A DNA stretch of 55,029 bases from an uncultured bacterium (GTDB lineage: Bacteria; Krumholzibacteriota; Krumholzibacteriia; Krumholzibacteriales; Krumholzibacteriaceae). Below the pieces are notes generated by a model. It was not told the origin of the DNA, searched no databases, and was given only the letters and a program-made list of their open reading frames with translations. Positions 1 to 55,029 of the stretch are shown here, in pieces. Positions within the stretch are counted from its first letter, which is position 1. Each line of letters opens with the position of its first letter. The position numbers were made by a program, and so were the translations under genes. The stretch spans positions 1 through 55,029 of the forward strand of contig CBDUYR010000016.1 of NCBI GenBank assembly GCA_965371515.1. Direction: 5' to 3'.

Positions 1-1490
1 CTGCCATGCAATTCGACGGCCTCTTCGTACAGCTTGAAGACCTCCATCGAAGCGGTCTGTGCATCGGGTCTGATCTTCCGACGCTTCAGACCCTCGACGT
101 TCTCACCAAGATAGACCAGCAGGCTGTCGCCGATACGCTCCATCGCCTGGAACATCCCCGCGTCGTCCTCTGATGTTTCGTGTATCGAATAGAGGATATT
201 CCTGGTCTCAGTCTCATAGACGTTGATATGGACGGCGTAGCCGCCGAAAACCAGGGTAACATTCCCTCCGACATATGCTTCGGCTCCAATCCTGTATGCG
301 AGTTGCCTTGCTGTTTCACCCGAGATCTCGGTCGTATCGGGAAGCATCGCCTGTTTCAGGCCCACGATCATGTTTTCCCGGGAGAGTGGAGTGACCACCC
401 TCGATTCGCTGACCGAACTCACCACCCGCCCGCGTACGACTGATGCCACCCCTGGATTATCCTCGGGGCCCTCAAAGTCCGAGATAAGGACCCAGTTCCT
501 GACCGGCGCGTCTGAAATCCAGGATAAGTCTTCGGATTCGACTGCGGTATCCGTTCCTTTTGTCATCTGCTGCCATATCAGCACTGAGGCGATAATGACG
601 AGGATTGCGGCGGAGAGAATCAGCGATAATCTTCTTCTCCGCGATCTTGCAGGTGCAGAAGGTGCAGTATAAGTGCTCCGGCCCAGGCATCTTTCCAACG
701 CCCTCTTCAGTTCTTCGGCTGACTCATACCTTTCAGAGGGTTCCTTCGCCAGGGAGCGACTGATCAATTGACCAGCTGCGGAACACTCCAGACTGACCTC
801 TTCCGGCAGTTCTTCCGGCTCCTCGTGCACGATCCCGTAGAGAAGCGCCGCCTCGTGTTCGCCACGGAAGGGGAGCCGGCCGGCAAGCATCTCGTAGAGG
901 ATCACGCCGAGAGAGAAGATATCGGAGCGGCCGTCGGTCTCCAGCCCCTGGGCCTGCTCCGGAGACATGTACGCAGCGGTCCCGAGAGTTGTACCCTCTC
1001 TGGTAAGCCTTGATCTACCCTCGAGCTTAGCCAGTCCGAAATCGACGATTTTGACCTCGCCGTCGCTGCTGAACAGGATGTTCGAGGGCTTGATGTCGCG
1101 ATGCACGATCCCGCCCCTGTGGGCCTTGTCGAGACCCGTTGCAATCGAGGAGCAGATCTTCAGGGTTTCTTCGACAGAGAGTCCGCTCCTGTCGATCCTC
1201 TCTCGGAGGGTCTCGCCCTCGTAGTAGGCCATCGCGATGAATGTAAGGCCCTCGTCCGTGGTGTCGATCTCATAGATCGTGCCGATATTTGGATGGTCGA
1301 GTGCGGATGCCGCCCTGGCCTCGTGGATGAAGCGTTTTGTCGCTTCAGCGTCACGGCTCAGGTGTCCGGGAAGTACCTTGATCGCTACCATACGGTCGAG
1401 ATTGACGTCACGGGCCTTGTAGACTATGCCCATTCCGCCTTCGCCGACCTTTTCGATTATCGTGTAATGAGAGATCGTTTCGCCTATCAT
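1..1490 (-). CDS. Membrane-anchored Hanks-type Ser/Thr protein kinase (3' end runs off the window)
   Basis: Manual translation from ATG 1490: MIGETISHY..GEGGMG, VAIK, HPNI, HRDIKPSN, DFGLAK, GTAAYMSPE, SDIFSLG. Then a TM helix (LSLILSAAILVIIASVLIW) and an extracytoplasmic domain. Absent from the ORF track because no stop lies in the window. Confidence 0.95.
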   Translation of the reverse strand, partial: MIGETISHYTIIEKVGEGGMGIVYKARDVNLDRMVAIKVLPGHLSRDAEATKRFIHEARAASALDHPNIGTIYEIDTTDEGLTFIAMAYYEGETLRERIDRSGLSVEETLKICSSIATGLDKAHRGGIVHRDIKPSNILFSSDGEVKIVDFGLAKLEGRSRLTREGTTLGTAAYMSPEQAQGLETDGRSDIFSLGVILYEMLAGRLPFRGEHEAALLYGIVHEEPEELPEEVSLECSAAGQLISRSLAKEPSERYESAEELKRALERCLGRSTYTAPSAPARSRRRRLSLILSAAILVIIASVLIWQQMTKGTDTAVESEDLSWISDAPVRNWVLISDFEGPEDNPGVASVVRGRVVSSVSESRVVTPLSRENMIVGLKQAMLPDTTEISGETARQLAYRIGAEAYVGGNVTLVFGGYAVHINVYETETRNILYSIHETSEDDAGMFQAMERIGDSLLVYLGENVEGLKRRKIRPDAQTASMEVFKLYEEAVELHG

Positions 1491-1571
1491 ATCCCCGAAA
1501 TAATATCACGAAGATATAGAATCCTGTAAACTCTATATTCATTATTACTTCAATATAATCTTCATTTCCCT

Positions 1572-1597
1572 TTGAACGGTGTGGCGTTTCAGGCGTA
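1572..1597 (+). promoter_or_regulatory. Putative ECF-sigma (autoregulatory) promoter TTGAAC-N16-CGTA
   Basis: Resembles the SigW-type TGAAAC-N16-CGTA consensus and lies directly upstream of the ECF gene. Confidence 0.5.
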
Positions 1598-1638
1598 TTG
1601 GACTATAGAATGAAGCTGGAATCAAAGAAGGCGATGAT

Positions 1639-2196
1639 ATGGACCTGGAATTCTCAATGAAGGAAAATATTACCGGACGGGAAGAGAGGTTCGAGACTCT
1701 CGTGACCAGGTATGCAAAGCCACTTCTGGCCATGGCCTACCGGTTCACATTCGACTGGGAGAGCGCGAAGGATGTCTGCCAGGACACATGGCTCAGGGTC
1801 TACGAGAAGATATCGATGTACGACGGGCGGGTGCCGTTCGAGCGCTGGCTGTTCGCCGTACACCGGAATGTCTGCCTCAGTTTTCTGAGAAAGAGAAAAA
1901 GGCGAAGAGAGGACGGGCCCGGAGCCAGTGAGACGGCACAGGACAGATTCGTTTCCAGGGAAACTGCTCCGGATAAAGGTGCCGAACTCGCACAGACAAG
2001 GGAGAGGATCCTCGAGGCGGCTTCACTCCTGCCTGACAGGCAGAGGGCTGTATTCGCCATGATAGACCTCGAACAGATGACTATAGATGAGGCGGCCGGG
2101 ATACTCGGCATCAAGCCCGTTTCGATACGGACGAACCTGTATCACGCAAGGAAGAGGATCGCGGGGATCCTTCGGGGATCGGAGGAGACGATATGA
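1639..2196 (+). CDS. ECF RNA polymerase sigma factor (sigma70 group IV)
   Basis: Region 2 (AKDVCQDTWLRVY, FERWLF) and region 4 (LPDRQRAVF..EAAGILGI..SIRTNLYHARKRI). Start could be ATG 1657. Confidence 0.93.
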   Translation: MDLEFSMKENITGREERFETLVTRYAKPLLAMAYRFTFDWESAKDVCQDTWLRVYEKISMYDGRVPFERWLFAVHRNVCLSFLRKRKRRREDGPGASETAQDRFVSRETAPDKGAELAQTRERILEAASLLPDRQRAVFAMIDLEQMTIDEAAGILGIKPVSIRTNLYHARKRIAGILRGSEETI

Positions 2197-2951
2197 GTAA
2201 TAAAATGACATGCGAGAATTTCAATGCTGGGCTGACCGATTTCGCGCTCGGAAGGTCGGGCGCGGCAGATACCGCAGCGATGGAGGAGCATCTCGCCTCG
2301 TGCGCCGCATGCCGGGAGATATTCGAGATAAAGAAGGCGCTGATCTTCGATCCGTGTGATTCGGAAGAGCAGGTGCCCGGGGATGTAGAAAGGGCACTGG
2401 TTGAAGCGGTGATATCCGATGTTGCGGCCGCCAGGGAATCAGGACGGTCCCGGCGCTCGTGGGCGTCACGGTACATGATGCCGGCAATGGCAGCAGCCCT
2501 CGTCATATTCGTTTTTCTAACAGGTTTCATGCTGAGCGAGATACGGAGCCTTCACAGGGAAGCGGGAGAACTCCGTGCTGATGTCGCCGGGATGGAGACG
2601 ACACTGGCGGGAAGGGGAGAGACCTGGGGAGGTCCGGTATTCGGACGCCTTGCCGGCGGCCTCCAATCTGCCCCCGGTGGTATGACCATCGGAGAGGCTG
2701 CGCGTTTTCTCGAGTTGCTGCCTGCAGACACCCCGGTACTCAGCGAGGGAGAGGCCAAGCGTCTCATCGCGGAGAACCGCAGACTGAGAAGGCTTGCCGG
2801 ATATATGGAAGAAAGACCGTGGGAGGGAGGCCTTACATCGGGCGAACTTCTGCTCGTGATCATCAATCTCGATATTGCCCCGGACACGAGGATCCCAGAT
2901 GAATGGCGTGATACTTACGGAAGAGCGAAGAATGCGAAAGAGGATATATAA
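2193..2951 (+). CDS. Zinc-binding (ZAS / zf-HC2) transmembrane anti-sigma factor
   Basis: HLASCAAC (HxxxCxxC) motif, one TM helix, 4-nt overlap with the sigma gene. Confidence 0.85.
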   Translation: MSNKMTCENFNAGLTDFALGRSGAADTAAMEEHLASCAACREIFEIKKALIFDPCDSEEQVPGDVERALVEAVISDVAAARESGRSRRSWASRYMMPAMAAALVIFVFLTGFMLSEIRSLHREAGELRADVAGMETTLAGRGETWGGPVFGRLAGGLQSAPGGMTIGEAARFLELLPADTPVLSEGEAKRLIAENRRLRRLAGYMEERPWEGGLTSGELLLVIINLDIAPDTRIPDEWRDTYGRAKNAKEDI

Positions 2952-2970
2952 AACGGATGGAGGCAAAATC

Positions 2971-3903
2971 ATGATGAGAAGAAAGCTCAGATACATCGCG
3001 GTTGCGGGGCTGCTGGTCCTGACTTTGGCCGGATGCAACGAATACAGGGTGGAGACGACGGTCAGGGATGACGGCAGCGGGACGAGGAAGATGATCTTTA
3101 CAATGGACCCGAATCAGGATGAGATGGCGGAGCTGGACGAAGAAGGTTACGCGAGGCTGTTCGGTATCGAACCCAATAGTGAGTGGGAGATGCAGACCAC
3201 CACGGAAGGCAAGAAGTCATTCAGGCTCGAGAGTGCCATCGCCGGTGTCGATGACTGGTCCAAACTCGATGGATCGATCTCTGTCATGGGTACGCTCGAG
3301 GAGAGCGATTATGCCGGAGTCTTCTTTACGAACTCGGTCAGCCTGGAGACGGGCCATACACCCGGAGGCAGCAGTTATACCTACAGGGAAGGCTTCCGCT
3401 GGACCGGACTGATCGAGACTGTGGTTGGCTTCCAGGCCGATGCCTACGCGAGACGGATGAAGAAGGACTTTCCACATCTCGACGACGAGGAGATCGCCGA
3501 ACTTCGTGGAGTCATGGCGGGGCATCTGCTCGTCGGTGTACGTTTTCTCGATATCTGGAATGATGAGAATGACGACCTGCCTCTGATCGCACACTCCGCC
3601 GGCAAAGCCGCTGAGGCCATCGTGAGGAAGGCAGGGAGGAATGTCGCAATCGAGCACGTATACGAAGTCGCGAGGATCTATGTCGGAGACGAGGATTCAG
3701 TTCTGGAGGGATTTCTCGAGAAGAATCTGCCAGGAGTCATATACGCGGGTCTGACCGACGTGAAGATCAGAATCATGATGCCAGGCAAGGTCGTAGATAC
3801 CAACGGCCGGGTCATGGATGACGGGTCCGTCGAATGGAAGATGGATCTGCTGAAAGCGCTGGGAAACGAGATAGTGTTTCACGTCAGATCCGAGAGCCAG
3901 TGA
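2971..3903 (+). CDS. Lipoprotein, LppM-like
   Basis: GGAGG RBS, signal peptide with lipobox LAGC, TVRDDGSG and MPGKVVDTNG..VEW motifs. Confidence 0.7.
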   Translation: MMRRKLRYIAVAGLLVLTLAGCNEYRVETTVRDDGSGTRKMIFTMDPNQDEMAELDEEGYARLFGIEPNSEWEMQTTTEGKKSFRLESAIAGVDDWSKLDGSISVMGTLEESDYAGVFFTNSVSLETGHTPGGSSYTYREGFRWTGLIETVVGFQADAYARRMKKDFPHLDDEEIAELRGVMAGHLLVGVRFLDIWNDENDDLPLIAHSAGKAAEAIVRKAGRNVAIEHVYEVARIYVGDEDSVLEGFLEKNLPGVIYAGLTDVKIRIMMPGKVVDTNGRVMDDGSVEWKMDLLKALGNEIVFHVRSESQ

Positions 3904-3916
3904 TTTTGAATACGGA

Positions 3917-3947
3917 AAGGGGAGCTTCCTCACGGGTAGCTCCCCTT
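3917..3947. terminator. Hairpin terminator between convergent genes
   Basis: AAGGGGAGCT...AGCTCCCCTT inverted repeat. Confidence 0.75.
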
Positions 3948-3973
3948 GTCCGCCGCTGGTCTTCCCGTCCACG

Positions 3974-4402
3974 TCAAACCTGGGCAATCTCTCCTACTTT
4001 GATATCCTTGCATGCCTCCGAGACTATGAATATTCTGTCGTTGTTGCATTCCGGATCTACCGGGAGGAGGAAAAATCCCTTTTTATCCTCACTGTAGCCG
4101 AGACTTATTCCTCTGATTATCTCGCCGTCGTTGAAGACGACCCTCATTTTCAAACCGCGAAACCTCGACTCGTCGACCTGCTCGAAGAACTTCTTTTCGA
4201 CATAGGAATGGTCTCCATCGAAAGTCTTGACAAAAAAGATCGCCTTCAGCTGCGAGATATTGATCTCCTTTATCTCTCCGCTGCCGTCCTCGAGCGTAAG
4301 GTGGAACGAATCCTTCAGAGGTGTGAAATCGTGCGTGTATCCCTTCTGGAGGTTTCCGTCACGAAAATGAATGACTACCTGGTTCCTGATCTTGTTTGAC
4401 AT
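3974..4402 (-). CDS. Conserved hypothetical protein (DUF6982-like, internally duplicated)
   Basis: Two similar halves (VVIHFRDGNLQKGY / MRVVFNDGEIIRGI); LKAIFFVK and GFFLLPVDP motifs. Confidence 0.75.
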   Translation of the reverse strand: MSNKIRNQVVIHFRDGNLQKGYTHDFTPLKDSFHLTLEDGSGEIKEINISQLKAIFFVKTFDGDHSYVEKKFFEQVDESRFRGLKMRVVFNDGEIIRGISLGYSEDKKGFFLLPVDPECNNDRIFIVSEACKDIKVGEIAQV

Positions 4403-4591
4403 CTCTTTCCCCCGTTTATCCGACGCCGTACGGCATCATTCCTTTCGATATCCGGTAGATTTTCTGGCAATATAAGCCTTTTTTCCTGTTCCTCTTCAGT
4501 CGATACTGAATCAGTTCAAGAAACGTTCCACATCACATTTCCTTTTCCCGCGTTTCAGCGATTGTGCTATCTTGTCGTTGAGAATGGAATT

Positions 4592-4676
4592 GCCGGGGTG
4601 GCGGAACTGGTAGACGCAGCGGACTTAAAATCCGCTGGAGCGTGGCTTCGTGCGGGTTCGAGTCCCGCCCCCGGCA
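4592..4676 (+). tRNA. tRNA-Leu(TAA), CCA not encoded
   Basis: GCCGGGG acceptor stem, D-loop TGGTAGAC, anticodon loop CT-TAA-AA, long variable arm, GGTTCGAGTCC. Confidence 0.97.
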
Positions 4677-4725
4677 TTTGGTTTCAACCATCCGGCGACA
4701 GGCCCATATGACAGGTCAGTAAGAG

Positions 4726-6093
4726 ATGAGCGGCAAACGCAGAATATCACTCGACAGGGAGCTGTTTCCCTGGGAGGAGGAAATCCTCGAGAGGTGCGAG
4801 CTTTACCTCGTGGGTGGCGTCGTTCGCGACCTTTTTCTTGGCAGGGCCCACGAGACGCTCGATTTTGACTATATCGTATCGGGCATAGATGAGGATGATC
4901 TCCTCGCGCTGCTCGGGGAGATCGGCAGGGCCGACCTGGTCGGAAAATCGTTCGGTGTGATAAAATTCAGGACTCCCGAGGATCTCACCGTAGATATCGC
5001 CCTTCCGAGAACAGAGGTCTCTACAGGACCGGGGCACAGGGACTTCAAGGTCGTATCCGATCCGGACCTTCCGGTGGCCTCCGATCTGGAGCGCAGGGAT
5101 TTCACGATAAACTCGATGGCTCTGAGCCTGAGGGACTTCAAGCTGGTCGATCCACTCGGTGGAGCCAAGGACCTCGAGAAGAGGATACTGCGGGTGAACA
5201 GGGATACCTCCTTCGTTGAGGATCCCCTGAGGATACTGAGGGGCGTACAGTTCATGGGGAGGTTCGATCTCGAAGTGGAGCGCGGGACGAAAGCGCTGAT
5301 GGAGAGGGACAGGGATCTTCTCGAAACGGTCTCGATGGAGCGAGTAAAGGCTGAGCTGAACAAGATGATGCTCCTTGCCGACAGGCCGAGCGTCGGTTAC
5401 ATTTTCATGCACGAGACGGGTATCCTGCCTCTTGTCATTCCAGAACTCGAGGTCACCTGGGGTATCGAGCAGAACGAATTCCACCCGGACGACGTCTTCC
5501 ATCACAGTATCAAGAGCTGCGATTTCGCGGAGAAGGAGCTCCTGATACGGTGGTGCGCGCTTCTCCACGATCTGGGAAAGCCGAAGATGAAGATGGAGCA
5601 CGAAGGGCGAACGGTTTTTTACGGGCACGAGGAAGAGAGCGCGAGGCTCGCCGGGGAGATTCTCACAAGACTCGTATTCCCCGTCTCGTTCGTGAACAGC
5701 GCGAAGCATCTGATAGCCAATCACATGTTCATGATCACCGAGGAGTGGTCGGACTCAGCGGTGAGAAGGTTTATCGCGAGGGTAGGACCTGACAATCTCG
5801 ACGATCTCTTCGAGATAAGAAAAGCTGATGGGGGTTCGAGGGGCGACAGGGGGATCGGGGAAGAGGTCGAGTATTCGAGAACCCGTGTCGATAATGTGAT
5901 GCGCGAGGAAACCGCGTTCAAGAGAAACGATCTCGCCGTTACCGGCGCCGATGTAATGGAGATCGCAGGGATAGAGACCGGCCCGGAGGTAGGCGTGATA
6001 CTCGACGGGCTGCTCGAGGCGGTGCTTGACCATCCGGAATACAACAGCAGGGAGAAACTGGTAGAGCTGATAAAATCGAGGAAGGGGACATGA
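4726..6093 (+). CDS. cca: CCA tRNA nucleotidyltransferase with HD domain
   Basis: YLVGGVVRD..DFD, RRDFTINSMA, EDPLRILR and LLHDLGKP motifs. Confidence 0.9.
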   Translation: MSGKRRISLDRELFPWEEEILERCELYLVGGVVRDLFLGRAHETLDFDYIVSGIDEDDLLALLGEIGRADLVGKSFGVIKFRTPEDLTVDIALPRTEVSTGPGHRDFKVVSDPDLPVASDLERRDFTINSMALSLRDFKLVDPLGGAKDLEKRILRVNRDTSFVEDPLRILRGVQFMGRFDLEVERGTKALMERDRDLLETVSMERVKAELNKMMLLADRPSVGYIFMHETGILPLVIPELEVTWGIEQNEFHPDDVFHHSIKSCDFAEKELLIRWCALLHDLGKPKMKMEHEGRTVFYGHEEESARLAGEILTRLVFPVSFVNSAKHLIANHMFMITEEWSDSAVRRFIARVGPDNLDDLFEIRKADGGSRGDRGIGEEVEYSRTRVDNVMREETAFKRNDLAVTGADVMEIAGIETGPEVGVILDGLLEAVLDHPEYNSREKLVELIKSRKGT

Positions 6094-6096
6094 AAT

Positions 6097-6198
6097 GAGG
6101 CGGGCTCCCGCAACCTGGTGTCAGGGGTTTTGCTCGACCTGAACCGGCCGAGTAAGACCGTTAGGGGCAAAGGGTAATCACGGGAACCCTCCCCGTCT
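6097..6198 (-). ncRNA. Candidate novel structured small RNA (~100 nt)
   Basis: Follows a TTGACA-17-TATATT promoter. A 17-bp terminal stem with G-U pairs forms better on the minus strand. Two internal hairpins. No plausible ORF. Confidence 0.6.
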
Positions 6199-6204
6199 GA
6201 CTTC

Positions 6205-6233
6205 AATATAGGGAGAAATACCTATGCTGTCAA
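6205..6233 (-). promoter_or_regulatory. Sigma70 promoter TTGACA-N17-TATATT
   Basis: Near-consensus match read directly on the minus strand. Confidence 0.8.
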
Positions 6234-6296
6234 GACCGGAATCTTTATAAATTATACGAGTACGTTCGTCTCGGGAAGGATCAATCGGACAGGATA

Positions 6297-6608
6297 ATGA
6301 AGGAACTCGAAAAACTCATAAAGGATCTCAGGAAGCAGCTTCTGCCGTATCATCACGACCACGATCTGGAAAGCGGCAGAAAACGCTGGGGGGTGGGAGA
6401 TGAGGAATACCTCACATCATGGCTTGTTCAGCATCTGACGATGTGCCGCGATAGGAATCGCTGCTATAAGCGCGGGAGATGCGTCTATTACGACTACGGT
6501 GATCTAGCAAGGCGTAATTACGAAATATGCTATGACTTTCTTCTGAGGATGGAGAGCGGCGATATATCCTGTCGTTTCACAGAGGGTTCGGATGATTCCT
6601 CGGAATGA
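6297..6608 (+). CDS. Hypothetical Cys-rich small protein
   Basis: 103-aa ORF with AGGA RBS and five Cys. No family recognised. Confidence 0.6.
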   Translation: MKELEKLIKDLRKQLLPYHHDHDLESGRKRWGVGDEEYLTSWLVQHLTMCRDRNRCYKRGRCVYYDYGDLARRNYEICYDFLLRMESGDISCRFTEGSDDSSE

Positions 6609-6758
6609 TTCAAATAGCGGCCTGCCAGAATATGTCATTATGGCAGATATGACAGGCCCTACTGCCAGCGTTTTTTGAGCGGAAACGAATTTCCTCAATC
6701 AGCCATCCTAATTTCTTTGATTTCAATAGGTTAAAAAAGATTATAATCTTATCGGTTA

Positions 6759-6774
6759 TGGCACATATATTGAT
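6759..6774 (+). promoter_or_regulatory. Putative sigma54 promoter of dnaK (TGGCAC-ATATA-TTGA)
   Basis: Perfect -24 box with a GA variant at -12. IHF-like site at 6721-6733 and an inverted repeat at 6633-6654 upstream. Confidence 0.55.
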
Positions 6775-6825
6775 ATATTATGTAACTGGTTGGTAATAAA
6801 TGAAATAAACTTTATGAAGGAGTGA

Positions 6826-8754
<1,929 letters not shown>

Positions 8755-8770
8755 CCGCTTGAAAATACGG

Positions 8771-8799
8771 TTGCAATAGCGAATATCGGTTACTATAAT
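8771..8799 (+). promoter_or_regulatory. Sigma70 promoter TTGCAA-N17-TATAAT for tRNA-Val/thrS
   Basis: Near-consensus match about 20 nt upstream of the tRNA. Confidence 0.8.
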
Positions 8800-8820
8800 A
8801 CTGCCTGAAGATTGCAGGGT

Positions 8821-8897
8821 GGGCGATTAGCTCAGATGGTTAGAGTACTTGCTTGACATGCAAGGGGTCACTGGTTCAATTCCAGTATCGCCCACCA
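8821..8897 (+). tRNA. tRNA-Val(GAC), CCA encoded
   Basis: GGGCGAT/ATCGCCC acceptor stem, TT-GAC-AT anticodon loop, GGTTCAATTCC, ends ACCA. Confidence 0.97.
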
Positions 8898-8945
8898 TTC
8901 AACTGCAACAAATTCGACTTTCCCTTCAGGGTGGATAATCTGGAC

Positions 8946-10871
8946 ATGATTGAGATCACTTATCCGGACGGATCGAAGCAGGAAATCGCCGACGGCACCC
9001 CGATTATGGAGATAGTCTCGGGGCTGCCCCAGTCGGTCAGGAAAAAGGCGATAGCGGCGCGTATCGGCGGCCGCATCTATGACCTCCTGCAAACGGTCGA
9101 GGAGGGCGGTGACTTCGAGATCATTCTGGCAGGATCGGAGGGTTCGCTCGACGAGCTAAGGCACAGCTCCTCCCACCTGATGGCGCTGGCCGTTCAGAAA
9201 CTCTTCCCCGGCGTGAAGTTCGCCATCGGCCCGTCGATCAGGGACGGATTCTATTATGACTTCCTGCTCGACAGGCGATTGACTCCCGAGGATCTTGAGT
9301 TGATCGAGAAGAAGATGAAGGAACTCCTCGCGGCGGGCGGCCTGAAATTCGAACGTGAGGTCCTTCCAAGAGACGAGGCGATCGCTCTTTTTAAGAAGCT
9401 GGATCAACCGTTCAAGGTCGAACTGATAAACGATCTCGATGTTGACGAGGTGTCGATATACAGGTTGGGGGAATTCACTGACCTCTGCGTCGGCCCTCAC
9501 GTTCCGGACGTGAAGCTCCTGAAGAACTACAAACTGACATCGCTGGCCGGCGCCTACTGGCGCGGTGACGAGAATAGGGAGATGCTGCAGAGGATCTACG
9601 GCACTTGCTTCTTCAGCGCGGATGATCTCCAGGCCGAGCTCGATCGCCGCGAAGAGGCGAAGAAGCGCGATCACCGCAAACTTGGACCCCAGCTCGGACT
9701 CTTCGATATAAAGGAGGAGGCGGGTGGCGGTCTGGTCTTCTGGTACCCGAAGGGATATTACCTCCGCGAGACGATAGAGAACTACTGGAAGGAACTGCAC
9801 AGGCGCAATGGCTATGACGTTGTAATGACCCCTCACATCGCCGACAGTAAGCTCTGGCAGACGTCGGGCCACCTGGACTTCTACAGGGAGAACATGTTCA
9901 TCATCAGCGGCGATGATGAACAGGAATTCGTACTCAAGCCGATGAACTGTCCGTACCACGTCCTGATGTACAAGAGCCGCATCCACAGTTACAGGGATCT
10001 TCCGATCAGGTATGCCGAGCTCGGAACAGTCTATCGGAACGAGCGTTCGGGAACCCTTCACGGTCTGCTCAGGGTGCGCGGCTTCACACAGGACGATGCC
10101 CACATATTCTGCACGCCGGAGCAGCTGGACGAAGAAATCGACAAGTGCTTCGATCTCGCACACGAGATACTGACTACCTTCGGATTCCACGATTACAAGG
10201 TGGAACTCAGCACCCACGACCCGGAGAACATGGAGAAGTACGCCGGCTCGGAGCAGGAATGGCAGATGGCCGAGGCCGCAATGCTGAAGGCCATAGAGAA
10301 GAGGGGCATCCCCTTCGAGAAGATGCCGGGAGAGGCTGTGTTCTACGGCCCGAAAATCGACCTGAAGCTGATCGACGCGATCGGGAGGGGCTGGCAGGCC
10401 ACTACGATCCAGTTCGATTTCAACCTTCCCCGCCGGTTCGATGTCAAGTACGTGACCAGCGAGGGAAACAAGGAATATGTCTACATGATCCACAGGGCAC
10501 TTCTGGGCTCTATAGAGAGGTTCATCGGCACGCTTACCGAGCATTACGCGGGGGCGTTTCCCCTCTGGCTCGCTCCGTTGCAGGTCGTAGTCATACCGGT
10601 CTCCCCCGACCAGGCAGACTATGCCAGGGAGAGTGTCGAAAAGCTCATCTCGGCGGGAATCAGGGCCGAGGCCGACCTGCGTGACGAGAAGCTCGGCTAC
10701 CGGATAAGAGACGCAGAGGTCAAGAAGGTCCCGTACATGGCCGTCGCCGGGAAGAAGGAGCTCGATGAGGGAACCCTCGACATAAGGTCGAAGAAGAAAG
10801 GACGCCTCGGGGCCAGAAAACTCGATGAACTCATCGAGGAACTGGTTGACGAGATAGAGAAAAAAGCATAA
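8946..10871 (+). CDS. thrS: Threonine--tRNA ligase
   Basis: TGS domain, LRHSSSH, RDHRKLG, KPMNCP, HRALLGSIERF. Start moved to ATG 8946, downstream of the tRNA. Confidence 0.98.
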   Translation: MIEITYPDGSKQEIADGTPIMEIVSGLPQSVRKKAIAARIGGRIYDLLQTVEEGGDFEIILAGSEGSLDELRHSSSHLMALAVQKLFPGVKFAIGPSIRDGFYYDFLLDRRLTPEDLELIEKKMKELLAAGGLKFEREVLPRDEAIALFKKLDQPFKVELINDLDVDEVSIYRLGEFTDLCVGPHVPDVKLLKNYKLTSLAGAYWRGDENREMLQRIYGTCFFSADDLQAELDRREEAKKRDHRKLGPQLGLFDIKEEAGGGLVFWYPKGYYLRETIENYWKELHRRNGYDVVMTPHIADSKLWQTSGHLDFYRENMFIISGDDEQEFVLKPMNCPYHVLMYKSRIHSYRDLPIRYAELGTVYRNERSGTLHGLLRVRGFTQDDAHIFCTPEQLDEEIDKCFDLAHEILTTFGFHDYKVELSTHDPENMEKYAGSEQEWQMAEAAMLKAIEKRGIPFEKMPGEAVFYGPKIDLKLIDAIGRGWQATTIQFDFNLPRRFDVKYVTSEGNKEYVYMIHRALLGSIERFIGTLTEHYAGAFPLWLAPLQVVVIPVSPDQADYARESVEKLISAGIRAEADLRDEKLGYRIRDAEVKKVPYMAVAGKKELDEGTLDIRSKKKGRLGARKLDELIEELVDEIEKKA

Positions 10872-10894
10872 TATTAATGAAAATCAGGTTTCGA

Positions 10895-11003
10895 TCGAAG
10901 CAGGGAGCGAGAGCCCCTCACCTTACGGTCATTAATTTGTATCAGTAGGGTTTCATCTAATTCCGATTACGCAGGGCGGGTGAAACTATTACTCGCCCTT
11001 TTT
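10895..11003 (+). promoter_or_regulatory. L20-type ribosomal protein leader / attenuator upstream of infC-rpmI-rplT
   Basis: AAGCAGGGAGC...CTCACC element plus an AGGGCGGGTGA..TTACTCGCCCT-TTTT terminator-like hairpin, at the position of known L20 leaders. Confidence 0.6.
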
Positions 11004-11028
11004 GTATTCCGAAACCGGGAGGTGAAGT

Positions 11029-11619
11029 ATCCGAGGTAATTTCAGAAGAAGCGACAGGCGGGAGCCGCGCACCAGGGTCAATCATATGATCCGCATACCC
11101 GAGATCAGGGTCATCGACGAGGAAGGCGAGCAGCTCGGCGTCATGGCTACCGACAAGGCCAGGACCATAGCCGAGGAGAAGGGGCTTGATCTGGTAGAGA
11201 TCGCTCCAAACGTGAGACCGCCTGTATGCAAGATCATGGATTACGGGAAATATAAATACGAGCAGAGCAAGAAGGCACGTGATACGAAGAAGAAGCAGCA
11301 TGTGACGCATCTGAAGGAGATCAAGCTCAGGCCGAAGATCGAGGAGCACGATCTCCTGTTCAAGATGAAGAACGCGGAGAAGTTCCTCGAACAGAGGGAC
11401 AAGGTCAAGTTCACAGTGGTCTTCCGCGGCAGGGAGATGGAACATCTCGATCGCGGTTACAAGATGCTCAAGATCATAGAAGAAAAGTTCTCCGATATGG
11501 CACACATGGAGAAAGAGCCGTCAAGACAGGGTAGGATGATCTCCATGATCATGGGCCCCCGGTCGGACAGAAAAGCGAAAAAAGGGGGTGGAGAAGGGGA
11601 TGCCAAAGATCAAGACTAA
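11029..11619 (+). CDS. infC: Translation initiation factor IF-3 (non-canonical ATC start)
   Basis: IF3 motifs ([31 protein letters not shown]). GGAGG SD 6 nt before an in-frame ATC at 11029. Confidence 0.95.
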
Positions 11620-11794
11620 CAGAGGGGCGGCAAAGAGATTTCGCCTGACCGGCACCGGCAAGATCAGGAGACAGAGGGCTTATTCCAGCCATATTCTCAC
11701 AAAGAAGTCCACGAAGCGTAAAAGGACTCTTCGAAAGACGACTATCGCCGCGAAGGCGGATGTTAAAAGAATCAGACGTATGCTGGGCAAATAG
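11600..11794 (+). CDS. rpmI: 50S ribosomal protein L35
   Basis: [21 protein letters not shown]. Confidence 0.98.
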
Positions 11795-11845
11795 GCTACT
11801 GCCCTCGCGACATCGAATAAGGAAAAGAGAGGGAGGCATAATACC

Positions 11846-12199
11846 ATGCCGAGGACAAAGCATAGTGTAGCTTCGCACAAGAGAAAGAAAAAGGTGCTCA
11901 AACAGGCCAAGGGCTTTACGGGCGGGCGTGGCAATCTGTACAGAAGTGCTCGCGAAGCGGTTGACAGGGCTCTGTCGTACGCTTATCGCGATCGTCGTGC
12001 CCGCAAGAGAGATTTCCGGAAGCTGTGGATCGCGCGCATCAATGCCGCGGCCAGGATGAACGGACTGAGCTACAGCCGGTTCATCAGCGGACTGAAGAAG
12101 TCCGACATCGAGATCAATCGGAAGCAACTCTCGGAGATAGCGGTAAACGACTCGGAAGGATTCACGAGGCTGACCGATATCGCCAAGGAAGCTCTTTGA
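11846..12199 (+). CDS. rplT: 50S ribosomal protein L20
   Basis: [25 protein letters not shown]. Confidence 0.99.
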
Positions 12200-13260
12200 T
12201 GACTGAAGAGATACCTGACGGAGAATCTATAGACAGGCTCGGGGAAGAGGCTTCACGCTACATCGCGGAGGCTTCCGATCTTGAAACGCTGGAAAAGGCG
12301 AGGATCGTCTGGCTGGGTCGCAAGGGCAGGCTTACATCAGCGCTGAGGTCGATAGGGAAACTTCCCACAGAGCAGAGGCCTGTCATCGGCGGCTTGATAA
12401 ACGAGTGGAAGGAAAAGCTCGGAGTCCTCTTCGACAGCAGATGTGCCGAACTGTCCGGATCATGCGGGGACGAGGAGCCCTACCCCGGCGACCCGACCCT
12501 TCCGGGCAGGAGGAGCTGGGAGGGCGGCCTGCACATTCTCCACAGGGTAATCCGGGATATCAAGGAGATATTCTACAGGATGGGCTACTCGATCGCCGAG
12601 GGCCCCGACGTAGAGCTCGACTACTACAATTTTGAAGCCCTGAACTTTCCCGCCGACCATCCTTCACGCGACCTTCAGGACACCTTCTACGTCAACAGGG
12701 ACATCCTGCTCAGAACACAGACCTCTCCTGTTCAGGTGAGGTTTATGGAGAAGAACGAGCCGCCCCTCCGGATAATTTCCCCGGGAAGGGTCTACAGGAA
12801 CGAGACGCCCGATCCGTCTCACGCTGCGGAGTTTTTCCAGATCGAGGGACTCTACGTCGATAAGAACGTCTCACTGGCCGATCTGCGAAACGATATCACC
12901 TGGTTTATTCACCAGTTCTTCGGTCCGGATGCCAGGGTCAGATTCAGGCCGCACTTCTTCCCGTTCACAGAGCCCAGCGCCGAGGCCGATATGACCTGTT
13001 TCGGGTGCAAGGGCGAGGGCTGTTCTATCTGCCAGAAGACCGGCTGGATCGAGATAATGGGCGCGGGCATGGTTCATCCCAATGTATTCAAGTACGCCGG
13101 GTACGATCCCGATTCAGTGACCGGTTTCGCGTTCGGCATGGGAATAGAGAGGATAGCGATGCTCAAGTACGGCGTCGATGACATCAGGCGCTTCCTTGGG
13201 AACGATCTGAGATTTCTCGGGCAGTTCTGGAACGAGACATGGGTGGGGGTGCAGGAATGA
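12199..13260 (+). CDS. pheS: Phenylalanine--tRNA ligase alpha subunit
   Basis: HPSRDLQDTF, LLRTQTS, FPFTEPS, AFGMGIER. ATG overlaps the rplT stop. Confidence 0.98.
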   Translation: MTEEIPDGESIDRLGEEASRYIAEASDLETLEKARIVWLGRKGRLTSALRSIGKLPTEQRPVIGGLINEWKEKLGVLFDSRCAELSGSCGDEEPYPGDPTLPGRRSWEGGLHILHRVIRDIKEIFYRMGYSIAEGPDVELDYYNFEALNFPADHPSRDLQDTFYVNRDILLRTQTSPVQVRFMEKNEPPLRIISPGRVYRNETPDPSHAAEFFQIEGLYVDKNVSLADLRNDITWFIHQFFGPDARVRFRPHFFPFTEPSAEADMTCFGCKGEGCSICQKTGWIEIMGAGMVHPNVFKYAGYDPDSVTGFAFGMGIERIAMLKYGVDDIRRFLGNDLRFLGQFWNETWVGVQE

Positions 13261-15656
13261 AGATAAGCCTGAACTGGTTGAAGAGATATGTCGATATAGA
13301 CGAAGATCCGGCGACCCTGGCCGATGACCTGACCATGTTCGGCCTCAACGTCGAATCGGTTGAGATCATCGGTGGGGAGTACTCGGGCGTCGTCTTCGGC
13401 CGCGTTCTGGAGTGCGGAAGGCATCCCAATGCCGACAAGCTCAGTGTCTGCAAGGTCGACGCCGGGACGGGCACACCGCTGAACATAGTATGCGGCGCTT
13501 CGAACGTCAGGGAAGGCTTGAGCGTTGCCGTGGCCGTCCGGGGAGCTGTGCTCAAGGGCGGATTCAAGATAAAGAAGACCAAGCTCAGGGGAGAGGTTTC
13601 AGAGGGCATGATCTGCTCGGAGACCGAGCTGGGCATCGGAGACGACGCCAGCGGGATCATCGAGCTTGATATGGACCTCGAGCCGGGAACGAACCTCGAC
13701 GGCAGGCTCGGCTCGAGCGACGTGCTGCTGGACATAGAAGTAACCCCGAACAGGCCCGACCAGCTCTCACATTTCGGTATAGCGAGGGAGATAGCGGCTC
13801 TATACATGCGCGAGTTGAGGGAACCCGAACTGTTCACCCTCGAGCCCGGATATAAATTTCCTATAGAGACCGAAGACGAAAGCGATTGTCCGAGGTACAG
13901 CGCTGCGTTCGTGAGCGACATAAAGATCGGCCCCTCGCCGCAGTGGATGCGGGACCTGCTGATATCAGCAGGAGTGAAGCCGATTTACAATATAGTGGAC
14001 GTGACCAACTTCGTGCTCCTGGAGATGGGTCAGCCTCTGCACGCATTCGACCGTGACATGCTTGGCAGAGACGGGATCCTTGTCCGCAGGGGAAGATCCG
14101 GGGAATCGATGTATACCCTTGACGGCATCGAGAGAGAGGTCGGGGAGGATACTTTGCTCATCACGGACGGTGAGACTCCGGTCGGGGTCGCCGGTGTGAT
14201 GGGGGGCAGGGATTCGGAGATAACCGACAGCACTGAGAGGGTGCTCATCGAGAGCGCCTGGTTCGACCCAAGGGCGGTCCGCACGTCGAGCAGGGCGCTG
14301 AAGCTCGATACTGAGGCTTCATACCGCTTCGAGAGGGAATGCGATCCGGGTATCACGGTAAAGGCCCTCATGAGGGCATGCAGGCTCATTGCCGATATCG
14401 GCGCCGGGAAGCCGGAGAAGCTGCACGCCGACAATATTGCCGACCGGAAGCTGTTAGACCCGCGCACGATCACGTTGAGGACGAAACAGGCGAACAGGCT
14501 GATGGGAACGAAGCTCGCCGCTGACGACCTTGTCGAACTGCTTTCGAGACTGCAGCTTATATCGGTAGAGGAGGGCAAGGACATCAATGTTACGGTCCCC
14601 ACATTCAGGCGCGACATCACGGAGGAAGTCGACCTGATAGAGGAAGTCGCACGGCTCTACGGATACGAGAATATCGGAAGAGACGAGGAGCGTCGCTGCT
14701 CACTCTTTTCCGAGGTATCGATCGTGGATATGAGGAACGAAGAACTCTGCGACAGGCTCGCCGCTCGGGGATTCGCGGAGGTGATAACGACCTCGTTCAT
14801 GGATCCCGGAGACCCGGGAAGATTCCAATGGGGAGAGAGCGATCCGAGGGGCCGACCGGTCGAGATATCGAATCCCCTTACGGTCGCGCAATCGGCGATG
14901 AGGTCGTCACTGCTGCCCGGGATGCTCAGGGTGATACAGCGCAACGCTCCGGTCGAGAGTGAGGGTATCAGGATCTTTGAGCTTGGTAAGGTATTCCTGC
15001 AGAGGGAAAAAGGGAACGGACTGCCCCTGGAAGAGCTCCATCTCACGGCCATGTTCACGCGCAAGAGCGCTCCGCTGCAGTGTCTCGGCGGGCAGCGAGA
15101 CTTCGATTTCTTCGATATGACGGGGGAGGCGGAATCCGTGCTGGAATGGTTCGGGGCGCCGGCAGACCTGGTCATGGAGAGAAGAAGGGCCGACGAGCCC
15201 GATTTTCTCTTCGAGTGGATCCTGAAGAACAGCTCGGTCGGGACTTGCGGGATGATTCCCGGGAGGGTTGCGGCCAGGTTTGATATAGACGCTCCCGTCT
15301 ACTATTTTGACCTGCTGATGGATGCCTTTCCACCCGGGGGAAGCGGCCGGAAGAGCTACAGCAGGATCAGCCAGTATCCCGCTGTGAAGAGGGACCTCTC
15401 GGTCCTGGCGCCGGAAAGAATTACATTTTCTGAGGTTAGAAACGTTGTAAAGAAAAGAGCAAAACACCTTGAATCGGTGAGGCTTTTCGATTACTATCGT
15501 GGTGATCGTCTTGGGGAAGGAAAGAGAAGTTACGCCTTCAGGATGACCTTCAGGTCACTGGAGGGGACCCTGGACGACGAAACTGTTGACATGGCTATTG
15601 AAAATGTGCTGACGTCCCTGCAGAAAGAGCTGCAGGTGGTGCTGAGGTCCGAATAG
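13257..15656 (+). CDS. pheT: Phenylalanine--tRNA ligase beta subunit
   Basis: MKISLNWL, HPNADKL, TPNRPD, GQPLHAFD, DLIEEVAR; C-terminal FDX-ACB domain. Confidence 0.98.
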   Translation: MKISLNWLKRYVDIDEDPATLADDLTMFGLNVESVEIIGGEYSGVVFGRVLECGRHPNADKLSVCKVDAGTGTPLNIVCGASNVREGLSVAVAVRGAVLKGGFKIKKTKLRGEVSEGMICSETELGIGDDASGIIELDMDLEPGTNLDGRLGSSDVLLDIEVTPNRPDQLSHFGIAREIAALYMRELREPELFTLEPGYKFPIETEDESDCPRYSAAFVSDIKIGPSPQWMRDLLISAGVKPIYNIVDVTNFVLLEMGQPLHAFDRDMLGRDGILVRRGRSGESMYTLDGIEREVGEDTLLITDGETPVGVAGVMGGRDSEITDSTERVLIESAWFDPRAVRTSSRALKLDTEASYRFERECDPGITVKALMRACRLIADIGAGKPEKLHADNIADRKLLDPRTITLRTKQANRLMGTKLAADDLVELLSRLQLISVEEGKDINVTVPTFRRDITEEVDLIEEVARLYGYENIGRDEERRCSLFSEVSIVDMRNEELCDRLAARGFAEVITTSFMDPGDPGRFQWGESDPRGRPVEISNPLTVAQSAMRSSLLPGMLRVIQRNAPVESEGIRIFELGKVFLQREKGNGLPLEELHLTAMFTRKSAPLQCLGGQRDFDFFDMTGEAESVLEWFGAPADLVMERRRADEPDFLFEWILKNSSVGTCGMIPGRVAARFDIDAPVYYFDLLMDAFPPGGSGRKSYSRISQYPAVKRDLSVLAPERITFSEVRNVVKKRAKHLESVRLFDYYRGDRLGEGKRSYAFRMTFRSLEGTLDDETVDMAIENVLTSLQKELQVVLRSE

Positions 15657-15664
15657 GAGTCGAA

Positions 15665-15949
15665 ATGGGGACAACCGGTCTCGCTGACTTCGATCTGCTG
15701 GAAAAGAAGATCAGGAAGGCTGCGGAATATATAGAGCAGCTTCGGGCTGAAAAAAAGCAGGCCGATGTCGCCAATAATAAGTTGAAAGAGGAGCTCGATT
15801 CGCTTTATATTAATAACGAGGCGTTGACGAAAGAGCTGAAACAACTTAAGAAAGAAAAAAATAAGAAAAAAGACTTTGAGAAGACCAGAGAGGAGTTAAA
15901 CAGTAAGATAGAGGAAATGCTCGCGAAGCTGGAAGAACTCGACATTTAG
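15665..15949 (+). CDS. ZapB-like coiled-coil cell division protein
   Basis: All-coiled-coil 94 aa between pheT and zapA. Confidence 0.7.
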   Translation: MGTTGLADFDLLEKKIRKAAEYIEQLRAEKKQADVANNKLKEELDSLYINNEALTKELKQLKKEKNKKKDFEKTREELNSKIEEMLAKLEELDI

Positions 15950-16023
15950 GTTTCATGCTGTCGCGGGCGGTTTACGGGACGGGGTTGTGAGGATGGTTCC
16001 GCATTGATCTGAGAGGTAATACG

Positions 16024-16323
16024 ATGACCGAAAAAAACAGCACCGAGAAGGTCGAGATATTCGGTCAGGAGTATAAGATAAAAGGGGCGGGCGATCCCGA
16101 ATATATCCACAAGATATCAGGTTACGTGGACAGCAAGATGAGAGAGATCGCCCATTCCAGTGGTATCATGTCCCAGTCCAGGATCGCCATATTAGCTGCT
16201 CTTAATATCGCCGACGAGCTGCACCAGGAAAGGGACGAGAGGGAGAAAGCGAAGGGTGCGCTTGCCGATCAGGCCGCCAAACTGGGCGAGATGCTGGAGG
16301 ACAAGATCAGTGTAGGACGATGA
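16024..16323 (+). CDS. zapA: Cell division protein ZapA
   Basis: VEIFGQEY..YVDSKM..AILAALNIADEL. Confidence 0.95.
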   Translation: MTEKNSTEKVEIFGQEYKIKGAGDPEYIHKISGYVDSKMREIAHSSGIMSQSRIAILAALNIADELHQERDEREKAKGALADQAAKLGEMLEDKISVGR

Positions 16324-16396
16324 TCATCTGCCCCGGGGATACTGTGATACCCATGGAGCGGGGATTTGAGAGAAAAACAAAGCATAACGCTTTTAG

Positions 16397-16584
16397 AAAT
16401 TCCCTGCTGTGTTTGTGCAGGCGAAGACTGTTTTTTTGCCAACACTTTGAGCCCGGATCTCCAATATCCGGACTGGGATGCCGTGCCCGCCTGTGGCGGG
16501 AGGGTTGAACAGGTCGTGAGGATTTCCACCTTTTGAAGCAGGGCTTAAAAAGGTCTTTCGCGTACGGCACCGAGTGGGGAATTT
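16397..16584 (+). ncRNA. ssrS: 6S RNA
   Basis: About 185-nt self-complementary rod (AAATTCCC...GGGAATTT; GCGAAGAC/GTCTTTCGC) at the canonical zapA-6S-rny position. Confidence 0.8.
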
Positions 16585-16711
16585 TTTATCACAGTTCCTT
16601 CCGTGGATCGTTTTCCAGAAAAAAATTGATATGACCCATATATTATGCATTTGCAGTGTTTTGTGGTGTTAAACGATCAATGGAGGTGAACCGCCGGATT
16701 CAAGGCGGAAG

Positions 16712-18280
16712 ATGATGGATTCAATCTTCTTTTATATCTCGGCGGGGATCTTCGTTCTTTTTCTCGGTTTTCTACTGGGTTGGCTGATCAGCAGGAAGGT
16801 GACTCAGAGTCAGCTGAAGCATACCCAGAAACTCGCGGAGAACATAATCGCGGAGGCTCAACGTGAGGCTGAGACCAGGAAAAAGGCGTCGATCCTAGAG
16901 GCTAAGGATGAGTGGTACAAGGCAAAGCAGCAGTTCGAAAAGGACACTGGCGAGACGAGAGTCGAACTGAAGAAAGTGGAGAGGCGGGTCGAGGAGAAGG
17001 AACACAATATCAACAGGAAAGTCGATTTCCTCGAGAAGCGCGAGATGGAGGTGAACGACAGGAAGAAGACACTCGAAAAGAAGCTCCAGGCGATAACGGA
17101 TAAGAACGCGAGTCTGGACGAGATACTCCACAGACAGAACGAGAAGCTCGAGAAGATCGCCGGGATGAGCACTGAAGAGGCGAAAAAGCTCCTGATCGTG
17201 AATCTCGAGAACGAGGCCCGTACAGCGGCGGCCAAGCATATCAAGGAGATAAAGGACGAGGCCGAGAGGAACGCTTCCAAGGTCAGCAGGAAGATCATAA
17301 CCCTGGCAATTGAGAGGTGCGCCGCCGATCACGTCGTCGAATCGACCGTGTCGGTAGTCGACCTTCCCAATGACGAAATGAAGGGAAGGATAATCGGCCG
17401 GGAAGGCAGAAATATCAGGGCCTTCGAGAACGCCACGGGCATCGATGTGATCATCGACGACACTCCTGAAGCGGTAATCCTCTCAGGATTCGATCCAATC
17501 CGACGCGAGGTGGCGCGGCTGGCCCTCGAAAAACTCGTCAGGGACGGCCGGATCCATCCTGGACGTATCGAAGAACTCGTGGAGAAGACGAGAAAAGAAC
17601 TCCACGAGGAAATAATGGAGATCGGAGAGCAGACCATCCTTGAGCTCAACATGCACGGTGTCCATACAGAGATCGTCAGGCTGCTCGGAAGGCTGAAGTA
17701 CAGGTCGTCGTATGGACAGAATGTACTGCAGCACTCGAAGGAAGTGGCTTTCGTTGCCAACCTTCTGGCGAGCGAACTGGGTCTTGATCCAGTGCTGGCC
17801 AAGCGTGCCGGACTGCTCCACGACATCGGCAAGGCCGCTGATCACGAGATCGATGGACCTCATGCGGAGATTGGAGCGGAATTCGCGCGAAGGTACGGCG
17901 AGAACGAACTGATTGTGAACGCGATAGCGGCACACCACGAGGATGTCGAGGCGGAATCACTGATCGCGCATATAATCTCGGCCGCCGACGCGATCTCGGG
18001 GGCGCGGCCGGGTGCGAGGCGGGAGACGCTGGAGAACTACATCAGACGTCTCGAGAAGCTCGAGAAGATCGCCGACGCGTTCGATGGGGTCGAGAAATCG
18101 TACGCGATCCAGGCAGGACGCGAGATAAGGATACTCGTAAGTCACAAGAGAATCGATGATGCACAGGCGGCGTTGCTTGCCAGCGACATCTCACGCAAGA
18201 TCGAGGACGACATGGAGTACCCTGGACAGATCAAGGTCGTAGTCATTAGGGAGACCAGAGCGGTAGAGTACGCGAGATAG
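16712..18280 (+). CDS. rny: Ribonuclease Y
   Basis: N-terminal TM, coiled coil, KH ([14 protein letters not shown]) and HD (LLHDIGKA) domains. Confidence 0.98.
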
Positions 18281-18287
18281 CGACGAT

Positions 18288-19082
18288 ATGAGAATACTCG
18301 TAATCGGTGATGTCCTGTCGAAGACGGGCAGGCTCGCCCTCAAAACCGGACTTCCCGGGCTGAAAAAAAAGCTCGGTGTGGATTTCTGCACCGCAAACGT
18401 CGAGAACGGGGCGGGGATGTTCGGCGTGACCCGCAAGGTGGTCGAGGAGATCAGTGCGAGTGGCGTAGACGTGATGACGAGCGGAAATCATATCTGGGAC
18501 AAGCGGGAGGGGATCTCCCTCCTCGACGAACGCAACGATATGCTCAGGCCGGCCAACTATCCTCCCGGGGTCCCGGGCAGGGGCTGGCGAGTTTACGACG
18601 CGGGACCGGCGAAGGTCTGTGTGATAAACCTCCAGGGACGTACTTATATGCCCGATATAGACTGTCCGTTCAGAGCGGCCGATCGGGTGCTGTTGGAGGT
18701 CGATCCCGGGGTAAGGATCAGAATAGTCGATTTTCACGCAGAAGCGACAAGCGAGAAGCTTGCGCTGGGATTCTACCTGGATGGCCGCGTTAGCGTTATC
18801 GCAGGCAGCCATACACATGTCCCCACCGCCGATGAGAGGATCTTTCCGGGGGGGACCGCTTATCAGTCCGACGTGGGAATGGCCGGGCCTTTCAACTCCG
18901 TAATCGGGGTGAAGCCAGAGCAGGTCATCGAAAGGTTCCTCAAGGGTGTAAACGTGCGCTTCCAGGTCGGAGGCGATACGCCTGTCATCCAGGGGATGCT
19001 CGTGGACATCGACGAGAAGACCGGAAAGGCGAGGAACGTCGAGAGGATCCACGAGCCGGTAGTTGAAGGAGATATCGATTGA
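18288..19082 (+). CDS. ymdB: YmdB/TIGR00282-family metallophosphoesterase
   Basis: IGDV, NVEN, SGNHIWD, DFHAEATSEK, GSHTHVPTAD. Confidence 0.93.
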   Translation: MRILVIGDVLSKTGRLALKTGLPGLKKKLGVDFCTANVENGAGMFGVTRKVVEEISASGVDVMTSGNHIWDKREGISLLDERNDMLRPANYPPGVPGRGWRVYDAGPAKVCVINLQGRTYMPDIDCPFRAADRVLLEVDPGVRIRIVDFHAEATSEKLALGFYLDGRVSVIAGSHTHVPTADERIFPGGTAYQSDVGMAGPFNSVIGVKPEQVIERFLKGVNVRFQVGGDTPVIQGMLVDIDEKTGKARNVERIHEPVVEGDID

Positions 19083-19996
19083 GCATCAAACCCGATGAGA
19101 AGCTGATGCTCGGCAAACCGGTCGCAGAAAGTGTGATCGAGCTTCTGGCATCCGAGATTCCCGCTTTTGCAAGGAAGCACAGGCCTCCCAGGCTGAGTGT
19201 TATTATAGTGGGCGAGGACCCAGCTTCGCAGGTATATGTCGGGATGAAGATAAAGACGTCCAGGAGATGCGGAATCGATTCCGACATGATAGAGCTGCCT
19301 GCGTCCACGCCTGAAAGCGACCTGCTCCAACGCCTCGACCAGTTGAACGATGATCAGAATATAGACGGGATACTGGTGCAGATGCCATTGCCCGGTCATA
19401 TGGATCAACAGAAAGTGATAGAAAGGATCTCACCGGACAAGGACGTAGACGGACTTCATCCTTTCAACATAGGAAAACTAGCAGCCGACAGGCCGCGGCT
19501 GGTTCCCTGCACTCCTCTCGGTATCACCGTTATGTTGGATCATTACGGGATCGAGACGGCCGGGAAGCATGCAGTCATAGTGGGAAGGAGCCTCCTGGTC
19601 GGAAAGCCGATGGCGCTTCTTCTCGCGATGAAGGCACCGGGCGGGAACGCGACTGTTACGATCTGCCACTCGAGGACATCCGACATGGCTTCGATAACAC
19701 GTACGGCGGACATACTCATCGCGGCCGTCGGAAGCCCGGGAATGATTACGGGGGACATGGTAAAGGACGGCGTTGCAGTCATCGACGTGGGGATCAACAG
19801 GGTCGAGGATGCATCGGTAAAAAAGGGGTACAGGCTCGTTGGAGACGTGGATTTCGAGTCGGTAATGCCGAGAGCTTCCAGGATTACTCCAGTTCCCAGA
19901 GGCGTCGGGCCGATGACTGTGGCAATGTTGATGAAGAACACGTACAAGGCGGCACGAATGGCGTTGGGAGCTGATGATGCTGGAGAGCCGCGATAA
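19079..19996 (+). CDS. folD: Bifunctional methylenetetrahydrofolate dehydrogenase/cyclohydrolase
   Basis: GILVQMPLP, KDVDGLHP, PCTPLG, TPVPRGVGPMTVAML. Confidence 0.97.
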   Translation: MSIKPDEKLMLGKPVAESVIELLASEIPAFARKHRPPRLSVIIVGEDPASQVYVGMKIKTSRRCGIDSDMIELPASTPESDLLQRLDQLNDDQNIDGILVQMPLPGHMDQQKVIERISPDKDVDGLHPFNIGKLAADRPRLVPCTPLGITVMLDHYGIETAGKHAVIVGRSLLVGKPMALLLAMKAPGGNATVTICHSRTSDMASITRTADILIAAVGSPGMITGDMVKDGVAVIDVGINRVEDASVKKGYRLVGDVDFESVMPRASRITPVPRGVGPMTVAMLMKNTYKAARMALGADDAGEPR

Positions 19997-21452
19997 CGAT
20001 CCCCCAGGGGAAGAGACGGATGATATTTTCACCGTTTCAGAGCTCTCCGACGCGATAAGGCAGAGCCTCGAATCGGAATTCCCGCATGTAAGGGTCCTGG
20101 GCGAAATCACGAATTTCACCGCGCATTCTTCGGGGCATTTCTATCTCACTCTGCGAGACGAGACGAGCAGGCTCGGGGTGGTCGTATTCAGCAGGAATAC
20201 GAGGAACGTGGATTTTGCCCCGGAGAACGGGCTGACGGCAGTAGCATCGGGCCGGATATCACATTACGGTGGTGGAGGCAGGACGCAGCTGATAGCGGTA
20301 AGCCTGAGAAGGGCTGGTGAGGGAGAGCTCGAGCTGAGTAAGCGGAGACTCCTCGCCAGGCTGATGGAGGAAGGGTTGACCGATCCCGGGATCAAGAGGG
20401 ATCTACCGACTTATCCTGAGAGGATCGCCGTCATCACTTCCCCCGGAGGAGCGGCGATAAAGGATATCCGCAGGACTCTCGGCCGCCGGTGGCCACTGGC
20501 CAGGGTGATTCTGATCCCCGCGGCGGTGCAGGGCGAGGAGGCCTGCAGTTCGATAGTCGAGGCCTTCGATCGGCTTGAGGAGATGGAAGGGATCGACGTT
20601 GTTATCCTCGCGAGGGGCGGAGGAAGCGCCGAGGACCTCTGGACATTCAACACAGAAGCGGTAGCAAGGGCAGTGGCGGACTGCAGGTTTCCCGTAGTGA
20701 CGGGCATAGGCCACGAGATCGATACGACTGTTTGTGACTATGTATCCGATGTCTGCGCAGCGACGCCAACGGCGGCGGCAGAGGTCGCGTCGCCCGATTC
20801 AGCGGATGTCAGAAGATCCGTCGGCGTCTTCGTCGAGAAGATCGCGTCCCTCTGTTCGACCGACGCGAGGCGGAGGTTCGAGCGGGTCGAATTCATACTG
20901 CGGTCCTCCGCCTTCCCGGCGATCGAGCATGCGCTGGACCGGGCGAGACTCGAACTCGGAGACAGGTTCGAGAGGCTCATCGAATGGCGCAGAAATGTTG
21001 CCGAATCGGGTAGATCCAGAGTGGTCGATCTGGACGACAGGCTGCGGGCGCTGATCACAGGAGCGATGCGCGACACGGAAGGCACAATCGCTGGACTGTC
21101 GGAGAGGCTCGCCCGGCTGTCACCGGCGGGAGGCGTGGAGGCAAGGAAAGAGCGGCTTGAAAAGCTCGTGAATACAGTGCGGATGATGACAGAAGGCAAT
21201 TCGTCGACTGTGCGGTCTGACCTGTATGGAAAGCTCAGAGCACTGAAGAATCTCGGCCCGATAGAGGTTCTCGGCAGGGGATATACATACTGTACCGCGG
21301 AGGACGGTAGTACGATACTGGGCAGTGTGGAGGAACTCGAAGAGGGGGGAAGGATCTCCGTCAACTTCCACGACGGGAATGCGGGATGTCTGGTGGAGAG
21401 CAGGAGAAAGGACGCTCGATGGCGCAGAAGGTCACGTTCGAAGACGCAATGA
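19974..21452 (+). CDS. xseA: Exodeoxyribonuclease VII large subunit
   Basis: SGHFYLTLRD, VITSPGGAA, ARGGGSAEDLW, GIGHEID, TPTAAAE. Confidence 0.96.
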   Translation: MMLESRDNDPPGEETDDIFTVSELSDAIRQSLESEFPHVRVLGEITNFTAHSSGHFYLTLRDETSRLGVVVFSRNTRNVDFAPENGLTAVASGRISHYGGGGRTQLIAVSLRRAGEGELELSKRRLLARLMEEGLTDPGIKRDLPTYPERIAVITSPGGAAIKDIRRTLGRRWPLARVILIPAAVQGEEACSSIVEAFDRLEEMEGIDVVILARGGGSAEDLWTFNTEAVARAVADCRFPVVTGIGHEIDTTVCDYVSDVCAATPTAAAEVASPDSADVRRSVGVFVEKIASLCSTDARRRFERVEFILRSSAFPAIEHALDRARLELGDRFERLIEWRRNVAESGRSRVVDLDDRLRALITGAMRDTEGTIAGLSERLARLSPAGGVEARKERLEKLVNTVRMMTEGNSSTVRSDLYGKLRALKNLGPIEVLGRGYTYCTAEDGSTILGSVEELEEGGRISVNFHDGNAGCLVESRRKDARWRRRSRSKTQ

Positions 21453-21631
21453 AGCGGCTCGAAGAGATAGTCCGCAGGCTCGAAGAGGAGAAGGTGCCCC
21501 TCGAGGAGAGTATCAGGCTGTACGAAGAGGGCATGAAGATCGGAAAGAGATGCAGGAAGATCCTCGACGATGCGGACAGAAGGATCAGGGACCTTTCAGG
21601 AAAGCTCGAGGAGGAAGCCGCGGGTGAGTAG
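21419..21631 (+). CDS. xseB: Exodeoxyribonuclease VII small subunit
   Basis: FEDAMKRLEEIVRRLE..LEESIRLYEEG. Confidence 0.95.
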   Translation: MAQKVTFEDAMKRLEEIVRRLEEEKVPLEESIRLYEEGMKIGKRCRKILDDADRRIRDLSGKLEEEAAGE

Positions 21632-22514
21632 CGATCCCATGCTCGAAAGGATGATGGGCGACAGGGCCTCCATCGAGGAAAAGATGGACGAGATACTGCC
21701 CGATGGGAATGAGCGTCCGGCTGCGCTGCACGAGGCGATGAGATATTCTTCACTCGGGGGCGGCAAGAGATTCAGGGGGATACTCTGCCTTCAGGCGCAC
21801 AGGATTTTCGGAGAACCTCATCCAGGAAACTCGCTGGCAGCGGCGGCCGCGATCGAGTTCCTGCACGCCTACACGCTTATCCATGACGATCTTCCCGCTC
21901 TTGATGACGATGATACAAGACGCGGCAGGCCTTCATGCCATGTGCAGTTCGGGGAAGCCACTGCGATTCTCACGGGCGATGCGCTGCAGGCTCTCGCGTT
22001 TGAGACCTTATCGGCATGCAGTGGAGTTGACCCGTCAGATGTGACATTGTCGGTCTGGATGCTGGCATCGGCGGCGGGATCAAGGCTTCTCGTGGGAGGG
22101 CAGTCCGAAGACATACAGGGAGAGGGGCACGATCCCGAACCTGGACTCGTGGAGTTCATACATACGAGGAAGACCGCGGAGCTGATATCGGTCTCCCTGA
22201 AGATCGGAGCGGCGCTCGCCTCTGCCGGAATGGAAGATATAGAACTTATCGGAGACGCGGGTCGCGAGGCGGGACTCGCCTTTCAGATCGTCGACGATCT
22301 GCTCGACCTTGAAGGGAGCGAGGAGCAGGTCGGAAAAGGGTTGCGGAAGGATATCAAAAGAGGGAAAATCACCTGGCCGTCGAGTTACGGTGCAGAGTCT
22401 TCCCGCTTGACCGTGGCCCGACTGATCGAGGGGGCCGTAGAGAAGGCAAGATCTCTCGGCGACGATGGGTATCTCGAATTTCTTTTCCGCCTGGTTGTAG
22501 ATCGGACATCCTGA
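21624..22514 (+). CDS. ispA: Farnesyl/geranylgeranyl diphosphate synthase
   Basis: GGKRFR, LIHDDLPALDDDDTRRG, AFQIVDDLLD. GTG start with GGAGG RBS. Confidence 0.93.
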   Translation: MSSDPMLERMMGDRASIEEKMDEILPDGNERPAALHEAMRYSSLGGGKRFRGILCLQAHRIFGEPHPGNSLAAAAAIEFLHAYTLIHDDLPALDDDDTRRGRPSCHVQFGEATAILTGDALQALAFETLSACSGVDPSDVTLSVWMLASAAGSRLLVGGQSEDIQGEGHDPEPGLVEFIHTRKTAELISVSLKIGAALASAGMEDIELIGDAGREAGLAFQIVDDLLDLEGSEEQVGKGLRKDIKRGKITWPSSYGAESSRLTVARLIEGAVEKARSLGDDGYLEFLFRLVVDRTS

Positions 22515-22515
22515 A

Positions 22516-22953
22516 ATGATGAGGCAGATACTTTACAGGGATATATTCATGCTTCCGATAATGGCCGGTCTTATCTGCCAGTTGCTGAAACTCGTCATAT
22601 ATTCCGTGATTGAAAAAAAGTTTGTTCCCGGCGGGCTTTTCAGGCCCGACGGCATGCCAAACATACACGCAGCAGTTTTCGCATCTCTATCGATAGTCAT
22701 CGGGATAAAGTACGGTTATTCATCCCTGCTCTACTCGGTGGTCGCAACCTACAGCATCGTGATCCTTCACGATACGATGAGGGTCAAGAGAGAGAAGGAG
22801 AAACAGGTCGACGTGCTGAACCGGATTATATCGAGTCTCGACAGAGACGGAAAATTTGAATCGAATCGGATAAAGAGAGTGCTTCATTACAGGCCTCTGG
22901 ACGTACTCGGTGGTATGGTACTTGGCGTAGCGCTCTCTTATTTATTGTTATAG
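22516..22953 (+). CDS. Divergent PAP2 family (DUF212) membrane protein
   Basis: GMPxxH motif, QxxK, and the ispA-dxs context. Confidence 0.8.
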   Translation: MMRQILYRDIFMLPIMAGLICQLLKLVIYSVIEKKFVPGGLFRPDGMPNIHAAVFASLSIVIGIKYGYSSLLYSVVATYSIVILHDTMRVKREKEKQVDVLNRIISSLDRDGKFESNRIKRVLHYRPLDVLGGMVLGVALSYLLL

Positions 22954-22971
22954 TAAAGAGGCAGGTAGAGA

Positions 22972-24885
22972 TTGAGCGGCGGTAAGATACTATCCCGGAT
23001 AGATTCGCCCGGCGACCTGAAAAAACTTCAGGTCGAAGAACTGTCGTCACTAGCCGGGGAGATCAGAAAGTACATCATAGAGGTAATCTCAAAGAGAGGG
23101 GGGCATCTCGCGTCGAGTCTAGGCAGCGTGGAGCTCACCCTCGCTCTGCACTACGTATTCGATTCCCCGCGTGACAGTATCGTCTGGGATGTCGGTCACC
23201 AGAGCTACACGCACAAGATCATCACCGGCAGGCGGGAAGCGTTCGGCGATCTGAGGACGAAGGACGGGATCAGCGGTTTCCCCAGGATCTCCGAGAGCGA
23301 GCACGACATATTCGGAACGGGACACGCCTGCACAGCAATATCCGCGGCACTTGGCCTGGCGGCTGCGAGAGACCTGCGGGGGGACGACAATTTTGTCATA
23401 GGGGTCGTGGGTGACGGCGCGATATCGGGCGGGATGTCCTTCGAGGGAATCAACCATGCCGGACACCTGAAGAAGAACCGGTTCGTAGTCATCCTGAACG
23501 ACAACGAGATGTCGATTTCAAAGAATGTCGGGGCCCTGGCGAAATATCTTACAAAGATAACCACGAAGAATCTCTACATCCAGCTCGAGGCCGATGTGTG
23601 GGAGCTGCTCGGAAAGATTCCGGCTCACGGAAGCACAGCGAGAAAGCTCGCGAGCAGAATAAAGGAGAGCATAAAGAATCTCGTAGTCCCGACGATCCTG
23701 TTCGAAGAACTCGGATTCAGGTACATGGGGCCGTTCGACGGGCACGACATACCCCAGCTGATCGAGACCTTCTCCAGCCTGCACCAGTTGCCCGGTCCTG
23801 TTCTGGTCCACGTCGTGACGATGAAGGGGAAGGGATGCTCCTTCGCCGAGAAAAACGCGGAGAAATATCACGGAGTGGGAAGTTTCTACAAGACCACTGG
23901 AGACTCAAAGAGCAAAAAAGGAAGCAGGAAATACAGCAAGGTCTTCGGCGAGGCACTTGTGCGGATGGCGCGGGAGGACGACAGGATAGTTGCCGTTACT
24001 GCCGCGATGAAAGAGGGGACAGGACTGACCTGCTTCGCCGAGGAGTTTCCCGAAAGGTTCTTCGATGTGGGTATCAGTGAGCAGCACGCGGTCACTTTCG
24101 CGGCAGGCCTGGCTCGAGCCGGGATGAGGCCATTCGTTGCGATATATTCGACCTTTCTGCAGAGAGGTTTCGACCAGGTGATTCACGATGTCGCGTTACA
24201 GAAACTGCCGGTCCGTTTCATACTGGACAGGGCGGGCATCGTCGGAGAAGACGGTCCGACGCATCACGGTACGTTCGACCTGAGCTATATGGGCATGGTT
24301 CCGGACATGATCGTGATGGCGCCGTCCGACGAATGCGAGATGACGAGGATGCTGCTGACGGCGCAGTCGATGGATTCGGGGCCCACGACGATCAGATTTC
24401 CCCGGGGAACCGTCAAGGGTGTCGATATGAGCTCGTGCGACGAGCCTGTCGAGATAGGAAAGGGCAGACTGCTGGCAGAGGGTGAGGATGTGGTCCTGAT
24501 AGCGATCGGTACGATGGCTGGGCCTGTCGTAGAGGCGGCGCGGATACTCGACTCGAAAGGGATCAGCGCTTCAGTCATCGATGCCAGGTTTGCCAAACCA
24601 CTCGATACCGACCTGGTAGAAACGGCCGTAGCTGGAGGAAGGCCCGTATTCGTCATTGAGGAAAACACCGTGGCGGGCGGATTCGGAGATGCAGTGGCGA
24701 GGCATCTGGCAGAAGCCGGAATCTTTTCGCCGGTGAGAAGGATAGGCATAAGAGATCTTTTCGTGCCTCACGGCGTGAGGGAAGAGCTCCTCGACGAACA
24801 GGGGCTGACCGCCGGGAGGATCGCAGAGGCAGTGCTTTTTTCGGCCTCCCGATCAGACAGGGCAATGGACGGAGGATCGAGATGA
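22972..24885 (+). CDS. dxs: 1-deoxy-D-xylulose-5-phosphate synthase
   Basis: GGHLASSLG, WDVGHQ, GDGA, NDNEMSIS, AIYSTFLQR, DGPTHHG. Confidence 0.98.
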   Translation: MSGGKILSRIDSPGDLKKLQVEELSSLAGEIRKYIIEVISKRGGHLASSLGSVELTLALHYVFDSPRDSIVWDVGHQSYTHKIITGRREAFGDLRTKDGISGFPRISESEHDIFGTGHACTAISAALGLAAARDLRGDDNFVIGVVGDGAISGGMSFEGINHAGHLKKNRFVVILNDNEMSISKNVGALAKYLTKITTKNLYIQLEADVWELLGKIPAHGSTARKLASRIKESIKNLVVPTILFEELGFRYMGPFDGHDIPQLIETFSSLHQLPGPVLVHVVTMKGKGCSFAEKNAEKYHGVGSFYKTTGDSKSKKGSRKYSKVFGEALVRMAREDDRIVAVTAAMKEGTGLTCFAEEFPERFFDVGISEQHAVTFAAGLARAGMRPFVAIYSTFLQRGFDQVIHDVALQKLPVRFILDRAGIVGEDGPTHHGTFDLSYMGMVPDMIVMAPSDECEMTRMLLTAQSMDSGPTTIRFPRGTVKGVDMSSCDEPVEIGKGRLLAEGEDVVLIAIGTMAGPVVEAARILDSKGISASVIDARFAKPLDTDLVETAVAGGRPVFVIEENTVAGGFGDAVARHLAEAGIFSPVRRIGIRDLFVPHGVREELLDEQGLTAGRIAEAVLFSASRSDRAMDGGSR

Positions 24886-25736
24886 AGATCACGACCTTTG
24901 GTATCGTATCCAACGCGAAAAAGAAAGAGATCCGGGAAGTAATGTTAAGGGTAATTTCCCTGGTACCCGATGGGGTCAGGGTCGTCGCAATGGAGGATAC
25001 GGCGTGCCTGCTGGAGGGAGGAAGGATAGAGACGGTAGATTCCCTCTCAGGATGCGACGCGGTGGCTTCGCTAGGAGGAGATGGAACCTTCCTCAGGGCG
25101 GCAAGGCTGGTCAAGGACGACGAGGTGCCCGTGCTCGGGATCAAGATCCGGAGCCTCGGATTCCTGACTGAGGACGATCCCGAACGCGCAGTGTCGGATC
25201 TTTTCTCGGGGAAATGCGTGATCCAGGAGCGGATGCGTCTCGAGATCGTCAGGGAGGACGAAGGTAATGGTGACGTTTACACGGCCCTGAACGATATAGT
25301 TATCCACGGAGTCGGCGTCTCGCGGGTACTTCACCTGCGGATGTCGATAGGAGATACACTTCTCGGTGAATATCTCGCCGACGGACTGATCGTCTCTACA
25401 CCTACAGGTTCGACGGCCTACTCGCTCGCGGCAGGGGGACCGATAATCAATCCGGTGACCCTGGAGTCGTTCATCCTGACACCTCTATGTCCCCATTCTC
25501 TTTCGGTCAGGCCCGTAGTAATAAGCAGCGAAGAGACGCTGACCGTACAGCTGGTCGAGGGAGGGGATTCCATGATAACGATCGATGGGCAGGAAGACTG
25601 CGTTATCGGCGAGGGCGACAGGATCAGGGTCAGGAGAAGCGGAAAAGTCACTAAGATAATCGTCACGGATGAATATGATTTCTACGATCTGCTGAGAAGA
25701 AAGCTTAAGTGGGGCGGTGTGCTGAGGAAGAGATGA
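24882..25736 (+). CDS. nadK: NAD kinase
   Basis: GGDGTFL, LND, DGLIVSTPTGSTAYSLAAGGP. Confidence 0.96.
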   Translation: MKITTFGIVSNAKKKEIREVMLRVISLVPDGVRVVAMEDTACLLEGGRIETVDSLSGCDAVASLGGDGTFLRAARLVKDDEVPVLGIKIRSLGFLTEDDPERAVSDLFSGKCVIQERMRLEIVREDEGNGDVYTALNDIVIHGVGVSRVLHLRMSIGDTLLGEYLADGLIVSTPTGSTAYSLAAGGPIINPVTLESFILTPLCPHSLSVRPVVISSEETLTVQLVEGGDSMITIDGQEDCVIGEGDRIRVRRSGKVTKIIVTDEYDFYDLLRRKLKWGGVLRKR

Positions 25737-25751
25737 CGGGAGGAGAGCCGC

Positions 25752-27455
25752 ATGCTCGAGGAATTGAGAATCCGTAACCTCGCGGTGGTCGAAGACGCCG
25801 TGATCGGGTTTACGAACGGGCTGAATGTCCTCTCCGGAGCGACAGGAGCCGGCAAATCGATCATACTAACCGCCGTAGAACTTCTGTCCGGCAGCAGGGC
25901 TAAACGGTCCCTGATCCGTAAGGGCGCTGAGAGCCTCTTCATAGAGGGTATCTTCCAGGTGCCGCTTTATTCCACAGAGATAAGGGAGATATTCGGGATG
26001 GACGAGGGTGACGATCACCTGTCGATTCAAAGGGAGTTCTCCGTCACGGGCCGGAGCAGGATCAGGATAAACAACGTCGTATCGACCGGTGCAAACGCCC
26101 GGGCGGCGACTTCGGCGCTGATAGAGTTGCACGGACAGCACGGACAGCAGGAACTGCTCGATTCAACCAGGCACGTTCGCTTTCTCGACATGACGGGTGG
26201 TTACGATGATCTTCTCGAAGAGTGCCGTGAACTGAGCGCGTTGTTCAGGGGATCGTGGAAGAGACTCAGGGAACTGCGTGTAGAGCAGGAGGAGAACAGA
26301 CAGAAAGAGGAGTTCCTCAGGTTCCAGCTGAGGGAGCTCGAAGGACTGAAGCTGGAGCCGGGTATTGCCGCCGCGCTCGAGAAGCGAATAAACATGCTGG
26401 AAAACATCAGGCGTTACAGGTCTGCCCTGGAAGCTGCCTCCGCAAAGCTGACAGGTGAAGGCGGCGCTATCGACACGGCAATGGAGGCGGAGAAGGAGAT
26501 CGATTCCATCTCCGATCTCGATGAGAGATGGAAGAAGGCGTCCGTGGAGATCGCATCTGCCATTATAATTCTGCAGGAGACGGCGAGGGAGATAGATATG
26601 GGGCGCAGTGACGACGGGGGGGACGGCGAATCGCTCGAACCGCTGCAGGAGAGGCTGGCCGCCATCCAGAGGATGGCGAGGAAATACAGAACAGATACCG
26701 ACGGTCTTGCCGCGGAACGCGACAGGATCAAGAAAGTCCTGAGAGGACTTGACGAGGGCTCGGACATGATAGAGGAAGAGCGTTTGGCGACGGCGAGGGC
26801 GAAAGCTCTTCTGGAGCCGGTACTGGACAGGCTCAGCGAAGAGCGAAGAACAGCAGCGGCAAGACTCGACGCTGATGTTACCGCGGAGCTCGCCGAGCTC
26901 GGTATAAAGGGCGCACTTTTCAGAATTGCAGTGGGAACGCGGGAAATTAGAGCTTTCATGGAAGAAAGCGATGAGCTAGATTTATTCGACGGGGGCAGGG
27001 ACGAAGTGGAGTTCATGATAAGGACGAATGTGGGCGAGGAGCTTCATCCCCTTGCCGATGTCGCTTCGGGAGGTGAGCTGTCGAGGATCACCCTCGTGCT
27101 GAAAAAACTCCTCGTTCGCGAGAGACGCATCCCTACCCTCATCTTCGACGAGATAGACACCGGCCTCGGGGCCGACATGGGAACTGTCATGGCTGAAAAG
27201 CTCTCGGGCCTGTCCGAGAGGTACCAGGTGATATGCATCACGCATCTGCCGCAGGTGGCAGCCGTAGCCGTGCAGCACATAGCGGTGAAAAAGACCGTCA
27301 GCGAGGGAAGGACAAGGACTACCGCCTCTGTCCTGACAGGAGCGCAGAGGACGGAAGAGATAACGAGGATGCTGGGAGGTGGGGGAGAACTCAGAGAGAG
27401 ACTCGCCGAGGAGCTCCTCGATGGAGGGAAAAGCGCCCGTAGCTCAGCTGGATAG
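25752..27455 (+). CDS. recN: DNA repair protein RecN
   Basis: GATGAGKS, HGQH, ASGGELSR, FDEIDTG, THLPQVA. Confidence 0.97.
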   Translation: MLEELRIRNLAVVEDAVIGFTNGLNVLSGATGAGKSIILTAVELLSGSRAKRSLIRKGAESLFIEGIFQVPLYSTEIREIFGMDEGDDHLSIQREFSVTGRSRIRINNVVSTGANARAATSALIELHGQHGQQELLDSTRHVRFLDMTGGYDDLLEECRELSALFRGSWKRLRELRVEQEENRQKEEFLRFQLRELEGLKLEPGIAAALEKRINMLENIRRYRSALEAASAKLTGEGGAIDTAMEAEKEIDSISDLDERWKKASVEIASAIIILQETAREIDMGRSDDGGDGESLEPLQERLAAIQRMARKYRTDTDGLAAERDRIKKVLRGLDEGSDMIEEERLATARAKALLEPVLDRLSEERRTAAARLDADVTAELAELGIKGALFRIAVGTREIRAFMEESDELDLFDGGRDEVEFMIRTNVGEELHPLADVASGGELSRITLVLKKLLVRERRIPTLIFDEIDTGLGADMGTVMAEKLSGLSERYQVICITHLPQVAAVAVQHIAVKKTVSEGRTRTTASVLTGAQRTEEITRMLGGGGELRERLAEELLDGGKSARSSAG

Positions 27456-27506
27456 AGCACCAGCCTCCGGAGCTGGGTGTCGGAGGTTCGAATCCTCTCG
27501 GGCGTG
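27433..27506 (+). tRNA. tRNA-Arg(CCG), overlapping the recN 3' end, CCA not encoded
   Basis: GCGCCCG/CGGGCGT acceptor stem, AGCTCAGCTGGATAGAGC, CT-CCG-GA loop, GGTTCGAATCC. Confidence 0.96.
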
Positions 27507-27512
27507 TTTAAA

Positions 27513-27552
27513 GGCTTCGCCGTTCCGCCATGAAGCGCGGGACGGCGGGGCC
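27513..27552 (+). terminator. GC-rich hairpin after tRNA-Arg (terminator or processing stem)
   Basis: GGCTTCGCCGTTCCGC / GCGGGACGGCGGGGCC. No strong U-tract. Confidence 0.5.
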
Positions 27553-27567
27553 GCTTGAAAGGGAATA

Positions 27568-29250
27568 TTGTTGAACACCCGGATCATATTGCTCTTCGCA
27601 GCCGGGGCGCTCGCACTCCTTCCATTCGTGAAGGATACAGGCGCAGAACCTGCAGGAATCATGGCGGACGCCGATTCTCTCGAGGCCATGGTCAGGTTCC
27701 TCTCAATCGACCCATCCACATCGCAGCCGCGCAGCAGATACGTATTCAGGGAGAGCGAACTAGGTTCTCTGGCAGATTCGCTGGCCGCGATGCTGGAGCG
27801 ATATACCGGTGTTGCCGCCACTCGTCAGAGCTTCGAGATCGAATGGATTTTCGACGATCACGATTCTATATTCACCGGCGAAAACATAATCTGCAGGGTG
27901 GAGGCATCGGGACAGTCTTCCGGGGTATTGCTGGTAACGGCTCATTTCGACGCCATAGCGCACCGCAGCTATTCCGCCTCAGAATGGGACACTGCCTGGG
28001 AATATTCTGCAGCTCCTGGAGCGGACGACAACGCCACGGGAGTGGCTGCAGTGATGGAGGCGGCCAGGCTCCTCTCCGCGCTCGATATGCCTTTCGACCT
28101 CGAGTTCGTCCTCTTCAGCGGCGAGGAGCTCGGGAGGCTTGGAAGCATCTATTACGTGTCACAGTGCGACGTGGACTGTGCCGACCGTCACCTCGGGGTG
28201 ATCAACGCGGACATGATAGGGTACTCGGGCAATGGAACGGGCGCTGCCATCATGAGCGATTTCCGTTCAGGCTGGCTCGCCGACATGATCCTTGAATATG
28301 GCTCTATAACGGATCCTTCCCTCGATGTGAGCCTGATAAAACCCGGTCCGTCGAACTGGGATCATGCGTCGTTCTGGGAGCGGGAAGGTGGAAGACTGCC
28401 CGCCATAACACTTGCCGAGCCGCTCGCAGCGACCGGATCGATCATATATCCTTACTACCACACGGTGGATGATCTCATCGATAAGGTCGATTTCGATCAG
28501 ACGCGAAGAATAGCGTCGCTCATCAACGGATTTATCGCTTCGTTCGTTGGCGCGCCCGCGGAGAACTCGATGCTCGAAGCAGATCTCCTGGTGCTCGTCA
28601 ACGGAGCGATCAGGTATGAAAACGTGTTCCAGGCAGGCGAAGAGATATCGGTGCGGCCGAGGGTAAGGAACACCGGCGGGGCACCGCCGCCGGAAGGGGC
28701 ATCAGTACGTCTCGACGTCTGGCTCGAGAACGCCGGCGGACGCAAACGGATATACTCGGGCGAACTTACTCCGGCTGATCCTTTGAGATTTTCGCATGCC
28801 GACATAGCTCTCGGAACCGGCAGCGGGCTCGGTGGCGAGAATGTCGTCATAGCTGAAATAACTGTTTCGGGTATGGACGACGATCCGTCGGATAACAGGG
28901 CGTCTGTCTTTTTCGTCATGGAGGGGACGGGCACGGCGATCGAGAATCATCATTTCAGCCCGAACCCGGTCAACCGTGCATTTTCGGAGGCGATGTTCTG
29001 CATCAACACCACCGAGGAAGTTAACCTTACACTGCAGATATTTTCAATCGAGGGGGACGTGCTCGGTAACGCCATGCTCGGCGCGGGTTACGGGACTCCT
29101 GTACCCACGGGCCTGAGTTGTCACTCATGCGGAGATCTGTTTCCCGGAATCACGGAGCTTGTCTCGGGTATATATCTGTACAGGATGATTGTTGTAGATG
29201 CGAACGGCCGTTCGGACGATTACCTCGGCCGCTTTGCGGTAGAGAGATGA
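27568..29250 (+). CDS. Secreted M28 family metallopeptidase with CARDB-like and C-terminal FlgD/T9SS-like domain
   Basis: Signal peptide; AHFD, GADDNATG, GEELG, NADMIG, DHASF, YHT motifs; C-terminal FSPNP...SGIYLYRM. Confidence 0.88.
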   Translation: MLNTRIILLFAAGALALLPFVKDTGAEPAGIMADADSLEAMVRFLSIDPSTSQPRSRYVFRESELGSLADSLAAMLERYTGVAATRQSFEIEWIFDDHDSIFTGENIICRVEASGQSSGVLLVTAHFDAIAHRSYSASEWDTAWEYSAAPGADDNATGVAAVMEAARLLSALDMPFDLEFVLFSGEELGRLGSIYYVSQCDVDCADRHLGVINADMIGYSGNGTGAAIMSDFRSGWLADMILEYGSITDPSLDVSLIKPGPSNWDHASFWEREGGRLPAITLAEPLAATGSIIYPYYHTVDDLIDKVDFDQTRRIASLINGFIASFVGAPAENSMLEADLLVLVNGAIRYENVFQAGEEISVRPRVRNTGGAPPPEGASVRLDVWLENAGGRKRIYSGELTPADPLRFSHADIALGTGSGLGGENVVIAEITVSGMDDDPSDNRASVFFVMEGTGTAIENHHFSPNPVNRAFSEAMFCINTTEEVNLTLQIFSIEGDVLGNAMLGAGYGTPVPTGLSCHSCGDLFPGITELVSGIYLYRMIVVDANGRSDDYLGRFAVER

Positions 29251-29281
29251 CCGGGGAGGCATCCGAAAGGAAATCGCGGAC

Positions 29282-29464
29282 ATGATGACCCTGCTGAGAA
29301 CGGTGCTTTTCATCGTGATCGGGTGGTACCTGATCAAATGGCTCGGCCGGTGGATCTCAGGCGGAAACCAGGGGGCCGGGGGCGGAAAGGGCGCGAAGCG
29401 GGACGACAGGTACGAGAGGCTGACAGACCAGAAGATCGATGATGCAGATTACGAGGATCTCTAG
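29282..29464 (+). CDS. Small membrane protein
   Basis: N-terminal TM helix and an acidic tail IDDADYEDL. Confidence 0.7.
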   Translation: MMTLLRTVLFIVIGWYLIKWLGRWISGGNQGAGGGKGAKRDDRYERLTDQKIDDADYEDL

Positions 29465-29467
29465 GAC

Positions 29468-29776
29468 ATGATACTTACTCCCAGGAAACCAGACAGAAGA
29501 CGTTTCAAATCTCGGATCGGGGAGTCGCGCAGGCGTGAGAGGGAGTATTATTACGCAGCTGTGTCGGTTCTTGTGGTGAAAATCCTTCTCCTCGTTTTTC
29601 TTTGCATACTGCTCTATGTGTCACTCCAGCTCTTCCAGGGCATGTTCCCCGACGGTCCTGTGCTGAAGCGTTTCGGCCTCCCTATGCTCATAGTGGGATT
29701 CATGCTCGCACTCATACGTTTTATCATTAATAATATCAAAGAGTTGCGAGATGCATCGAAGAAACGACATGAATAG
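29468..29776 (+). CDS. Hypothetical two-TM membrane protein
   Basis: AGGA RBS, two hydrophobic helices, co-oriented with neighbours. Confidence 0.65.
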   Translation: MILTPRKPDRRRFKSRIGESRRREREYYYAAVSVLVVKILLLVFLCILLYVSLQLFQGMFPDGPVLKRFGLPMLIVGFMLALIRFIINNIKELRDASKKRHE

Positions 29777-29903
29777 GCCGCCAGTGAATGTACCAACCTG
29801 ACCGAACCTTTTTCTTCAGAACGGGTTGTTCGATTCCATCACCCTCATGCGTGGCATATCTCTTGCTGTCTGAAGGCTGTCTTGATGATGTGAAGGGAGA
29901 ATT

Positions 29904-30953
29904 ATGCCCTGCAGGATCGAAGAGAACGATGTCCTTTTCAGCACTTTCAACGAGATCAGCAGCCTGATCAGTCTCGGCAGGGACAACAGGGTCATATTCA
30001 ACAAGATCCTCAATATAGCGCTCGATCTGCTTCCGGCAGAGAAGGTGTACCTGATCTATGTGGACGATCACAGGATCATCAAGTACACGGGAGAGAGACA
30101 GGACAGGGGAAGAAAGATCAGCGTCGAGGACCTGCCGGAATCGAACGGGATCCTGAACTGGCTGAACAGGGAAGTCAGCTTACCTCGAGTGGGCGACAGC
30201 GTCTTTACCATAGATCTGTCAACCCTCGCGGCGGAATGCCTCGACGGTGACGACAGATCTACGATGGTGATCTCTGCCCCGCTGATGGCCAAGAGCTCCC
30301 TTCTCGGTGTGATCATCGCGATCCAGGACCAGGACCGGGAGCAGTTCAGCGAGGACGATATCCATCTGCTGACGATGATGGCCAACCAGGCGGCCATTGC
30401 TTTCGAGAACTACCTGCTCTACCGCAAACTCGAGATGGAATCGATTACGGACGGGCTGACAGGTGTATACAATTACAGATTCCTCATCCGGTCGCTGAGG
30501 GTAGAGATCAAGAGAGCGAAGAGGTTCAACTCGACGTTTTCCTTTCTCATGCTCGATGTGGACAACCTGAAGGAGTACAACGACAGGAACGGACACCTGT
30601 CGGGAAGCAGGGCACTGACAAACATCGCCTCTGTCATCAAGGAAAGCAGCCGGGAGATAGATATCGTGTCGAAATACGGGGGAGACGAGTTCGGGATCCT
30701 TCTTCCGGGCACCTCGGCAGAGGGAGCTGTCCTGTACGGTCAGAGGGTACTCAAGGGTGTAAAGGAATACATGTTCGACGGGGTTGCGCCGGGGCTTCTC
30801 ACCTGCAGCATCGGGATCTCCGTATATCCCGATGACGCTATCAACATCGAGAAGATTATAGACAGGGCGGATACGGCCCTGTACCAGGCCAAATCAGACG
30901 GGAAAAACAGCATCAGGACATATTCCAGCCTAGAATTTGTCGGGAGCGTCTGA
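29904..30953 (+). CDS. GAF-domain diguanylate cyclase
   Basis: GAF domain, TDGLTGVYN, DVDNLK.YND..GH, RxxD I-site (REID), YGGDEF, ADTALY. Confidence 0.95.
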   Translation: MPCRIEENDVLFSTFNEISSLISLGRDNRVIFNKILNIALDLLPAEKVYLIYVDDHRIIKYTGERQDRGRKISVEDLPESNGILNWLNREVSLPRVGDSVFTIDLSTLAAECLDGDDRSTMVISAPLMAKSSLLGVIIAIQDQDREQFSEDDIHLLTMMANQAAIAFENYLLYRKLEMESITDGLTGVYNYRFLIRSLRVEIKRAKRFNSTFSFLMLDVDNLKEYNDRNGHLSGSRALTNIASVIKESSREIDIVSKYGGDEFGILLPGTSAEGAVLYGQRVLKGVKEYMFDGVAPGLLTCSIGISVYPDDAINIEKIIDRADTALYQAKSDGKNSIRTYSSLEFVGSV

Positions 30954-30976
30954 AACCTTTGACGCCAGGGGACAAT

Positions 30977-30985
30977 TGTTATAAT
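30977..30985 (+). promoter_or_regulatory. Extended -10 promoter (TGtTATAAT) of the polysaccharide operon
   Basis: TGN-TATAAT, with TTGACG at 30959-30964. Confidence 0.55.
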
Positions 30986-31017
30986 CTATACCCCGAAATC
31001 CTGAAAGGAGAACGAAT

Positions 31018-32313
31018 TTGGGACTAAGGGAAAAACTAGTCGAAAAAAAGGCAATTCAGTCGGTCATCGGGCTCGGATATGTCGGGCTGCCCCTTGCGGT
31101 GGAATTTGCCAGGTCGGGCCTGAAGACTGTGGGAATCGATATAGACAGCCGGAAGGTGGAAGAGGTCAACGCCGGCAGGAGCTATATCGGCGATGTCGAC
31201 GAGGATGCGCTGTCGGAGGTGGTCGGATCCGGTATCCTTCGCGCTACTGAGGATTTTTCAGTCCTGTCAGATGCAGATACGATTAATATCGCTGTTCCCA
31301 CACCGCTTCGGAAAACGAAAGACCCGGACATCTCCTATATCGTGGCCGCGCTCAAGGAGATCAGGAAATACCTGCACAAGGGCCAGCTGATCATACTCGA
31401 GAGCACGACATATCCGGGCACCACGGAGGAAGTGATGCTTCCCCTGCTCGAGGAGACCGGCCTGAAGGTGGGAAAGGATTTCTACCTGGCATTCTCTCCC
31501 GAGAGAGTCGATCCCGGAAACGAGCAGTACACGACAAAGAACATACCGAAGGTAGTGGGAGGCGTTACACCTGCCTGCACCGAACTGGCGGCGATGCTGT
31601 ACAGCGCCGCGGGGATGAATCCCGTCCCCGTCAGCTCGACGAGAGTCGCGGAGACGGTCAAACTGCTCGAGAATACATTCAGGAGCGTCAACATCGGGCT
31701 CGTGAACGAGATCGCGATGATGTGCAACAGGATGGGCATCAATGTCTGGGAAGTCATAGATGCCGCGGCTACAAAGCCGTTCGGGTTCATGCCGTTCTAT
31801 CCCGGTCCCGGGCTCGGCGGACACTGCATACCTATCGATCCGTTCTATCTCTCGTGGAAGGCGAAGCAGAGCGGGTTCGAGGCGAGATTCATCGAGCTGG
31901 CCGGAATGATCAACGGCGACATGCCGGGGTACGTAGTGGTGAGATTGTCAGAGGCTCTCAACAAGCGAAAGAAATGCCTGAACGGCTCGAAGATCCTCAT
32001 AATGGGGGTCTCATACAAGAAGGACATCGACGATACGAGGGAATCTCCCGCCTACGACATCATACGTCTGCTCAGCAGGATGGGGGCGGAGATCTACTGG
32101 AACGATCCGTTTGTCGAGAAACTCGATGAGGAAGCCGGCTCGGCTGAATTCCTCGAGTATGAAGCGGGCAGACTGGCCGGAATGGACTGCGCGATCGTTG
32201 TGACGGGGCATACCGATGTTGATTATTCCCTGCTGGTGGAGAACTGTCCGATGATCTTCGATGCGAGAAACGTTCTGAGGGATTTCAACTCCGACAGCAT
32301 CGTCACACTCTAG
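31018..32313 (+). CDS. UDP-N-acetyl-hexosamine 6-dehydrogenase (WbpA/TviB-like)
   Basis: GLGYVGLP, ESTTYPG, SPERVDPG, KLLENTFR, GGHCIPIDP. Confidence 0.93.
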   Translation: MGLREKLVEKKAIQSVIGLGYVGLPLAVEFARSGLKTVGIDIDSRKVEEVNAGRSYIGDVDEDALSEVVGSGILRATEDFSVLSDADTINIAVPTPLRKTKDPDISYIVAALKEIRKYLHKGQLIILESTTYPGTTEEVMLPLLEETGLKVGKDFYLAFSPERVDPGNEQYTTKNIPKVVGGVTPACTELAAMLYSAAGMNPVPVSSTRVAETVKLLENTFRSVNIGLVNEIAMMCNRMGINVWEVIDAAATKPFGFMPFYPGPGLGGHCIPIDPFYLSWKAKQSGFEARFIELAGMINGDMPGYVVVRLSEALNKRKKCLNGSKILIMGVSYKKDIDDTRESPAYDIIRLLSRMGAEIYWNDPFVEKLDEEAGSAEFLEYEAGRLAGMDCAIVVTGHTDVDYSLLVENCPMIFDARNVLRDFNSDSIVTL

Positions 32314-32335
32314 GAAACACCGAAACGGAGGATAA

Positions 32336-33277
32336 ATGGCGCGATATCTCGTAACCGGAGGGGCTGGATTCATCGGGTCAAACATCGCGGAGGAGCTCGT
32401 AAGCCTGGGCGAGGAGGTAGTCGTCTTCGACAACCTGTCTACGGGCCACGAGGGAAACATCGAGCATATCAGGCAGGACATCACATTTGTGAAGGGCGAC
32501 ATCAGGAACGCGTCGGAGGTGAGAAAGGCGCTCAACGGCGTCGATTACGTTCTTCATCAGGCGGCATTGGCATCGGTCCCGAGGAGCATCGACGACCCGT
32601 TGCTCGTCAACGAGGTCAACGTCGGGGGCACACTCACCGTTCTGGACGAGTCGAGGCACGCGAGCGTAAAGTGTGTCGTCTATGCGGCATCCTCTTCTGC
32701 CTACGGAGACAGCGAAGTACTGCCCAAGAGAGAGGACATGCTGCCAGCCCCGCTTTCCCCGTACGCCGTGAGCAAGCTCGTCGGTGAGCACTACTGCTCG
32801 GTATATTCAGAGGTATACGGGTTGCCGACGATAAGCATACGCTATTTCAACGTGTTCGGCCCGAGACAGGACCCCGCGTCCCAGTATGCTGCTGTGATTC
32901 CGATCTTCATCTCCCATCTTCTCGATGGGAAGGCCCCCACGATTTACGGAGACGGAGAACAGAGCAGGGATTTCACATATGTAGGCAATATCGTCAAGGC
33001 CAATATAATGGCCGCGAAGAGTGACAAGGCCGCTGGCCAGTTCGTCAATATTGCCTGTGGTGGAAGATTTACGCTGAACGAGCTGTACAGAATGCTCTGC
33101 GAGCTGATCGGCGTATCGATCGATCCGGTATACTCGGATCCGAGGCAGGGCGATGTCAAACATTCACATGCGGATATCTCGATGGCGGAGGAGCTGCTCG
33201 GCTATTCTGTCGAGACAGATTTCGAGGAGGGACTGAAGAGGACGGTCGAATGGTACAAGCAGTCCGGAACGCTCTGA
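32336..33277 (+). CDS. NAD-dependent nucleotide-sugar 4-epimerase (WbpP/TviC-like SDR)
   Basis: TGGAGFIGS, HQAALASVPRS, YAVSK, RYFNVFGPRQ. Confidence 0.93.
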   Translation: MARYLVTGGAGFIGSNIAEELVSLGEEVVVFDNLSTGHEGNIEHIRQDITFVKGDIRNASEVRKALNGVDYVLHQAALASVPRSIDDPLLVNEVNVGGTLTVLDESRHASVKCVVYAASSSAYGDSEVLPKREDMLPAPLSPYAVSKLVGEHYCSVYSEVYGLPTISIRYFNVFGPRQDPASQYAAVIPIFISHLLDGKAPTIYGDGEQSRDFTYVGNIVKANIMAAKSDKAAGQFVNIACGGRFTLNELYRMLCELIGVSIDPVYSDPRQGDVKHSHADISMAEELLGYSVETDFEEGLKRTVEWYKQSGTL

Positions 33278-33335
33278 CGGTTCCCCCCTTTTCCCTTTAC
33301 ACGCGGAAAGGACTGCGGATACCTTAGAGGACGTT

Positions 33336-34292
33336 ATGAGAGGCAGGATGAAAGGATTTATGAAAACAGGATCGATGCTGGTCGCGCTCTGCCTGGCGGC
33401 GGCGGCGCTCTCGCTGCCTTCCGGACTGGAGGCGCAGGAGGTCAGGCTCAGGTCGGGTGACAGGATAGAGCTGACCGTTCCCCAGCGTTCCGAACTCGAC
33501 AGAAGGCTGGTCATAGACGAGGAGGGGCGAGTCTCCATTCCGATTATCGGTGAGGTCCTGATCGGCGGCATGTCTCTTGACGAGGCGGAAGATGTCCTGT
33601 TGAGATCTCTCAGGGAGATCTATCCGAGCGTCCGGGCGATAACGGTCGATCTCATCGGCGAGGAATCGAGGAGGATCATCTACGTTCACGGTGAGGTCGA
33701 GACCCCGGGAAAATACGGATTCGAACAGAACCCGACCGTCTGGGAGGCGATAAGGGAGGCTGGAGGAGCTACATCGACCGCGGAGCTCGAGACGGTCAGG
33801 ATCATCCGCGCAGGAGGAGAGGGACAGAGGACTTTTCTTGTAGACCTCCAGGCGGCGATCGAGTCTGGCAACCTCGACGATCTGCCCATTCTGGAGCCGG
33901 GTGACGCGGTCATCGTCTCCGAAAGCACCGCAATACTTGCCGGCACAGGTTCGGTCAGGGTCATAGGCGCCGTCACTGCGCCAGGACCGTACATGCTCTC
34001 GGGTGAAAGGACCCTGTTAGACGCCATCCTCGCCGCCGGAGGGGCGACCGACAACGCAAACCTGAAGAAGGTCCATGTAATAAGGACGATGCCCGACGGC
34101 GCGCAGCTCACTATGACATTCGATTTCAAGCGATATCTCGAGACGGGGGACATAAGGCACAATCCGCTGATACTGCCCGACGACACGGTCCATGTCCTTA
34201 GCAAATCCTCGAACCTGTCGGTATTAAAGGATCCGCGTTTCTGGCTCGCCGCGGTCACGGCTTACGCACTTGTATACGGGATGCTGCAATAG
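33336..34292 (+). CDS. Polysaccharide export protein (Wza/OPX-like; Poly_export + SLBB)
   Basis: Signal peptide, G.VSIPIIGEV..GG, two SLBB repeats (GEVETPG / GAVTAPG; LEPGD / LPDD). Confidence 0.88.
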   Translation: MRGRMKGFMKTGSMLVALCLAAAALSLPSGLEAQEVRLRSGDRIELTVPQRSELDRRLVIDEEGRVSIPIIGEVLIGGMSLDEAEDVLLRSLREIYPSVRAITVDLIGEESRRIIYVHGEVETPGKYGFEQNPTVWEAIREAGGATSTAELETVRIIRAGGEGQRTFLVDLQAAIESGNLDDLPILEPGDAVIVSESTAILAGTGSVRVIGAVTAPGPYMLSGERTLLDAILAAGGATDNANLKKVHVIRTMPDGAQLTMTFDFKRYLETGDIRHNPLILPDDTVHVLSKSSNLSVLKDPRFWLAAVTAYALVYGMLQ

Positions 34293-34301
34293 GTGAACAA
34301 A

Positions 34302-35966
34302 GTGGAGAATGTCCGAAAATTCGTACCCGACAGCGAAGATCAGAAGATAGACCTGAATGCATACTGGAAGATCTTCTGGAGGAAGAAGTTCTACCTGATC
34401 GTGCCGCTGGTGCTGTCGCTTGTCATCGCCGTTCTCGGAGTGAGGCAGCTCACACCAGTTTATGAATCTTCCACGCTGGTCTCCGCCGACGAGCAGAACA
34501 TCCTTGCCGGGACGATGAGCAGGTATGTGACCCCGGTCGAAAACCGGAGGCAGGATCAGAGCAGAAGGTTCCTGGCGATGATCGAGACGAAGGTCATGAG
34601 CCGCGAGTTTCTCGAGACAGTCATCATGGACCTCGGACTGCACAGGTCGTACAAGCTGAGGGCGTCGTCTTCGAAAAACGGGGACCTCGCGGGGCTCTCC
34701 GAGCAGGAGCTGACGTTAAGGAAGCTCGTGGGGATGCTTCGCAACAAGATAAACGTCAGAACGACCCTGCCCGGATTCTACAGCATCAGCGTTCTCGATT
34801 CGGACCCGGGGACTGCCCACGTCCTGGCCTCCAAGATAAGCGACAAGTATATCGAGGCTACCAAGCAGGCCAAGCTCCAGGGACTGAGGCAGGCCGGGGC
34901 ATTCAGCGACGAGCAGCTCGCCATCTACAAGGAGAAGCTCGAGGATGCGGAGAAAGAGCTCGACTTCGTGAGGCGTGAGCTTGCCACGACGAGTGTTGGG
35001 TCCAACCCGATCAACACCACAAACGTTCATGTCGCCGAGGCGAGGGTCAAAAAACTCGGCGCACGGGTCGGCAGGAACGAGATGGATTTGAATCGAGTCA
35101 GGGAGAAGCTGTCATCGGTATTAGAGATGATCCCGTCGACAGACCGTGTTTCGGCCGACGAGGCGCTGACGAATATCGAACGGCTGATCCTGGCGGATAC
35201 AGAGGAGAGAATACTTCAGGAACTGTCTGGCAACGTGAATGCCGTTACCGACCTGACCGAGTACGAAGCATTCTGGGAGGAACTACGGGCACGTGTCTCG
35301 GAGATCGTACACGACGAATACAGCGAGTTCTCAAACGATGTAAAACCCCTGATCACCGAGTATTTCTTCCAGCGCAAGCAGACGAGTTTTTTCCGGTCGA
35401 TCGAGAGAAGGCTCGCAGGATTCGTCGAACAGTACAAAGGGAATATAAGCAGGCGGCCTCAACTGGAACGCGAGGAGAGCAAGCTCGCTCACGAGGTCGA
35501 GACGAATCAGGCGATCTACGACGCGTTCCTCGAGTCAAAGACTACAGTACAGATCAGCGAGGCGATACAGAGCACCAATCTCGGCGTACGCATAAGCGTG
35601 ATAGAGAAGGCGGAAAGGCCGATCACACCGGTCAAGCCCGACAAGCTGAAGATCGTCGTCATAGCGGCGATGTTCGGTATGATCTGCGGGCTCGGATCAA
35701 TACTCGTGACGGAATATATGGACGACTCGTTCAGATCGGTCGACGAGGTCGAGAGGATAATGAAGTTACCGGTCCTTGGTACAATACCGAAGACTGTCTC
35801 CCACTTCACGTGGGAGAAGAAGAAGCGGGGGAGGCTGCTCCTGATCTGGACGGTCGGCCTGCTGCTCTTCATCACGATGGTTTCAGGGGCGATGTTCATC
35901 TACGCGAAGGCGCTGCAGGAATCGAGCATCGGTGTGGAACTCAACGATGACCTGTTGGGAAGGTAG
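34302..35966 (+). CDS. Polysaccharide co-polymerase (Wzz/Wzc/GumC membrane part)
   Basis: TM, PVYESST, coiled coil, PITPVKP, TM, LPVLGTIP. GTG 34302 has an AGGTGA RBS; GTG 34293 is the alternative. Confidence 0.88.
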   Translation: MENVRKFVPDSEDQKIDLNAYWKIFWRKKFYLIVPLVLSLVIAVLGVRQLTPVYESSTLVSADEQNILAGTMSRYVTPVENRRQDQSRRFLAMIETKVMSREFLETVIMDLGLHRSYKLRASSSKNGDLAGLSEQELTLRKLVGMLRNKINVRTTLPGFYSISVLDSDPGTAHVLASKISDKYIEATKQAKLQGLRQAGAFSDEQLAIYKEKLEDAEKELDFVRRELATTSVGSNPINTTNVHVAEARVKKLGARVGRNEMDLNRVREKLSSVLEMIPSTDRVSADEALTNIERLILADTEERILQELSGNVNAVTDLTEYEAFWEELRARVSEIVHDEYSEFSNDVKPLITEYFFQRKQTSFFRSIERRLAGFVEQYKGNISRRPQLEREESKLAHEVETNQAIYDAFLESKTTVQISEAIQSTNLGVRISVIEKAERPITPVKPDKLKIVVIAAMFGMICGLGSILVTEYMDDSFRSVDEVERIMKLPVLGTIPKTVSHFTWEKKKRGRLLLIWTVGLLLFITMVSGAMFIYAKALQESSIGVELNDDLLGR

Positions 35967-35969
35967 GAT

Positions 35970-36671
35970 TTGGAAAAGGATCAGAGAGAGACCATCTACG
36001 AGATCTTCGACCAGGAGAGCCCCATCGCTACCGAGATGAGGCGTCTCTATTCGAACATAAGGCATATCGACGGACGCAGCCCCAAGAGGAGCTTCCTCGT
36101 CACGAGCGCCGACAGGGGGGAGGGCAAGAGCACCGTGGCCTCGCATCTGGCGCTTACCGTAGCGCGGTTCAGGGGCAAGAAATCCCTTGTGGTCGACGCC
36201 GACCTGAGGAAACCGAAGCTCCACCAGATCTTCGATGTACCGAGGGAGCCGGGACTGTTCGAATGCCTCAACGGAGAGATCGATCCCCTCGATGCGGTAA
36301 AGGACACTCCCATCGAGAATCTAAAGGTCATCCCTGCAGGAAGGCGGGTAAAATCGCCGGCGCATCTTTTCGAGGGAGATATCATGACCGAGATCTTCGA
36401 GAAGATAAAGTTCTACTACGACATAGTGATAGTGGACAGCGCTCCGATAGTCCCGGTGAGCGATCCGATGCTGATCTCGAGCGTGCTGGATGGGGTCATC
36501 ATGGTCCTGCTGGCCGGCAGGACGCCAAGGAATGTGGCACTGAGGGCGAAAAACATCCTCCTCGACGCTAACGCGAATCTCCTCGGCGTCGTGGTGAACA
36601 ACATGTCCGAGGTGCTGCCCTATTACTATGACTACAAGTATTATGGATATATGGAGGGTGACGAGCAGTAG
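35970..36671 (+). CDS. CpsD/CapB family BY-kinase (tyrosine kinase)
   Basis: GEGKS Walker A, VDADLRKP, IVDSAP, Tyr-rich tail YYYDYKYYGY. Confidence 0.93.
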   Translation: MEKDQRETIYEIFDQESPIATEMRRLYSNIRHIDGRSPKRSFLVTSADRGEGKSTVASHLALTVARFRGKKSLVVDADLRKPKLHQIFDVPREPGLFECLNGEIDPLDAVKDTPIENLKVIPAGRRVKSPAHLFEGDIMTEIFEKIKFYYDIVIVDSAPIVPVSDPMLISSVLDGVIMVLLAGRTPRNVALRAKNILLDANANLLGVVVNNMSEVLPYYYDYKYYGYMEGDEQ

Positions 36672-36711
36672 AGGGCCGGATCCATACGTCCCTGAATAAG
36701 CAGAGGTTTCA

Positions 36712-37824
36712 ATGAAGAGATCACAGATTATATTCATTACGTTGGCTATGGCCTTAAACGTGTTCTGCGGGCATGCACATGCCCAGACTTCACCAGGAGC
36801 GCGGGATTCACTCTGCATATATTTCTCCGGCGATTCCCGCGATCTTCTGATCGAATTGCGAAGAGGAGTAATCCTGAGCGGCACTGTACCCGTGACTCTC
36901 TGTGATCTGCAGCCCGGACTTACTTACGATATGACAGTCAGGGGACGCGGGTTCGAGGTCAGACGAGGGTATCTGTCGCTGGACGGGAACGGCGTTCCAT
37001 CCGTCAGGGGCAACCGTCTCGGAACGTTTGCGAGGAACATCCTGCCCGGTTGGGGCTCAATACACGTCGAAAGGAAGGACGCCGGATGGAGCGACCTGAT
37101 CTCCATCACGCTGACGGGAATGGTAACGTTAAGGGAACAGAAGGAATATAGTCACATCGAGAACAGGTACAACATTCTGATGGCGCAGCTGGAGGCCTCG
37201 GACAACTTCGAGGAGAGGCAGAAGATCAGGATCGATGCTAATAAGGCCTCGCGGGATCTCAACGTACAGAATGCACACAGGAAACGCTGCCTCGGATACA
37301 TGGCGTACATGTACGCCTTCCAGCTGATCGATCCATGGATCGTCGGGAATCCTCCGAAAGCCCGGGTGACTGCCGGCGGCTCGGTCGTGGAGATTAGCGG
37401 GTCTGGAGAGAGCACGGCGAAGGCCGCCCTTCTGTCACTGTTCCGGCCCGGCCGGGGCCAGTTCTACCAGGGCAAGAGATCGAGGGGTGTATTCTTTTCT
37501 CTCGCCACTGCTGCGGGAGTCCTCGTCGCGCTGGATTACCTGAACACGTACGAAGAGGCGGTAAACCTATACGAGTTGAACGTGGAATATTTCGAGACGG
37601 CCGAAACCGTGGAGGATAAGGAGTATTTCAGCAGTCGTTCCGGGGCTTACTGGGCCGATGTGGACAAGACGCGCAGGTGGAGGAATATCTCCTATGGAAT
37701 CCTCGCGGGGATATGGGCCGCAGGGGTGATCGATACATTCATACCGGGGCGCGAGGACGCTCCGCCGTCCGACCTGTCATTCAACGTCGGGCCGACGCAC
37801 GCCTCTTTTGTTTACAGATTCTGA
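36712..37824 (+). CDS. Secreted/outer-membrane hypothetical protein (DUF5683-like repeats)
   Basis: Signal peptide, two repeats starting PGWG / PGRGQFY, C-terminal YRF. Confidence 0.65.
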   Translation: MKRSQIIFITLAMALNVFCGHAHAQTSPGARDSLCIYFSGDSRDLLIELRRGVILSGTVPVTLCDLQPGLTYDMTVRGRGFEVRRGYLSLDGNGVPSVRGNRLGTFARNILPGWGSIHVERKDAGWSDLISITLTGMVTLREQKEYSHIENRYNILMAQLEASDNFEERQKIRIDANKASRDLNVQNAHRKRCLGYMAYMYAFQLIDPWIVGNPPKARVTAGGSVVEISGSGESTAKAALLSLFRPGRGQFYQGKRSRGVFFSLATAAGVLVALDYLNTYEEAVNLYELNVEYFETAETVEDKEYFSSRSGAYWADVDKTRRWRNISYGILAGIWAAGVIDTFIPGREDAPPSDLSFNVGPTHASFVYRF

Positions 37825-37842
37825 TAAGCGGAGGAAAACCTG

Positions 37843-39387
37843 ATGACGAAAATAATGCTATATATGCTGATCATAGTGGCGGTAATGATGCCGTCCTGCC
37901 TCGAGGATATCGAGGAAGTACCTCTGGTCATCGAGGATGAGAACCTGCAGGCACCCTCCAACATCAGGACCATCACGGGCGACGGGCAGATAACGCTTTC
38001 ATGGACATCCGTCGAGGCTGCGGTCGCGTACAGGCTGTACAGATCTGCCACCCTGGGCGAGGTGTGGGTAAGGATCGTCGAAACGGTTGATACTTTTTAT
38101 GTCGACGAGGCGGTCTCAAACGGGATTCAGTACCTCTATTCGGTCTCTTCCATCGGTTCATCAGGCGTGGAGAGCGTGAGGTCGGAACCTGTTCCCGCTA
38201 CACCCTCGGTATATTCCCTGCTGATCAACGGCGGCCTGGAATATACGGGGACGAGGATCGTAGAACTTGCCCTTACAGCTCCAGCGTCTACGAACTTGAT
38301 GCGGATCTCGGATATCCCCGATTTCGGCTCGGCCGTCTGGGAAGGCTACTCTTCTTCGAGCGCATGGGTGCTTCCAGAGGGTGACGGTGTGAAGACGGTA
38401 TACGCTTCGTTCCAGGACCAGTCGGGAGCGCTTTCGCCGCCGGTCAGCGCATCGATAGAGCTCGATACGTACTGCGGAATAGAGGATATTACGATCACTC
38501 CCGAACCGCACATCTACAGTCCCGGATCGACCGTCCATCTCGCAATCGGGGTGGATGGAGACGAGACCGGAGGATCGGCAGCAGTCGATATAGAGAGCCT
38601 GTCCGCGGGGCCGATCGATCTTTTCGACGACGGAAGGGGGGGAGACCCTGTCGCTGGAGACGGCAGGTACGAGGCGGACTACACCTTCCCGTCCTTTTTC
38701 CGGGGAATGGACCTCGTCGTGGCAGGAAGCTTCACAGACCGTGTCGGAAACCAGGCCGTTCCTCTCGAGTTGGCCGACAGGCTATCCTTCACCGACCCTC
38801 CCGATGCGGTGTTGCTTATCGGATCTATAGACTCGACGATCAGTATGATCACGATCAGGTGGGAAGAATCGACCGAGGAGAACTTCGCGGCCTACAGGAT
38901 CTACCGCGATACGCAGACAGGGGTGACCGATGATCCGGCCCTATTCGTCCAGGGCCTCGATTTCCGAAGCCAGACTACCTATCCCAATTCCGGTCTCGAC
39001 CAGGGCGTGACGTACTACTACAGGATATACGTCGTGAACGACCTCGATGAGACGGCGGGGAGCAACGAGATAGCTGCATCTACCTACGATGCAATACCGA
39101 TACCTGTCGTGCTGAGCGACCCTTCAGCCGTCGGCTCAGACAGGCTCACACTCGAATGGACGATTAACCCTGACTCCGATTTCGCGGAGTACAGGATATA
39201 CAGGGCCACATCGCCCGGGGTCACCGAATCCTCTCAACTCGTGAATACCATAACCGACAGGGAAATCACGTGGTTCGACGATACGGGGCTTGACACCGGC
39301 GCGAATTCATACTACTATAGAGTACTGGTCTACGATCTGGGTGGGAACAACTCGCGCAGCAACGAGGTTACGACAGCAACCCCTTGA
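37843..39387 (+). CDS. Fibronectin type III repeat lipoprotein with choice-of-anchor X-like motif
   Basis: Lipobox MPSC, three FN3-like repeats (W...YRIYR...YYYR..SNE), LFDDGRGGDPVAGDGRY. Confidence 0.8.
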   Translation: MTKIMLYMLIIVAVMMPSCLEDIEEVPLVIEDENLQAPSNIRTITGDGQITLSWTSVEAAVAYRLYRSATLGEVWVRIVETVDTFYVDEAVSNGIQYLYSVSSIGSSGVESVRSEPVPATPSVYSLLINGGLEYTGTRIVELALTAPASTNLMRISDIPDFGSAVWEGYSSSSAWVLPEGDGVKTVYASFQDQSGALSPPVSASIELDTYCGIEDITITPEPHIYSPGSTVHLAIGVDGDETGGSAAVDIESLSAGPIDLFDDGRGGDPVAGDGRYEADYTFPSFFRGMDLVVAGSFTDRVGNQAVPLELADRLSFTDPPDAVLLIGSIDSTISMITIRWEESTEENFAAYRIYRDTQTGVTDDPALFVQGLDFRSQTTYPNSGLDQGVTYYYRIYVVNDLDETAGSNEIAASTYDAIPIPVVLSDPSAVGSDRLTLEWTINPDSDFAEYRIYRATSPGVTESSQLVNTITDREITWFDDTGLDTGANSYYYRVLVYDLGGNNSRSNEVTTATP

Positions 39388-39589
39388 TAAGACCGGGATA
39401 AGCGGCAGTAATTGCGTAAAATTTACCACCTCGCTTGATTAATATGGGTATTATTACCTATATTTTGATACGGGTGGTCTGCCTGACAACAAAAGCACAA
39501 AAGCGTGGCAATCGCCTAGTGCTTGCGCAACAGCGTCTTACGCATGATAGATAAACTGTTTTCCATATAGAGCGGCTCAGGCGATGATA

Positions 39590-39605
39590 GGGTACAGAAT
39601 TTGCA
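39590..39605 (+). promoter_or_regulatory. Putative sigma54 promoter GGGTACAGAATTTGCA
   Basis: GG-N10-GC with TTGCA, about 65 nt upstream of the sugar transferase start. Confidence 0.6.
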
Positions 39606-39668
39606 ACTATTCCGATTAAATGATCTGGGACGAGTATATCCGAAATATAAAGGTGCGGAGGGAACAGG

Positions 39669-40484
39669 TTGGTAGTCTTCAACCGAACAACACTTGACAG
39701 CCTGGACATGTCGATTCCGATGGCAAGGACCGCTCTGGATCCTCTTGTCAGCGAGATCGGATACCTGGCCGGCATAGTCGATAGAGATGAGACAGGGATG
39801 TCCTCTGCGTCCGAGAGGATCAAGAGGATATTCGACGTCATTTTCGCGGGAGCGGCTCTTCTGCTCCTTTCGCCGATCATCATGATGGTCGCTGTATTTA
39901 TCAGGTTGGAGTCCTCCGGTTCGGTCTTCTTCCAGCAGGAGAGGATAGGACTGAACAGGAGAAAGAACGATCGCCGGAGATGCGCCTTGGACGGATACGA
40001 CGGACATGACCGGAGAAGGGACGACGACAGGCGGAAGGAAATACACGCCGGCAAGCCGTTCAACATATACAAGCTCAGGACCATGCGCTTCGACGCGGAA
40101 AAGGGTGGACCGACACTCTCCTGCAAGGGCGATTCAAGGATAACGAAGATCGGTCACCTGCTCCGACGCACGCGGATCGACGAGATCCCGCAGTTCATCA
40201 ATGTCATAAAGGGCGAGATGAGCATCATCGGGCCGAGGCCCGAGAGGTCCTTCTTCATCAGCCAGGTCCGCCAGGATGTACCCGAATTCCCACTGAGACT
40301 GAAGGTAAAGCCCGGGATAACCGGACTCGCACAGGTCGAGGACGGCTATACCGATACGGTGGAGAAGATGACGGGGAAGCTCTACTACGATCTCAAGTAT
40401 ATCTCCCAGCTCTCCGTTCCCCAGGAGATCAGTATTCTGTTCAAGACGGTCTTCGTCGTCATATCGGGAAAAGGCGCCTGTTGA
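39669..40484 (+). CDS. Priming polyprenyl-phosphate sugar transferase (Bac_transf)
   Basis: KRIFDV, YKLRTM, RIDEIPQF, MSIIGPRPE, KPGITGLAQV. Confidence 0.93.
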   Translation: MVVFNRTTLDSLDMSIPMARTALDPLVSEIGYLAGIVDRDETGMSSASERIKRIFDVIFAGAALLLLSPIIMMVAVFIRLESSGSVFFQQERIGLNRRKNDRRRCALDGYDGHDRRRDDDRRKEIHAGKPFNIYKLRTMRFDAEKGGPTLSCKGDSRITKIGHLLRRTRIDEIPQFINVIKGEMSIIGPRPERSFFISQVRQDVPEFPLRLKVKPGITGLAQVEDGYTDTVEKMTGKLYYDLKYISQLSVPQEISILFKTVFVVISGKGAC

Positions 40485-40524
40485 GGGGCTGCTCACCGGT
40501 GATTCGCACGTCCGTCGCAATTCC

Positions 40525-40553
40525 TTGACTACAATCGGATCCACCTTTAAAAT
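40525..40553 (+). promoter_or_regulatory. Sigma70 promoter TTGACT-N17-TAAAAT for the two-component operon
   Basis: Near-consensus match just upstream of the kinase start. Confidence 0.65.
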
Positions 40554-40570
40554 CCATCAGCGGTGATCAT

Positions 40571-42655
40571 ATGCGTTGGATGCAAGATTATCTCCTGATG
40601 GCGGCTATATATACGATTTTTATCGTATGTGCTTCATTATGGGGTCCCGCAGCCTGGTTTCTCATCCCGGTAGGTCTAGCTGTGGCCGCTATCGCCGGCT
40701 GGAGGCGGAGGCGCCTGCGCGGCAAGCGGATAGAGAACATACGGAAGAGACTGTCTAATCTCAAGGGCGAAGAGCTCTTCCTCGACGAGAATATCGGGGG
40801 CACTGGCGACGATGTCTTCTACAGGGTGATAATCACCCTCCTGACCGACCTCGAGCGGACCCTCTTCAAGCTCGTGGAAAAGAATATCCAGCTGCTCAGC
40901 CTGAAAGAGATCGGACGGAGCATTATAAGCTCAATGGACGAGAAGAAACTCGTCGATTCTGTTTTCGATTATCTGGTGAACGGTGTAGGTTACAAGGAAG
41001 CGGCGTTCGTAATACTCCGCAGGAAGAAGAAGTGTTTCCAGGCCATCGTGACTATCGAGAGGGCCACCAAGCTCGTACGACGCATCGTGAATTTCGGGCT
41101 CGAGGACCTGGACGGGGTTGTCAGGAACTCCCTGGCCACCGGGAAGGCCTTTCTCATCAAGGATGTCAGGATGCACCCCCTGATAGACGTCGAGGGGGAA
41201 CCTCTCTTCCCGGACAGTACGATGGAGTCTTATATCTGCGTGCCCCTGATGAAATCCTCAGGCGACTGGGAATGCTGCAAGGCCGATTCCTGTATCCTCA
41301 AACAGACGGGGACCTGCGACAAGGTCTCCGGCGACTCGACGCCTCTCCTGACCCATACGGAATGCCTGTCCTGTCCCGACATGCCCCTTCTCGGGGCACT
41401 TCTCGTCACAGACGGATACAGATCCACCTCCCTGACCAATATCGATCAGGTCACCGTTGAGACTGTAGGATCGCTCGTCAGCTCGAATATGGAGAACTGG
41501 ATGCTCTACCAGGAGCTGCGACAGGAAGAGAGGTTCCGGGAAAATGTCTTCGAGGGGATGATGCACGGGCTGATCGTGGCCGATATGGACGGAAACATCA
41601 CGTTCGCCAACAGGAGCGCGAGAGAGATGAGCGGGCTCGACGAGCAGGAGATACTCTCCAGGCATATCGACGAGCTCATCAGCAATGAAGATTCGGGAAA
41701 GGGACGCAACGGCTCAACGGTCTTCATGGCGCTGGATATTAAGGATCCGATAGCGTTTCACGAGGCCTACCTCATGAGTCCGGAAGTTTCAAGCATACCG
41801 GTCAGAATGAATGTATCCAGATTAATAGGCGACGACAACGAGATGCAGGGAGCAATTGTCCTCTTCTCCGATCTCAGCGAGATAAAGCGGATGGAAGAGG
41901 CGATCAGGCATCTGGACAACCTTGCCGTTCTCGGACGCTTCACTTCGGCAGTTGCCCACGAGATAAGAAATCCCCTTACCGGTATAGCAGCCGGTGTCCA
42001 GTACCTCGATCGGAGCACCGAACTGAACGAGGAGCACAAGGAGAACATTTCGCATATCCTCGGTGAGGTGGCGAGACTGAACAGGATCATCACAGATCTT
42101 TTCAAGGTTGCCAAACCGCGGGACCTCCTCTACCAGGAATCCGACCTGGCCTCGATCGTCGAGAAATCGTACAAGTCTGTCAGCGATGTCATCGAGTCCA
42201 GGAAGGTAGAATTCAGCATCAGTATCGCACAAGATATTCCGAAGGTAGAGGTCGATCCCGACCAGATCACCCAGGTGCTGATCAATCTGATAAAGAATGC
42301 TGCAGAAGCGGTCGAAGAGGGGGGTAGGGTCAGAGTAATAGCGAAACCGTTCGACGACAACGATCCCGAGATTCGGAGGCAGAAAGGGAAAGATACGATT
42401 ATCATAGATGTAGCGGACAACGGACCAGGGATAGACGGGAGGGACAAACAGAGGATATTCCTGCCGTTCTTCTCGAGGAAGAAAGGCGGGACGGGACTGG
42501 GACTTTTTGTGACTCACAGCATAATTCAGAACCATCAGGGGAGTATTAAGGTGATTTCGGAGCCCGGTGATGGTACGATATTCCGCGTCTATTTGCCTGT
42601 GACGCGTCCAGTACAGGGAGGAAAAGTTGAAACCGGTAGTGCTTCTAGTAGATGA
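40571..42655 (+). CDS. Membrane sensor histidine kinase (2 TM, GAF with Cys-rich insert, PAS, HisKA, HATPase)
   Basis: AHEIRNPL, QVLINLIKNA, DNGPG, PFFS.K.GGTGLGL. Confidence 0.95.
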   Translation: MRWMQDYLLMAAIYTIFIVCASLWGPAAWFLIPVGLAVAAIAGWRRRRLRGKRIENIRKRLSNLKGEELFLDENIGGTGDDVFYRVIITLLTDLERTLFKLVEKNIQLLSLKEIGRSIISSMDEKKLVDSVFDYLVNGVGYKEAAFVILRRKKKCFQAIVTIERATKLVRRIVNFGLEDLDGVVRNSLATGKAFLIKDVRMHPLIDVEGEPLFPDSTMESYICVPLMKSSGDWECCKADSCILKQTGTCDKVSGDSTPLLTHTECLSCPDMPLLGALLVTDGYRSTSLTNIDQVTVETVGSLVSSNMENWMLYQELRQEERFRENVFEGMMHGLIVADMDGNITFANRSAREMSGLDEQEILSRHIDELISNEDSGKGRNGSTVFMALDIKDPIAFHEAYLMSPEVSSIPVRMNVSRLIGDDNEMQGAIVLFSDLSEIKRMEEAIRHLDNLAVLGRFTSAVAHEIRNPLTGIAAGVQYLDRSTELNEEHKENISHILGEVARLNRIITDLFKVAKPRDLLYQESDLASIVEKSYKSVSDVIESRKVEFSISIAQDIPKVEVDPDQITQVLINLIKNAAEAVEEGGRVRVIAKPFDDNDPEIRRQKGKDTIIIDVADNGPGIDGRDKQRIFLPFFSRKKGGTGLGLFVTHSIIQNHQGSIKVISEPGDGTIFRVYLPVTRPVQGGKVETGSASSR

Positions 42656-44051
42656 CGAAGACACAATACGTCTGTTTCTCGAAAAAACGCTGAGGGACGA
42701 GGGGTATGAAGCCCTGACCGCCGCCACGGGTGAAGAGGCGCTCGAGCTGACGAGGAGCGAGCTGCCCGACCTTATCCTGCTGGATCTGAAGCTTCCTGAC
42801 ATCAATGGGATCGAGGTCCTTCAGCGGGTGAAGGAAGAGGTCCCCGAGGTCAGCGTCATAATGCTGACTGCCTTCGGTGATATAGAGACCGCAGTTTCCG
42901 CCATCAAGAAGGGCGCCTTCGATTTCGTAAGCAAACCCGTGAACCTCGAGCAGCTGCTCCTTGCAGTCGAGAAGGGACTGGAGTCACAGAAACTGAACAG
43001 GGAACTCTTCCAGCTCAGGCGCAGGCTCAAGATCGAGATGGACGACGGGCACGTTCCCGGGGAGAGCTCTCAGATGAAGGAGATCTACGATGTCGTGAGG
43101 ACGGTCGCTCAGAGCGAGACCACGACGGTTCTCATCCAGGGGGAGAGCGGGACGGGCAAGGAATTGATCGCAAATATGATTCACCGCTACAGTCCCCGGC
43201 ATGACAAGCCGTTCCTCGAGATCAACTGTGCCTCCCTGCCAGAGGAGCTGCTAGAGAGCGAACTCTTCGGGCACGAGAGGGGAGCCTTTACAGATGCAAA
43301 AACCCAGAAGGTTGGGCTGCTCGAACTGGCTAACAAGGGAACGCTGTTCCTCGACGAGATCGGGGAGATGAGTCTTACTATCCAGGTGAAACTTCTGAGA
43401 GTACTCGAGCGTATGACATTCAGGAGGGTAGGAGGCACCAAGGACATCAAGGTCAGTATCAGGATCATATCCGCGACAAACAGGGATCTCGAGGAGGCGG
43501 TCCGGGATAAGATCTTCCGCGAGGATCTCTATTACAGGCTCAAGGTGATCCCGATCTTTATCCCGCCGCTGCGTGAGCGCAAGGAGGACATTTACCTTCT
43601 CCTCAAGCATTTTCTCAGCAGGTTCAACACGCAGTTCAACAAGAATTTCGTAGAGATTGAAGACGAGACTTTCGAGATGATTCTCGCCTATCCATGGCCG
43701 GGAAACATCCGCGAGTTAAAAAACATAGTAGAACGGATAGTCCTCCTGGAGGACGATTCCGTCCTGAAACCGGCGCATCTGCCCGAGAGCATACGCAGCG
43801 GAGGTTCGGACGCCCCCCGGAAATCGGTTGTGCAGCAGATAGAAGTCTCTCTCGGAAGGCCGTTTCCCGATGATGGTATCGAATTCGAGGAGTTGGTCAG
43901 GGAGACGGAAATGGAATTGATATCCAAGGCGATGAAGGAAGCCGCCGGGAATCAGAGCAAGGCCTCGAGGCTCCTGCGTCTGAATCGCGACAAACTCAGA
44001 TACAGGCTGAAGAACTTCGATATGGGACATGGTGGAAACGGGGATGAATAG
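42627..44051 (+). CDS. Sigma54-dependent response regulator (NtrC/AtoC family)
   Basis: REC domain, GESGTGKE, GAFTDA, FLDEIGE, WPGNIREL, Fis HTH. Confidence 0.97.
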   Translation: MKPVVLLVDDEDTIRLFLEKTLRDEGYEALTAATGEEALELTRSELPDLILLDLKLPDINGIEVLQRVKEEVPEVSVIMLTAFGDIETAVSAIKKGAFDFVSKPVNLEQLLLAVEKGLESQKLNRELFQLRRRLKIEMDDGHVPGESSQMKEIYDVVRTVAQSETTTVLIQGESGTGKELIANMIHRYSPRHDKPFLEINCASLPEELLESELFGHERGAFTDAKTQKVGLLELANKGTLFLDEIGEMSLTIQVKLLRVLERMTFRRVGGTKDIKVSIRIISATNRDLEEAVRDKIFREDLYYRLKVIPIFIPPLRERKEDIYLLLKHFLSRFNTQFNKNFVEIEDETFEMILAYPWPGNIRELKNIVERIVLLEDDSVLKPAHLPESIRSGGSDAPRKSVVQQIEVSLGRPFPDDGIEFEELVRETEMELISKAMKEAAGNQSKASRLLRLNRDKLRYRLKNFDMGHGGNGDE

Positions 44052-44559
44052 CAGAGCTCTCGCAATGACCATCCTGATGACGGGAGCATTCATTGCCGCG
44101 TCATGCGCGTATTACGGTACGACGAGCAGGACGGCCGGTGACATCGCCAGGATCTCGGTACCGTATTTTTCGAACAAGACGTCAGAGCCCGACGTGGAGA
44201 TCGAGATCACGGACCAGATAATCTTAGGAATCGCAAAGGACAATACACTGAAGGTAGTCGACGAGACCGAGTCAGACGCATCACTCGAAGGCACGGTCAC
44301 GAAATACAGAAATACGCCGTTCACATTCGAGCATGGCGAGACGCAGATTCAGGCCGAGCAGTACCGCCTGCTGATAGAGATAAAGGTTTCCTTGTTCAGT
44401 CCCTCTCAGAACGCGTACATCTACGAGAACAAGGTGATAAGAGCGCACGGGGATTACTATCTGGAGACGACGGGAGACCAGACTTATGATAACGCCATCG
44501 AAGAGGTCTACCAGGATCTCGTCGAGGGAATACTTGCCGCAACAGTACAGGACTGGTAG
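44044..44559 (+). CDS. lptE: LPS assembly lipoprotein LptE family
   Basis: Lipobox IAASC, ISVPYFSNKT, ends in DW, immediately before holA. Confidence 0.8.
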   Translation: MNSRALAMTILMTGAFIAASCAYYGTTSRTAGDIARISVPYFSNKTSEPDVEIEITDQIILGIAKDNTLKVVDETESDASLEGTVTKYRNTPFTFEHGETQIQAEQYRLLIEIKVSLFSPSQNAYIYENKVIRAHGDYYLETTGDQTYDNAIEEVYQDLVEGILAATVQDW

Positions 44560-44562
44560 GCC

Positions 44563-45597
44563 ATGAGAGCCGGACTCGACTATTACAGGAAGACATTCGC
44601 TGAGATCGACTCCGGAGAGGCGCTGCCGGTCTATCTGCTCAAGGGCGACGAGTATTTCGTGATGGAGGAGCTGGCGGCGCGCCTGACTGACAGGTTCGTC
44701 CAGGAAGATATGAGGAGCTTCAACCTCAGCGTCGACCACGGTTCCGAGATCGATATGAAGACATTTATATCCACGGCCCGTTCATTCCCGTTCCTCTCGG
44801 ACCGGAGGGTCATGATAATCCGTGAGCTGGAGCGTTTGAAGGGAAGGTGGAAGCCGCTTGTCGAGTATTTCGGCGATCCTGTAGATTCGACGGTCGTCAT
44901 ACTGCTCTTTACCACTTGCGACGACAAGGGGAGGAGAATCAAGCCACCGAGGGACTTCGCCGCGCTGGAAAAAGCGGTCAAGGCCAAGGGCAGAGTGATA
45001 CAGTTCGACCGCCTTAATGACAGCGGAGTGAGAAAGTGGGTCTCCTCGAGGGCGAGACGACTAAAGTTCGAGATGGACGACAGGGCCGTCAGCAGATTGC
45101 TCTCAAGCACTGGAACGAATCTCTACGATCTAAGCAACGAGCTGGAAAAGCTCGGTGTTGCTTTCGAGGGCGGTCGTGTGACCGGGAAGGATGTGGCGGC
45201 TGTAATCGGCAGCTACAGGATGAGGAGTGTCTTCGACATGCTCGACAGTATCCGAGACAACGATCCGGCCTCCGCACTTATGATCCTGTCCGGCATCATT
45301 AATTCTGGTGCGGAAAGACCCTCTGTAGTAGTCTATCAGTTGATACGTCACTTTCTGGCCCTGCTGCGGATCAAGGCGGGACAGGGTGGTGGGGGTTACA
45401 GGTACGATAAACTCAAGGATGAGGCCGGAAGGCTGAAGACCAACGACGTAATGATCTGGCTGGAAAATCTGAGGATGACCGAGATCCTCATGAAGAGTAC
45501 GGCGTTTCCAGAGGAATTACTCCTCGACAACGCTATACTCCACTCGATGAACGGCAGGCTGATCGATCACGAAGCGGGAAGGGCCGGTGCGGCATAA
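44563..45597 (+). CDS. holA: DNA polymerase III delta subunit
   Basis: PVYLLKGDE, PFLSDRRV, NELEKL; lptE-holA context. Confidence 0.9.
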   Translation: MRAGLDYYRKTFAEIDSGEALPVYLLKGDEYFVMEELAARLTDRFVQEDMRSFNLSVDHGSEIDMKTFISTARSFPFLSDRRVMIIRELERLKGRWKPLVEYFGDPVDSTVVILLFTTCDDKGRRIKPPRDFAALEKAVKAKGRVIQFDRLNDSGVRKWVSSRARRLKFEMDDRAVSRLLSSTGTNLYDLSNELEKLGVAFEGGRVTGKDVAAVIGSYRMRSVFDMLDSIRDNDPASALMILSGIINSGAERPSVVVYQLIRHFLALLRIKAGQGGGGYRYDKLKDEAGRLKTNDVMIWLENLRMTEILMKSTAFPEELLLDNAILHSMNGRLIDHEAGRAGAA

Positions 45598-45625
45598 GGA
45601 ATCTGATGATGCGGGGGTGAAGCTC

Positions 45626-45967
45626 ATGAGCACTGATACAAAAGTGAGAAAGGTCTCCGACAAGGAATTTGTCGACGCCGTGCTGGAATCAGGAAAGCCG
45701 GCGGTAGTCGATTTTTGGGCAACGTGGTGTGTACCATGCAGGAGACTGGACGAAATACTGCACGATGTGGCATCTGACTACGACGGAAAGGTCTCGTTCT
45801 TCAAGGTCGACGTGAACGAAAGCAACCAGACGGCCAACCGGTATTCGGTAAGAAGCATTCCCATGCTCCTTTTCTTCAACGGGGGCGAGATAGTGGACAG
45901 CGCAGTGGGTTCGCTCACGAGGGAAGCTATAGAGGAAAAACTCAAGTCCATGCTTGAATCGGCTTGA
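45626..45967 (+). CDS. Thioredoxin
   Basis: VDFWATWCVPC, VRSIPML. Confidence 0.93.
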   Translation: MSTDTKVRKVSDKEFVDAVLESGKPAVVDFWATWCVPCRRLDEILHDVASDYDGKVSFFKVDVNESNQTANRYSVRSIPMLLFFNGGEIVDSAVGSLTREAIEEKLKSMLESA

Positions 45968-46050
45968 GACAGGATGCCCGGATTCCTATCTTCTGATATA
46001 CGTTGATGAAATTACGTCATCTCCCGTGAGGGAGAGGGAGGCTGGTCGCT

Positions 46051-46296
46051 ATGGCAGGTAGCGAAGAGATAAGGATAATTGCCAGGGGGCTGAACCCGCC
46101 GGGGCCGCTGCTGCTCGTAAAGAAGAGGCTGGAGGAGCTCAGGGGGGGGCGCCTGAGAGTAATCGTATCCAGCGAGGCTGCGGCCTATGAACTTGTGAAC
46201 TACTTTACCGGCATGGATGCGGACGTGGAGATAGACCACGCTGGAGACGACATACATGTTGTCGTGGACCTGACAGAATCCGGAGAAGACGCATAA
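46051..46296 (+). CDS. TusA/SirA-like protein lacking the catalytic Cys
   Basis: ARGLNPPGP in place of (D)ARGLxCPxP; about 80 aa TusA-like pattern. Confidence 0.65.
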
Positions 46297-48800
46297 TGGA
46301 GGATTTCTTCCCGTTCAGAGAAACCGAGAGCAAGTGGCAGGAACGCTGGGGCGACCTGTTCCGCTGCGATTCGGCCGACACCGAAGACAAGTATTATTGC
46401 CTCATGATGTTCCCGTACCCCTCGGGAAACCTGCATGTTGGGCACGGGAGGAACTATATCATAGGGGATGCCCTGGCAAGATACAAGATGATGGAGGGCA
46501 AGAACGTTCTAGCACCTATGGGATGGGACTCGTTCGGACTGCCGGCCGAGAACGCAGCCATCAAGAACAATATCAGGCCCGCGAAATGGACCGAGGACAA
46601 TATTGCCTACATGAAGAAGCAGTTCTACCAGTGGGGAGTGATGTACGACTGGTCCAGAGAGGTCGCCTCCTGCAAACCCGATTACTACAAGTGGACGCAG
46701 TGGCTGTTTCGCGAACTGTTCGATGCGGGGCTTGCCTACCAGGCCGAAGCTTCGGTTAACTGGTGTCCTTCATGCAAGACCGTTCTTGCGAACGAGCAGG
46801 TCGTCGGGGGAGAGTGCGAGCGGTGTGACAGCACGGTCGAGCAGAAAAACCTCAGGCAGTGGTTCTTCAGGATAACGGAATACGCGGACAGGCTCCTCGA
46901 CGATCTGGATAAACTCGACAAATGGCCGGAGCGCGTGCGCGTGATGCAGAAGAACTGGATAGGCCGCTCGGAAGGCGTCGAGGTAGACTTTCCACTGGAG
47001 AAAAGCGATGAGGTGCTCGACTGCTTCACGACGCGCGTCGATACAATTTACGGAGCGACGTTCATCGTAATCGCCGCTGATCATCCCCTGGCCGCAGGGC
47101 TGATCGCAAGAGGGGGGAAGGAGGAGGAGGGTGAGGTCTTTGTGGCCCATGCAAGGGAGCTCCGTCTCCAGGAACGAGAGAAGACCGAATTCACCAAGGA
47201 GGGCTTCTTCACCGGATGCTATGCGGTCAATCCCGCCACCGGCTTGAAGATTCCCGTTTTCCTGGCAAGCTACGTCCTGATGGATTACGGAACGGGAGTA
47301 GTAATGGGCGTTCCGGCGCACGACCAGAGGGACTTCGAGTTCGTCAAGGAATCTCCCGTAGAGATACCCGTGGCACAGGTCATTCTTCCTGAAGGCGATG
47401 AAGCGGTCGAATTGACAGAGGCATATGTCGAAGATGGCTTGATGATCAACTCACAGCAGTTCGACGGCATGGGAAACAGAGAGGCGATGGAGAAGATAAC
47501 AGATTTCCTTGCGGAGAAGGGGCTGGCCAGGAGGACTGTTCAATACAGACTCAGGGACTGGCTTATATCACGGCAGAGATACTGGGGCGCTCCTATCCCG
47601 ATGATCCACTGCGGGAAATGCGGCATAGTGCCCGTCCCTGAGGATCAGCTGCCGGTTCTGCTTCCCGAGGACGTTGATTTCATGCCGAGAGGCGACGGTA
47701 AGTCGCCGCTTGCCGCATCGGATGATTTTGTAAATGTTGATTGTCCTGTATGCGGCGGAAAGGCGAAACGGGATACCGATACGATGGACACATTCGTCGA
47801 TTCGAGCTGGTACTTTCTGCGGTATCTCTCGCCGAAGGACGGCGAAAAGGCATTCGATCCGGGCCTCGTCGACAGCTGGCTTCCCGTAGATCAGTACATA
47901 GGAGGGATCGAACATGCGATCCTGCACCTCCTCTACTCCCGGTTTATAGTCAAGTGCTTATATGACAGGAAGTTAACATCATTCGACGAACCTTTCGACA
48001 GTCTTTTCACACAAGGAATGATTACGAGAAATGGTGCTAAGATGTCGAAAAGCACTGGAAATACAGTAGATCCGAAACCTCTGATCGAGAAATACGGCGC
48101 CGATACGGTGAGGATATACACGCTTTTTATCGGTCCGCCGGAAAAGGACGCCGAGTGGAACGACCGCGCCGTCGAGGGCGCATCGAGGTTTGTAAACAGA
48201 GTCTGGAGGCTCTATGCGAACCACAGGAAGATTCTCGAATCTGATGGAGATCCTGCCGGACTGGACCCCGAAAAGTTTACGGAGATACAGAAATCATTGT
48301 ACAGAAAGACCCAGCAGTCGATGGACAGGATCAAGAGAGATATCTTCGGCGGTTCGTTTCATTTCAACACGGCAATAAGCGCTTTGATGGAACTGGTCAA
48401 CGAAATGTACCTTTATATTGAGAAGGACGGGGAGTTCGTCTCGGGCGAAGCGAGATCGATGAATCTTTTCAGATATTCATTAAGTACGATTCTGTTGCTC
48501 CTGGCGCCGATGGCGCCGCACATGTGCGAGGAGATCTGGGAACGCATGGGAAATGATGGATCGATATTCCTGCAGAGGCTTCCGGAAGCCGATCCGGCAT
48601 GGCTCAAGGGAGACATTTATACGCTTGTCGTCCAGGTGAATGGAAAGGTACGATCCCGTATCGAAGCTGAACGGGAAGCTTCAAAGGAAGAGCTCGAGAG
48701 ACTCGCGCTTGCTGACGACAGGATCAAGGAATTCGTCGAAGGCAGGGATATTCGCAAGGTAATCGTCGTACCGGGGCGCCTCGTCAACATTGTCGTCTAA
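46296..48800 (+). CDS. leuS: Leucine--tRNA ligase
   Basis: [37 protein letters not shown]. Confidence 0.99.
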
Positions 48801-48818
48801 TCTTCCTGGAAAGATCAA

Positions 48819-49592
48819 ATGCTTCAAAAATTAAAAATCCTCCTTTGGTTTCTAAAACGACCTGAACTCTATCCTCACTTGATACATGTTGTTTTAAAAA
48901 AACTGTCCCCTGCGAGCGCTGCACGAGATGATAGTCGGCAGGAGGCTTTAGATTGGTGTGCGGGACTAGCTGTAGACACCAATACAGCACTTAAACAATT
49001 GACAGGTAAGACGGAGCCGACACCGGTTAAATCCTTGTTTTCTACTTATTTCGAAAATGCTGAGAGAATACTGAGAGAATGTCCGACGAAAATGGGCGGG
49101 CCTGGAGATGTAGACCTGCTTTACTGGTGTGCTGAGCATTTGAGAGCTACAAGGGTTATTGAAACAGGTGTTGCGTACGGATTCTCTTCGCTGGCAATCT
49201 TACTTTCTCTTCAAAAACGCAAAGAAGCAAAACTCATCAGCACTGATATGCCATATTATCTCCTGAATAATGAAAAATATGTCGGTTGCGTTGTACCAGA
49301 AGCAATTAGATCCAACTGGTGCCTTTTAAGGGCTGCTGACAGGCAAACTCTGCCGAAGGCACTGAAAATCCTTGAAATAATCGACTTGTGTCATTATGAC
49401 AGCGACAAGAGCTATGACGGTCGGATGTGGGCATACAAAATCTTGTGGGAGGCTCTTAGAACGGGCGGTTTCTTTATATCGGATGATATTGGAGACAATA
49501 CGGCATTTAAAGAGTTCTCAAAGATAGTCGAGAATAAGCCGATTATAATCAAAAAAATAAAAAACTACGCGGGTGTAATAGTAAAGAGTTAA
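48819..49592 (+). CDS. Class I SAM-dependent methyltransferase (Methyltransf_24-like), AT-rich
   Basis: IETGVAYGFSS, HYDSDK, L..GG..ISDDI. Codon usage is visibly AT-richer than the flanks. Confidence 0.85.
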   Translation: MLQKLKILLWFLKRPELYPHLIHVVLKKLSPASAARDDSRQEALDWCAGLAVDTNTALKQLTGKTEPTPVKSLFSTYFENAERILRECPTKMGGPGDVDLLYWCAEHLRATRVIETGVAYGFSSLAILLSLQKRKEAKLISTDMPYYLLNNEKYVGCVVPEAIRSNWCLLRAADRQTLPKALKILEIIDLCHYDSDKSYDGRMWAYKILWEALRTGGFFISDDIGDNTAFKEFSKIVENKPIIIKKIKNYAGVIVKS

Positions 49593-49633
49593 GGAAGCTA
49601 ACAGGACTATTCGAGGAAAAACCGGCATCTTGT

Positions 49634-49661
49634 GGTTAACATAATATATATTATGCGCCAT
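49634..49661 (-). other. dif: dif site (XerC/XerD recombination site)
   Basis: Minus strand ATGGCGCATAA-TATATA-TTATGTTAACC versus E. coli GGTGCGCATAA-TGTATA-TTATGTTAAAT. Confidence 0.88.
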
Positions 49662-49681
49662 ATATTAACAGGATAAATAAA

Positions 49682-49704
49682 GGGCCCGTTTTATCAACGG
49701 GCCC
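49682..49704 (-). terminator. Intrinsic terminator
   Basis: GGGCCCGTT/AACGGGCCC stem followed by a T-rich tract on the minus strand. Confidence 0.75.
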
Positions 49705-49733
49705 CTCTCTCTATCTCGATCTCTAGATGCTGG

Positions 49734-50318
49734 TCAGTCCTTGTACATCTCCTTGATGGCTCCCCAGGTCTTCTCTTCGGTCCCAAGGGCGCAGGTGCCG
49801 TCAGGATTTGAGAACCATCCGCCGAGAACACCAACGATCGTTCTCTCCGGATCGTCGCACATCGCTACAATGGGTTCGTAAGGCGGCGCAGGAAGTGCAT
49901 CGGACGCCATGATCCTCATCTGGAAAGGTGTATCAACCAGGAACGAAGTGATGGTTGCCGTGCCTATCAGCGTGTAATCGTCCCCGGCGCCGGTACAAAA
50001 AGCGTATGAGCACGCTATCCCCGTTGCGAGATCACCCATGGTCACAGATATCGCCGCGCTGGGCTCAAAGCCCCCAATGACAACAGTGCCAGGCGGAACA
50101 TCCAACTTGAACTCAGCGGCAAAGATACCGTCCGGTCCGGAGTCGCTCCTGAAGTACACGATCGCTATTTCATATTCAGCATACGGACCAATCGTATCGT
50201 CGCAGTCGCCACCTGTCGCCGCGCTGGTAGTAGTAAACAGCCCGATCGATCCCTGATGAGCGAACGCTCCCGTCGATAGAGCAATTATGAGCAGCGCTGC
50301 CATTGCCAGTCTCTTCAT
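49734..50318 (-). CDS. Secreted Cys-containing protein with C-terminal TWGxIK motif
   Basis: AAGGAGG RBS, signal peptide (MKRLAM..AFA), ends TEEKTWGAIKEMYKD. TTGACA-N18-TATTCT promoter upstream. Confidence 0.8.
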   Translation of the reverse strand: MKRLAMAALLIIALSTGAFAHQGSIGLFTTTSAATGGDCDDTIGPYAEYEIAIVYFRSDSGPDGIFAAEFKLDVPPGTVVIGGFEPSAAISVTMGDLATGIACSYAFCTGAGDDYTLIGTATITSFLVDTPFQMRIMASDALPAPPYEPIVAMCDDPERTIVGVLGGWFSNPDGTCALGTEEKTWGAIKEMYKD

Positions 50319-50423
50319 CTTGCCTTCCTCCTTCTTTCCTGTCTTCATGCCCTGTTTCACAAGTCCGTTTTCTTCCAATCAGCAGCAGAATAACTGCAGC
50401 TTTTTCAGAGTGTCAAGTAAAAA

Positions 50424-50846
50424 CTATTTTTCCTCGACATGCAGTCCCGGGACTTTCTCTCTGTAGTCCCCGAGCAGAGGCAGGTGCCAGTATTCTCCGA
50501 ACAGGGCCTTGACAAACCCTACTACCGACAGCGTCAGCGCGCCTAGCCCTGCTGCGAGCCGGAACAGCCCTATTACGAGCATCCCGACAAGCCTGATCTT
50601 TCCTATCGTCACCTCCAGTATCAGTGTCGCCACGAGGACGACGCATTCGGCGAGTAGCAGAAGGAATCCCTGTCTCGCATGGTACTTGATGAAGGGATCG
50701 TCCTTCGAGCGCCACAGAGAGAAAAAACAGAGGAAGGTGAGATAGCTCATAGCTGCTAGCCACCTTGACCTCTCCGAGGGAGAATTCGTCAGATCCTCCC
50801 CTTCGAGTGGGGTATTTGAAAGTTCGTTGTTCATGAGATCACCCAC
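50424..50846 (-). CDS. DUF4870-like membrane protein
   Basis: AAMSYL, FIKYHARQG, G...LPLLG. Start may be ATG 50834. Confidence 0.75.
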   Translation of the reverse strand: MGDLMNNELSNTPLEGEDLTNSPSERSRWLAAMSYLTFLCFFSLWRSKDDPFIKYHARQGFLLLLAECVVLVATLILEVTIGKIRLVGMLVIGLFRLAAGLGALTLSVVGFVKALFGEYWHLPLLGDYREKVPGLHVEEK

Positions 50847-51507
50847 GCAAGATCTCTATCTCTATCTCTATGTCTCGCTTCTCGATTCCTGACGACAGCT
50901 CGTGGAGTCTTTCCAGGACCTCTATTGCCTTCTCTCTCCTGTCGCTCATCTTGAGAGCATCGGCCGCCTTTCTAAGGTAGGCCGTTTCCACGAACGAGTT
51001 CGTTTTCATATCGCCGGCAAGTCGCAGATAGGCTTCAGAAGCCTTGTCGTAATTGCGCTCGTTTTCCCAGGCGATGGCAAGTCCCTCCAGCGCGGCGTCA
51101 TGGAAGAACGGATATTTTCCGGATCTCCGGAGATAGGTGTCGAAGAGCTCGATGGCGTGAGTGTTCCTCCCGTCCTCGAGAGCGCATTTACCGGCGAGGT
51201 AGGCTGAGTAGGCTCCCTCCTCGGATCCGCTGAACCTATCGTCGATTATCTTGAACATCTCCTCGGCGGTCTTGATGTCGCCGCTTCGGAAAGACGCGAG
51301 AGCTTCGGCATACTGCGTGGCAGCCGACTCCCGGGTTTTTTCCCTGGAATTCGACATCCAAAGGACTCCGGCGATGATCACGATGACAGCGATCAGCCCG
51401 GCGAAAAAGGCATTCTGGTGCTCGTAGATAAACTCCCTGGCACGCAGGACCGCCGTAACGAAATCGTCCTCTTTTATTTCATGTTTCGATAGTCTGTTAT
51501 GTGCCAA
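50839..51507 (-). CDS. Membrane-anchored TPR protein (YfgM-like)
   Basis: KHEIKEDDF N-terminus, one TM helix, TPR helices. Confidence 0.8.
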   Translation of the reverse strand: MAHNRLSKHEIKEDDFVTAVLRAREFIYEHQNAFFAGLIAVIVIIAGVLWMSNSREKTRESAATQYAEALASFRSGDIKTAEEMFKIIDDRFSGSEEGAYSAYLAGKCALEDGRNTHAIELFDTYLRRSGKYPFFHDAALEGLAIAWENERNYDKASEAYLRLAGDMKTNSFVETAYLRKAADALKMSDRREKAIEVLERLHELSSGIEKRDIEIEIEILRG

Positions 51508-51663
51508 ATCCAGATACCTCCTTCAGGTATAATAAACATCGAATCGTTCTCGATTTCAAGGAAAAACGCAACACCGGGTGGCCCTGAATTTCTCCGAAAA
51601 GCTTGACAGGTGACCTCTCTCTTGCGAAACTGGATACGGGCAGTCAGGACGCGGGAGGGCAAT

Positions 51664-54126
51664 GTGATCAGGTTCATCAGACTGGGATTGATCGCCGGCG
51701 CTATTCTGATCACTGTTCTCGACATCGCGGGGATATCGAGCCTGCCGAATACCCCCTACACCGGAATTCGCCATAACAACCTGGTATTCTTCGAATTCGA
51801 GGATGAAAGCCCCAACAGGGCCCTTCCGCTGGAGCGGGGCGACGAGATCGTGAAGGTCGACGGCGTTGCCATAAGGAATATCAACCATTTCCGAGCTCTG
51901 ACAGAATCGTCCCCGCAGGGCGAGTCGCAGCTCTATACTGTGGCCAGGGGACATTCTGTCCTGGAAGTGGCCGTTCAGAGTATTCCGCAGCCGGCCGCGA
52001 AGATATACAGGCGTATCTCGTACAGCCTGACGGCCTTCACCTTCATATTCCTGGGACTCGTCGTGATCCTCAGGAGACCGGACCAGCTGGGCTACCTTTT
52101 CACAGTAAACTACCTGACGATCGCGTTTCTGCTGACGATCCGCCCGGTCACTCCTGTGCCTTTCTTCCACATTGCCGGCGAACTCGTCCACGATTTTCTG
52201 TTGGTGTTTTTCCCCGCCTTTTTCCTTAACTTCTTCCTGATTTTCCCTGGAAAGGAGATCGGGAGCGGCACGAGACGGTCTATCATAAGGAAGGCCCTGT
52301 ATATCCCCCCTACCCTGATCTTCCTCGCCCTGTTCGTAGTGGCCATGCTCAGGTACTCCTCCGGGATCGAACACGGGATAGTTTTCGTGCTCAACGGCGT
52401 TACCTCTATCTGCTGGCTGCTGTACATGCTGGCCAGTGTCTTTTTCTTCGTCAGGACATACCTCACTTCCGACAATATCCAGAAAGTCAAGTTCAGGATA
52501 GCGGCTATCGGGCTGACACTCGGGATCCTTCCCCTGCTGCTTATAATGGTGATCCGATTCTTTCTTCCGGGAGTACATATCCCCCAGGAGCACGCAGCGG
52601 TGCTCTTTCTCTCATTCATCTCGGCCTCATTCGCCTATGCGATACTGAGGCATGATGTTTTCGACCTGAGCTTCGTCTTCAGGGCCGGGCTGTTCTTTGT
52701 GCTGGTGACGGTCGTCCTGGCCGCCACCCTCTTCATCTTCGGCGGCAACATGGGGGAAAGATATGCCGGATTCCTTTATGCGCGGTATTACTTCCTGGCT
52801 TTTCTCAGCGTTGTGCTGGTCATCGCAATCTTCATCCCGGGGCAAGCGAGCCTGCTAGGCATGGTAGACAGGATCTTCAACACAAACAGGAAGATCTTCA
52901 GGGAAAAGGTAATTGAGTTCTCGAGAAGCATTCAGTCGCACGGAACGCTGGAACAGATCACGGGATTCGTTACATGCACTCTAAGGGACCTGTTTGATGC
53001 TAAATACGTTCTTCTCTTTCTGGGTGACGGGGGCAGAAACTTCGCCATGGCTGGCAGCTGTCCCGATGGAACTGGAATGCCCCTCACCTCTTTACCAAGG
53101 GATACGGGGTTGATTAAACTGGCCGGCGATAAAAAACTGCCCCTGATGGTCGAATACTACGACCGTATCTGGATCAACAGCAACCTGGACAGGACATCAA
53201 GAGAATTCCTGTCCCTTTCGGGCGCTTCGGTTGTAGTTCCCCTCGTTGAACAGAGCGAACTCCTGGGGTTCGCCGTCCTCGGCAGGAAACTTTCAGGGAA
53301 GCCTTATGGCAGGATCGATGCGGAGATACTCGAGTTGCTCGGGGAGAGAAGCGCCGCCGCGGTCAGGAACCAGTTGCTATACAGGGATTCGAAAGAGAAA
53401 GAAAAGCTCGAGAAAGAGGTTCATCTGGCAAGTCAGATACAGAAACGCCTCCTCCCCACTGCTCCTCCCGTCATGAAAAACGCCGAGATACTCGGAGACA
53501 TGAGAACCAGCAGGGAAGTAGGAGGAGATTTCTACGACTACCTCGATCTTGCTCCTGGAATCACAGGTCTGGCCGTTGCCGATGTTTCTGGTAAAGGAAT
53601 ACCCGCCTCTCTCCTTATGACAACGCTTCAGGCGGGGTTCAGGGCGGAAGCAACGGCGGCGAAATCACCGGCCGATGTGTTGACTTCTCTCAACCGGCTG
53701 CTCTTCGATAGAAGCGACCTGAGCAGATTTGCTACGATCTTCTACGCTGTTTACGACGAGGAGACGAGAATACTGACTTACAGCAACGGAGGAGCCTTCC
53801 CTCCCATCGTCCTTCGAGGGGACGGTGGTATAACGAAGCTTCAACGCGGTGGTATACTCGTCGGCGTCGATCCGGACTCGAATTTCAGCAACGGTGTACT
53901 CAAACTTAGGAGCGGTGATCTGATAATATCCTATACGGATGGATTCATCGACCAGGAGAACCGTTCTGGAGAGTACTTCGGCGAGGATAGGCTCCTGAAC
54001 TTTCTGAAGGCCAACCGGTCGCTGGAGATGGACGAGCTGATGAAAAAGCTCTTCCGCGATGTGCTCGCGTTCGGAGACGGGAAAGTCATGGACGATATGA
54101 CAGCGGTGATTCTAAGGATCAAGTAG
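51664..54126 (+). CDS. Membrane PDZ + multi-TM + GAF + SpoIIE/PP2C protein phosphatase
   Basis: GDEIVKVDG (PDZ), VGGDFYD, ADVSGKG, YTDG, DDMT. GTG 51664 has a GGGAGG RBS. Confidence 0.93.
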   Translation: MIRFIRLGLIAGAILITVLDIAGISSLPNTPYTGIRHNNLVFFEFEDESPNRALPLERGDEIVKVDGVAIRNINHFRALTESSPQGESQLYTVARGHSVLEVAVQSIPQPAAKIYRRISYSLTAFTFIFLGLVVILRRPDQLGYLFTVNYLTIAFLLTIRPVTPVPFFHIAGELVHDFLLVFFPAFFLNFFLIFPGKEIGSGTRRSIIRKALYIPPTLIFLALFVVAMLRYSSGIEHGIVFVLNGVTSICWLLYMLASVFFFVRTYLTSDNIQKVKFRIAAIGLTLGILPLLLIMVIRFFLPGVHIPQEHAAVLFLSFISASFAYAILRHDVFDLSFVFRAGLFFVLVTVVLAATLFIFGGNMGERYAGFLYARYYFLAFLSVVLVIAIFIPGQASLLGMVDRIFNTNRKIFREKVIEFSRSIQSHGTLEQITGFVTCTLRDLFDAKYVLLFLGDGGRNFAMAGSCPDGTGMPLTSLPRDTGLIKLAGDKKLPLMVEYYDRIWINSNLDRTSREFLSLSGASVVVPLVEQSELLGFAVLGRKLSGKPYGRIDAEILELLGERSAAAVRNQLLYRDSKEKEKLEKEVHLASQIQKRLLPTAPPVMKNAEILGDMRTSREVGGDFYDYLDLAPGITGLAVADVSGKGIPASLLMTTLQAGFRAEATAAKSPADVLTSLNRLLFDRSDLSRFATIFYAVYDEETRILTYSNGGAFPPIVLRGDGGITKLQRGGILVGVDPDSNFSNGVLKLRSGDLIISYTDGFIDQENRSGEYFGEDRLLNFLKANRSLEMDELMKKLFRDVLAFGDGKVMDDMTAVILRIK

Positions 54127-54145
54127 GCAGATTTCAAGAAGAAAT

Positions 54146-54320
54146 GTAAAATGGGGAGCGGCGAACCACTCCCCATCTTTTTTTGGGACCATTCGGACTA
54201 CATTGCGTTACGTGTCTTTTCAACTCTACAGAGGCCTGAGCAGCAAGATCGCTTCGCTTGATAGAATTGGCTTGGGAGCCGATGAATCACGATCGCGCAG
54301 TCCGCTTGCCCCAAACTCTT
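54146..54320 (-). ncRNA. Candidate novel structured RNA (~175 nt)
   Basis: Lies between a TTGACA-16-TATAAT promoter and a terminator. Long interrupted stem: TTTGGGGC/GTCCCAAA, CGGACTGC/GTAGTCCG, CGTG/CACG. Confidence 0.6.
54147..54184. terminator. Bidirectional intrinsic terminator
   Basis: ATGGGGAG/CTCCCCAT stem with a T-tract on the plus strand and TTTT on the minus strand. Confidence 0.85.
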
Positions 54321-54325
54321 CCATG

Positions 54326-54353
54326 ATTATACAGCCAGCGAACAGCCTGTCAA
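54326..54353 (-). promoter_or_regulatory. Consensus sigma70 promoter TTGACA-N16-TATAAT
   Basis: Both hexamers are perfect, with an AT-rich UP-like region upstream. Confidence 0.85.
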
Positions 54354-54474
54354 GGGAAAAAACGAATAATTATCATTTTATAACTGCCGTAAATACAACA
54401 CCATACAGCACATACTTTACAAGCTGGGTTATATTAAGATGTATTAATGACAAAATGTTCTTGGGGGATAAGTT

Positions 54475-54514
54475 AAACGTTCCCGCCGATACACCCCTAT
54501 CGACGGGAACATTT
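54475..54514 (-). terminator. Long hairpin, probable terminator of the micropeptide transcript
   Basis: AAATGTTCCCGTCGATA / TATCGGCGGGAACGTTT; G-U pairs favour the minus strand. Confidence 0.65.
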
Positions 54515-54541
54515 ATACCTTTCAGGAGCGAGACAGAGTTT

Positions 54542-54589
54542 TCATCGAAGCCACCAGAACAAATCGATTATCAGTAGTATCGGCAGCAC
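54542..54589 (-). CDS. Candidate hydrophobic micropeptide MLPILLIIDLFWWLR (20 aa if started at ATG 54604)
   Basis: GGAGGTGA SD 5 nt before GTG, sigma54-type promoter upstream, hairpin downstream. Confidence 0.5.
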   Translation of the reverse strand: MLPILLIIDLFWWLR

Positions 54590-54665
54590 CGTGATCACCT
54601 CCATGGCAAATTTCTCAATCTCCCAGTGAAACGTGTCTCCCGGCAAGTCCGGCTGAAAATGGAGT

Positions 54666-54681
54666 TGCATACAGCGTGCCT
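54666..54681 (-). promoter_or_regulatory. Putative sigma54 promoter AGGCACGCTGTATGCA
   Basis: GGCACG-N5-TGCA gives exact GG-N10-GC spacing. Confidence 0.6.
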
Positions 54682-54976
54682 TTAAACGAAAAGACAGCCT
54701 GAGGAATTACGGGGAAGATTCAGCCTTTCTAAACAATTGTTAATGTAGGAGATAGTGTCTATAGAGAATGGTATCAAGCGATGTCCCTCTCTTGCCGGTA
54801 TATCCTGGACCGGTTAGAATGTTGCCGGATAGTGGATGGATATATGCAACTGGTCATGCAATATACCATGCCTGGAGAGAAGTAATTCTGCGAGTTGTAC
54901 GATATAGGTGAACTTATTGGCTAATGCAGGATTCATCGGTGGTCAGTATGGAATGCCTTGGCAGAAACATATTAAA

Positions 54977-55029
54977 TGGCGCCCCCGGCATGACTCGAAC
55001 ATGCGACACCCGGTTTAGGAAACCGGTGC
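54977..55029 (-). tRNA. tRNA-Arg(CCT), 3' part only (truncated by the window edge), CCA encoded
   Basis: Reverse complement: ...CCGGT-TT/CCT/AA-ACCGG..GCATGTTCGAGTCATGC-CGGGGGCGCCA. Confidence 0.93.

Follow-up and report, generated by a model that had tools for sequence, protein, structure and literature searches.

A 5' end paired with the 3' end is the hallmark shared by tRNA, 5S, SRP, 6S, Y, and RNase P RNAs, and base-pairing small RNAs (sRNAs) rarely show it. Base-pairing is the mode of action of most characterized bacterial sRNAs that possess a promoter and a terminator of their own, and C-rich unpaired motifs are typical of the seeds of Hfq-independent sRNAs. RsaE/RoxS of Firmicutes measures about 100 nt, has a promoter and a terminator of its own, carries conserved unpaired motifs that contain CCCC, and acts independently of Hfq; its promoter contains a repressor operator, and its conservation reaches unusually far for an sRNA. 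Yfr1 of cyanobacteria is short and displays, between helices, an unpaired C/A-rich motif (11-12 nt) that is ultra-conserved and found lineage-wide. Both RNAs work through C-rich seeds that pair with G-rich ribosome-binding regions, and, as RsaE and Yfr1 illustrate, seeds that serve several targets can persist unchanged across a class or a phylum.

This study concerns a locus of the uncultured phylum Krumholzibacteriota, for which our literature search found no paper on non-coding RNAs (ncRNAs). Among the matches listed, the papers naming the phylum were ecological or metabolic as far as their titles and abstracts tell, and none of the matches to the core sequence of the RNA described here dealt with a bacterial RNA. 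The window, i.e., the whole stretch of DNA analyzed, comprises 55,029 nt (positions below refer to it). An earlier note on this DNA had proposed a stable, trans-acting ncRNA of a possibly new class on the minus strand. Its central call, that of a new stand-alone ncRNA, stands, and its model of the inner structure does not. Comparative evidence indicates that the minus-strand feature from about 6198 to 6091 is a real small structured RNA gene and more than a terminator of the cca gene, that it constitutes an independent transcription unit with its own predicted promoter and terminator, and that it represents a genuine, well-supported new ncRNA family absent from Rfam. Of the outcomes that the note had named beforehand as refuting (an Rfam hit, no conservation or covariation, a mere cca terminator), our analysis found none. 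The features of the locus are collected in Table 1.

Table 1. Positions of the RNA, its promoter, and its neighbors in the window.
Feature	Position	Strand	Basis or remark
RNA, covariance-model match	6091..6199	minus	R1 125.9 bits, R2 102.6 bits; sole match in source genome
-35 hexamer TTGACA	6233-6228	minus	read in sequence and promoter scan
Promoter spacer, 17 nt	6227-6211	minus	
Spacer inverted repeat ATAGGT-N6-CCCTAT, overlapping -10	6208..6225	minus	sequence comparison
-10 hexamer TATATT	6210-6205	minus	read in sequence and promoter scan
P1, 5' strand GGGGAGGGUUCCCGUGA	6194-6178	minus	MFE fold and covariation
J1/2, CU-rich unpaired strand UUACCCUUUGCCCCUAAC	6177-6160	minus	unpaired in MFE fold
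Conserved UUUGCCCC inside J1/2	6171-6164	minus	homolog comparison
P2 hairpin, base GGU/ACC	6126..6159	minus	MFE fold and relatives
P2 arms CUCGGCC / GGUCGAG; loop GGUUCA	6152-6146 / 6139-6133; 6145-6140	minus	7 bp in MFE fold
Core ACCCCUGACACC (J2/1), mostly unpaired	6117..6128	minus	homolog comparison
P1, 3' strand UUGCGGGAGCCCGCCUC	6113-6097	minus	MFE fold and covariation
3' tail AUUUCA, weak U-run	6096-6091	minus	overlaps cca stop codon 6091-6093
cca-type nucleotidyltransferase (PolyA_pol head, RNA-binding, HD, and tRNA_NucTran2_2 domains)	4726..6093	plus	Pfam domains
103-aa Cys-rich helical protein, divergent	6297..6608	plus	without Pfam family
Sigma-54-type promoter TGGCAC-N5-TTGA before dnaK	6759-6773	plus	motif
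dnaK, divergent neighbor	6832..8754	plus	Pfam

The near-perfect minus-strand promoter pointed out in the earlier note, TTGACA-17-TATATT, matches 11 of 12 consensus positions in the promoter scan and is conserved in the homologs. Across the homologous loci, the -35 element reads exactly TTGACA in 46/53 and TTGAYN in 53/53, always at a constant distance to the RNA; the spacer measures 17-18 nt in 52/53 homologs, and TATATT is the most frequent -10 hexamer (20/53). This appears to be a sigma-70-type promoter directed at cca, pointing the same way in 53/53 loci. P1 of the source genome begins about 11 nt past the -10 element on the minus strand, the 5' end of the RNA is predicted near 6198, and its 3' end is predicted within the tail. 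The RNA is about 105 nt long in the source genome and 110-139 nt long in relatives. The inverted repeat in the promoter spacer is kept in the genera of one family (f1; ATAGGT/ATGGGT ... ACCTAT) and absent from three others (f6, f9, and f3), and it is possibly an operator for a dimeric regulator. A second promoter of similar kind with the palindrome occurs at window positions 39434-39462. In the source genome, the palindrome was not seen upstream of the 38 tRNA genes found by ARAGORN, nor upstream of the tmRNA, 6S, and SRP genes, and on this ground it was rejected as a general feature of stable-RNA promoters. The promoters of families f6 and f9 carry an A-rich UP-like tract ahead of the -35 element.

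The ends of the RNA form the end-to-end helix P1 (GGGGAGGGUUCCCGUGA/UUGCGGGAGCCCGCCUC), 17 bp long, comprising 16 pairs and one A-G mismatch, with four G-U pairs. Both this stem, described in the earlier note as having one mismatch and several G-U pairs, and the pyrimidine-rich strand that it encloses, UUACCCUUUGCCCCUAAC, were borne out, and P1 moreover covaries. The fold of the source-genome sequence has an energy of -48 kcal/mol (z = -2.6), and 3 of 200 shuffles folded equally well; since this single-sequence fold beats shuffles only modestly, the weight of the evidence rests on the homologs. In an alignment of 28 sequences, 89.2% of cells were paired and 24 of 28 pairs had changed on both sides, and in one of 53 sequences the corresponding values were 87.3% and 26 of 28, with none of 500 shuffles reaching either result, although such pair-count statistics overstate independence and lean toward the structure, given that the alignments had been fitted to it through the model and that the genomes are related to one another. 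When the partner was moved by 1-3 columns, these slid controls gave 42-50% (n = 28) and 41-47% (n = 53) of cells paired. For P1 alone (n = 53), 92.3% of cells were paired and 14 of the 16 modelled pairs showed changes on both sides. Two pairs of this helix are invariant or nearly so (G-C in 53/53 and in 52/53), its 12 inner pairs are retained in essentially every homolog, and the MFE folds contain it in 53/53 sequences. An independent run of MAFFT and RNAalifold on 12 sequences returned the same P1 with eight covarying pairs.

The minus strand is fixed by several features at once, namely G-U cells, forward model scores, the conserved promoter, and the T-rich sequence past P1. The 12 inner P1 pairs contain about 60 G-U cells, which would be A-C mismatches on the opposite strand, and covariance-model scores amounted to 126-134 bits for the forward and 21-24 bits for the reverse orientation (20.7 bits for the reverse of the source genome). 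The 12 nt that follow P1 contain at least six T in 47/53 homologs and a T-run of at least four in 32/53; in the source genome, there are five T in 12 nt, the longest run being three. Because the U-rich tail directly follows P1, this helix would also be the stem of an intrinsic terminator. A caller of simple terminators made no call at the RNA locus because it requires a loop of 3-8 nt. An open reading frame of 161 aa at 5721-6206, on the same strand as the RNA, was treated as spurious because it is antisense to the well-supported cca gene and has no Pfam match.

The inner part of the molecule differs from what had been proposed. The earlier note had drawn two inner hairpins, CGGUC/GGCCG and GGUUCAGG/CCUGACACC, which the relatives contradict: CCUGACACC is a near-invariant unpaired strand and not a hairpin arm, and GGUUCAGG lacks conservation or gives way to insertions of 25-30 nt. 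After the core, relatives read CACCACAU, CACCGAUU, or CACCCCUU without any compensating change, and hairpins built from CCUG/CAGG and GGUUCAGG/CCUGACACC were rejected on these grounds. The complementarity of CUCGGCC and GGUCGAG had been taken to suggest a kissing loop, a pseudoknot, or a switch; according to the MFE fold and to compensatory changes, these segments pair with each other as the arms of a single ordinary hairpin, P2, and the kissing-loop, pseudoknot, and switch models found no support. Such changes in relatives include CCCGGCC/GGUCGGG, CUCAAC/GUUGAG, and GCGGGG/UUCCGC, within a P2 alignment that is unreliable beyond the closest genera. P2 differs in length and sequence between genera, being short in three species of the genus of the window and longer by 25-30 nt in relatives elsewhere (RNA of 130-139 nt).

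Between the two helices, conservation is concentrated in the loop strands. CUGAC occurs in 53/53 and CUGACAC in 51/53 homologs, inside ACCCCUGACACC, and the usual setting of CUGACAC across the homologs is (G/A)UACCCCUGACACC. On the 5' side, most homologs carry UUGCCCC, with variants that include UUUCC, UGUCCC, and CAGCCCC, and several clades have an additional UACUCGAC immediately before P2. The core keeps a constant distance from P1, and the conserved C-rich strands stay unpaired in the predicted folds of the homologs. The exact core 11-mer occurs in the source genome only at the RNA locus and at one unrelated coding site. The folds model a large C-rich internal loop, with UUUGCCCC on its 5' side and ACCCCUGACACC on its 3' side, held open between P1 and P2. 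In structure probing, P1 and P2 would be expected to be paired, and UUUGCCCC and CCCCUGACACC to be reactive.

A DNA search over 41 related genomes, with a clear homolog defined by E<0.001, identified clear homologs in seven genomes plus the source, and the weaker matches all lay on the core-bearing 3' half. Covariance model R1, built from five sequences of the genus of the window with P1 and P2 as structure, gave a single full-length match in each of 28 of the 52 genomes of the order. Model R2, rebuilt from these 28 sequences, was run on a phylum-wide sample of Krumholzibacteriota genomes and matched 54/151 of them, once each. Five families have the RNA (f1, 26/32; f2, 1/1; f3, 3/6; f6, 15/17; f9, 8/9) and four do not (f4, 0/61; f7, 0/10; f5, 0/5; f8, 0/9); five genomes of the RNA-less families have cca without a comparable intergenic element after it. 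Outside the phylum, where the searches were samples and the statement covers the genomes searched, R2 found the RNA in 0/121 genomes of the phylum of a Zixiibacteriota-titled genome and in 0/4 single genomes of other phyla, and the one match among 151 genomes of the phylum of an Ignavibacteria-titled genome was rejected as a plain terminator hairpin after a tRNA. A pattern scan of metagenomes gave, among the matches listed, at least 119 stretches representing at least 80 loci; R2 confirmed 18 of the 80 listed at E<=5.2e-5, the remaining ones being chance or weak matches. So far, the RNA family appears limited to five families of Krumholzibacteriota.

The gene neighborhood, identified with the aid of Pfam on 120 flanking ORFs, is conserved on both sides. 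The cca gene lies downstream and convergent in 48/53 loci, the other five having no more than 201 nt of flank, and dnaK lies upstream and divergent in 51/53, the other two having no more than 501 nt. The cca stop codon falls within a few nt to a few tens of nt of the modelled 3' end of the RNA, in some loci with the cca reading frame overlapping the RNA by up to 7 nt, and this arrangement is kept while cca identity drops to 45-47% across the RNA loci. As the earlier note had recognized, the RNA converges on cca and no sense-strand gene follows, which holds in 48/48 loci with enough flank; a cis riboswitch or leader, considered unlikely in that note, was accordingly rejected. Since the adjacency of cca and that of dnaK are equally conserved, synteny points to neither neighbor as a partner. 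The 103-aa protein gave no RNA- or DNA-binding lead because it has neither a Pfam family nor a PDB fold match at E<=0.001. A sigma-54-like motif is present in 44/51 dnaK leaders, and rpoN was found in the source genome. Pairing of the RNA with the adjoining dnaK leader was rejected, as RNAduplex energies against 51 leaders match those of shuffles (mean z = -0.1), full-length duplexes of this kind not being meaningful.

The RNA matches none of the 4227 Rfam families, in agreement with the earlier note, which could not place it in a known family. The Rfam 15 scan of the window returned nothing at the RNA locus at the gathering score; a scan of the region at E<=10 returned two chance-level matches only (MIR6020 and SIB_RNA, E about 6), and among 18 diverse homologous loci scanned at E<=10 there was no Rfam match at the RNA position. 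A tRNA or tRNA-like nature was rejected, as the three window tRNAs found by ARAGORN and the Rfam tRNA matches all lie elsewhere. The tmRNA of the source genome likewise lies elsewhere than the RNA locus. A kink-turn, a hammerhead core, a T-loop, anticodon-loop mimicry, and a boxA-like element were dropped by eye, since their defining positions do not fit.

As to function, we tentatively favor a stable and probably strongly transcribed, protein-binding RNA of RNP type that displays a fixed C-rich internal loop. This role is preferred because the ends are paired, P1 contains invariant pairs, both loop strands are conserved, conservation extends to class level, and the RNA is single-copy; the constant core-to-P1 spacing and the UP-like tracts of families f6 and f9 are further pointers to an RNP role over base-pairing. 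In such a molecule, P1 and P2 would hold open the large internal loop with its conserved C-rich strands UUUGCCCC and ACCCCUGACACC, and the rod shape with sealed ends would protect the RNA from rapid loss. A conserved cellular partner, most likely a protein, could recognize the fixed loop along with the invariant P1 G-C pairs, which lie at a set distance from it. The RNA would act in trans, either as one constituent of an RNP or by serving as a decoy, in a mode likened to that of 6S, Y, or SRP RNAs, and not in cis. Several points count against the RNP reading. The usual protein partners of such RNAs, Hfq, TROVE/Ro, and CsrA, were all not found in the source genome, which is 99.6% complete, and the palindrome of the f1 promoters suggests regulated rather than housekeeping expression. 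The prevalence of base-pairing among sRNAs that form their own transcription units, and the likeness of C-rich unpaired motifs to Hfq-independent seeds, also weigh against it. A more specific version, in which the RNA serves an undescribed RNP of housekeeping type as its RNA component or decoy and is, in the boldest form, a 6S-like decoy for a holoenzyme not bound by normal 6S RNA, is extremely improbable. It draws on a loose likeness between CUGACAC, with the conserved UURC that opens P1 3-4 nt later, and the sigma-54 -24/-12 consensus (CTGGCAC-N5-TTGC); in addition, the RNA gene adjoins and diverges from a sigma-54-type dnaK promoter in 44/51 loci, and the source genome has rpoN. This mimicry is a long shot because the likeness breaks down both in the spacing and at the GG dinucleotide, which is critical.

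The main competing explanation, which we consider possible and yet somewhat unlikely, is an Hfq-independent, trans-acting, base-pairing sRNA that would use UUUGCCCC and ACCCCUGACACC as seeds for the G-rich ribosome-binding regions of several mRNAs. An independent unit of 105-139 nt with its own promoter and terminator, two conserved C-rich motifs that are single-stranded in the folds, and an operator-like f1 palindrome suggestive of conditional expression all agree with it, and the failure to find Hfq and CsrA in the genome would fit a C/G seed strong enough to work without a chaperone. However, its seeds would lie inside an internal loop closed by a 17-bp end helix, an unusual topology, and with both ends sealed in a helix it would be an unusual sRNA. 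Target searches, all of low power, gave no encouragement either. At crude translation starts of the source genome, complements of core 9-mers numbered 15, compared with 6-31 in ten shuffled controls, and complements of 9-mers of the 5' motif numbered 12, compared with 6-110; this absence of enrichment over shuffles is a weak pointer away from base-pairing. The best candidate site, UCAGGGGU at the SD of a TonB-like gene (C37), was present in 3 of the 52 genomes of the order, the source included, and the dnaK leaders showed no special complementarity.

Other explanations have lower probabilities. A conditional terminator, aptamer-like or temperature-sensitive, which gates antisense read-through into cca and thereby tunes that gene, would suit the convergence with cca in all 48 testable loci, with its close or overlapping stop codon, the junction-like conserved core, which resembles an aptamer layout, and the weak U-tail of the source genome (AUUUCA), which makes some read-through plausible. 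We judge it improbable, as P1 comprises 16-20 pairs and appears in every MFE fold with no competing conserved pairing seen, the adjacency to dnaK is just as conserved (51/51 testable loci), and no similarity to Rfam riboswitches exists. A trans-acting self-processing or ligand-binding RNA, i.e., a ribozyme or an orphan aptamer whose conserved core is flanked by two helices, would account for near-invariant nucleotides on both strands of a two-helix junction whose helices covary. Such an RNA is very improbable here: the core is small, inspection of the alignments by eye revealed no conserved pseudoknot or tertiary pairing, and 18 diverse homologs gave no Rfam ribozyme or riboswitch match at E<=10. 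The chance that there is no RNA gene at all, only a cca terminator or a fortuitous palindrome, is practically negligible. The element does directly adjoin the cca stop codon, and its single-sequence fold reaches only z = -2.6, but the U-run after the helix sits on the strand opposite to cca, the conserved promoter is aimed at cca in 53/53 loci, the G-U pairs and model scores favor the minus strand, and a terminator would have no need of invariant loop sequences.

Several properties mark the molecule as a potentially important cellular RNA, namely its single copy, its near-consensus promoter, its covarying end helix, and a core that stays almost unchanged while neighboring proteins fall to about 45% identity. 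A working covariance model and a 53-sequence alignment are available, with which the family could enter RNA databases, and the C-rich internal loop offers a concrete handle for a partner search. Should the partner be a protein, the RNA would define a new lineage-specific RNP; should the RNA act by base-pairing, the phylum would gain its first described sRNA regulator.

Compared with known RNAs that bind proteins, the Krumholzibacteriota RNA shows likeness in architecture. Like 6S RNA, it is a stand-alone, single-copy, end-paired rod with a large bubble between the closing and the terminal stem and is a candidate protein decoy; it is shorter (105-139 nt vs. about 180 nt) and has no RF00013 match. 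The 6S RNA (SsrS) of the source genome was found at window positions 16398-16584 (RF00013, 74.7 bits), and RF00013 misses the RNA locus even at E<=10, on which basis this identity was rejected. Like the bacterial small SRP RNA (4.5S), the RNA is hairpin-like, about 100 nt long, and single-copy, with conserved internal loops, which in SRP RNA bind protein, but it lacks the SRP domain IV motifs and any match to the model; the only RF00169 match in the source genome lies at C4:54974-55073 (75.7 bits), and this candidate was rejected as well. Y RNAs (YrlA/Yrn1) share with it a length of about 100 nt and a long stem of the 5' and 3' ends around a pyrimidine-rich internal loop. In contrast to them, it has no Rfam match and no tRNA-like module (ARAGORN), and a Y RNA was rejected since TROVE (PF05731, Ro/Rsr) was not found in the 99.6% complete source genome.

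Among regulatory RNAs, an Hfq-dependent sRNA was rejected because PF17209 was not found in the source genome, and a CsrB/RsmZ-type sponge because PF02599 (CsrA) was not found and the loops are C-rich without GGA repeats. RsaE/RoxS resembles the RNA in its length of about 100 nt, its own promoter and terminator (here predicted), its unpaired C-rich motifs, its wide conservation, a presumed independence of Hfq, which was not found in the source genome, and an operator-like palindrome. It differs in belonging to another phylum, in having no sequence or model similarity, and in that no targets were found for the Krumholzibacteriota RNA, whose C-rich strands are enclosed in an internal loop that the end-to-end helix seals and do not occupy apical loops or linkers. 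Compared with Yfr1, the RNA is longer, has no Rfam match, and is built from the long-range P1 and the variable P2 instead of two local hairpins; like Yfr1, it carries a conserved unpaired C-rich motif that is flanked by helices and kept across its lineage.

The RNA gene and dnaK are separated by a small open reading frame (ORF) and a sigma-54-type promoter sequence, and the promoter of the RNA gene shares its spacer palindrome with a second site in the window (see table).

Features in the window apart from the RNA gene
Feature	Position	Strand	Remarks
161-aa ORF	5721-6206	-	TTG start; overlaps the RNA gene; antisense to cca (3' end)
103-aa protein ORF	6297-6608	+	Between the RNA gene and dnaK
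Sigma-54-type promoter	6759-6773	+	TGGCAC-N5-TTGA; upstream of dnaK, which starts at 6832
Canonical 6S RNA	16398-16584	+	RF00013, 74.7 bits, full length
Second promoter	39434-39462	+	TTGATT-17-TATATT; spacer palindrome shared with the RNA promoter
Bac_transf sugar-transferase gene	39669-40484		Follows the ~200-nt leader of the second promoter

The 103-aa protein is present in 36 loci of families f1-f3 and belongs to no Pfam family; in an alignment of 30 sequences, the invariant residues are C50, C56, C62, C78, W31, and W42. The structure predicted by AlphaFold2 (pLDDT 74.8) is all-helical, and no match to it was found in the PDB at E<=0.001. Families f6 and f9 carry an ORF of 104-121 aa at the same position, apparently unrelated to the 103-aa protein.

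No Pfam family matches the 161-aa ORF, which is probably spurious. At loci L131, L139, L160, L162, and L165, long ORFs running antisense to dnaK gave strong matches to Pfam PF10712 (NAD-GH), with E-values as low as 1e-94. In these loci tblastn places dnaK on the other strand, and we read the ORFs as antisense-of-dnaK artefacts rather than as glutamate dehydrogenase genes.

One public record bears the title 'Patescibacteria group bacterium', yet its cca gene shows 58% identity to the cca of the window. That record also contains the RNA gene, located at contig coordinates identical to those of the RNA gene in G010, a Krumholzibacteriota genome (the pair being loci L034 / L172 of genomes G167 and G010). 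The record is probably mistitled.

In the second promoter the palindrome that it shares with the RNA promoter reads ATGGGTATTATTACCTAT; one regulator may act on both. The leader following the second promoter, which extends to 39668, is not unusual in structure (z = +1.55).

Upstream of dnaK, the pattern TGGCA[CT]-N5-TTG was counted in 44 of 51 homologous leaders, compared with 0 of 51 when the opposite strand was scanned. Among the leaders lacking it, several have TGGTA-N6-TTG instead. The window's own genome encodes rpoN (Sigma54_DBD, 214 bits). If dnaK is indeed under sigma-54 control, such regulation would be unusual.

Follow-up and report, generated by a model that had tools for sequence, protein, structure and literature searches.

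Stable structured RNAs of bacteria

6S RNA, SRP RNA, RNase P RNA and tmRNA have each proved to form the core of one of the cell's basic machines. 6S RNA (Rfam RF00013) and the actinobacterial 6S-like Ms1 are small, stand-alone, rod-shaped RNAs with paired ends, present in one copy per genome and probably abundant, and a second RNA of the 6S type is known in other bacteria. The bacterial SRP RNA (RF00169/RF01854) forms a hairpin-like rod with sequence-conserved apical internal loops that bind protein, and the stem of Y RNA and YrlA, the partners of Ro60, is closed by the 5' and 3' ends. Such closure is a feature of stable protein-bound RNAs, for example 6S, SRP and Y RNA. Besides these, there are orphan motifs, including Chlorobi-1, Acido-Lenti-1 and raiA, which are lineage-restricted, covarying and intergenic and have a promoter and a terminator. 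To our knowledge, few bacterial RNAs are conserved throughout a class with a consensus promoter and an almost unchanged sequence, and we know the Krumholzibacteriota only from metagenomes and are aware of no RNA biology described there.

The window analyzed, a stretch of 55,029 nucleotides from an uncultured bacterium of the Krumholzibacteriaceae (contig CBDUYR010000016.1 of assembly GCA_965371515.1), carries near its end a gene that we call the rod RNA. It is confirmed as a real, stand-alone structured non-coding RNA gene with its own promoter and terminator, and it represents a new RNA family, whose general kind, the lineage-restricted stable structured RNA, is familiar. The rod RNA bears the outward signs of 6S, SRP, RNase P and tmRNA, yet belongs to none of them. 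A literature search, in part poorly focused and so proving little, found no description of the family.

Transcription unit on the minus strand

The transcription unit is read from the minus strand and consists, in this order, of an A/T-rich stretch, a promoter, an irregular hairpin of ~137 nt and an intrinsic terminator; the original prediction of a promoter, a rod and a terminator was right in all main points. The sigma-70 promoter TTGACA-16-TATAAT (54353-54326, with the -35 TTGACA at 54353-54348, a 16-nt spacer and the -10 TATAAT at 54331-54326) matches the consensus at 12 of 12 positions. The 3.08-Mb genome holds nine such perfect sites against ~1.1 expected by chance, and since the promoter described here is one of the nine, the rod RNA is best regarded as a gene and not as a chance arrangement. 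A promoter scoring at least 9/12 stands at the same place in all 53 homologous loci examined (at least 11/12 in 46 of them), and 52 of the 53 have TTGACA as the -35 hexamer. The end of the -10 element is separated from the first base of the covariance model by 5-15 nt in 53/53 loci and by 6-7 nt in 32/53; because of this conserved spacing, transcription in most genera should start at the first base of helix P1. In the window's genus the predicted start, at about 54319-54321, would leave a 5' overhang of 4-6 nt before the rod. Next to the -35 element lies the A/T-rich stretch (54385-54354), with TGATAAT (54375-54369) and a T-run, formed by conserved columns of a 27-locus alignment, which may function like an UP element. 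The strength of the promoter argues for an abundant RNA.

The body of the rod RNA, as matched by the covariance model, measures 137 nt (54315-54179) and is followed by the predicted intrinsic terminator (54179-54148), a hairpin of 14 pairs, seven of them G-C, with an A-tract before and a U-tract after it. From its position, it could also act as terminator of the convergent SpoIIE gene. By the criteria of our own script, a separate hairpin with a T-run is found 3' of the rod in 35/53 loci, and in the alignment rows printed for families f6, f7 and f9, P1 mostly runs straight into a U-tract, so that P1 and U-tract make up the 3' end.

Assignment to the minus strand is based on two observations. 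First, the minus-strand fold of 54325-54146 (-69.2 kcal/mol) has a z-score of -4.32, with none of 200 shuffles as good, compared with -2.02 and 8/200 shuffles for the plus strand of the same region. Second, as had been argued from the single sequence, G-U pairs fit this strand: among 39 sequences, U-G stands at pair 51-136 in 23 and at pair 60-124 in 15, and it would turn into an A-C mismatch if the plus strand were read. The claim that the region holds no translatable ORF also agrees with the homologues, since the longest ORFs of 39 sequences reach only 9-42 aa and share no frame. Likewise, the locus has no downstream sense gene, because the next gene, coding for a SpoIIE/PP2C phosphatase (51610-54126, plus strand), is convergent. 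Covarying structure, absence of coding potential and transcription signals of its own are thus combined in one locus, as in structured non-coding RNAs generally.

A cis-regulatory leader or riboswitch, or a mere long terminator or insulator for the neighboring genes, would be in keeping with the terminator-like P1 and U-tract of the f6, f7 and f9 rows and with the same-strand ORF that follows the rod in 5/21 loci. These five ORFs are mutually unrelated (DUF2079, Peptidase_M19, MFS_1, MASE1 and one without a family), so that no conserved same-strand downstream gene was found among the 21 loci, and in 12/17 loci the next downstream feature is a convergent tRNA-Arg(CCU), all of which argues against a cis leader. 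A consensus promoter directly before the rod would, moreover, be purposeless for a terminator alone, and a cis-acting role of either kind is very hard to credit.

Secondary structure and covariation

In the family consensus the 5' and 3' ends pair to give a closed, irregular rod of ~45 pairs. Helix P1 joins UUUGGGGC (54315-54308) to GUCCCAAA (54189-54182); in other genera it reads AACGAGAC/GUCUCGUU or AACGAGAG/CUCUCGUU, and among 39 sequences all eight of its pairs change on both sides, with 97.1% of the cells paired. It is followed by the short variable helix P1b, by P2 (GACUAC/GUAGUC) with a 3-nt AAN bulge, by P3 (GCG/CGC), by the nearly invariant P4 (CGUG/CACG) and by P5 (CUGCUCUCA/UGA-AGGGCGG), which has one bulged base and covaries. 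An internal loop with an A opposite CUC separates P5 from P6 (GCC/GGC, 3 bp), beyond which the apical domain begins. Three of the helices first drawn from this single sequence, UUUGGGGC/GUCCCAAA, GGACUGC/GUAGUCC and GCG/CGC, recur in the consensus and covary; a fourth, CGUG/CACG, is also part of the consensus, where it hardly varies and shows no covariation.

Homologue covariation, which had been proposed as a check, is extensive: in the 39-sequence alignment 36 of 47 pairs carry compensatory changes on both sides, compared with 20.5 +/- 2.1 when the columns are shuffled (0/500 reach 36), and in a 49-sequence alignment 33 of 47 do so with 90.4% of the cells paired, both counts being biased towards the model's structure, to which these alignments were fitted. 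In the smaller alignment 88.3% of the cells pair, a value that falls to 31-48.5% when the partner is slid by 1-3 columns. Compensatory pairs in P1 and P2 are already present in a structure-blind MAFFT alignment. With RNAalifold, the outer structure came out poorly from the MAFFT alignment of 27 sequences, owing to misalignment of the own-genus P1, and for this reason the other genera were modeled first.

The two small hairpins originally proposed for the cap fared less well. Only 74% of the cells pair for GGCU/AGCC, which competes with P5 and P6; the covarying helix with which it competes (helix 6 of the covariation count) reads UCGGCUC/GAGUUGA plus CA/UG in this genome. The other, CUC/GAG, finds no support either: 87.7% of its cells pair, in columns that are almost invariant.

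Distribution of the rod RNA family

BLAST with a 221-nt query region matched 26 of the 36 further genomes available from its family, once each, and none of 24 genomes from outside it; in its own genome the RNA is single copy. The first covariance model, R1, was built from 24 sequences of other genera; it recovered the window copy at 107.8 bits and, with full-length matches in additional families, reached a total of 45 among 151 genomes. Shorter and more divergent copies were subsequently found by synteny in two more families. The second model, R2, built from 39 diverse sequences and applied to 151 genomes sampled from Candidatus Krumholzibacteriota, gave exactly one match per genome in 66 of them, distributed over seven of nine families. 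Within the window R2 scores the rod RNA at 105.6 bits (E 1.2e-25), and its next best match reaches 12.7 bits. Such a model allows the rod RNA to be annotated in Krumholzibacteriota genomes.

By family, the RNA was found in 25/32 genomes of f1, 1/1 of f2, 1/6 of f3, 5/61 of f4, 0/5 of f5, 15/17 of f6, 10/10 of f7, 0/9 of f8 and 8/9 of f9. At least two of the misses in f1 look like contig ends, as in genomes G001 and G024 the linked mini-ORF described below lies 18-256 nt from the end of its contig. Since the RNA is missing from 56 of the 61 f4 genomes and from all 14 genomes of f5 and f8 searched, it would appear to be dispensable or replaced in most of f4 and in f5 and f8. As far as sampled, the family is confined to the class Krumholzibacteriia and is conserved across much of it.

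A DNA pattern scan over 185,579 species genomes, with a pattern covering only the f1-type core, returned 69 stretches, 27 of which are true homologues by nhmmer. The record titles of these 27 name Krumholzibacteri* in 15 cases and only 'bacterium' in 11, and one names the Patescibacteria group. The remaining 42 stretches, from other phyla, fail with nhmmer, except for one partial match of 42 nt at E 0.00099. The record titled 'Patescibacteria group bacterium' (L042) contains a full rod RNA with an nhmmer score equal to that of the G010 locus, and probably represents a Krumholzibacteriota bin with a wrong taxonomic label.

Comparison with known RNA families

The 4227 models of Rfam 15 were searched at E<=10 against window positions 53900-55029 and 20 diverse homologous loci. 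As a check of this kind had been suggested at the outset, it is worth stating that no credible match was obtained at the rod RNA locus and that no family matched the rod recurrently in the 20 loci. Like the orphan motifs as they are generally described, the rod RNA is lineage-restricted, covarying and intergenic, with a promoter and a terminator; it differs from them as a family of its own, resembling none of the Rfam models at that threshold.

A canonical 6S RNA had been placed near 16.4 kb, and it is indeed found at 16398-16584 on the plus strand with 74.7 bits (gathering threshold of RF00013, 46.4 bits), distinct from the rod RNA. The leading idea for the rod itself had been a decoy binding RNA polymerase in the manner of 6S or Ms1, with which it shares its small size (~137 nt, or ~170 nt with the terminator), stand-alone gene, rod shape, paired ends, single copy and probable abundance; a sigma-70-family gene nearby in relatives fits the same idea. 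Against it, RF00013 gave no signal at E<=10 at the locus or over the 20 homologous loci, and the rod family model finds no match at the genome's 6S locus. The two-sided central bubble of 6S, set between two long arms, is absent from the consensus, which is one continuous irregular arm with an apical domain, its largest loop being a one-sided variable linker of 5-11 nt. In the rod RNA, furthermore, sequence as well as shape is conserved, whereas the sequence of 6S is usually far less so. A polymerase decoy is accordingly a highly unlikely explanation; what stands of the first interpretation is a stand-alone structured RNA distinct from 6S, and its three suggestions of a decoy, a protein sponge and an antitoxin find no support in the present data. 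In the 70 nt upstream of the 6S RNA a comparable consensus promoter was not visible by eye, and that RNA may be processed from a longer transcript.

The hairpin-like rod with sequence-conserved apical loops recalls SRP RNA, but the SRP RNA of this genome is encoded elsewhere, on contig C4 (G000:C4:54924-55189, 205 bits), and neither RF00169 nor RF01854 matches the rod RNA locus. The genes for RNase P RNA and tmRNA are also located elsewhere in the genome. With Y RNA and YrlA the rod RNA shares a stem closed by its 5' and 3' ends and a presumed binding of protein; it differs in its neighboring genes and in the lack of an Rfam match, and profile searches of this 99.6%-complete genome found no gene for Ro60/TROVE (PF05731). 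The same searches found no gene for CsrA (PF02599) or Hfq (PF17209), and these absences weigh against a Y RNA, a Csr sponge and an Hfq-type sRNA. The sponge that had been suggested is further disfavored by the lack of repeated binding motifs, no repeated GGA being seen by eye in the conserved columns of the rod. The sole match to PrrB_RsmZ (16.6 bits, gathering threshold 44) is to the plus strand (54033-54184) and shares only 6 nt with the rod.

Apical domain and proposed mode of action

The two parts of the rod RNA are conserved in different ways. The outer helices covary, and an apical domain of ~45 nt is nearly invariant in sequence; its invariant alignment columns span 54266-54229. The domain is made up, in order, of GCC (the 5' strand of P6), a variable linker, single-stranded AGCGAA, a hairpin GCG-loop-UGC and GGCCUCUG (54236-54229), with AGCGAAGCG at 54258-54250 and GCUGC at 54244-54240 forming the hairpin. 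Apical helices 7-9 and the loops that flank them hardly vary, so that the conservation is one of sequence, inside helices as well as in loops. Only the hairpin register G-C, C-G, G-U/C fits all 36 sequences having the hairpin, and it leaves the invariant AGCGAA unpaired. The alternative register preferred by the energy fold of this genome fails in 17-18 of the 36.

We favor, at a probability of roughly 45%, the reading that the rod RNA is stable and strongly expressed, binds a protein through its apical domain and acts in trans. A dedicated protein partner is preferred because the rod is conserved as pairing and the apical ~45 nt as sequence, in combination with closed ends, a consensus promoter and a UP-like element. 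According to this proposal, the RNA would be transcribed from the consensus sigma-70 promoter, which lies a few bases before P1, to an intrinsic terminator, provided by the separate hairpin in the genera of the window's family and by P1 and the U-tract in other families. The helices of the rod, where only the pairing is conserved, would be a stabilizing handle. The working part would be the apical third, comprising the A/CUC internal loop, the GCC/GGC helix, single-stranded AGCGAA, the short hairpin and the strand GGCCUCUGA-GGG, and it would present a specific binding site to the protein partner, for which the RNA might act as a scaffold, a cofactor or a sequestering partner. The AGCGAAGCG hairpin cannot be the sole functional site, because three f4 members (L129, L132 and L135) keep P1-P6 and have replaced it with unrelated longer hairpins; these variants adjoin TPR_21 with neither phosphatase nor mini-ORF beside them. 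RRM-domain genes are candidate partners, three of them being present in this genome. As they occur in 150/151 genomes, they do not track the presence or absence of the rod RNA. The partner, once found, would give access to a new RNA-protein machine or to a new regulatory principle.

The main rival to protein binding is an sRNA that base-pairs in trans, with AGCGAA, CUC and GGCCUCUGA as seeds for mRNAs and the rod serving only for stability. The invariant unpaired apical sequence is compatible with it, AGCGAA looking equally like a seed, and many sRNAs have a 3' hairpin with a U-tract, found here along with the RNA's own promoter. Several features do not suit such an RNA. Complementarity to the rod elsewhere in the genome does not exceed 14 nt, all matches being at chance level (E>=1.2), and no hfq gene was found, as mentioned. 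A seed would also need less than the ~45 nt that are nearly invariant here and lie in large part within helices, and closed ends with a long rod are atypical of seed-type sRNAs. We consider this explanation unlikely.

Genomic neighborhood

The apparent ancestral gene order is TPR_21 on the minus strand, then SpoIIE/PP2C phosphatase, mini-ORF and rod RNA on the plus strand, followed by a convergent tRNA-Arg(CCU), a phosphoribosyltransferase and a sigma-70-family gene. In the window's genus, in contrast to all other genera examined, a block of ~0.85 kb with the mini-ORF and the rod RNA (54148-54980) is inverted in place, the SpoIIE gene and the tRNA-Arg(CCU) not having moved. The tRNA of the window (54980-55029, minus strand) is a 3' part with anticodon loop CCU, cut by the window end; full-length tRNA-Arg(CCU) was identified by ARAGORN in 13/17 related loci.

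The mini-ORF (54589-54542, minus strand) has a GTG start and encodes MLPILLIIDLFWWLR in 15 codons plus stop, with a strong Shine-Dalgarno sequence, GGAGG, at 54602-54598. Upstream, after a leader of ~65 nt, lies a predicted -24/-12 box, GGCACG-N5-TGC (54680-54667, minus strand), judged by what we take to be the sigma-54 consensus and found by regular expression in 18/24 loci. The ORF is followed by a conserved hairpin or terminator with a T-run (54510-54479, minus strand), with covariation of the stem and a conserved loop in a 12-locus alignment. Its homologues have 15-22 codons and encode hydrophobic peptides with an Asp in mid-helix and a basic tail; the motif (I/L/V)D(L/I)xWW(L/M)R occurs in 119/151 genomes, 117 of which have it only once. 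Neither Pfam nor NCBIfam yielded a family for the peptide, one of six showing a sub-threshold resemblance to a C-terminal membrane-sorting domain. Judging from these sequence features, the mini-ORF probably encodes an unannotated membrane micro-protein that works with the SpoIIE phosphatase next to it; a role as an arrest or leader peptide is also conceivable. This linked, unannotated ORF beside a PP2C phosphatase provides a second concrete lead.

The phosphatase has 838 aa, with a GAF domain and a hydrophobic N-terminal half (Pfam PF07228, E 2.7e-49). Its gene adjoins in 18/21 loci, in 16 of the 21 upstream on the same strand and in two, those of the window's genus, convergent with the rod RNA; in the other three, all from f4, phosphatase and mini-ORF have moved away and the rod RNA stands directly beside TPR_21. 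In seven f4 loci without a rod RNA within 2 kb, an ORF of ~600-650 aa still ends just upstream of the mini-ORF.

Could the rod RNA regulate the sigma-54-driven mini-ORF and the SpoIIE/PP2C pathway, or itself be their regulated partner, for instance through read-through or a common signaling step? Of 60 genomes with both located, 55 have the rod downstream of the mini-ORF motif and on its strand, at a distance of 179-383 nt (median 242); the pair was inverted as a single block in the window's genus, and the SpoIIE gene is as constant a neighbor as described. Other findings argue against coupling. In the five exceptions to the tandem, which are all the f4 genomes keeping both, mini-ORF and rod are not linked but lie 160 kb from each other or on different contigs; f4 retains the mini-ORF in 59/61 genomes against 5/61 for the rod RNA; and the mini-ORF has a hairpin and T-run of its own. 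Functional coupling to these neighbors is thus distinctly doubtful.

Pairing between the two transcripts was evaluated in ten genomes with 20 shuffles each, by an unrestricted duplexfold that yields unrealistically long duplexes and so shows only that the real pairs are no better than shuffles: the energies never went beyond the best of the 20 and were weaker than the shuffle median in 5/10 genomes. The linkage of mini-ORF and rod may therefore reflect inherited gene order and not function. The same result bears on the antitoxin that had been suggested, a type I antitoxin RNA for the small hydrophobic peptide of 15-22 aa encoded next door, as does the arrangement of the two genes, which are in same-strand tandem and do not overlap. 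The sole common complement is 7 nt long, rod CGUGAUC against the ribosome-binding region of the mini-ORF; it is not conserved by reading of the alignment, being absent from L024 and L015, and was judged to be due to chance. Given also that the peptide persists without the rod RNA in most f4 genomes, an antitoxin role has next to no likelihood.

A bolder extension of the protein-binding reading makes the rod RNA the RNA subunit of a lineage-specific ribonucleoprotein, working in one signaling unit with the sigma-54-controlled membrane micro-protein and the membrane SpoIIE/PP2C phosphatase, near which relatives have a sigma-70-family gene. We regard this as improbable; if true, it would place an abundant RNA in partner-switching or sigma-factor control, a role undescribed for any bacterial RNA family. 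The probability left by all these readings belongs to explanations not considered here.

An NtrC-type sigma-54 activator with receiver, Sigma54_activat and HTH_8 domains is encoded in the window at 42627-44051 on the plus strand, ~10 kb from the sigma-54-type box.
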